From: Promethearchaeota archaeon
GTDB lineage: Archaea > Asgardarchaeota > Lokiarchaeia > Sigyniarchaeales > SOKP01
Assembly (NCBI GenBank): GCA_016926735.1
Contig: JAFGOA010000219.1
Location: 1 to 25,613 of the forward strand
Direction: 5' to 3'
DNA: 25,613 nt
In this document: positions 1 to 25,613 of the stretch, piece by piece
Numbering within the stretch: position 1 is the first letter of the stretch
Layout: every line of letters begins with the position of its first letter
Translations under genes and position numbers: made by a program
The notes under the pieces: model-generated
What the model was told of the DNA's origin: nothing
What the model saw: only the letters and a program-made list of their open reading frames with translations
Databases searched by the model: none

Positions 1-36
1 CACACATTTTAATTTAATCTATATAATACAACTATA

Positions 37-132
37 AAAAAAAAGGAATAATAAAAAAATAAAAACTAAAAAATTATAAACTTAAATCGGTGTGCCAAAA
101 TGAGATGAACTTTAATTTAATTTATCTATAAG
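37..132. repeat. Degenerate direct-repeat copy of the EF-1alpha stop codon and 3' UTR (copy A)
   Basis: Ungapped 96-bp alignment to 351..446 (offset 314) with 13 mismatches counted by hand; ends in CTATAAG, the same 7 nt that end the EF-1alpha ORF. Confidence 0.9.
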
Positions 133-350
133 AAATTTCTCATTGTAAAATCAATCATTTCAATCTTCTTTTTGAATTAATTTTCTATATTACATAAAGA
201 TAAAGTTAGATATTCAATTATTGAATTTTTCATTTGAAAAATTATCAAAAATAAAGATCATAACTTCAAATTAATTAATAATTCTGAATTTATAAAAAAA
301 AAGAACTTAAGGAGATTAAAGGCATATAAAGCGGGATATAAAAAAACTGT

Positions 351-419
351 AAAAAAAAGTAATAACAAAAAAATGAAAACTAAAAAATTATAATCTCAAA
401 TCGGTGCGCCGAAATGAGA
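351..419 (-). terminator. Putative EF-1alpha terminator or 3' UTR hairpin followed by U-tracts
   Basis: Minus strand reads TCTCA-TT-TCGG-CGCA-CCGA-TT-TGAGA (394..419), about 20 nt after the stop, followed by several T6-T8 runs typical of archaeal termination. Confidence 0.55.
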
Positions 420-446
420 AGATCTTTTGTCTAATTAATCTATAAG
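351..446. repeat. Direct repeat copy B: EF-1alpha 3' end and 3' UTR
   Basis: Partner of 37..132; overlaps the last 7 nt of the EF-1alpha ORF (440..446). Confidence 0.9.
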
Positions 447-1741
447 CCTGGTTCGATGTCCTTAACAATGCCAACGGCTACTGTGCGTCCCATATCTCTT
501 ACTGCGAATCTTCCCATCTCTGGGATATCTTCATACTTCTCTAAGCAGAGCTTTTTGATTGGTTGAAGTTTTACGATTCCAGCTTCATTCTTTTTCATGA
601 ATTTAGGGTTATCTTCGATTACAGCTCCGGTTTTTTGATCGAGTTTTTTGGATAGTTCAATGAATTTTGAAGCGACTTGAGCAGTGTGAGCGTGTACGAC
701 AGGAGTATATCCTTGAGCGACAGCTGTTGGGTGCCAGATTACGATGATTTGACCGGTCCAATTTCCTTTTGGACTGATGACTGTTGGTGGGTTGTTTGGA
801 TGTCCGAGGCAATCTCCTCTTGCGACTTTATCGATGGTGAGACCTCTGATGCTGAACCCGATGTTATCTCCTGGTTCTGCTTGCGGGATTTCTTCATGGT
901 GCATTTCCATGCTTCTTATTTCGCCAGTGAATCCACCTGGTTGGATAATGATTTGGTCTCCTTTTTTCATGATACCAGTTTCGACTCTTCCGACAGGGAC
1001 GACGCCTGTACCTTTAATTTTATAAGCATCTTGAATAGGTACTCTTAATGGTTTACCTGTTGGTTTTTCAGGCATTTCAAATTCATCAAGAGCTTCAAGT
1101 AAGGTTGGTCCATCGTACCATGGGATTTTATCGCACTTTTTGGCGAGATTTTCAGATTTTAGACCGCTTACAGGGACAAAATGGATTTTTTTGACATTAA
1201 ATCCGATTTGTTTTAATAGAGCTGAAGATGCGGCGACAACTTCGTCATATCTATCTTTATTATATTCCCATACATCCATTTTGTTTACGGCGACGACGAG
1301 TTGTTTTACGCCGAGGGTTTGGGCGAGATATGCGTGTTCACGGGTTTGGCCATTTGCTGCGATGCCTACTTCCATTTCACCTTTTTTTCCTGAGATGACG
1401 AGTACTGCGGCATCAGCTTGGCTTGCGCCAGTGATCATATTTTTGACGAAGTCTTGATGTCCTGGTGCATCGATAACAGTGAATGTTTTATTATCAGTGT
1501 CGAATTTTCTGAAAGCGAGATCGATGGTGATACCTCTTTGTCTTTCTTCTTTTAGTTTATCAAATACATAAGCGGCTGACCATGAATCTCTATCGTATTC
1601 TTTAGCGATTTTTTCGAGTTCACGAGCTTCTCTTTCAGTGACTGCGCCAGTTTGGATGAGTAAAGCACCCATCATAGTTGATTTACCTTGATCAATGTGT
1701 CCAATAATAACTAAATTAAGATGTGGTTTTTCTTTGACCAT
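440..1741 (-). CDS. tuf: Translation elongation factor 1-alpha (aEF-1A)
   Basis: KPHLNLVIIGHIDQGKST P-loop, ERQRGITID, DAPGHQDFVKNMITGASQAD, NKMD, C-terminal GRFAVRDMGRTVAVG; 433 aa; visibly more GC-rich than its flanks, as expected for a highly expressed gene. Confidence 0.98.
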   Translation of the reverse strand: MVKEKPHLNLVIIGHIDQGKSTMMGALLIQTGAVTEREARELEKIAKEYDRDSWSAAYVFDKLKEERQRGITIDLAFRKFDTDNKTFTVIDAPGHQDFVKNMITGASQADAAVLVISGKKGEMEVGIAANGQTREHAYLAQTLGVKQLVVAVNKMDVWEYNKDRYDEVVAASSALLKQIGFNVKKIHFVPVSGLKSENLAKKCDKIPWYDGPTLLEALDEFEMPEKPTGKPLRVPIQDAYKIKGTGVVPVGRVETGIMKKGDQIIIQPGGFTGEIRSMEMHHEEIPQAEPGDNIGFSIRGLTIDKVARGDCLGHPNNPPTVISPKGNWTGQIIVIWHPTAVAQGYTPVVHAHTAQVASKFIELSKKLDQKTGAVIEDNPKFMKKNEAGIVKLQPIKKLCLEKYEDIPEMGRFAVRDMGRTVAVGIVKDIEPGL

Positions 1742-2063
1742 TTTTCATCAATTATATTTTTTTTTATTTATATATTGTTTGATTAATTTTAATCCAATAG
1801 ATTGTTTTTTTTGATATATTAGATTGTATCAATCAATTGTGTGATATTTTATAAAAATGATATGGAATTTAAAATCTTTTTGGTATTTGGGAAATAATTC
1901 CCTTTATTTTATGGGTGATTAATTGATTTTTCTTTGATGATCATGACAATTGAGTAAAAAAAAGACGATAAACGTATTGATTAGTTATTTTTCAACTAAT
2001 TAGGGCTATAAATTAGTTACTAGGTTAAAAAAGAAAAAAAGGGAAAAAAAAGATAGAGATAAT

Positions 2064-3687
2064 TTAAGGTGGTACTTGTCCACCATCATTTATGGTCCAA
2101 GTATAATTGCTTATTATATTTGCTTTAGCGGTTGCTGCAGCGCCTGGACTATATTGTGAATTTCCAGCATTAAAATGCACATTAGGCTGTAATGTTAATT
2201 TTTCCCATTCAATTAACAAACTATCATAATTTACGGTTGATAAGGTTACGCCAGAGAACATACTAGTCATATCACCTACATTGGAGACATTCCAACTACT
2301 TATATTTTGATCGAAAGAGTAAGCTGTTTGGAACATATAACTCATATCAGTTACTTTGGAGACATTCCAACTGTTAATATTTTGATTGAAGGATGTTGCA
2401 TTTTCAAACATACCTACCATTGTATTAACATTAGAAACGTTCCAACTACTAATATCTTGATTGAAGGAAGTTGCTCCCCGAAACATATAACTCATATCAG
2501 TTACACTAGAAACATTCCAACTACTAATATCTTGATTGAAGGAAGAAGCACCTTGAAACATTCTTTGCATATTTGTAATTTTGGATACATTCCAATTACC
2601 AATATCTTGATCAAAAGAAGAAGCATCATTAAAGATATAAAACATATTAGCAACATTAGAGACATTCCAATCTCCAATATTCTGGTTAAAAGACGATGCA
2701 CCTTCAAACATATTTCTCATATCGTTTACATTTGAAATATTCCAATCACCAATATTTTGATTAAATAAAGTAGTATCCCTAAACATGGAATCCATATTCT
2801 CTACTTTAGAGACATCCCAATCACCAATATTTTGATTAAATGATACGGCATTCTGAAACATATAACTCATATCAGTCACCTTGGAGACATTCCATTTATT
2901 AAGATCTTGATTAAAAGATGTTGCTCCCCTAAACATATAATTCATATTGGTTACACTAGAGACATCCCAATCACCAATATTCTGGTTAAAAGACGATGCA
3001 CCTGAGAACATAAATCGCATATTTGTTACACTGGAGACATCCCAATTAGAAATATCTTTATTAAATGAACTTGAATCATAAAACATATTTCTCATATTTG
3101 TTACCTGAGATACGTTCCAATTATTCATATTCCCAGTATCCCCAAGATTACTGCAATTTCTAAAAGCCTGATAAAGCGTGGTTGTTCCTTTTAAATCTAA
3201 AGAATCAGAAGCTGTGAGATTTAGATAATAACATCCCCAGAAATACCCTCCTAAATCCCCTAATTTGAGAGTACCCCAATTTTGAATTTCAATTAATTTT
3301 AATTTATCTCCTTGATTATTGAATCTCCAACCATTTAATTTGCCATCTATTTTAATGGTATAAATTCCTTCTGAAGCATATGTATGGTTTATTTCTGGTT
3401 GATTCCAAATTGTGATGGTATCGTTAGTTTGATCACCCCAATTAACTGTAAAATTATAAGTACCCCCTGAATATAATGGTAGGCTAACTTGATTACTATT
3501 AGTTGAATCAGAACTTGTTTTTTTTGTATCCCATACTGATATATAAGTTAAGTTTGGCTCTATTGGGTTATTCTTATTTGAAGGAATAAAAATAATAACC
3601 AATATTATAAATGAGCTAATAACAAAAAGAATTGAAAGAGAAATTGCTATAAATTTTTTATTTTTGATAATTTTACTTTACACCCAT
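2064..3687 (-). CDS. DUF285/BspA-family leucine-rich-repeat surface protein with N-terminal membrane anchor and PKD-like domain; start codon apparently out of frame by +1
   Basis: About 12 repeats of 25 aa with consensus (D/N)IxxW(N/D)VSxVT(D/N)MxxMFxxAxSFNQ; PKD-like YNFTVNWGD...[11 protein letters not shown]; C-terminal WTINDGG. The frame stays open upstream of the TTG at 3602 to 3677 and encodes [31 protein letters not shown] (basic N-region plus hydrophobic anchor). The nearest ATG (3687) is one base out of frame. Confidence 0.85.
2250..3131 (-). repeat. Intragenic 75-bp (25-aa) tandem repeat array, 11 full units plus 1 partial
   Basis: W(N/D)(V/I)S...MF...SF(N/D)Q periodicity in the translation; an exact 30-bp DNA match at 2674..2703 and 2974..3003. 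Confidence 0.92.
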
Positions 3688-3842
3688 AATAGAATTTTAT
3701 ACAGAAAAGTTAATGTATTGTAAATATCTTTTTTTTAATTTATATATTATTATACTACGTTATTTTCAACAAATTTATAAAATCTAAGCGAAATATTACA
3801 AAAAATCAATTTTCAAATCTAAATTCTGGTATAATTTTAATA

Positions 3843-5057
3843 TTAATTATTGATAAATTCGTCTAATAAATCTAAATAATTAACTATTTGTCTTGTAATA
3901 AGGAAATTCTTTTTTACTTTATCTCTAGCATTTTTTCCGATTTTAACTGCTAAATCTGGATGTTCTATTAATTCAATTATTTTATTTTCAAATCCTTTCA
4001 GATCCATAGGATCAAACAAAAATCCATCTTTACCATTTGTAATTTGTATTGGAACACCTCCTACTTTTGATGCTACTACTGGTTTAGATTTCCATAAAGC
4101 TTCGGTTATTGTTAGCCCAAATCCCTCTCTAAGAGATTTTTGAATAATTACTGAAGACTGTGATTGAATAGCATTAACTAAAATGTCATTTTCAACGGTA
4201 GTAAGAATTACATCCTTATTTTCAAGCATATTTCCTGCGGCTTCTTTAACTTGTTCATAGATTAAAACTCCTTCTGGATCATCAGATGCTAAACTTCCAC
4301 AGAGAACCAAGCGACAATCGATTTTTTTTTTAATATTTTTAAATATCTTCAAAACGTTAATAGGATCTTTCCATTTATCAAACCTTGATACTTGAGTTAT
4401 TATGGGTTTATCATTAGGAATTTCAAATTTTTCAAGAGTATAATCAATTAACTCAGAATCTATTTCTTTATTCTTAGGATCTAAAGGATCAATAGCAGGG
4501 CATATAATATGCTGTGGAATTGGAATATCCTCTTTTTTATATTGTTCATTAGAAACAATCATATGATCATATCTAACAATAAAGTGTTTTAAAAACTCCC
4601 ATAATTCTTGATGTGGGGAGGTTAAATCAACATGACATCTCCAGATCCATGGTTGTTGTTTTTTAAAGAATTTAATAATAGGTAGAGGTTGTGGATCATG
4701 AATAATAACACAATCATGATCCAAATGAGTTATTTGTGAGAAATCTTCATTTGTCTCTAAATAAAGTTGTTGCTTAATATCTGAAAAATTGAAATCTTCA
4801 CCTTGTAATCCATTATGGAATTTTTTAGTAATTGTATAAAAATCAGGATTTCCATGTAATACTCTCCAACCTGTAGTCACATTTATATCATTCATTAATG
4901 GAATAAGCGATAAAAGCATTTCTGCTACACCACCACCTTGAAAAGTAGAATTAATATGAACAATATGTTTTCCATATAACTTTCTAGCTTTTTTATGAAT
5001 CTCAGCAATTATTTGAGGTCCTACAATATCATAATAATCATCTATAGATTTAACCAT
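3843..5057 (-). CDS. treT: Trehalose glycosyltransferring synthase (GT4 family)
   Basis: HINSTFQGGGVAEML, FYTITKKFHNGLQG, IHDPQP, WIWRCHVD, PAIDPL, QVSRFDKWKDP, QKSLREGFGLTITEALWK are the characteristic TreT motifs; 404 aa. Confidence 0.9.
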   Translation of the reverse strand: MVKSIDDYYDIVGPQIIAEIHKKARKLYGKHIVHINSTFQGGGVAEMLLSLIPLMNDINVTTGWRVLHGNPDFYTITKKFHNGLQGEDFNFSDIKQQLYLETNEDFSQITHLDHDCVIIHDPQPLPIIKFFKKQQPWIWRCHVDLTSPHQELWEFLKHFIVRYDHMIVSNEQYKKEDIPIPQHIICPAIDPLDPKNKEIDSELIDYTLEKFEIPNDKPIITQVSRFDKWKDPINVLKIFKNIKKKIDCRLVLCGSLASDDPEGVLIYEQVKEAAGNMLENKDVILTTVENDILVNAIQSQSSVIIQKSLREGFGLTITEALWKSKPVVASKVGGVPIQITNGKDGFLFDPMDLKGFENKIIELIEHPDLAVKIGKNARDKVKKNFLITRQIVNYLDLLDEFINN

Positions 5058-5269
5058 GTTTACTTCATATAATTCATTAGAATAAAAATATTTAAAATTT
5101 AAGATAATAAATTTAAATAGTGTAATTCAAATTTTCTTAATTTTATATTAATTTTTTAATAGACTTAATATAGTTAATTTAGAGGAGGATTTATCTTATT
5201 GGCCTTATCAGCTTAATCTTGAGAATTTTTTAAGTTTAAATAAAAATTATTAATAAAAAAAAGATTTGG

Positions 5270-5476
5270 TCAGAAGAATGACCTTAATTGTTCTAAATAG
5301 ATTTCTTGATGGCCTAGATTATTAAAATAAATTTCAGCATCATTTTCAGGCTCATATTCAAATAAACCACATTTTTCACAAAAAAAATTATTCACATCTG
5401 AAAGATTTAACATATCTCCATCCCAAATTTCTATTTTTGTAGGATAAAGAGGTTCATTGCAAATTGAACATTTCAT
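5270..5476 (-). CDS. Small Zn-finger (CxxC...CxxC) protein, 68 aa
   Basis: From the ATG at 5476: MKCSICNEPLYP...FFCEKCGLFEYEPE with an acidic tail. The 38 upstream codons in the ORF track look like non-coding AT-rich sequence. Confidence 0.6.
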   Translation of the reverse strand: MKCSICNEPLYPTKIEIWDGDMLNLSDVNNFFCEKCGLFEYEPENDAEIYFNNLGHQEIYLEQLRSFF

Positions 5477-5818
5477 TTTTCGATCTTTTTTACTTAAAAT
5501 GATTAATTTTTTACTAGTTTTTTCAGAACTGATAATATTTTGGCATATTTCCAATTTCATCATCAATATAATAGGTAATTTTATTATCATAATGTAGATG
5601 GAAATTTATTTAATAAAAAAGAGAGAGAAAGAATACTGATTTAAAAAAATTTTTTTAAATAATCTTAATTACATATAAAGACTACATTAGAACTCATTAT
5701 TAATCTCTACGCATTGATATAGTTATTTAATTTCTTTAATAATTCATTTTTGAGCATAGAAACCAATCATTTTGATAAAATAAGTATTAAAAAAAGGATA
5801 TTAATTTAAAGATATATC

Positions 5819-8743
5819 CTAAGATAACATTTGGATTTGAGATTTTATGAACATTAGCATTTGTCCAATCCGTATTGCTTGTGGTGTAGTTGCCATATTA
5901 AGTTTTTTAAAGATATCATAAGCTTCTTCGTAATTTTTTAAGATTTCTTGTAACAACTCTTTTGTAGGTTCTATTTGTCTTGATTGAATTTTATTAAATT
6001 GTGATCCTCCTATATTAGCTAATATCATCGCTTTTCCTATTAAATTTCCCATCTTTTCATAATTATCCATTGCTGTATGGAAATATTGTAATGCTTCTTC
6101 TTGTTTTCCTTGTTTCATTAAAATATTCCCTATTCCAGCTGAGCTATCTGCTATACCTGTTAAATTATTCAATCCTTTATCAATTTCAAGTGCTTTTTCG
6201 TAAAATTCTAAAGCTTTTATATGATTTTGTTGATAAAAATATAAACTACCAATGCATAGTAAATTTCTTGATTTACCTGCTAAATTTCCGATTTTTTCAT
6301 TAATTTCAAGAGCATTTTGTTGACAATTAATAGCTTCTTGTAGATTTTGAGATTTCATATATAAATCTCCCATATTCGTTAAGCAAAGCGCTTTAGCTGC
6401 TATATTCCCCACTTGATCATGCAATTTTAAGGCCAAATTATATTGATTCAATGCTTCAGGATAGTTACCTATTAAAGAATAGACATTAGCAATACCCACA
6501 TGATTTTCTGCAACTAGTGTGAGATTATCTAATTTTTCATTGATCTCAAGGGCTTGTTGATAATTTTGTAAAGCTTTTTGATGATCACCAAAATTTAAAT
6601 ATGCATTAGCTATATTAGTCAAATTTTCTGATTTTCCGGGAACATCACCAAGTTCTTCATTAATTTCCATAGATTTCTGATAATAATTAATTGCTTCTTG
6701 ATAATTACCCATAAAGTAATGAGAATTGCCTATGTTGAGCAAGGTTGTGGATTTATTTTTTAAATCATTAATATTTTCGCTTATTTCTAAAGATTTTTGA
6801 AAATATTCTAAAGCTTTAGAATAATTTCCTTGCAAATTATTTAAACTTCCAAAATTATTAAATACACGAGCTTTCATAGCTAATTCTCCTATTTGATCAC
6901 TAATTTCTAAAATTTCTTGATATATATTCTCAGTTTCTTTATACTCTCCTTTTCTAGAATGAAGGACTCCTATACTAATTAGAGTATTCATTTTTCTTTT
7001 TAGATCTCCCATTTGATTATTGATTTCAATAGCTTTTTTGTAATAATTCATAGCATCCTCATATTTTCCTTGAAGCATATACATAATCCCTATATTATTT
7101 AAATTTATAGATTTATCGCTTAAATCTCCCAATAAATTATCAATTTCTAAGGCTTCTTTAAAATTTTTCATTGCTTCTTCGTACTTACCTTGTTCTCTAT
7201 ATGCACCTGCTTTATTAGTAAGAATTATTGCTTTTATTGCTAAATTTCCAATCTTATCATTAATTTCTAAAGCATTTTGAAAATCTATAAGAGCACTTGG
7301 ATATTCGCCTTGGTTTAATTTTATAGATCCTAAATTAGTTAATGTTTTTACTAATACTTGCTTATTATCCGATTCTGTTAATAGCTCTTTTGCTTTTTCA
7401 AAAGAATTAACAGCATCATTATATTTACTTTGATCACCAAATACAGCACCAATATTATTTAAACATTCTATTTTTTGTTTTTTATCACCAATACTTTCAC
7501 AAATATGCAATCCTTCATTAAAGTTTTTTAATGCATCCTCATAATTTGATTTTAATCTAAAAATTCGGCCTTTTTTGATGAGAAAAGTGACTTTTGAATT
7601 TAAATCATTCTTTTCAATAGCAATTTCTAATCCTTTAGATGCGACTCTCATGGCATCATCAGGTTTTGATAATCGGTCAAAAAATTCGAAAGCAAATGCA
7701 TATTTCTTTAGATTATTAGTAAAAGTTATTACATTTTTCACATAATTTCTGTATTCTTGTGGATTAAATTGAATATTATTTAAATTTGGTCGTTGAATTT
7801 TAGGAAACATAGTATTCCAAAGTAGTGTTGATGAAAAATAAGAGGTATTAATATTAATCTTATAGATTTCTAAACTCATACCTTTGCTTTTGGCAATTTT
7901 AGCTATCTCGTTTAATAATATATCTTCTTTTTTTACAAAATCAGTCTCTATAGAAGACTCAAGTTTTAAAATTTCAATATCTTCTGTCCCTGTATGATTA
8001 ATCCATATAATTGTGGAAATTCCATGTAATTTTTTTAATGTTGGTCCTATATCAAAGTCATCACTACCAGAATAACCCATAATAGTTAGAGTAGAATCCT
8101 TTAAAACATTGAATAATGGTTCTTTCTTATAACTCTCAACGGTAAAAGTTTCTTCTTCACCTCGTTCTTTTCCCAATGATTCTAATGTTGTTATAAGAGT
8201 TTCCTTTGTTTCTATTCCTGTAATTATATTTTTATTAGTACCATGTATTTTTATGAGGGGAAATTTGCCTTTATCTTTTAATGATTCTGGATTTTTGTAT
8301 TTAAGAAAATCTTCTTTTGTAATTATTGGTATTATATTCGATTTTTCTTGTACTATTTTCATTAGAGCAAATTCAATAAGGTAATCAAAATTAGTAGTAA
8401 TCACCCAACTTCCTGATTTAATAGCATTTGCTATGGTATAATGTATAAGATTTGGCTCCGTGAAAGTGTCAAAATACTCCATAATTTTCAATTCAGGATC
8501 AAAATTGTGTTGTATTGTTTCTATTATTAATTCATATCGGAGACCTTTAAGATTGCGAATTCTGTCTATTTCTCCCTCTGGAGCCCCTAAACTTATTAAT
8601 ACATCAATAAATCCCATAGCGGAAGGAACCAAAGATGGTTTATCCATGGAAATACCTGCTCCGACTAAAAATACTAATTTCTTTTCTTTAGAATATAATT
8701 CATCCAGCTTTTCAATCGGAGACTCAAATAAAGTATATGACAT
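5819..8743 (-). CDS. SIR2-like (SIR2_2-type) domain fused to a long TPR array
   Basis: N-terminal LVFLVGAGIS, VITTNFD, LIKIHG, IMGYSGSDDFDI motifs of SIR2-like proteins; residues from about 346 to 955 form about 15 TPR units of 40 aa; no Walker A motif seen. Confidence 0.88.
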   Translation of the reverse strand: MSYTLFESPIEKLDELYSKEKKLVFLVGAGISMDKPSLVPSAMGFIDVLISLGAPEGEIDRIRNLKGLRYELIIETIQHNFDPELKIMEYFDTFTEPNLIHYTIANAIKSGSWVITTNFDYLIEFALMKIVQEKSNIIPIITKEDFLKYKNPESLKDKGKFPLIKIHGTNKNIITGIETKETLITTLESLGKERGEEETFTVESYKKEPLFNVLKDSTLTIMGYSGSDDFDIGPTLKKLHGISTIIWINHTGTEDIEILKLESSIETDFVKKEDILLNEIAKIAKSKGMSLEIYKININTSYFSSTLLWNTMFPKIQRPNLNNIQFNPQEYRNYVKNVITFTNNLKKYAFAFEFFDRLSKPDDAMRVASKGLEIAIEKNDLNSKVTFLIKKGRIFRLKSNYEDALKNFNEGLHICESIGDKKQKIECLNNIGAVFGDQSKYNDAVNSFEKAKELLTESDNKQVLVKTLTNLGSIKLNQGEYPSALIDFQNALEINDKIGNLAIKAIILTNKAGAYREQGKYEEAMKNFKEALEIDNLLGDLSDKSINLNNIGIMYMLQGKYEDAMNYYKKAIEINNQMGDLKRKMNTLISIGVLHSRKGEYKETENIYQEILEISDQIGELAMKARVFNNFGSLNNLQGNYSKALEYFQKSLEISENINDLKNKSTTLLNIGNSHYFMGNYQEAINYYQKSMEINEELGDVPGKSENLTNIANAYLNFGDHQKALQNYQQALEINEKLDNLTLVAENHVGIANVYSLIGNYPEALNQYNLALKLHDQVGNIAAKALCLTNMGDLYMKSQNLQEAINCQQNALEINEKIGNLAGKSRNLLCIGSLYFYQQNHIKALEFYEKALEIDKGLNNLTGIADSSAGIGNILMKQGKQEEALQYFHTAMDNYEKMGNLIGKAMILANIGGSQFNKIQSRQIEPTKELLQEILKNYEEAYDIFKKLNMATTPQAIRIGQMLMFIKSQIQMLS
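5880..7708 (-). repeat. 40-aa TPR repeats (about 15 units)
   Basis: Recurring LxN(I/L)Gxx(Y/F)xxxGxYxxAxxxxxxALEIxxxxG(D/N)L pattern at 120-bp spacing. Confidence 0.9.
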
Positions 8744-8909
8744 GATTTATTTTTAGTAATCGTCTTATTTATTTATTTTCAAATCGTGTCCTTTATTTAT
8801 TAAAAAAAACTTAATTAAAGGTAAGAATAAAAAACTATGGAACGTTAAATAAAATAGAATTAATTATAATATCTTTTATATTTCATTATTAAATTCAAGA
8901 GAAGAGAAA

Positions 8910-9734
8910 ATGCCAAAATCGAGAACACCATTTCCAAAAGAAGGAGAATTTATTGTTGCTAAAGTAACTGATATCGAAAATCAATATGTTTATGTGGAGC
9001 TATTGGATTATAAGGGGTTACCTTCTGAGCATTCTGCTAGAGGTATGGTTCATATATCAGAGATTTCAAGTAGATGGATTAAAAATATTCGCACACATCT
9101 TCGGGAGGGGCAGAGAATTGTACTAAGAGTAATAAGAGTAGATCCTGAAAAGGGACATGTCGATCTTTCTTACAGAAGAACAAATGATGCTCAAAGAAAG
9201 AATAAAATGAAGGAGTGGAAATATGCTGTGAAATTTGAAAATCTACTTCAATTTTTTGTTAATGAATATGAAAATTTATCCTTAGATGATGCTTATGAAA
9301 AAATTGGATTTCCAATATTAAAATTATTTGACGATAATTATCAAGATGTCGTTGAGGAGCTTAAAGAGAATGGTGAAGATCTCTTAAATAATATTGAAGG
9401 GATTACGGAAGAACAAAAAGCTTCTTTTCTGAAAATTGTTGATGAAAACGTTGAAATTTCTACAATAAATATATTAGGTAAAATAACATTAAAATTTAAT
9501 CAAAATAATGGAATTGATTTATTAAAAGAGACTTTATTAAAAGCTCAAAGTAGTATTAAAAACCCAAGACGCACTAGAAACTTAGAATTAACATATATTG
9601 CAGCTCCAAAATATCGATTAGAAATAATTGCGAAAGATTATTTAGACGCTGAAAATATTTTATCTGATGCCTTGGAAGTGTTCGAAGAAAATGCAAAGAA
9701 ATATAATGCGCTATATTCATTTGAAAGAGATTAA
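8910..9734 (+). CDS. eif2a: Translation initiation factor 2 subunit alpha (aIF2alpha)
   Basis: S1 domain FPKEGEFIVAKV...GMVHISEISSRWIKNIR...RVDPEKGHVDLSYRR and C-terminal YIAAPKYRL; followed by nop10 as usual in archaea. Confidence 0.95.
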   Translation: MPKSRTPFPKEGEFIVAKVTDIENQYVYVELLDYKGLPSEHSARGMVHISEISSRWIKNIRTHLREGQRIVLRVIRVDPEKGHVDLSYRRTNDAQRKNKMKEWKYAVKFENLLQFFVNEYENLSLDDAYEKIGFPILKLFDDNYQDVVEELKENGEDLLNNIEGITEEQKASFLKIVDENVEISTINILGKITLKFNQNNGIDLLKETLLKAQSSIKNPRRTRNLELTYIAAPKYRLEIIAKDYLDAENILSDALEVFEENAKKYNALYSFERD

Positions 9735-9789
9735 TTAAATATTATCAGAAAAAAAGAGATCTATAATAAACAGAAAATTTGAAAATTTT

Positions 9790-9981
9790 ATGACAAAATA
9801 TCTCAAAAAATGTAATAAATGCCAAAAATATGGGTTAGAAAATCCAGAATCAAAATGTCAATATTGTGGAGGAAAATTAATAAATCCAAATCCACCAAAG
9901 TATTCTCCAATAGATAAATATCAGAAATATAGATTAGATTTTTTTAAAACAGAATTTAAAAAGAAATTTATGTTAGATTAA
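9790..9981 (+). CDS. nop10: H/ACA RNP subunit Nop10
   Basis: CNKC...CQYCGG zinc ribbon followed by PPKYSPIDKYQKYR; directly downstream of aIF2alpha. Confidence 0.92.
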   Translation: MTKYLKKCNKCQKYGLENPESKCQYCGGKLINPNPPKYSPIDKYQKYRLDFFKTEFKKKFMLD

Positions 9982-10658
9982 TTTAATTCAATAAATTCAG
10001 CAACTTTTTCATTTACAAGGATTATAGCATTATCTTGAGGTAGATTAGCGATATCTTCTTTTATAAAAGGTCCATAATTTATAAGATCAATTCCTACCAA
10101 TGAAGGTGTTGTTTCTATAAATCTTATTATTCGATAAGTTATTTTATCAAATATATTTAAAGATTGTTTTTGATTTTGAAAATTTATTTCATTATCATTA
10201 GTTGAAATGCTTTGTTTGGTAATTTCAGAAAGCTTTGTTTCAGTTGAGATGTTATAGTTTGTTTTAATTTTTTCATACTCTTGAATATCTTCTCCTGATA
10301 TTGAAACAATTTTATCGTATCCTTTAAAAGAGGCAATTAGATTTTTATATAACAACTGCTCTGCTTCAAATAGATGGTTTAAATTAATCTCTTTGAGCAT
10401 AAGAGTGTTATTGATTATTTTAATCCTCCTTATTTTAAGAAGATCATCAAATAAAAAATTTATATTATTTTTAATTTGAAGATTTATTTCATTTATTATT
10501 TCATCATCATCTTTATATTTCTTTTCGAGAGCGTTTGCTTCTTTAAGTAATTCTTTATAATTTTTCAGATCCTCATCAGATAACGGAGTTACTTCAGCAG
10601 ATTCAAATTCTTTAACCCAATGTTTATAAAGTTCATTATAGCTAGAATCTTCGTTCAT
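9978..10658 (-). CDS. DNA replication complex GINS protein (Gins51/Gins15 type, A-B domain order)
   Basis: Helical A domain (LYKHWVKE...LLKIRRIKII...LFEAEQLLY) and C-terminal B domain IIRFIETTPSLVGIDLINYGPFIKEDIANLPQDNAIILV; downstream of priS. Confidence 0.9.
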   Translation of the reverse strand: MNEDSSYNELYKHWVKEFESAEVTPLSDEDLKNYKELLKEANALEKKYKDDDEIINEINLQIKNNINFLFDDLLKIRRIKIINNTLMLKEINLNHLFEAEQLLYKNLIASFKGYDKIVSISGEDIQEYEKIKTNYNISTETKLSEITKQSISTNDNEINFQNQKQSLNIFDKITYRIIRFIETTPSLVGIDLINYGPFIKEDIANLPQDNAIILVNEKVAEFIELN

Positions 10659-10750
10659 AGATAATGATATACAATTTTTTATTTTTTAATGATATAAGAC
10701 TATATAATCTTTCTTAGTAAAAAGAATTTCAGAATAATCCAAAAATATTT

Positions 10751-12025
10751 TTATTCTTCCAATATCGCAACATCTCTACTTAATAACAGGATCGCTATAT
10801 GATTTTCAATATCAATTATATCATCTTTAAAATAAGGACCATAAGTTTTATCTCTTATATAAAATTCGGGTATTTCTATAGACGATATCTTTATTTTTTG
10901 CTTATATTCATAACTTTCAAATACTATTGGATTAAGATGTTTTTTATTTTCATTTAATGGATTGAATTCATATAATTCTTCTAATGTTAGTGCTTGTACT
11001 TTAAATCCTGTTTTACCATGTAAAGATCCTGGATATCTAATCAATCTATGTATATCTATAGTTACTGGTTCATCTATTTCAACTCCAATTTCATGCACAA
11101 TACCCTTTAAAAATCTTTTCCATGTCGTTATACCAAATCCTTCGATATTCCATAAATTATAATCATTATTTTTGAGAATATTCAAAAAATAATCTTTTGA
11201 ATTTATGAAGCTTATAATTAGATTTTTACTTAATCCTATTTGTTCCAAAAATTTTGTAATTTCTTCATTCGTGTTATTTAACAGCATATTTTGAATCTTA
11301 TCGGTAATTTTTCTCGACCAGTCTTTATTATTATTTAGAAAACCAAAAATTTGTCCTGCATGCTCATCAAATCCAAGAATTTGAAAATTAATATTCCTAC
11401 CAGTAAAATAATCTACAAGTTCTCTTCTATCTTCGCTTGTTAATTGTCTTATTTTATCATTCTCAATCTTTAAATGGTATCCTCTATGTCCTGAAAAAGC
11501 AATTTGCATTTCATTAGCTTGTATATCAAAATCGGGTACTAAAAAATTATCAATAAGATTCAAAATCTCTTTTTTTGAAATATCTAAACATATTTCACAA
11601 AACCATGAAAATTTTTTAATTTTAAGACTCCCACATTTTGTACATTTTTCTATCATTCCCTTTCCAGAATGATTACATTCTTGACAGTACCAAAAATCAT
11701 GTTTGTCCTTACAAGGAGTATAAAAATGATCAACATCAATATCTATAATTAAATCGCAACCAACATAATCTTTATATTCCATTTCTTGATTATTCGGAAG
11801 ATTATATAAAGATCCACTTGAATACATATGTCTAGGTGGATTATTTACTGTATATTCTCTAAGGAGATTAATATCAGAGAATCCCATATGTCTTATCATT
11901 ATTTTTTTATCCCAAGGAATGAAACCAAATTCTCTTTTTTTTAAAGAGCTAACTGGAATTATTTCATCTTTTCTCTCGCGGTAATAAGATTGAAAAACAC
12001 GTTTTAAGTAGGTTGAATTAGTCAT
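10751..12025 (-). CDS. priS: DNA primase catalytic (small) subunit
   Basis: REFGF, DLIIDIDVDH (DxD), FSGHRGYH, IDEPVTIDIHRLIRYPGSLHGKTG motifs. Confidence 0.96.
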   Translation of the reverse strand: MTNSTYLKRVFQSYYRERKDEIIPVSSLKKREFGFIPWDKKIMIRHMGFSDINLLREYTVNNPPRHMYSSGSLYNLPNNQEMEYKDYVGCDLIIDIDVDHFYTPCKDKHDFWYCQECNHSGKGMIEKCTKCGSLKIKKFSWFCEICLDISKKEILNLIDNFLVPDFDIQANEMQIAFSGHRGYHLKIENDKIRQLTSEDRRELVDYFTGRNINFQILGFDEHAGQIFGFLNNNKDWSRKITDKIQNMLLNNTNEEITKFLEQIGLSKNLIISFINSKDYFLNILKNNDYNLWNIEGFGITTWKRFLKGIVHEIGVEIDEPVTIDIHRLIRYPGSLHGKTGFKVQALTLEELYEFNPLNENKKHLNPIVFESYEYKQKIKISSIEIPEFYIRDKTYGPYFKDDIIDIENHIAILLLSRDVAILEE

Positions 12026-13211
12026 TTTGCCCCTTTGATAATTTATATTGTTTTAATTGAGTATAAAATAGGGGATGCTTTATTTTTTGTTCTTGCTCTT
12101 TTTTTTTTGAAAAATAACCTTCGATGCATAATTTATCTTTATATTTGGTTGCCATACATAAATTTAAAGATTTTAATGTATCGCAAGAATGAGGACTATA
12201 TTCTTTCTTTTTAGCAAATTCTACTTGATACTGAGCAATTTGTTTGTTGAAATCAGGAGTTGCAGAGAAAATTTCTATTATATTATCTACAGGATAGTCC
12301 AGAGCAAGTAAAAAAAAAGTTAAGAATAATCGTGATATATGCGGAATATTTTGACCTTCTTTAATGAGGATTAATGTTTCTTTTACACAAGGAGGAAACA
12401 ACTCCATTAAATTTTTATCCTTTTCAAACCTCACTTGAATTGAATATTCAAAATCTTCTTTTTTTAACTCCCATAAACTATAAATATTATCATAGAGACT
12501 TTTAAAATTTTGATTGTTAAACAGAGATTTTCTCATATTTTCAATATTATCTTTATCAATTTGATTAATTTCCAGTATTTTTTTCCGAACATATTCTTGT
12601 ATTAATCTTGTTAGTTCTTTTGGGATTATATAAACATATCCTTTACTGAGAGTGTTATTTACCAGTTTCCGATAATCATCTTTTAAATTAGAAGATAAAT
12701 GTAAGAAATCCGTAAAATATAATTTAAAATTTGTTTTGAGTTCTTTTTTGTTATCTCTTATTAAAGTGGTATGATAAGTTTCTTCTTCAATGTATTGAAT
12801 ATTTAATCCTAAATTGATACAAATTTGATATAATATAAAAATACCATTTCTTCTATTGTTTCCCTCAAGTTCTTTTTTTATTTCACTATAAGTAACTTTA
12901 CTATAAAGATTAGCAATTCTATTTGTAATTCTCTTATTGTTTAGAACAAAAAGTATTATTTTTAATAAAAGATAAAATGAAATATTATTCTCATCAGGTT
13001 TGAAAGGAGGAAATATTTCTAAATTTTCAAAAGCTACACTAAAAAATTTTGATATTCTCTCTATTATAGGATCATATTGTTCATTATCAAAAATATCATT
13101 TATAAATTGAATAGGATCTTTTAGAGCAATATCACGATAAATATCCTTTAATGATGGAAGCCATGGATATTGTTGTAATAATTGTGAAAGATTGGAAGAA
13201 TTGTTACTCAT
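12018..13211 (-). CDS. priL: DNA primase large (Fe-S) subunit
   Basis: YPWL, LVNNTLSKGYVY, FPPC, PHISRL, FSATPDFN..IAQYQVE, PHSC..LKSLNLC...LC...IKHPL with four candidate Fe-S cysteines; overlaps priS by 8 bp; start placed at the ATG at 13211 (MSNNSS). Confidence 0.93.
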   Translation of the reverse strand: MSNNSSNLSQLLQQYPWLPSLKDIYRDIALKDPIQFINDIFDNEQYDPIIERISKFFSVAFENLEIFPPFKPDENNISFYLLLKIILFVLNNKRITNRIANLYSKVTYSEIKKELEGNNRRNGIFILYQICINLGLNIQYIEEETYHTTLIRDNKKELKTNFKLYFTDFLHLSSNLKDDYRKLVNNTLSKGYVYIIPKELTRLIQEYVRKKILEINQIDKDNIENMRKSLFNNQNFKSLYDNIYSLWELKKEDFEYSIQVRFEKDKNLMELFPPCVKETLILIKEGQNIPHISRLFLTFFLLALDYPVDNIIEIFSATPDFNKQIAQYQVEFAKKKEYSPHSCDTLKSLNLCMATKYKDKLCIEGYFSKKKEQEQKIKHPLFYTQLKQYKLSKGQND

Positions 13212-13595
13212 TTTGCAATCCCTTTTTTTGAATAAGAGGTGTTCCTTTAAATATATATCAACAATAAATATAAAAAATAAACCAAGACCCAAATTTATTT
13301 TTTTAATAATAATTATTTTATTGTGAAGATGAATTTTGCAAAATACTATTTTTTAAACTTTAAAAGAATATCTATCTTTTCATTAATAAATGAATCTGAA
13401 GCAGAATTCTCTTAAATATAACTAAATTTTTCTAAGTATCTTAGTAAAATGGAAATTTTATTTACTTAATATCAATAATTTCATTTTAAAGAATAATTAT
13501 AGATATAAGATTAATAGAAATAAATTTTATATATAGTTTTGGTGTAATTGTATGTTCTTATTTGACTTTTCTTATATTTAAATTGATTGGAATCA

Positions 13596-14306
13596 TTAGT
13601 AAAACATATTATATAATCTTTTATATATATTAGCTAATTGAGAGATTTTATAGCCATCGTTATATTGAAGATAGTAGGCAATATAAGTTGAAAGTCCTTG
13701 AGGATCATTTAACCATTGTAAAAAGCTTTCTACTTCCATTTTAAGAATAGGATTTATTTGTACACTTTGCTGTAAAAGTACTGTTGTTGCACTGTTCATG
13801 GATTGAGCAATGGTATTCATATTTGATGATGTTTCTATCTTATGATCTTTATGTTTGCTTTTCTTCTTATCCTTTGGTTTTGGTGGAGCTTTAGTTTTTT
13901 TTGATACTTTAACCCCTATTTGTAATCCTGTTTCCATCATAGCCGCTGCTCTCGCAACTGCAGGATATGCTTCATGAAACCAGCCTTTAGCTTTAGGATT
14001 TATATGAGCTACCATGTATTTATCACCACTTGGAGTAGTAGCTCCAACTAAATGTCCTTTTTTCTTTCTGTTTGTTCCTACAAAACGTTCAGGTTCCATT
14101 TGTAGAATGGAATATCTAATACCTCCTAATGTGACAGATTGTGCAGTTCCACTAGCCCAATTTGCGAGAAGTGTTTTTATTTCACCATTTATACTCCATT
14201 TTCCAATAGAAAATAGGTTTTTACCAGATCTATTGATAATAGCAATATCGGTAGCATCTGGGTAATTTTTTTGTAAAAATTTTGTTGCGTCTTTATAATT
14301 AACCAA
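13596..14306 (-). CDS. Asgard-type profilin domain with Lys-rich linker and C-terminal helical extension
   Basis: Residues 1 to about 125 carry IAIINRSG, KWSI, SVTLGGIRYSILQMEPERFVGTNRKKKGHLVG, VAHINPKA, matching the Asgard profilin pattern as I recall it (AII..DG..W.I; GxKY...ER..GTN..GKGH; Y.NP.A). TTG start preceded by GGAGGTG. Confidence 0.8.
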   Translation of the reverse strand: MVNYKDATKFLQKNYPDATDIAIINRSGKNLFSIGKWSINGEIKTLLANWASGTAQSVTLGGIRYSILQMEPERFVGTNRKKKGHLVGATTPSGDKYMVAHINPKAKGWFHEAYPAVARAAAMMETGLQIGVKVSKKTKAPPKPKDKKKSKHKDHKIETSSNMNTIAQSMNSATTVLLQQSVQINPILKMEVESFLQWLNDPQGLSTYIAYYLQYNDGYKISQLANIYKRLYNMFY

Positions 14307-14311
14307 TTCTA

Positions 14312-14318
14312 CACCTCC
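14312..14318 (-). promoter_or_regulatory. Shine-Dalgarno site of the profilin-like gene
   Basis: GGAGGTG 5 nt upstream of the TTG at 14306, inside the 42-bp gap after the upstream gene. Confidence 0.75.
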
Positions 14319-14348
14319 TTTTTTTTATTTTTTTGTATAATTAGATAA

Positions 14349-15743
14349 TTAAGGATTTAACCTTATCATATTTTTATTAGCATTATTTATCCAAGACTCT
14401 ACTTTCTCAAGTAACTCATATCTGTCTTTTTGACTTAAGCTTAAATTTGGGTTTTTCTTTTTATAAATATTTGCTAATTTACTCATTTCCCACATATAAT
14501 CTAAATGTAATACTAATTTTCGTAGATTATCTCTCGCAATTTCAATAGCTGATCCTATTGTTGGCATATCATAATTATCATTAATAATTGATCGAAGATA
14601 AAAAAGTATGTCTTTAATACTATTTGTTGGCATTTGAGGTAAAGATCTACTTTTAACAAATTCACTTCTCATTGTTTTTAAAACAAAGTCATCATTTTTT
14701 GGGGTATTATACCCCTCAATATTATAGATATTAGAGCGTGAATTATCTATTACTTGTTGATTATTATTATTATTATTTGTATCTGTGGAAATAATTTCTG
14801 GTTTATCTCTCCTTCTAATTCCCGTTGGCCAAGGTGATACTTCATTTAATCTACTCTCAGCAGAAATGAATAATGAATTCTTTAGATTTATATTTTTATC
14901 ACTCTTTTTCTTATCTATTATTAATTTTCCTGGGCCCTTTAAGTATTGAGCTGTCTTTTCCAATATAGAAGATAAATACATAGGATCATAATCAATAATA
15001 GAATAGACATTTTTCAATTGAAAAATCATCTTATCAATATCAGACATTTTTGAACTTGAAAATAGTTCTGAAAGAAAATCATCAACCCCAATAATGATTT
15101 CATTGATACCTGCTGTTGGGTTTATATATTTGGCATAATTTCCTTTTGATGATATTAAAATCTTATTATAATAATCCCAATGAGTACTCAGAATCATATG
15201 TCCATTATTTTTGATATCATATGTGTCAGGTTTTTTAATTGTGCTCATCATTTCCAAGATACTCTCTTTATATGGAATGAATAAATTTCTCATTAAAGCT
15301 CCTTTAATAAAAGTCTGTTTATTATTAGATTTAAATGATAAGTCTATAGGCACTTTTACAACCCTCTCACTATATATAACATCTTCATCATCTTGTAATG
15401 TAATTCTTTTTGAACTAGCGAGATGATCATATACAAAATCAGATAATATTAACCCGCTGAGTTGTCTACTATCGATTATATATCTACCTGATTTTAATTC
15501 AAATTTAGTAAAATAATATCCTAGACCAAATAAACAATGAATTATTCCCTTGTCAGTTACAATACTAGATTCTGTTCCTCCAAAAAAGATAACAATATCA
15601 GTTAAGATTTTTGTAATATCTTGATTTGCATACGTGCCTAATGTAGGAAACCCTAAAACTTTACTCCAACTGGGTATAACAAATAACATATTATTATTTA
15701 TTAGTGGAGCTTTTCTATTTTTATTAATTAAGCTAGAAGTCAT
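14349..15743 (-). CDS. Hypothetical protein, 464 aa: globular N-terminal region, low-complexity Asn-rich linker, helical C-terminal domain
   Basis: Long ORF in AT-rich DNA; ATG at 15743 with GAGGA at 15751..15755; (AAT)6 poly-Asn at 14760..14777; no family recognised. Confidence 0.8.
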   Translation of the reverse strand: MTSSLINKNRKAPLINNNMLFVIPSWSKVLGFPTLGTYANQDITKILTDIVIFFGGTESSIVTDKGIIHCLFGLGYYFTKFELKSGRYIIDSRQLSGLILSDFVYDHLASSKRITLQDDEDVIYSERVVKVPIDLSFKSNNKQTFIKGALMRNLFIPYKESILEMMSTIKKPDTYDIKNNGHMILSTHWDYYNKILISSKGNYAKYINPTAGINEIIIGVDDFLSELFSSSKMSDIDKMIFQLKNVYSIIDYDPMYLSSILEKTAQYLKGPGKLIIDKKKSDKNINLKNSLFISAESRLNEVSPWPTGIRRRDKPEIISTDTNNNNNNQQVIDNSRSNIYNIEGYNTPKNDDFVLKTMRSEFVKSRSLPQMPTNSIKDILFYLRSIINDNYDMPTIGSAIEIARDNLRKLVLHLDYMWEMSKLANIYKKKNPNLSLSQKDRYELLEKVESWINNANKNMIRLNP

Positions 15744-15862
15744 TTTGAAATCCTCGTAAAATAATTCTACGTAAGACTGAAAAAGTATTTCTTTTTTAAA
15801 AAAGTTTAAATATGTTAGTGTGAGATGTATGTTCTTCCTCATATATAAATTTTTTTTTTTCC

Positions 15863-15935
15863 TTTGAGAAAATAGAAATAGGATTTTAGAGTATATTGAG
15901 AACTCTTGATACAGATATAATCTTATTTTCTCAAA
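15863..15935. repeat. 73-bp element bounded by a perfect 12-bp inverted repeat, with nested inner stems
   Basis: TTTGAGAAAATA (15863..15874) and TATTTTCTCAAA (15924..15935); inner GGATT/AATCT and AGAGT/ACTCT pairs. Confidence 0.55.
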
Positions 15936-16031
15936 AAATATGAAAAAGTTGTTATTTGTTATCCTTTAGCTATAAAGACTTCATTAATATAAGTTTTATT
16001 AGTTTTTATTAAATATTATATGATAGTAACA

Positions 16032-16082
16032 TTTAAATATGTAAATGACTTATAATAAATTAGTGATTGTAAATCACTAATT
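16032..16082 (+). promoter_or_regulatory. hsp20 promoter: TATA box plus palindromic operator
   Basis: TTTAAATA at 16032..16039; AATTAGTGATT-GTA-AATCACTAATT at 16058..16082 covers the expected start site; SD GAGGTG at 16106..16111. Confidence 0.65.
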
Positions 16083-16117
16083 GACATAAATAAAAAAAAA
16101 CAACAGAGGTGTTTTTA

Positions 16118-16687
16118 TTGTCAGAAGATAAAAAAATAGAGATTAAAAAAGAAAATATTAAGGAAAAAACTCCAGAAGGCAATAAAAAAGCCAGAGAATT
16201 AGTTGTTAGAAGAGAAAATCCATTTTCTCTTTTTCAAGAAATGGATAGATTATTTGATGATTTAAATAGTCGATTCTTTGACGATTTTTATTGGCCTTTT
16301 AATAGACGAAGAAGACCCTTAACTCTTGAAATAATGAGAAATGAACCATTATTCAGAACACCACTAGCAAATATAAGTGAAGAAAAAGATTTCTTTAATA
16401 TTACAGCCGAACTTCCAGGATTAGATAAAGCAGATATTGATATCACCATTCAAGATGATCATCTTGAAATTAAGGGAGAGTTAAAGGAAGAAAAGAAAGA
16501 AGAGGATAAAGATGGATCTTTGATAAGAAGAGAATATAAATCTTCAAGCTATTATAGATGTTTTAATTTACCGGAAAACATAGATAAAGATAAGATTGAT
16601 GCAAGTCTCGAAAAGGGGTTGTTAAAAATAAAGATTCCAAAGGTAGAACCTAAGAAACCGGAAAAGAAAAAGATTGATGTTAAATAG
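16118..16687 (+). CDS. hsp20: Small heat shock protein (Hsp20/alpha-crystallin family)
   Basis: PFSLFQEMDRLFDD, ITAELPGLDKADIDI, LEIKGE, RRE...SYYRCFNLPENID...ASLEKGLLKIKIPK, C-terminal IDV (IxI/V motif). TTG at 16118 chosen because the GTG at 16109 lies within the SD. Confidence 0.96.
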   Translation: MSEDKKIEIKKENIKEKTPEGNKKARELVVRRENPFSLFQEMDRLFDDLNSRFFDDFYWPFNRRRRPLTLEIMRNEPLFRTPLANISEEKDFFNITAELPGLDKADIDITIQDDHLEIKGELKEEKKEEDKDGSLIRREYKSSSYYRCFNLPENIDKDKIDASLEKGLLKIKIPKVEPKKPEKKKIDVK

Positions 16688-16704
16688 TTATTTTGTCATC
16701 TAAT

Positions 16705-16751
16705 CTTTTTATCTTAGTTTATTTTTTTCTTTTTTATTCTATTTTTTTTTT
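16705..16751 (+). terminator. U-rich terminator region after hsp20
   Basis: Multiple T5-T10 runs shortly after the stop codon. Confidence 0.5.
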
Positions 16752-16825
16752 ATAGATAATTTAAAAGTAATTCTTGTCGATCATCAAAATTATAAAAAAA
16801 TGTTCTTTTATTATAGTGTAAAATT

Positions 16826-17726
16826 ATGAAATTATCACAAAATAAACGTCGAATAGAGAAGAAATCTTCGAGAACTGCTGGCCTATGCTTGTGTTTGCAG
16901 AGCATCATCATTTTATGAGAGGTCATCATACTATAAAAGTAATGATAATATCGCTCCTCGGTTATTACCAAAATTTCTTCTTCCATTAATTAAGTCCAGA
17001 CGGATTAGATCTTATATTATAAAAAAATTATTTCCAAAAGGTATTTATGAATATGTAATCGTTAGAACAAAAATAATTGATAATATTTTCTCAAATGCTC
17101 TTCTAAATAAATTTGATCAAATCCTTCTTTTTGGTTCTGGTTTTGATTCTAGAGGAATATGTTTAGTGGATAAAGATAGTAGTACAATTATTTTTGAATT
17201 AGATGTAAACACTACAATATCAGACAAATTAAAACAATATAAAAAAAGAAAAATAGATCCTGGAAATGTTAAATACATTACAATAGATTTTAATTCCGAG
17301 AAAATTGAGGATAAATTAAAAAATGCTGGTTTTCAATATAATAAAAAAACACTCTATATTCTCGAAGGAATTACAATGTATTTGAATTATTCTGCTGTAA
17401 TTCAAGATTTTAAATTTATCACAGAAAGCGCCGGTAAAGGAAGCGAAATTGTTTTCGATTATATTTATCAATCAGTTCTTGAAGAAAAGAATTTATATTA
17501 CGGTGAACAGGAAATATATAGGAGAGTTAAAAAGGATGGTGAAGGATGGACTTTTGGATTAAAAAAAGGAGATATTAACACTTTTTTATTGGAGAAAGAT
17601 TTAGCATTAATTAAGCATATGGATTCAAATGAATTGGAAAAAATATATTTTCAAGATGAAAATTGTAATATTATTGCGAAAATAAATGGAACTCATTGTA
17701 TTGTTCACGCAAAGATTAAAGAATAA
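16826..17726 (+). pseudogene. SAM-dependent methyltransferase, leucine carboxyl methyltransferase (LCM/COG3315-like) family, with a +1 frameshift near codon 19
   Basis: ATG 16826 gives MKLSQNKRRIEKKSSRTAG. After one extra base at about 16883 the frame of the 17166 ORF continues YACVCRASSFYE...VIVRTKIIDN...QILLFGSGFDSRG...IFELD...ILEGITMYL...IVFDY. The repaired product is 299 aa. Confidence 0.8.
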
Positions 17727-17796
17727 AAAGATTTGAATATATAATTTTGTATTAAAAATACCTATAAATATGATTTAGAGTTCTAAAAAATGGTTT

Positions 17797-18456
17797 TTAA
17801 CCATTATCATATGTAAATCCACATATAAATGTAAATATAATTAGTATAATTAAGAATAATCCGATATCCGTTAATAAAATTGTAGCATTATCTGGGTTTA
17901 AAAACCACACTCCTAAAGATCCACCTAAAACTAAAAGAATAAACATTATATATGAAAGAAGAAATAATGGAAACCATATTTTAGAAAAATATTTCTTTAC
18001 TTTAGCGGATAGATGATTCTGCCACCATTTTTGTGATTTTTCTCTTCTAAAGGCTACAAAACAATTAATGATTCCTATAAATAGAAAAGCAACGCCCCCT
18101 CCAAATAATAGAGCTAAAATTGTGAGAATAAATAGGCCTATAGGCCCATAATTCTTCTGAATAAACTTAATTGACCAAATAATAGCTAAAATCCCAATAA
18201 TTATAGCAAAAATACCAGTAATTAGAAAATTAGGTATAAGAGTTATAGCAAGTTCATTTCCTTCTTTCCAATACCAATGTCCGGAAGCAATAGCATTGAT
18301 TACAATTCCATTAGGTGGAGTATTTCCTTGAAAGATTTCAAAGATTCCATGTTCTATACTAATAAATCCCCCTAATGTGCCTAGTGCTGAGATTTGAACC
18401 ACTATTGCATTGGTGTCTCGCTTATGTAAATGATTATTTTTTTCTTGTTTTTTCAT
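17797..18456 (-). CDS. Uncharacterised multi-pass membrane protein
   Basis: About 5-6 hydrophobic segments; motif-like EHGIFEIFQGN, TLIPNFLITG, LLFGGG; function not recognised. Confidence 0.8.
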   Translation of the reverse strand: MKKQEKNNHLHKRDTNAIVVQISALGTLGGFISIEHGIFEIFQGNTPPNGIVINAIASGHWYWKEGNELAITLIPNFLITGIFAIIIGILAIIWSIKFIQKNYGPIGLFILTILALLFGGGVAFLFIGIINCFVAFRREKSQKWWQNHLSAKVKKYFSKIWFPLFLLSYIMFILLVLGGSLGVWFLNPDNATILLTDIGLFLIILIIFTFICGFTYDNG

Positions 18457-18665
18457 AATTAAACATTATTTTGAATAAAATATACAATTTTGATTAATTT
18501 ATCTTTATCTTATAATTTTACTATCAAAACTACAATATATCATACAGAAAAAAAAGTATAAAAAATACCTATAAACCTTTAATTGATTTTATTACTACGG
18601 AACATTTTGTATAATTTTTCATAATATTTCAAGAGTTTTTCATAGTCACCTTCAATTATATCATT

Positions 18666-21122
18666 TTATCCGATAAATTGTGTTTGCACTTGCTCATAGA
18701 GATTTTTCTTATAGATAATTTTAATTCCAGACCTAGCTGCAATAAATATTATAGCAATTGGGATAAGAATTGTACCTAAGTATGTAAGCATTGTATAATG
18801 CATAAAGATTGAAAATTCATTTTCGTATGCCATAATCATAAAGTTCGTAATTAACGGTATTGCTAGGAGTGCAATTATGATTGCAATAGCGGTCCAGATT
18901 AGATTTTCTAATAATATCTGTCCATAAATCTTCCTTTTCTTGAACCCAAGACTTCTTAGTACTCCATATTCTTTTTCATGCTCTGTAATCTTCATTTGTG
19001 TAGAGTTGAATAATATAAAGAATTCAACGATTCCCGCAAATCCTACAACAATTCCTATAAAGGGGATTATTAGATTTCCGTATATTTTTATCTGATTAAT
19101 TAAATCATCCATAGGTTGGACTACTGAGATTTTATCAGATATATTATAGAGATCATTGATAATTTGTGATTTGTTCGTAAGCGTATCTGAATAGGTTAGA
19201 AAGATAAAATTTATTTTCCCGAGTTGGTTTGAAAAGGACTGAGCAGAATCCAATAAGACATAGCAAGTTGTCATTAGTTCTTTGGTAATTCCAACAATTA
19301 TAAATTGTTTTTCATTTCCTGATGGGCTATATATTGTAATATTATCTCCAATATTCAATTTTAATTTTAGTGAAATATGTTCAGAAATTATTATTTCGTT
19401 ATTATTTTGATAAAGTCGGCTTGATTTTCCATTTTTATCAATAAGATTAAATTGATGTAAAGTCTGGCTCTGATTAAAACCAAGTAAAAAACCTGTTTGA
19501 TTATTAACATTTATCTGAGGATTCTCAAAGAGTAAAGTAAGCCTGAGTGCTGATTCTTCTTTAGCTATACCAGATAAAGCACTAGTATCCTTCACTTCAG
19601 GACCTGTATCATTAACTCCGATTGAAAAAGATACACTCGTGTCCCATTTCTCTGTTATTCTTATTGCATTATTAGTAGTATATTGTATACTATCCCACAT
19701 AACGAACATTGAACAAACAATTAAGATAGAAAATGTTATTCCAACCATCATTAAAGATGTATTACGCGGATTTCTAATGAAATTTTTCCAAAATAGTTTA
19801 TTTGAGGGACGCATACGGATTTTCATTCCTCTTTTTAATTTTCTATTTTTTTTACCATGTGTTATTCTTTCAGAACCTTGTTGTTTATAGACTAAATCAA
19901 CCATATTTTTCTTCATCATCTTATAAACTGAAGGAACCATTGATAAAAACCCGATTCCCAGATTTAGCAAAAGAGCCTCAATAATAGGTATAAAGGAAAA
20001 GGGAAATAATAGAGATATTCCTAAAATTCCCGTACCCATTTCTATTGCCATTCCTTCAAGGAGCATATATGCAAAAACAGTACTAATAATTGTCGATACC
20101 AATGTAATTTGAAGTAATAATACAATATATGACTTAGATATTTCTTTCTTAGAAAACCCTAGACACCCAAGAATACCAATTTGCTTCTGCTGGGCAGAGA
20201 TAAACTGTTTATAAATTGATACATTCGATGTTAAGGCCATTATTATCGCAAGAATTAAAATTATAAAGAACACTTGCGTGCTTCCTTCAAGATCACTCAT
20301 CAAATAATGCCATGTATAACTATCCTCAAAAGGAGTGCTTGAAATCAATTGAATGCCTAGACTTTCAAATTTTGCTTGTATCACCTTATTCAAATCAATT
20401 TGATTGACATTTGAATCGAAAACAACCTGTAACTGATTATATTGATAAAATATATACGGAAAAAATAATTCCGAGTTTGATGCATTAATCGTTTGTATTA
20501 AATCATCTACATCCACAAATCCAATACCCATTGATCCTTTTATGGGAAACAATACTTCAGGTGCGCTATTAGTCATAGTAAATTCAATGCTCCAGAAATC
20601 TCCTTTGATCGTAAAATTTGCATTTCCCAGCGATTCAATCGTAAGATTTTCAGAATTTTGCAGATTTCGAGTTTCATAAAATTCTTTTGACAATAATATC
20701 ATGTGATCGTCACCAGGTTGTAAATTACTACCTGATTTTAAATCATAATTATATATGGGTAAATTGTTTGTCTCCGAAAATTCCGATGTAACATTAATTC
20801 CGATCAACCGTATTTGATATGTTTGTGGATCATCCTTTATTTTAATAGGAAACTGAAATACAAGCCGGGGAACGACATCTTTCACTCCAGGTATTTTTCC
20901 AATCTCAGAGGAAACTGTTGAATTAAATCCATAAGTTACATATTCATAATCAGCCCGATGGGCATCTTCATAAAGAGTTGCAAAAAGTGGTTTAATAGAA
21001 GTGAAGATTTGAAAGATTCCAACAGAAAAACCAATACATAGTGATAATATAATTAATAAAGCATATCTTCGTTTTCCTAATTTTTTTAAATCCTTCCAAG
21101 GTTTTTTAATCAATAATTTCAT
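18666..21122 (-). CDS. FtsX/MacB-like ABC transporter permease (duplicated architecture)
   Basis: Two repeats of TM, large extracytoplasmic loop, 3 TM, with signatures QIGILGCLGFSKKEI and EYGVLRSLGFKKRKI; 13 bp downstream of an ABC ATPase. Confidence 0.92.
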   Translation of the reverse strand: MKLLIKKPWKDLKKLGKRRYALLIILSLCIGFSVGIFQIFTSIKPLFATLYEDAHRADYEYVTYGFNSTVSSEIGKIPGVKDVVPRLVFQFPIKIKDDPQTYQIRLIGINVTSEFSETNNLPIYNYDLKSGSNLQPGDDHMILLSKEFYETRNLQNSENLTIESLGNANFTIKGDFWSIEFTMTNSAPEVLFPIKGSMGIGFVDVDDLIQTINASNSELFFPYIFYQYNQLQVVFDSNVNQIDLNKVIQAKFESLGIQLISSTPFEDSYTWHYLMSDLEGSTQVFFIILILAIIMALTSNVSIYKQFISAQQKQIGILGCLGFSKKEISKSYIVLLLQITLVSTIISTVFAYMLLEGMAIEMGTGILGISLLFPFSFIPIIEALLLNLGIGFLSMVPSVYKMMKKNMVDLVYKQQGSERITHGKKNRKLKRGMKIRMRPSNKLFWKNFIRNPRNTSLMMVGITFSILIVCSMFVMWDSIQYTTNNAIRITEKWDTSVSFSIGVNDTGPEVKDTSALSGIAKEESALRLTLLFENPQINVNNQTGFLLGFNQSQTLHQFNLIDKNGKSSRLYQNNNEIIISEHISLKLKLNIGDNITIYSPSGNEKQFIIVGITKELMTTCYVLLDSAQSFSNQLGKINFIFLTYSDTLTNKSQIINDLYNISDKISVVQPMDDLINQIKIYGNLIIPFIGIVVGFAGIVEFFILFNSTQMKITEHEKEYGVLRSLGFKKRKIYGQILLENLIWTAIAIIIALLAIPLITNFMIMAYENEFSIFMHYTMLTYLGTILIPIAIIFIAARSGIKIIYKKNLYEQVQTQFIG

Positions 21123-21135
21123 TTTAAAAATCCCC

Positions 21136-21852
21136 CTATATATTCAGTGGTTTATCCGAATCATTAACAATTTTTCCATTCCTTATGTGAATTTCTCTTG
21201 ATTGCAATTTTTGTGTAATTAGAGGGTTATGGGTGACGACTATAAAGGTTGCATTATAATCCAAAGCAATTTTTTTTACTAACTTAAGAATTTGATCACC
21301 CGTTTCTTCATCGACGTTTCCTGTGGGTTCGTCCATTAGAATGAGAAGTTTTCCCTCAGCATATTCTTCCTTAACCAAAGCCCGGGCAATGGTGACTCTT
21401 TGCTGTTGACCCCCACTCAGTTCAGAAGGAATGTGATCTAACCGATCACCTAAGCCAACAGCTTCTAAATATTTTATAGCAACATTTCGGATCTCATCTT
21501 TTTTCCCGAAGGATTCAATTGAGATTTCCACATTTTCTAATGCGGTCAATGAAGGTAATAAATTGAAGAATTGAAAAACGAAACCTACCTTCTTTTTTCT
21601 ATAATCTGCAAGTTGATTAGGAGATAACTCGCTGATGAGTTCATTAAATATATATATTTCCCCTGATGTTGGAGAATCTATTCCACCTAATAAATTTAAT
21701 AAGGTTGTTTTACCTGCCCCTGATGGACCGAGTAATGTAATTAATTCTCCCGATTTAATTTCCAAATTAATATTATCTAATGCAGTGACATTATTTTGAC
21801 CCATAGGATAAATCTTGCTCACATTATTTAATACCAATGATTGTTCTGCCAT
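21136..21852 (-). CDS. ABC transporter ATP-binding protein (LolD/MacB type)
   Basis: Walker A GPSGAGKTT, GFVFQFFNLL, signature LSGGQQQRV, Walker B ILMDEPTG, H-loop VVTHN. Confidence 0.96.
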   Translation of the reverse strand: MAEQSLVLNNVSKIYPMGQNNVTALDNINLEIKSGELITLLGPSGAGKTTLLNLLGGIDSPTSGEIYIFNELISELSPNQLADYRKKKVGFVFQFFNLLPSLTALENVEISIESFGKKDEIRNVAIKYLEAVGLGDRLDHIPSELSGGQQQRVTIARALVKEEYAEGKLLILMDEPTGNVDEETGDQILKLVKKIALDYNATFIVVTHNPLITQKLQSREIHIRNGKIVNDSDKPLNI

Positions 21853-21867
21853 TAAATCACTATTCCT

Positions 21868-21966
21868 TTATTTTGTTATACAATTGAAAAAATAAGATGT
21901 TAAAAATTTCTTTACTTTTTGAGTAGATATTTTACAATTTAATAATTGTTGTTTAAAATCATTCAT
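21868..21966 (-). CDS. Possible 32-aa small ORF upstream of the ABC ATPase
   Basis: ATG at 21966 preceded by AAGGA; MNDFKQQLLNCKISTQKVKKFLTSYFFNCITK; its stop abuts the ATPase SD region. Confidence 0.25.
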   Translation of the reverse strand: MNDFKQQLLNCKISTQKVKKFLTSYFFNCITK

Positions 21967-22214
21967 GTTTTAATCCTTTTATTTTAAACCAATATGTTAG
22001 TGCTAACGTATGTTTTTAAAAGATTCTTTATTTCAATCTCAAATTTAACACTTTTTAACAAAATGGTTTTATATTAATGTTCTATAGATCATTTATAAAA
22101 TAAATCTATTATAATATTATATTATTCTTCTAAATATTTAAATCTTTTTTGTGATTCTGGCTCAAACGTTAATGTATTCATACGATACCTTTACATTTTT
22201 CGACTTTTTCCTAA

Positions 22215-22233
22215 ATTACGGAAATTCCGTAAT
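22215..22233. promoter_or_regulatory. Palindromic operator candidate
   Basis: ATTACGGAA-A-TTCCGTAAT, a perfect 9-bp inverted repeat containing CGG/CCG, 30 bp upstream of the wHTH regulator ATG in the divergent intergenic region. Confidence 0.65.
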
Positions 22234-22263
22234 GTTATTATATCATCTTTAATATTTTATTCC

Positions 22264-23139
22264 ATGGCTAATAATAACACTTCTGATTTAGATTTATTAT
22301 TTAATGCAATTTCCTCTGAAACAACATATAATATATTAAAACTTTATGAAGATAATAGTTTTAATTTAACCGACACCGCTAAACAATTAAATTATTCTAT
22401 ATCAACAATACAAGATAATCTTAAAAAACTTCTTCAATCCGATTTAATATATTTAAATGAAAAAAAATATCATTTATCGAGTTTCGGAAATTATTTTTTA
22501 TCAAAAATGAAAGAATTCGAAGAAGTAAATAAATTAAAACATTTATTTGGAAAAATCCCTTTAAAATTAATCCCTTGCGAATTTATTGAAGAATTAATCC
22601 CACTATTAAAAAATATCAAAGTTCAAGAGACATCTTGGCATTTTCTAAATATTTTAAATGAATTATTAGCTAAATTTAAAGATGAAATAGAAAACGGATT
22701 AATTATAGGGGAAATTCAAGTTATAGGTTGGTGGGATTTAAATTTTGATTTTGAAATTTTAAAAGCTCTTTTTCCCAATTTAACAATGGAGTATAAGTCT
22801 TTATCAAAATTATTTAAAAATCTTAAATTTAGATTAATCTCAGATAAAAATTTCGCAGATGATTTAATTAGTAATGAATTTTTTCATGAGATGAGACAAC
22901 ATTTGGAAATAGGTCAATATATCAGAATCGTGGAAGATGATATAAAATTTAATTTTACAATCATGAAATTTGAAGAAACTGTAATTTTATTTATGATAGA
23001 AAATAATGACATTGATATAAGACATCATATATTTATTCAAAATCCTAAAAGTCATATTTTTTTTAATAATATTTTTAACTATTATCAAGAAAAATCTGTA
23101 CCCATTGATGAATATATAAAGAAATTATCAGGAAATTAG
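22264..23139 (+). CDS. Winged-helix (ArsR-like) transcriptional regulator with C-terminal putative sensing domain
   Basis: LFNAISSETTYNILKL...NLTDTAKQLNYSISTIQDNLKKLLQSDLI...YHLSSFG wHTH pattern; resembles archaeal COG4742-type regulators; divergent from the ABC operon. Confidence 0.8.
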   Translation: MANNNTSDLDLLFNAISSETTYNILKLYEDNSFNLTDTAKQLNYSISTIQDNLKKLLQSDLIYLNEKKYHLSSFGNYFLSKMKEFEEVNKLKHLFGKIPLKLIPCEFIEELIPLLKNIKVQETSWHFLNILNELLAKFKDEIENGLIIGEIQVIGWWDLNFDFEILKALFPNLTMEYKSLSKLFKNLKFRLISDKNFADDLISNEFFHEMRQHLEIGQYIRIVEDDIKFNFTIMKFEETVILFMIENNDIDIRHHIFIQNPKSHIFFNNIFNYYQEKSVPIDEYIKKLSGN

Positions 23140-23152
23140 ATTAGACTGCAAT

Positions 23153-24199
23153 TTATTGGTCTATTTTAACATTTTTTTCACTTAGATGAAATAATTTTCT
23201 TTTAGAATCTTCACTTAAAGGATTAAAGCGGATAGAAATTCTTTCCAAAGAGTTCAACTCCAGTATAGAATTAGGAAGAGTAGATATAGAATTATGATCT
23301 AAATCTAAAATTCTCAATGAATCTAATAATTCAATTGATTCAGATATTCTGGTTAATTTACACCCGTTTATTATCAATACTTCAAGATTATTTAAATTAT
23401 AAATAGACTCTGGAATATCTTCTAATACTGAATTAATTATTTTGAGTTTATTTATATGCTTATTTTTAACAATAAATCCAGAAGAATCTTTGTTTTCTAA
23501 ATAATCAATAGGATGAACAATTACTTTCTCTAACTCCTTTAGAGCCTTGATTTCATATTCTGCTATTTTGACACCTTTAAAGTCTATTAACGATTCTTCT
23601 AAATCCATTCCACATAAAAGACAGTAAGTTCTGAAAGGATCTATAATCTTTCCACAATATAGACAAGTATTTTTTTTTCCTATTAATGGATCTAATTTCA
23701 AACCTTTCTTTTTTCCGCAAGTAGAACAAAATATTTGGTCCTTATCTAGCTTTGCTCCACAATTAGCACAATTTGTTATTATATTGTTAGTACTATTATT
23801 TTGGTTTTCATAATAAGACGTCATATAATTCTTTAATCTAAATAACCAATTTTCTAGATCTGTTAATTTATTAATATTTTTAGGGTTATTTTGTTTGTCT
23901 AATTGTAATGTATCCTTAATTTTTGTTTTTAACCGATCATATATTGATAATTCTTCATGTGACTTGTCAGTTACTTGATTATATAAGGATTTTTTTTTTA
24001 TATTAATCTTTTCTTTTAAATCAGAAAGAAGCATTTTAGGTGTTGTAAATCTTATAATATTTTTTCGATCTGGAGGTAGGTTTGGATCAGGAAGGAAATC
24101 ATCAACAGTAAGATTATGTTTATCATGATTAAGTATATTTTGTTTTGTTTTTTTTATTTTTCCTCTTATTTTATCTATAAAATTAGCAATATCGTCCAT
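23153..24199 (-). CDS. Double zinc-ribbon plus leucine-rich-repeat protein
   Basis: CANC...CSTC and CLYC...CLLC pairs; about 4 LRRs (LEDIPESIYNLNNLEVLII, LTRISESIELLDSLRILDLDHNSISTLPNSILELNSLERISIRFNPL). Confidence 0.85.
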   Translation of the reverse strand: MDDIANFIDKIRGKIKKTKQNILNHDKHNLTVDDFLPDPNLPPDRKNIIRFTTPKMLLSDLKEKINIKKKSLYNQVTDKSHEELSIYDRLKTKIKDTLQLDKQNNPKNINKLTDLENWLFRLKNYMTSYYENQNNSTNNIITNCANCGAKLDKDQIFCSTCGKKKGLKLDPLIGKKNTCLYCGKIIDPFRTYCLLCGMDLEESLIDFKGVKIAEYEIKALKELEKVIVHPIDYLENKDSSGFIVKNKHINKLKIINSVLEDIPESIYNLNNLEVLIINGCKLTRISESIELLDSLRILDLDHNSISTLPNSILELNSLERISIRFNPLSEDSKRKLFHLSEKNVKIDQ

Positions 24200-24395
24200 A
24201 TTTGTTTTAATTTTAGGTCCTTATAGTGATATAATAATATAATAAAATATTCTTTTAAATAAATTATCTCTTTTTTTTTTTCTTTTACTTTTTAATGATT
24301 CTAATCAATCATTTAAACATAATTTATAAATTATACATCAAATTAATAGAGGAGCTTCCTCATAGTCTTGGAAACTAATAGATATCAACGGTTTT

Positions 24396-24935
24396 TTAGG
24401 TGATTTTTTCCATTATTTTTTCCATTTTTGGTATAGATTCTCTTAAATGTTTTCTCAAACGCTTTTGATTTCTAAAATAAGGCATTTTCGCTAGATCTGT
24501 TTTTTTATAGAACTCTGGTTTATTCTTATTAGTTTCAATTATTTTTAATTGTTCTTTCTGACTGTTTATAACATGGGGAAGTAAAATTTTATGAAAATCT
24601 TTCCATCTATCATTAAAAACTTCTTTGGTTTCACCATTTTTTTCATCAAAGATAGGAGAAAAAACTAATATAGAGATAAATATATGTATGTAATTTTTAA
24701 AGATACGGGTTGTATAAAGAGGTAGAATACCTATTGGTTGTTTAATTCTCTTGTGTTCAATTTGAAAAAAGATTACATGTTTATTCGTAAAAATAAGTGG
24801 AGAATTCCATTTATATGCTGTTTTCCAAATAAATTGTTCTATTTTTGCATAAGTTGCATAGACAATTTCTTCGGAAGAAGGGATAAATTGTTTAAAAAGT
24901 TCCATATCCTCATTTGTAAGATAAATGTTAGACAT
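24396..24935 (-). CDS. Hypothetical protein, possibly PH-like fold at the N-terminus
   Basis: 179-aa ORF; EEIVYAT...KWNSPLIFTNKHVIFF resembles the E..I...L.lTnkr.if pattern of prokaryotic PH-like domains (weak). Confidence 0.6.
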   Translation of the reverse strand: MSNIYLTNEDMELFKQFIPSSEEIVYATYAKIEQFIWKTAYKWNSPLIFTNKHVIFFQIEHKRIKQPIGILPLYTTRIFKNYIHIFISILVFSPIFDEKNGETKEVFNDRWKDFHKILLPHVINSQKEQLKIIETNKNKPEFYKKTDLAKMPYFRNQKRLRKHLRESIPKMEKIMEKIT

Positions 24936-25283
24936 TATTATATTAAGATTTTTTCTCCTAATTTAAATTTATTTAGTATTTAGTTACAAAGCTATTTAGT
25001 ATTAATTAGTTCCTTATTTTATCTTAATTATGATAATTTTCTCATCGTTATATTTAATGTGAAAAAATGTAATTACGATGAAATAATGAAAAATTAGAAT
25101 ATGATAAACAATTTTGAAATACTATTAGAAATTCAAATATTTTTTATATAATATTCTGAAAGTAGATTTTTCACAAAAATTTGAATTTTTATATTTTCCA
25201 AAAAATAATAAACGAATCCAAAATTTCCACTGGTTACGAATTGTTCATATTTGAAAAAGAAATTTTCATAACAAAATAGCCTC

Positions 25284-25613
25284 TCAAAGGTTAAAAAGAG
25301 ATCCGATATCAAAAAACGAATTTCTTGAGAAAAACTTGAGTCCATTCTTAACGGTGAATTTTACATCTAATTTCCTTGATGAATTCAGCATTGTTAAAAC
25401 TTTTGACATTGGTGTTCCAATACTAGATACAAAATATTCAAAATTAGATTTTGGCTTAAAATATATATTTTTTATTTCATCTGGGACCTTGTATTTGGCA
25501 TTTCTAAATAAGGGATTAGCTTTCTTGTTGCCAACCATTAAATCATGAAATGCTTCGATTCTTGTTCTAAGTCCTTCAAAACCAGAACTTCCATCAAGAC
25601 TAATATGAATGTG
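25284..25613 (-). CDS. 3' part of a gene truncated by the window edge; probable 2-hydroxyacyl-CoA dehydratase/activase-related protein
   Basis: The frame is open to 25613 and reads HIHISLDGSSGFEGLRTRIEAFHDLMVGNKK; the LD.....GL.TRIEAF motif is typical of the C-terminus of that family. Confidence 0.6.
   Translation of the reverse strand, partial: HIHISLDGSSGFEGLRTRIEAFHDLMVGNKKANPLFRNAKYKVPDEIKNIYFKPKSNFEYFVSSIGTPMSKVLTMLNSSRKLDVKFTVKNGLKFFSRNSFFDIGSLFNL

Follow-up and report, generated by a model that had tools for sequence, protein, structure and literature searches.

The 25,613-nucleotide stretch of Asgard DNA analysed here (the window) contains a complete gene (5819–8743, minus strand, stop codon counted) for a protein of 974 aa in which a SIR2 domain, predicted to be of the NAD+-cleaving type, leads directly into a long tetratricopeptide repeat (TPR) solenoid without an intervening NTPase. 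The explanation that best fits this gene, and which has about an even chance of being right, is that of a one-polypeptide sensor–effector belonging to the 'immune-type' SIR2_2/SIRim class of sirtuins. In such a protein, the N-terminal SIR2 domain (residues 5–317) would bind NAD+ via its GAGIS Rossmann loop, a pocket formed by N118, D120 and H167 would cleave it, and the C-terminal solenoid of 15 TPR units would capture a specific protein ligand, either viral or stress-related. Once the ligand is bound, and probably with an accompanying shift in oligomeric state, an otherwise restrained NADase would be turned on, and the resulting depletion of NAD+ would lead to cell arrest or death. The gene itself is an accessory member of a multi-paralogue Asgard repertoire and is probably transcribed independently. 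By analogy, the SIR2-TPR family probably works like DSR2, the bacterial one-protein phage sensor.

Reading of the ORF (P0001) and its translation indicates an intact gene, open throughout. A TATA-like A/T-rich box (8765–8779, minus strand), read directly from the sequence 22–36 nt 5′ of the ATG, lies in the 166-bp divergent intergenic region that the gene has in common with aIF2alpha, and may act as a promoter. At the other end, a stem-loop GGATAT-N12-ATATCC that begins within the stop codon and is followed by T7 (5789–5819, minus strand), also read from the sequence, resembles a terminator and suggests that the gene is monocistronic. A scan for sigma-70 promoters returned 28 sites versus 29.9 expected, but its consensus is bacterial and uninformative for an archaeon. 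No convincing direct or inverted repeats marking a mobile element surround the gene within positions 5000–9200, and no tRNA gene occurs in the window.

The SIR2 domain (7793–8731, minus strand) was delimited by Pfam, an AF2 model and structural alignment. Its fold, its pocket and the missing zinc module predict the SIR2_2/'SIRim' NADase type. PF13289 (SIR2_2) matches residues 114–231 with 34.4 bits (cutoff 24.5), and the AF2 model of the domain (pLDDT 89.2, pTM 0.88) contains an extended Rossmann sheet devoid of the sirtuin zinc-ribbon module, with Z values of 15–19.5 to SPARSA, ThsA, KomC and DSR2. The highest-scoring structures in VIA-align are all of characterised NADase type, with the SPARSA SIR2 8y80_E at the top (Z 19.5, 269 aligned residues, rmsd 3.4), then ThsA 7uxt (Z 17.0), KomC (16.8) and DSR2 (16.3); lower values are found for Avs5 (14.7), SIR2-HerA (14.6) and FAM118B (13.4). 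The SPARSA SIR2 is also the sole solved protein detected by sequence profile (E = 0.003), and a look-alike search of the ESM Atlas returned generic SIR2_2 clusters alone.

The four SIR2-like motifs that a sequence-only reading had described as intact are all present, and their catalytic-type residues are conserved. In the Rossmann dinucleotide-binding loop GAGIS (residues 28–32; 8648–8662, minus strand), G28 is invariant among 42 homologues, and conservation of A29, G30 and S32 is 90% or more. The TTNFD motif (residues 116–120; 8384–8398, minus strand) aligns by HMM with TTNFD of the SPARSA Sir2; N118 and D120 do not vary in either set of homologues (42 and 31 sequences), and N118-F119-D120 correspond to N133-Y134-D135 of DSR2 and N112-Y113-D114 of ThsA in the catalytic pockets of these enzymes (PMC11263360). 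The KIHG motif (residues 165–168; 8240–8251, minus strand) provides the putative catalytic histidine, H167, which is at least 90% conserved among the 42 homologues (K165 being invariant) and invariant in A2; by motif order and fold, and not by residue-level superposition, it would be the equivalent of DSR2 H171 and ThsA H152. Finally, GYSGSD (residues 223–228; 8060–8077, minus strand), a conserved strand-loop motif of SIR2_2 proteins, aligns by HMM with 'GYSGRDE' of the SPARSA Sir2. The domain thus has the GxGxS Rossmann loop and the N-x-D plus His pocket of the SIR2_2/'SIRim' class. Mutagenesis has established that the N-x-D…H pocket is required in DSR2 (PMC11263360), and the matching residues speak for NADase chemistry in the SIR2-TPR protein as well.

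Beyond the SIR2 domain the protein is helical. The linker of ∼100 aa proposed in the sequence-only reading turns out to consist largely of SIR2 fold, namely its C-terminal third; the true connector is ∼30 aa long (residues 318–348; 7700–7792, minus strand) and consists, according to the AF2 secondary structure, of a loop and of helices 328–338 and 344–357 that run into the solenoid. The estimate of about 15 TPRs agrees with the 15 in-register 40-residue units (residues 349–948; 5900–7699, minus strand) defined by autocorrelation, Pfam and the full-length model. In the BLOSUM autocorrelation, lag 40 gives a positive value (+1.45) and every other lag from 30 to 49 a negative one, TPR_12 matches nine stretches (E = 4.5e-86) and TPR_1 and TPR_2 match as well. 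The full-length model has 30 regular helices; those at 928–947 and 954–973 lead to and form the C-terminal cap (residues 949–974; 5822–5899, minus strand). At the DNA level, the TPR-coding region repeats with a 120-nt period and 60–74% identity, so the repeats are old. The solenoid is presumed to be the ligand-binding sensor.

The absence of an NTPase, already claimed from the sequence, was confirmed at several levels. Neither Walker A nor Walker B motifs occur in the protein, profile scans with Pfam and PADLOC gave no NTPase family match, and no second α/β module is seen in the full-length model, in which the SIR2 fold is the sole α/β region. Family-wide, nine Walker-A-like strings compare with 8.65 expected by chance. 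A cryptic NTPase hidden in the linker, which the sequence-only reading had named as a finding that would speak against it, is ruled out, since residues 232–317 align inside the SIR2 domains of DSR2, ThsA, KomC and SPARSA.

Such an architecture has a known parallel. In DSR2, the N-terminal SIR2 domain is followed by a HEAT-like solenoid to which the tail tube protein of a phage binds (PMC11850899, PMC11263360), and capture of the ligand by the solenoid activates NAD+ hydrolysis (PMC11850899). Like DSR2 (Bacillus subtilis; 8wyb, 8zc9 and others), the SIR2-TPR protein consists of one chain of ∼1000 aa that opens with an NADase-type SIR2 domain (Z 16.3 over 247 aligned residues) with the common N-x-D…H pocket (PMC11263360) and continues directly into an all-helical α-solenoid, with neither an NTPase nor an obligatory partner gene. 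Unlike DSR2, which is built of HTH, helix-bundle, six-HEAT-repeat and C-terminal domains, it carries a regular array of 15 × 40-residue TPRs; no sequence relationship is detectable beyond SIR2, so that homology does not extend over the whole protein. It is, moreover, archaeal (Asgard) and part of a multi-paralogue repertoire. DSR2 itself is a tetramer with SIR2 at its core. Because DSR2 already couples SIR2 to a solenoid without an NTPase, the SIR2-TPR concept represents a variant and not a new class: the one-component sensor–effector of the sequence-only reading stands as an architecture but loses its novelty (PMC11850899, PMC11263360).

Other systems share single features with the SIR2-TPR protein. 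The best structural match, SPARSA SIR2-APAZ (8y80, 8jkz, 8in8), has the TTNFD and GYSG motifs in common with it, whereas no APAZ domain or Argonaute neighbour accompanies the SIR2-TPR gene, and the nucleic-acid-guided activation of SPARSA contrasts with a presumed protein-binding TPR C-terminus here. Thoeris ThsA has the same NADase-type SIR2 fold (Z 15.8–17.0) and an equivalent catalytic pocket, but the SIR2-TPR protein has a TPR array in place of a SLOG domain, and no TIR partner (no TIR gene of ThsB type occurs in the window). ThsA is gated by its SLOG (or Macro) domain, which binds a nucleotide signal made by ThsB. Avs5 (AVAST type 5) and eukaryotic SIRim-NACHT-TPR proteins likewise combine an N-terminal SIR2 with C-terminal repeat (TPR) sensors (Z 13.9–14.7); the SIR2-TPR protein lacks the central STAND NTPase by which these receptors are defined. 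For eukaryotes, sirims that combine NACHT/NB-ARC with TPR or ankyrin repeats have been described (bioRxiv 10.1101/2024.09.18.613514). Lastly, the parallel with SARM1 drawn in the sequence-only reading is valid for the concept of an NADase restrained by a helical-repeat domain at its N- or C-terminus but not for descent, the SARM1 enzyme being a TIR domain and its ARM repeats binding NMN/NAD+.

The window copy is an accessory gene. The site between aIF2alpha and aEF-1alpha at which it lies is variable: this genome (G000) and the almost identical G117 both have the SIR2-TPR gene there, G019 has nothing, and G030 has three unrelated genes instead; two of the three congeners lack the gene. It is therefore not a conserved single-copy housekeeping gene, a status that is equally at odds with the presence of paralogues and with the lack of any SIR2-TPR copy in several complete genomes from its taxonomic family. 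Its immediate neighbours are aIF2alpha and a downstream ORF of 106 aa (5270–5590) that has no family match. This ORF was considered as a partner and rejected: it keeps the same position, with 86% and 51% identity, in congeners devoid of the SIR2-TPR gene. As no neighbour family recurs beside SIR2-TPR genes except in one subfamily (of ∼803 aa), the earlier impression that there is no obvious partner gene was correct.

The same context gives little encouragement to the immune role put forward in the sequence-only reading, the case for which is circumstantial. No defence island surrounds the gene, its neighbours being housekeeping genes. PADLOC found no system match, only weak hits to pAgo-associated SIR2 (E = 2.5e-5) and to generic TPR models; the best hits were Aga_SIR2 models matching residues 94–173 alone, and no DSR model was among the hits at E ≤ 0.1. 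Viral contigs scanned with two peptide patterns contained no family member at that sensitivity. Selection is also to be considered. Compared with the G117 orthologue, omega is 0.26 for SIR2 and 0.14 for the TPRs, so the gene is maintained; purifying and not diversifying selection on the TPRs between the two closest genomes argues against immunity.

The window gene is one of seven close paralogues in its genome, all of which pass the PF13289 threshold; together with one distant gene, this makes eight SIR2-TPR genes. The family comprises >300 sequence clusters, almost exclusively from Lokiarchaeia-type Asgard archaea, and related genomes contain from one to at least seven copies, some of them with in-frame stops. 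Lengths range from 600 to 974 aa with varying numbers of repeats, and the mean identity between paralogues is 25% in the TPRs versus 42% in SIR2; within subfamilies, the length and sequence of the TPRs are conserved. Each paralogue has its own TPR array and so presumably its own ligand. A recent burst of paralogues was considered and rejected, since each has its closest relative, comparable in length, in a different genome: the paralogues are ancient and reflect no recent arms race.

A tRNA gene detected by Rfam lies 20 bp from the end of the C30 paralogue; ARAGORN reported no tRNA near any paralogue and so missed this one. A tRNA gene is a typical integration site. In other proteins, the same SIR2 module is occasionally joined to different modules of sensor or adaptor type: LRR, Ras/Roc-like or Arf-like GTPases, an E2 domain or DUF4062. 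The family is currently annotated as 'tetratricopeptide repeat protein' alone. A search of the accessible literature found no paper with 'SIR2-TPR' and none joining SIR2, Lokiarchae* and tetratricopeptide, which is no proof that the family is undescribed; the main text of a survey of Asgard defence (PMC11291487) is without SIR2, DSR, TPR or Thoeris.

A different physiology is suggested by the core subfamily of ∼803 aa. Its length is fixed, its TPR identity (55%) is near that of SIR2 (62%), and in >20 species it is strictly syntenic beside nadB, Macro and LMWPc. One to four LMWPc genes and a gene with a Macro domain are transcribed divergently from the SIR2-TPR gene, and immediately downstream of it, on the same strand, follows nadB, which encodes L-aspartate oxidase NadB (NF006567, 694.6 bits versus a cutoff of 629). 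This synteny hints at NAD/ADP-ribose physiology, and looks more like a cellular function of this kind than like mobile immunity. In the present genome there are only two LMWPc genes, one of which lies 1.5 kb from another SIR2-TPR paralogue.

The main alternative is an endogenous regulator of NAD+/ADP-ribose, in which SIR2 would be a regulated NADase or an ADP-ribosyltransferase acting on proteins or small molecules, the TPRs would scaffold cellular partners and the paralogues would serve stress, dormancy or signalling. This reading is the less probable of the two, but the signalling role that the sequence-only reading had mentioned as an option stays a serious rival because of the ∼803-aa synteny and the purifying selection on the TPRs. 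SIR2-Macro pairs are known for reversible ADP-ribosylation (reviewed in PMC9503650), and the LMWPc gene near a second paralogue and the lack of a defence island fit as well. Nevertheless, the window copy lies outside the ∼803-aa synteny and is accessory; the family is non-essential, given the complete genomes that lack it; and the nearest structures are all abortive-infection NADases. Further, synteny extends over the entire block in which the ∼803-aa gene lies, an ADH synthase and a peptidase included, so that adjacency to nadB may reflect inherited gene order and no functional link.

It is improbable that the protein is non-catalytic, with the SIR2 fold serving NAD(H) binding, ligand sensing or oligomerisation in a TPR scaffold. 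Such scaffolds are abundant in Asgard genomes, the pocket has Phe where DSR2 and ThsA have the Tyr of N-Y-D, and model confidence is low at loop 187–200 and in the GYSGSD region; but TTNFD with its Phe also occurs in the solved Sir2 of the prokaryotic Argonaute (SPARSA) complex, the (near-)invariance of N118, D120 and H167 family-wide is unexpected for a dead enzyme, and omega on the SIR2 module is low. A classical sirtuin-type lysine deacylase brought to its substrates by the TPR array is very improbable, for although the SIR2 superfamily fold is there and SIRT3 aligns at Z 12.9, every better structural match is an NADase, PF13289 alone and not PF02146 matches, and the zero cysteines in residues 1–330 mean that the zinc-binding Cys4 module is absent.

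Returning to the sensor–effector, it is tempting to extend it to the whole family, although this extension is doubtful: the Lokiarchaeia-type Asgard archaea would possess a repertoire of NTPase-less SIR2-TPR receptors whose fixed, paralogue-specific arrays make them germline-encoded pattern-recognition NADases, derived from a syntenic core member with links to NAD metabolism (nadB, Macro, LMWPc). If true, this would be a family of archaeal innate-immune or cell-fate receptors in the closest relatives of eukaryotes, with an NLR-like organisation but no nucleotide switch, and might have relatives among the SIRim proteins of eukaryotes that have TPR-like domains. Members are present in two cultured species, Promethearchaeum syntrophicum and Lokiarchaeum ossiferum, which makes the question open to experiment, and the fixed TPR arrays of the family amount to a natural panel. 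Comparison of core syntenic with scattered accessory members could reveal how NAD regulators of metabolism evolve into immune receptors, or vice versa. Even if the members turn out to be TPR scaffolds of the ordinary kind whose sirtuin-like domain has a regulatory role, the family would still gain a useful annotation. If they are ligand-gated NADases, the DSR2 principle of a helical-repeat sensor coupled immediately to a SIR2 NADase, without an ATPase switch, would extend from one bacterial system to a large and diversified archaeal family. This family belongs to the lineage that is nearest to eukaryotes, in which immune effectors that deplete NAD (SARM1, FAM118B/SIRanc and TIR proteins) also act.

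The SIR2-TPR gene (window 5819-8743, minus strand) is an intact ORF of 974 residues with all four SIR2 motifs listed by the sequence-only reading, namely GAGIS (residues 28-32), TTNFD (116-120), KIHG (165-168) and GYSGSD (223-228). In Pfam, its product scores 34.4 bits for SIR2_2 (PF13289; cutoff 24.5), and its TPR matches are very strong (TPR_12, E = 4.5e-86, nine stretches). The repeat period is exactly 40 residues, with a mean BLOSUM62 self-similarity of +1.45 at lag 40 and negative values at all other lags from 30 to 49. Residues 349-948, stacked 40 to a row, fall into 15 units that stay in register with zero indels, in agreement with the ~15 TPRs first proposed. Also as first read, the sequence contains no Walker A or Walker B motif, and no NTPase family matches it in Pfam or PADLOC. 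The observation at this locus is thus confirmed.

The linker of ~100 aa (about 232-330) placed between the SIR2 motifs and the repeats did not hold up. AlphaFold2, given 42 homologues, models residues 1-400 with confidence (pLDDT 89.2, pTM 0.88), and Foldseek ranks DSR2, SPARSA SIR2, KomC/HAM-SIR2, FAM118B, SIR2-HerA and Avs5 at the top. With a second structural aligner, every match spans model residues ~5-317 and the entire SIR2 domain of the target: SPARSA SIR2 (8y80_E; Z 19.5, 269 aligned residues, rmsd 3.4), ThsA (7uxt; Z 17.0), KomC (Z 16.8), DSR2 (residues 22-296; Z 16.3), AVAST5 (Z 14.7), SIR2-HerA (Z 14.6), FAM118B (Z 13.4) and the deacetylase SIRT3 (Z 12.9). Therefore, most of the supposed linker belongs to the last third of a SIR2 domain of the immune type, modelled with strands at 242-250, 257-261 and 292-298 and helices at 272-286 and 300-312; the actual connector, as modelled, is about residues 318-348. 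The full-length model (pLDDT 88.2, pTM 0.68) has 32 uninterrupted helices across residues 344-973 and no second alpha/beta module. A cryptic NTPase in the linker is thereby ruled out, and the objection to a one-component architecture that it would raise fails.

The gene lies among core archaeal information-processing genes, aEF-1alpha (window 440-1741, minus strand), aIF2alpha (8910-9734, plus strand), Nop10, GINS51, PriS and PriL; the remaining neighbours are a DUF285 protein, a TreT-like glycosyltransferase and a 106-aa orphan. An A/T-rich TATA-like box 22-36 nt upstream of the ATG and a hairpin (GGATAT-N12-ATATCC) followed by T7, which begins inside the stop codon, suggest a monocistronic unit. 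The conserved block was compared across three genomes of the same genus. In G117 (aIF2alpha 98% identical), the SIR2-TPR gene occupies the same place with 93-96% identity. In G019 (aIF2alpha 78%), the order is GINS51, aIF2alpha, small ORF, aEF-1alpha, and the slot is just ~210 bp. In G030 (aIF2alpha 77%), it holds three unrelated genes, encoding a 175-aa protein, a 645-aa Peptidase_C13-like protein and a 753-aa winged-helix protein. In full-length comparison, the best matches that G019 and G030 offer reach no more than 33-34% identity and are hence other paralogues. Thus, the block is conserved but includes a variable slot, in which the SIR2-TPR gene is an accessory passenger.

The 106-aa ORF (window 5270-5590, minus strand), conserved in position in the congeners and without family assignment, was rejected as a partner, being kept at 86% and 51% identity where the SIR2-TPR gene is absent. 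It has a weak C2H2 zinc-finger-like match (E = 0.002) and may be a small conserved Asgard protein. Within the genus, gene content is especially variable across the whole aIF2alpha/aEF-1alpha interval (window 1741-8910): this interval holds the SIR2-TPR gene, the small ORF and the glycosyltransferase and DUF285 genes here, the small ORF only in G019 (L035), and the Peptidase_C13-like, large winged-helix and a 516-aa unknown protein in G030 (L034). Elsewhere in the window, two conserved ORFs adjoin PriL (13596-14306 and 14349-15842, both minus strand); they are about 65% identical in G030 and match no Pfam family. The 236-aa product has a very weak profilin-like match (E = 0.0087), which may bear on the cytoskeleton genes of Asgard archaea. 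A 348-aa protein (23153-24199, minus strand) combines a double zinc ribbon with LRRs, another repeat-sensor-type protein unrelated to SIR2-TPR.

Seven close SIR2-TPR paralogues, of 600-974 aa and with SIR2 modules 39-49% identical, occur in this 3.88 Mb genome. It also encodes a more distant SIR2_2-TPR protein of 858 aa and three SIR2_2 proteins without TPRs (719, 466 and 351 aa), whose C-terminal domains are other or unrecognisable (the four genes at C139:27070-29646, C222:45033-47192 and C137:2313-3713, minus strand, and C66:243-1298, plus strand). Outside it, 654 relatives were recovered by a word-seeded search; the best 120 named ones are all Asgard, none above 51% identity, with labels covering Promethearchaeota/Lokiarchaeota, Hermod-, Odin-, Hod-, Hel- and Sigynarchaeota and including two species in culture, Promethearchaeum syntrophicum and Lokiarchaeum ossiferum. 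When 1.84 billion cluster representatives were searched exhaustively with HMMER, there were 1599 matches at E <= 1e-3 and 322 at E <= 1e-30 (263-3154 aa), and the best 80 loci among 185,579 species genomes are all Asgard. In a phylum sample of 251 genomes, scored at E <= 1e-20, the SIR2-TPR family is present in 49 of the 54 genomes of the window's own family, 4/5 of the sister family, 1/1 of another family in the class and only three of ~190 others. Copies range from one to at least seven per genome, seven being the most that was scored, several with in-frame stops, and some complete genomes of the window's family lack the gene (e.g. one 100% complete, in 10 contigs). Public annotation calls the relatives merely ‘tetratricopeptide repeat protein’ or ‘SIR2 family protein’.

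In rare variants, the same SIR2 module is fused to LRRs, Ras/Roc-like or Arf-like GTPase domains, an E2 domain or DUF4062 (P0229, P0223, P0222, P0115, P0173/P0164 and P0122, from other genomes). The arrangements are E2 (UQ_con)-SIR2-TPR, LRR-SIR2, Ras/Roc-like GTPase-SIR2, SIR2-TPR-Arf-like GTPase and DUF4062-TPR-SIR2-TPR, besides a 3154-aa giant with three SIR2-like stretches; an N-terminal TBP domain in P0228 may be a gene-calling fusion. No NTPase was found in the long or N-terminally extended variants scanned, and Walker-A-like strings occur at chance rate (9/254 proteins versus 8.65 in shuffles).

Among the seven paralogues, the SIR2 modules average 42% identity and the TPR regions 25%, with different numbers of repeats. 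In a FastTree phylogeny of 248 SIR2 domains, each falls beside a protein from outside this genome that is close to it in length (941 with 943/945, 601 with 601, 600 with 600, 760 with 752 and 728 with 749 aa); the 974-aa protein is the most isolated, nearest to a 1051-1060-aa class. Within length classes, TPRs are well conserved (803 aa, n=68, SIR2 62% and TPR 55% identity; ~1049 aa, n=19, 58% and 44%). A rapidly diversifying recent expansion is therefore rejected, and the repertoire, judged from these comparisons, consists of ancient subfamilies that keep their sensors stable and are patchily distributed. Beside the 601-aa paralogue (L018:7365-9170, minus strand), Rfam finds a tRNA missed by ARAGORN (L018:7243-7344, plus strand; 102 nt, 47.9 bits), probably intron-containing, which ends 20 bp from the paralogue's stop codon.

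Clustering of 626 ORFs from the best 80 loci reveals fixed microsynteny for the ~803-aa class in >20 Lokiarchaeia species (L042-L071, e.g. L053:6001-7179 and flanks; also L028, L029 and L030), and essentially no recurring neighbour for the other length classes. A Macro gene (~182 aa) and one to four tandem LMWPc genes share a strand. The SIR2-TPR gene points away from these and is followed on its own strand by genes for a 523-aa protein, a 267-aa protein and Peptidase_S8. The 523-aa protein is the L-aspartate oxidase NadB (NF006567, 694.6 bits versus a cutoff of 629; TIGR00551, 556.9 versus 452.75) and the 267-aa protein is ADH synthase. As nadB is the first NAD-biosynthesis gene and Macro an ADP-ribose-processing domain, the NAD/ADP-ribose theme is suggestive, and an NAD-consuming-type enzyme, nadB and Macro may form a functional cluster. 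Synteny extends over the whole block, however, so this adjacency could instead come from a gene order that was simply inherited. The window's genome has two LMWPc copies only; one (C192:31963-32349) lies 1.5 kb from the 941-aa paralogue (C192:27635-30460; L017), with an RNase H-like gene between, and echoes the arrangement of the 803-aa subfamily.

In DSR2, an N-terminal SIR2 domain precedes an alpha-solenoid that captures phage tail tube protein and so triggers NAD+ hydrolysis, with no NTPase (PMC11850899, PMC11263360). The best-supported reading, with about an even chance of being correct, is that the 974-aa protein would likewise be a one-polypeptide, ligand-gated NADase. Architecture, fold class, conserved pocket and accessory status are consistent with it, as are the varying copy number, the pseudogenes, sensors specific to each paralogue and fusions to other sensors. 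No defence-island context surrounds the gene, PADLOC yields no system match (weak Aga_SIR2 and PDC-S65 matches only) and no family member was found on viral contigs scanned with two peptide patterns, a poor fit to a classic mobile defence gene. The main rival is therefore an endogenous family of NAD/ADP-ribose regulatory enzymes with TPR scaffolds, a possible but tentative explanation. It is favoured by these three absences, by the syntenic core member beside NAD-metabolism genes and by purifying selection on the TPRs, the latter two likewise out of keeping with a mobile defence gene. In the comparison with G117, at dS ~0.12-0.15, purifying selection acts on both parts of the gene (omega 0.14 for the TPRs and 0.26 for SIR2, with 0.06 for aIF2alpha).

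The catalytic pocket is part of the case for an NADase, and two further alternatives are weaker. Among 42 N-terminal homologues, G28, N98, N118, D120 and K165 are invariant, and H101, T116, T117, H167, G168 and the GYSGxDD motif are >=90% conserved; N118, F119, D120 and H167 show no variation at all in another alignment, made from 31 full-length relatives. The DSR2 pocket consists of N133-Y134-D135 and H171, equivalent to N112-Y113-D114 and H152 of ThsA, and alanine at Y134, D135 or H171 lowers its NADase activity (PMC11263360). The corresponding pocket here is N118-F119-D120 and H167, where H167 is probably the equivalent of DSR2 H171 and ThsA H152, as judged from motif order and fold rather than residue-level superposition. 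The Tyr to Phe change relative to DSR2 and ThsA is shared with the solved SPARSA Sir2, and the TTNFD motifs align. The protein thus appears catalytically competent, and a non-catalytic scaffold is unlikely. A classical deacylase is very improbable: with not one cysteine in residues 1-330, the protein lacks the zinc-ribbon module that deacylase sirtuins have.

The concept first put forward, in which a repeat sensor directly gates a SIR2 NADase and no NTPase takes part, is already realised in DSR2, and SIR2-STAND-TPR receptors are known from bacteria (Avs5) and eukaryotes (bioRxiv 10.1101/2024.09.18.613514). The published phylogeny of SIRim, the immune-type (SIR2_2) NADase sirtuins, did include Asgard genomes; no description of the Asgard SIR2-TPR family was found in the literature searched. 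Two features appear to be new: the sensor is a highly regular array of canonical TPRs, and the family is restricted to Asgard archaea, with multiple paralogues and a syntenic core member beside nadB, Macro and LMWPc.

What the first reader, a model, noticed from the sequence alone, without database searches (positions are those of the whole stretch)
13596..14306. Profilin with a roughly 110-aa C-terminal extension (polybasic linker plus helical domain)
Seen: an N-terminal domain with Asgard profilin motifs, then KVSKKTKAPPKPKDKKKSKHKDHK, an S/N/T/Q-rich stretch and an aromatic amphipathic helical domain (NPILKMEVESFLQWLNDPQGLSTYIAYYLQ...). Established: characterised Asgard and eukaryotic profilins are essentially single-domain proteins of about 125-150 aa that bind actin and are modulated by phospholipids. 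Inference: this is a multidomain profilin whose basic linker could tether it to anionic membrane or nucleic acid and whose helical domain could recruit a partner, giving a localised actin regulator. I do not know of a description of this architecture.
Basis: partly seen in the sequence, partly recalled or inferred. Interest (0 to 1): 0.75.

Follow-up and report, generated by a model that had tools for sequence, protein, structure and literature searches.

The report
Profilin with a shared docking tail
This Lokiarchaeial gene encodes a true profilin-fold protein joined by a floppy linker to a small three-helix module; the same module also sits on a second profilin, on Ras-like GTPases and on a stand-alone mini-protein, so it looks like an undescribed docking tag for actin regulators in close relatives of eukaryotes.

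Summary
The ORF at 13596-14306 (minus strand, TTG start, GGAGGTG Shine-Dalgarno 5 nt upstream) encodes 236 aa in three parts:
- a profilin domain (1-127);
- a disordered linker (128-181) containing a polybasic tract;
- a compact three-helix module (182-236).

The N-domain is a profilin, not roadblock or longin. All 49 Foldseek PDB hits at E<=0.001 are profilins, and Odin and Loki profilins rank first.

At least 200 full-length homologues exist, all unannotated. The polybasic linker is not a family trait: only 10 of 121 homologues have a net-positive linker, and the median net charge is -4.

New findings:
- The module is mobile. It occurs in a second profilin paralogue, in a conserved 50-55 aa stand-alone gene, and in Ras-family GTPases with poly-proline tracts (one also carries a gelsolin repeat).
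- It was found only in one order: 45/45 sampled genomes there, 0/156 elsewhere in the phylum.
- It matches no known fold or Pfam family.
- In 41 of 66 assessable genomes, a conserved unknown ~460-aa gene lies directly upstream.

Likely function: an actin-monomer regulator localised or assembled through a docking module. This function is inferred, not shown.

First-stage readers of this scan noted the same architecture in other genomes. No paper in the held library describes it.

The parts
13596..14306 (-). Whole CDS of the extended ('type A') profilin: 236 aa, TTG start, TAA stop at 13596-13598
   Evidence: At least 200 full-length homologues. Single copy in 68 of 121 genomes of the class.
14312..14318 (-). 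Shine-Dalgarno GGAGGTG, 5 nt upstream of the TTG start
   Evidence: Read directly. Fits translation as the second gene of an operon.
13926..14306 (-). Profilin-fold domain, residues 1-127, net charge +8
   Evidence: PDB sequence hits to Loki profilin-1/-2 and Odin profilin at E 2.5e-7 to 4.5e-7. AF2 pLDDT about 90. All 49 Foldseek hits at E<=0.001 are profilins, with 5zza_P at E 3e-10 and TM 0.86. Pfam PF00235 scores 18.1 bits, below the 25-bit cut-off.
13764..13925 (-). Disordered linker, residues 128-181 (54 aa, net charge +9)
   Evidence: pLDDT <50 over 131-181. Not alignable across the family. Family median is 34 aa with net charge -4.
13839..13910 (-). Polybasic tract, residues 133-156 (KVSKKTKAPPKPKDKKKSKHKDHK)
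   Evidence: Comparable K-rich linkers occur in only 10 of 121 homologues.
13599..13763 (-). C-terminal three-helix module, residues 182-236: mobile, order-restricted, no known family
   Evidence: AF2 on the module alone gives pLDDT 93.4 and three helices. Foldseek PDB gives 0 hits. VIA-align best Z is 4.8. The Atlas matches only Promethearchaeota hypothetical proteins. No meaningful Pfam or PDB-sequence match. Also found in other architectures.
14349..15743 (-). Upstream gene of the two-gene unit: conserved uncharacterised 464-aa protein. The true start is the ATG at 15743, not the 497-aa ORF start at 15842. A 42-nt gap separates it from the profilin gene.
   Evidence: 48-51% identical orthologues lie directly upstream of type A profilins in L010 and L011. 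Adjacent on the same strand in 41 of 66 assessable genomes. No Pfam, PDB or Atlas match.

Best explanation
The gene encodes a member of a distinct, conserved profilin subfamily ('type A') of one Lokiarchaeial order. The N-terminal 127 residues are a genuine profilin fold. They most likely bind monomeric Lokiactin through the usual beta-hairpin and C-terminal-helix face; this is inferred. A disordered linker of variable length and charge connects this domain to a ~55-aa three-helix module. The module is an autonomous, order-specific, mobile domain. The same genome carries it on a second profilin paralogue ('type B') and as a stand-alone 53-aa protein. Related genomes carry it on Ras-family GTPases with poly-proline tracts, one of which also has a gelsolin repeat. 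The most likely mechanism is that the module is a protein-protein docking domain. It would bind either a common receptor or other copies of itself, concentrating or co-assembling profilin-actin with other cytoskeletal and GTPase components at one site, with the linker acting as a flexible leash. In this genus the leash has become polybasic. That may add affinity for anionic lipid or nucleic acid, but it is not part of the family's core mechanism. The gene is usually the second gene of an operon with a conserved unknown ~460-aa protein, which is a candidate functional partner. Shown here: the fold, the architecture, the conservation, the module's mobility and taxonomic range, and the operon. 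Inferred: actin binding, the docking role, and the partnership with the upstream protein.
For: - Profilin identity: phmmer against PDB hits Loki profilin-1 (5yed, E 2.5e-7), Odin profilin (5zza, 3e-7), Loki profilin-2 (5zzb, 4.5e-7), and 7pbh and 6yrr at about 5e-3. The AF2 model has pLDDT about 90 in the N-domain. All 49 Foldseek PDB hits at E<=0.001 are profilins, and the best is Odin profilin at TM 0.86.
- The most invariant residues of the family (M70-A89 and K107-A122) lie in the hairpin and C-terminal-helix region, and the E-R-x-x-G-T-N...G-H motif is shared with Loki and Odin profilins.
- Family: at least 200 full-length homologues. It forms a well-supported clade, 100/96, and is single copy in 68 of 121 class genomes.
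- Module as an autonomous domain: pLDDT 93.4 when folded alone. Mean column identity is 51% across unrelated host proteins, with invariant W and G.
- Module mobility: Ras-family proteins P0162, P0174, P0183 and P0201 carry it, and P0201 also has a gelsolin repeat. Ras + poly-Pro + module genes occur in binned genomes G017 and G068.
- In the own genome, the type B paralogue is a profilin (7pbh E 1.6e-12) plus the module, and a 53-aa stand-alone module gene exists, conserved in 5 of 5 genomes checked.
- Range: 113 of 121 class genomes, all in three families of one order. In the phylum sample, 45 of 45 in f1+f2 and 0 of 156 in 25 other families.
- Operon: the ~460-aa gene lies directly 5' on the same strand in 41 of 66 assessable genomes (also 43-45).
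- The organism has the substrate system: 4 actin-family genes and at least 4 gelsolin-domain genes.
Against: - Nothing here shows actin binding. The Pfam profilin score (16.6-18.1 bits) is below the 25-bit gathering cut-off.
- The module has no detectable relative of known function, so 'docking' rests on its architecture and distribution alone.
- The stand-alone module gene sits next to a DEAD/DUF5814 helicase gene and a DnaJ-type zinc-finger gene, not next to cytoskeletal genes. The module may therefore not be specific to actin regulation.
- The upstream gene is not adjacent in about a third of genomes (for example G001, G040, G053, G038). Many of those genomes have only its long paralogue.
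- The Ras + module + gelsolin protein comes from one short unbinned metagenome contig.
Confidence: 0.5

Rival explanations
1. The module is an F-actin (Lokiactin filament) side-binding domain, a functional analogue of the villin headpiece or of the proposed domain X of Thor 1DGelX. It would tether profilin, GTPases and gelsolin directly to filaments rather than to another protein.
For: It is a small, aromatic-rich three-helix bundle at the end of a flexible linker on actin regulators. It sits on profilins and next to a gelsolin repeat. Akil et al. 2020 (PMC7444086) proposed that a C-terminal helical extension gives 1DGelX filament side-binding. The villin headpiece comparison is from my own knowledge.
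Against: No structural match to the villin headpiece or any actin-binding domain: Foldseek gave 0 hits and the best VIA Z was 4.8, with no headpiece among the top 50. The helices (15, 10 and 18 residues) are longer than in the headpiece. The stand-alone copy and the Ras-only hosts have no obvious need for filament binding.
Confidence: 0.2
2. The profilin fold has been repurposed. Types A and B would act with small GTPases, as roadblock/longin-type platforms do, not on actin. The module would link them to the Ras-like GTPases that carry the same module.
For: Profilin, roadblock and longin share a core fold (PMC10933270). The module is shared with Ras-family GTPases. In L041 a Ras gene overlaps a module + poly-Pro + profilin-like gene. 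The genome already has two canonical short profilins.
Against: All significant fold matches are profilins and none is roadblock or longin. The Asgard profilin signature E-R-x-x-G-T-N...G-H is kept. The three-strand insert that distinguishes profilin from roadblock is predicted (strands 63-70, 74-78 and 85-90).
Confidence: 0.12
3. One reading: the polybasic linker is the key feature. It would tether the profilin to anionic membrane or nucleic acid, with the helical domain as an accessory.
For: The window protein's linker has net charge +9 over 54 aa, on top of a +8 profilin domain. Characterised Asgard profilins are modulated by phosphoinositides (Akil & Robinson 2018, as summarised).
Against: Only 10 of 121 homologues have a linker with net charge of +5 or more. 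The family median is -4, and most linkers are acidic 'FIETKVEL...' stretches. The module, not the linker, is the conserved part. The model could hold only as a genus-level add-on.
Confidence: 0.1
4. The module is an intramolecular regulator that folds back on the profilin domain (autoinhibition), released by a signal.
For: It is attached through a long flexible linker right after the C-terminal helix, which contributes to both ligand faces of profilins.
Against: The same module occurs alone and on unrelated domains. In the full-length AF2 model the module's confidence drops (pLDDT 70-83 against 93 alone) and pTM is only 0.53, so no confident docking onto the N-domain is seen.
Confidence: 0.08

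Closest known systems
Loki profilin-1/-2 and Odin profilin (Akil & Robinson 2018; PDB 5yed, 5yee, 5zzb, 5zza)
   Same: Same fold and detectable sequence homology (E about 3e-7; Foldseek E 3e-10 to 2e-9, TM 0.77-0.86). Shares the E-R-x-x-G-T-N...G-H hairpin motif and the same phylum.
   Different: Those are single-domain proteins of 119-136 aa. This one has an extra 54-aa linker and a 55-aa module, forms a separate clade, and coexists with two canonical short profilins in the same genome. Only 22-27% identity.
Heimdall and Thor profilins with N-terminal extensions (PDB 6yrr, 7pbh; Survery 2021; Inturi 2022)
   Same: Asgard profilins whose core is decorated by an extra segment. The type B paralogue is closest to 7pbh (E 1.6e-12).
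   Different: Their extension is N-terminal, short and largely unstructured. Here the addition is C-terminal and ends in an independently folding domain that also occurs on other proteins.
Thor 1DGelX (gelsolin domain + C-terminal 'domain X'; Akil et al. 2020, PMC7444086)
   Same: The same design logic: an Asgard actin-regulator core plus a C-terminal helical extension of unknown family, thought to add localisation or filament binding.
   Different: Different core (gelsolin against profilin). Homology between domain X and this module was not tested because no sequence was at hand. The own genome's gelsolin-domain genes do not carry the module.
Villin headpiece on a gelsolin-type core (own knowledge)
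   Same: A small C-terminal three-helix, aromatic-core domain on a flexible linker that gives an actin regulator a second attachment point.
   Different: No sequence or structural similarity was detected. The helices are longer, the function is unknown, and it is a eukaryotic domain.

Membership tests
Profilin (Pfam PF00235 / Asgard profilins) | Profilin fold: antiparallel beta-sheet with the three-strand insert, flanked by N- and C-terminal helices | tested here: met
   AF2 elements are H4-14, seven strands, then H109-126, with pLDDT about 90. All 49 Foldseek PDB hits at E<=0.001 are profilins.
Profilin (Pfam PF00235 / Asgard profilins) | Significant sequence similarity to characterised profilins | tested here: met
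   phmmer against PDB: 5yed 2.5e-7, 5zza 3e-7, 5zzb 4.5e-7. Some relatives carry precomputed PF00235 hits, and one is named 'profilin family protein'.
Profilin (Pfam PF00235 / Asgard profilins) | Score above the Pfam gathering threshold (25 bits) | tested here: not met
   16.6 bits for the full protein and 18.1 bits for residues 1-130. The model is built mostly on eukaryotic sequences. One canonical short profilin of the same genome scores only 25.4 bits and the other 30.3.
Profilin (Pfam PF00235 / Asgard profilins) | Binds monomeric actin and modulates polymerisation | not testable with these tools
   Indirect only: the conserved hairpin and C-helix face, and actin and gelsolin genes in the genome.
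Profilin (Pfam PF00235 / Asgard profilins) | Single-domain architecture of about 120-150 aa | tested here: not met
   236 aa, with linker and extra module. The extension is conserved in the family.
Roadblock/LC7, longin (considered as an alternative for the N-domain) | Better structural match to roadblock or longin than to profilin; central helix instead of the three-strand insert | tested here: not met
   No roadblock or longin chain appears among the 49 significant Foldseek hits. The three-strand region is predicted.
Villin headpiece / known small helical actin-binding or ubiquitin-binding modules (considered for the C-terminal module) | Detectable sequence or fold similarity | tested here: inconclusive
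   Foldseek PDB gave 0 hits. The best VIA-align Z is 4.8, in the noise range for helical bundles. Pfam and PDB profile searches gave only chance-level hits. Absence from the lists does not exclude a distant relationship.
New 'Loki three-helix module' family (defined here) | About 55 aa with consensus DPxLKxE(I/V)xxFLxW(I/V)K(D/N)xxGLxxYIxYYLxQN(D/N)xxxISxL(A/S)xIYxxL; three helices; autonomous fold | tested here: met
   Residues 182-236 score 100.9 bits against the module HMM. Alignment A2. AF2 pLDDT 93.4.

The most novel reading that the evidence does not exclude
The three-helix module is a homo- or heterotypic docking domain. It would assemble two profilin paralogues, poly-proline-bearing Ras-like GTPases, gelsolin-domain proteins and a mini-protein competitor or adaptor into one actin-regulatory signalling complex. 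This would be an independently evolved archaeal counterpart of GTPase-to-actin coupling by formin- or WASP-type scaffolds, with the conserved ~460-aa operon partner as a new actin-associated factor.
Probability: 0.2. Interest if true: 0.85.

Novelty: new variant of a known kind. Interest (0 to 1): 0.62.

Why it matters
Asgard archaea are thought to regulate actin mainly with small single-domain profilins and with gelsolins. How that machinery is localised or coupled to signalling is an open question for the origin of the eukaryotic cytoskeleton.

This locus shows that in one large Lokiarchaeial order, two of the four profilin-fold genes per genome are modular. They share a previously undescribed domain with Ras-family GTPases and a mini-protein.

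That gives concrete, cheap experiments:
- test the module's oligomeric state and pull-down partners;
- test whether the module co-sediments with filaments;
- compare truncated and full-length profilin in polymerisation assays.

It also gives two new candidate components, the module and the ~460-aa operon partner, to look for in co-IP and localisation data. If the module proves to be a docking tag, it would be the first evidence of scaffolded actin regulation in archaea. If it does not, the result is still a clean definition of a new profilin subfamily and a new domain family.

Tried and rejected
- Complex prediction of the upstream 464-aa protein (A5) with the full-length profilin (A1): no verdict, score 0.00 in both runs, controls not run. 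This is neither for nor against binding.
- Homology between the module and the C-terminus of the upstream protein, prompted by the shared S-x-LANIYK motif. BLASTP matched 12 residues (E 0.017). hhalign aligned 11 columns at 5.8% probability. It is a short motif only, not a shared domain.
- Known-fold search for the module: Foldseek PDB gave 0 hits. VIA-align over 48,161 chains gave a best Z of 4.8, which is noise for helical bundles. The Atlas returned only its own lineage.
- Pfam scan of 28 module sequences and a PDB profile search gave only chance-level hits.
- Upstream protein: no Pfam, PDB-profile or Atlas match.
- Search for module-bearing proteins longer than 413 aa with the window module as query found nothing, which is weak evidence. 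The profile search for proteins over 108 aa was capped at 8,000 candidates and returned almost only profilin + module proteins. The architecture census is therefore incomplete.
- The first attempt to scan the named genome collection with A2 failed because no stretch was conserved enough. The second, with A6, returned 105 loci, and the 80 kept are all titled as uncultured MAGs, one of them under a bacterial name (L099, 'Candidatus Nanopelagicaceae bacterium'), so I could not show the module in a cultured strain.
- Literature: no held paper describes a profilin with this C-terminal domain. Akil & Robinson 2018 and Ponlachantra et al. 2023 are not held, and the supplements of the 2026 crawling-motility paper are not held either. 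Prior mention cannot be excluded.
- Rejected: fusion or assembly artefact (conserved in hundreds of contigs); a downstream ATG start (the first Met is residue 70, inside the fold); a roadblock or longin reading.

Full report
**1. What is in the sequence**

The ORF at 13596-14306 (minus strand) encodes 236 aa from a TTG start. Orthologues begin MVNYK at the same position. A GGAGGTG Shine-Dalgarno lies 5 nt upstream at 14312-14318, so the start is sound.

The polybasic tract is residues 133-156. The helical-domain string is residues 185-214.

AF2 on a 28-sequence alignment gives three parts:
- a confident alpha/beta domain: H4-14, seven strands, H109-126, pLDDT about 84-95;
- a disordered stretch at 131-181, pLDDT <50;
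- three helices at 186-200, 204-214 and 218-235.

**2. The N-terminal domain is a profilin**

- Pfam PF00235 matches weakly: 16.6-18.1 bits against a 25-bit cut-off.
- phmmer against PDB sequences hits exactly the characterised Asgard profilins. Loki profilin-1 (5yed) is at E 2.5e-7, Odin profilin (5zza) at 3e-7, and Loki profilin-2 (5zzb) at 4.5e-7. 7pbh and 6yrr are at about 5e-3.
- Foldseek of the model against the PDB returns 49 hits at E<=0.001, and every one is a profilin. The top hit is Odin profilin (E 3e-10, TM 0.86).
- No roadblock, longin or GAF chain appears.
- The most invariant stretches of the family are M70-A89 and K107-A122. They cover the beta-hairpin and the start of the C-terminal helix, and include the E-R-x-x-G-T-N...G-H motif shared with Loki and Odin profilins.
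- In profilin-actin complexes this is the actin-contacting face. That rests on established knowledge of profilin:actin structures and is an inference here.

**3. The family**

- At least 200 proteins of 206-236 aa match over 100% of the length at about 50% identity. All are 'hypothetical protein' from Lokiarchaeial ('Promethearchaeota') MAGs.
- In a sample of 121 genomes of the class, the N-domain is found as a single copy in 68.
- In a tree of profilin domains the family forms a supported clade (100/96). It is separate from the genome's canonical short profilins.
- The own genome is 3.88 Mb and 99% complete. It has four profilin-fold genes:
  - two canonical genes of 133 and 124 aa;
  - this 'type A' gene;
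  - a 203-aa 'type B' gene (L001:1495-2106, minus strand). It is also a profilin (7pbh E 1.6e-12, 5zza 6e-11) with the same C-terminal module, and is 28% identical to type A.
- The genome also has four actin-family genes and at least four gelsolin-domain genes.

**4. The linker**

- Across 121 type A homologues the linker is 24-56 aa (median 34), with median net charge -4.
- Only 10 have a net charge of +5 or more. The window protein (54 aa, +9) and its genus-level relatives are among them (also visible).
- The polybasic tract is therefore real here but lineage-specific. It cannot be the family's defining mechanism.

**5. The C-terminal domain is a mobile, order-specific module**

Folded alone from a 28-sequence alignment drawn from different host proteins, it is a compact three-helix bundle (pLDDT 93.4). 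W and G are invariant, and a GLxxYIxYYLxQN core is conserved.

An exhaustive representative search found the module on several other host types:
- Ras-family GTPases (P0162, P0174, P0183). P0201 is Ras + module + a gelsolin repeat.
- A protein with coiled coil + module + poly-proline + profilin-like domain + zinc ribbon (P0134).
- Proteins with unknown N-termini (P0197).

Ras + poly-Pro + module genes are present in binned genomes of the same family (L043:981-2039, L044:1114-2538).

A 50-55 aa stand-alone module gene exists in the own genome (L003:1489-1650). It is conserved in 5 of 5 genomes inspected, at 38-64% identity. In 4 of the 5 it lies next to a DEAD/DUF5814 helicase gene and a divergently transcribed DnaJ-type zinc-finger gene.

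Genomes carry 2-4 copies.

Distribution:
- 113 of 121 class genomes, all in three families of one order.
- In a phylum-wide sample, 45 of 45 genomes of families f1 and f2, and 0 of 156 genomes of 25 other families.
- These are samples, so the correct wording is 'not found in those searched'.
- Some MAG-derived proteins labelled Sigynarchaeota show partial matches.

No known relative was found:
- Foldseek PDB gave 0 hits.
- The best VIA-align Z was 4.8.
- The ESM Atlas returned only Promethearchaeota hypothetical clusters (TM 0.85-0.94); everything else was at TM 0.51 or below.
- Pfam and PDB profile searches gave chance-level hits only.

**6. The two-gene unit**

The upstream ORF is best read as 464 aa from the ATG at 15743. 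It is 48-51% identical to genes that sit 1-14 nt upstream of type A orthologues in L010 and L011.

I matched by hand the coordinates from two searches of the same 121 genomes. The ~460-aa gene is directly 5' on the same strand in 41 of 66 assessable type A genomes. One more genome has a remnant, and two are cut by contig ends.

Where the pair is not adjacent, the genome often has only a long paralogue. That paralogue is 580-740 aa with a highly charged E/K/R-rich tail. The own-genome copy is L013:1396-3258.

The protein has no Pfam, PDB or Atlas relative.

The S-x-LANIYK motif shared with the module's third helix is conserved in both families. It spans only about 11 columns (hhalign probability 5.8%), so it is a motif and not a shared domain.

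**7. Mechanism**

Shown:
- a profilin fold;
- a flexible leash;
- an autonomous conserved module that is reused on a second profilin, on Ras-like GTPases (often next to poly-proline tracts), beside a gelsolin repeat, and alone;
- operon linkage to an unknown protein.

Most likely (inferred, about 0.5): the module is a docking domain that brings profilin-actin to a common partner or to other module-bearing proteins. The polybasic leash of this genus would be an optional add-on.

Rivals:
- filament side-binding, like the villin headpiece or the proposed domain X of Thor 1DGelX;
- a fold repurposed for GTPase regulation;
- autoinhibition.

Each is listed in the report with the result that would refute it.

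**8. Novelty**

No paper in the held library describes this architecture. L. ossiferum is reported simply to have 'three profilins'. Key subscription papers and supplements are not held, so earlier mention cannot be ruled out.

One database names a relative 'profilin family protein'.

First-stage readers of this scan noted the same architecture on other genomes. Those notes are unchecked and do not count as support.

I class it as a new variant of a known kind: a profilin subfamily with an undescribed accessory domain. The domain itself is a new, order-restricted family.

Noticed in passing
window 14349-15842 (-): The mechanical ORF is 497 aa, but orthologues and the genome-wide profile match start at the ATG at 15743, giving 464 aa. 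The protein family is conserved in 90 of 121 class genomes and has no Pfam, PDB or Atlas relative. It has a long paralogue (580-740 aa) with a highly charged E/K/R-rich C-terminal tail; the own-genome copy is L013:1396-3258.
   Followed up: partly
window 13617-13650 and 14440-14480 (both genes, - strand): A short motif, S-x-LANIYK, occurs in helix 3 of the module and in the C-terminal helical region of the upstream protein. It is conserved in both families at profile level, but only about 11 columns align (hhalign probability 5.8%). It could be chance or a shared short binding helix.
   Followed up: yes
L003:1489-1650 (+) = G000:C100:36130-36291: A stand-alone 53-aa module gene, conserved at 38-64% identity in 5 of 5 genomes checked across two families. 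In 4 of the 5 it lies upstream of an approximately 780-970 aa DEAD/Helicase_C/DUF5814 helicase gene and is divergent from a DnaJ-CXXCXGXG zinc-finger protein gene. It is probably a real micro-protein that gene callers may miss.
   Followed up: partly
L001:1495-2106 (-) = G000:C130: A second profilin + module paralogue ('type B', 203 aa). It is closer to Thor and Odin profilins than type A is, and is preceded by a 151-aa C2H2 zinc-finger protein gene. By open-frame size, proteins of this length (about 200-225 aa) give most of the best module matches across both families of the order, but they were not typed as A or B.
   Followed up: partly
L043:981-2039 (-), L044:1114-2538 (+), L040:730-2019 (+), L041:2356-4231 (+): Ras-family GTPases fused to poly-proline tracts, zinc ribbons and the module. 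One (P0201) also has a gelsolin repeat. In L041 a Ras gene overlaps by 44 nt a module + poly-Pro + profilin-like + zinc-ribbon gene, which may be one frameshifted fusion gene.
   Followed up: partly
window 9978-13292 (-): Directly downstream on the same strand lie the genes for the primase large subunit (12018-13292), the primase small subunit (10751-12025, overlapping by 8 nt) and a GINS51-like protein (9978-10658). This is a replication gene cluster. Its linkage to the profilin pair was not checked in other genomes.
   Followed up: no
window 5819-8743 (-): A 974-aa protein with a SIR2_2 domain (PF13289, E 2.7e-8) followed by many TPR repeats. Other readers flagged it as a possible defence protein. 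It was only scanned with Pfam here.
   Followed up: no
L099 (DATKTW010000006.1): A contig carrying a typical module-bearing gene is titled 'Candidatus Nanopelagicaceae bacterium' in the public record. This is probably a mis-binned or mislabelled Lokiarchaeial contig.
   Followed up: no
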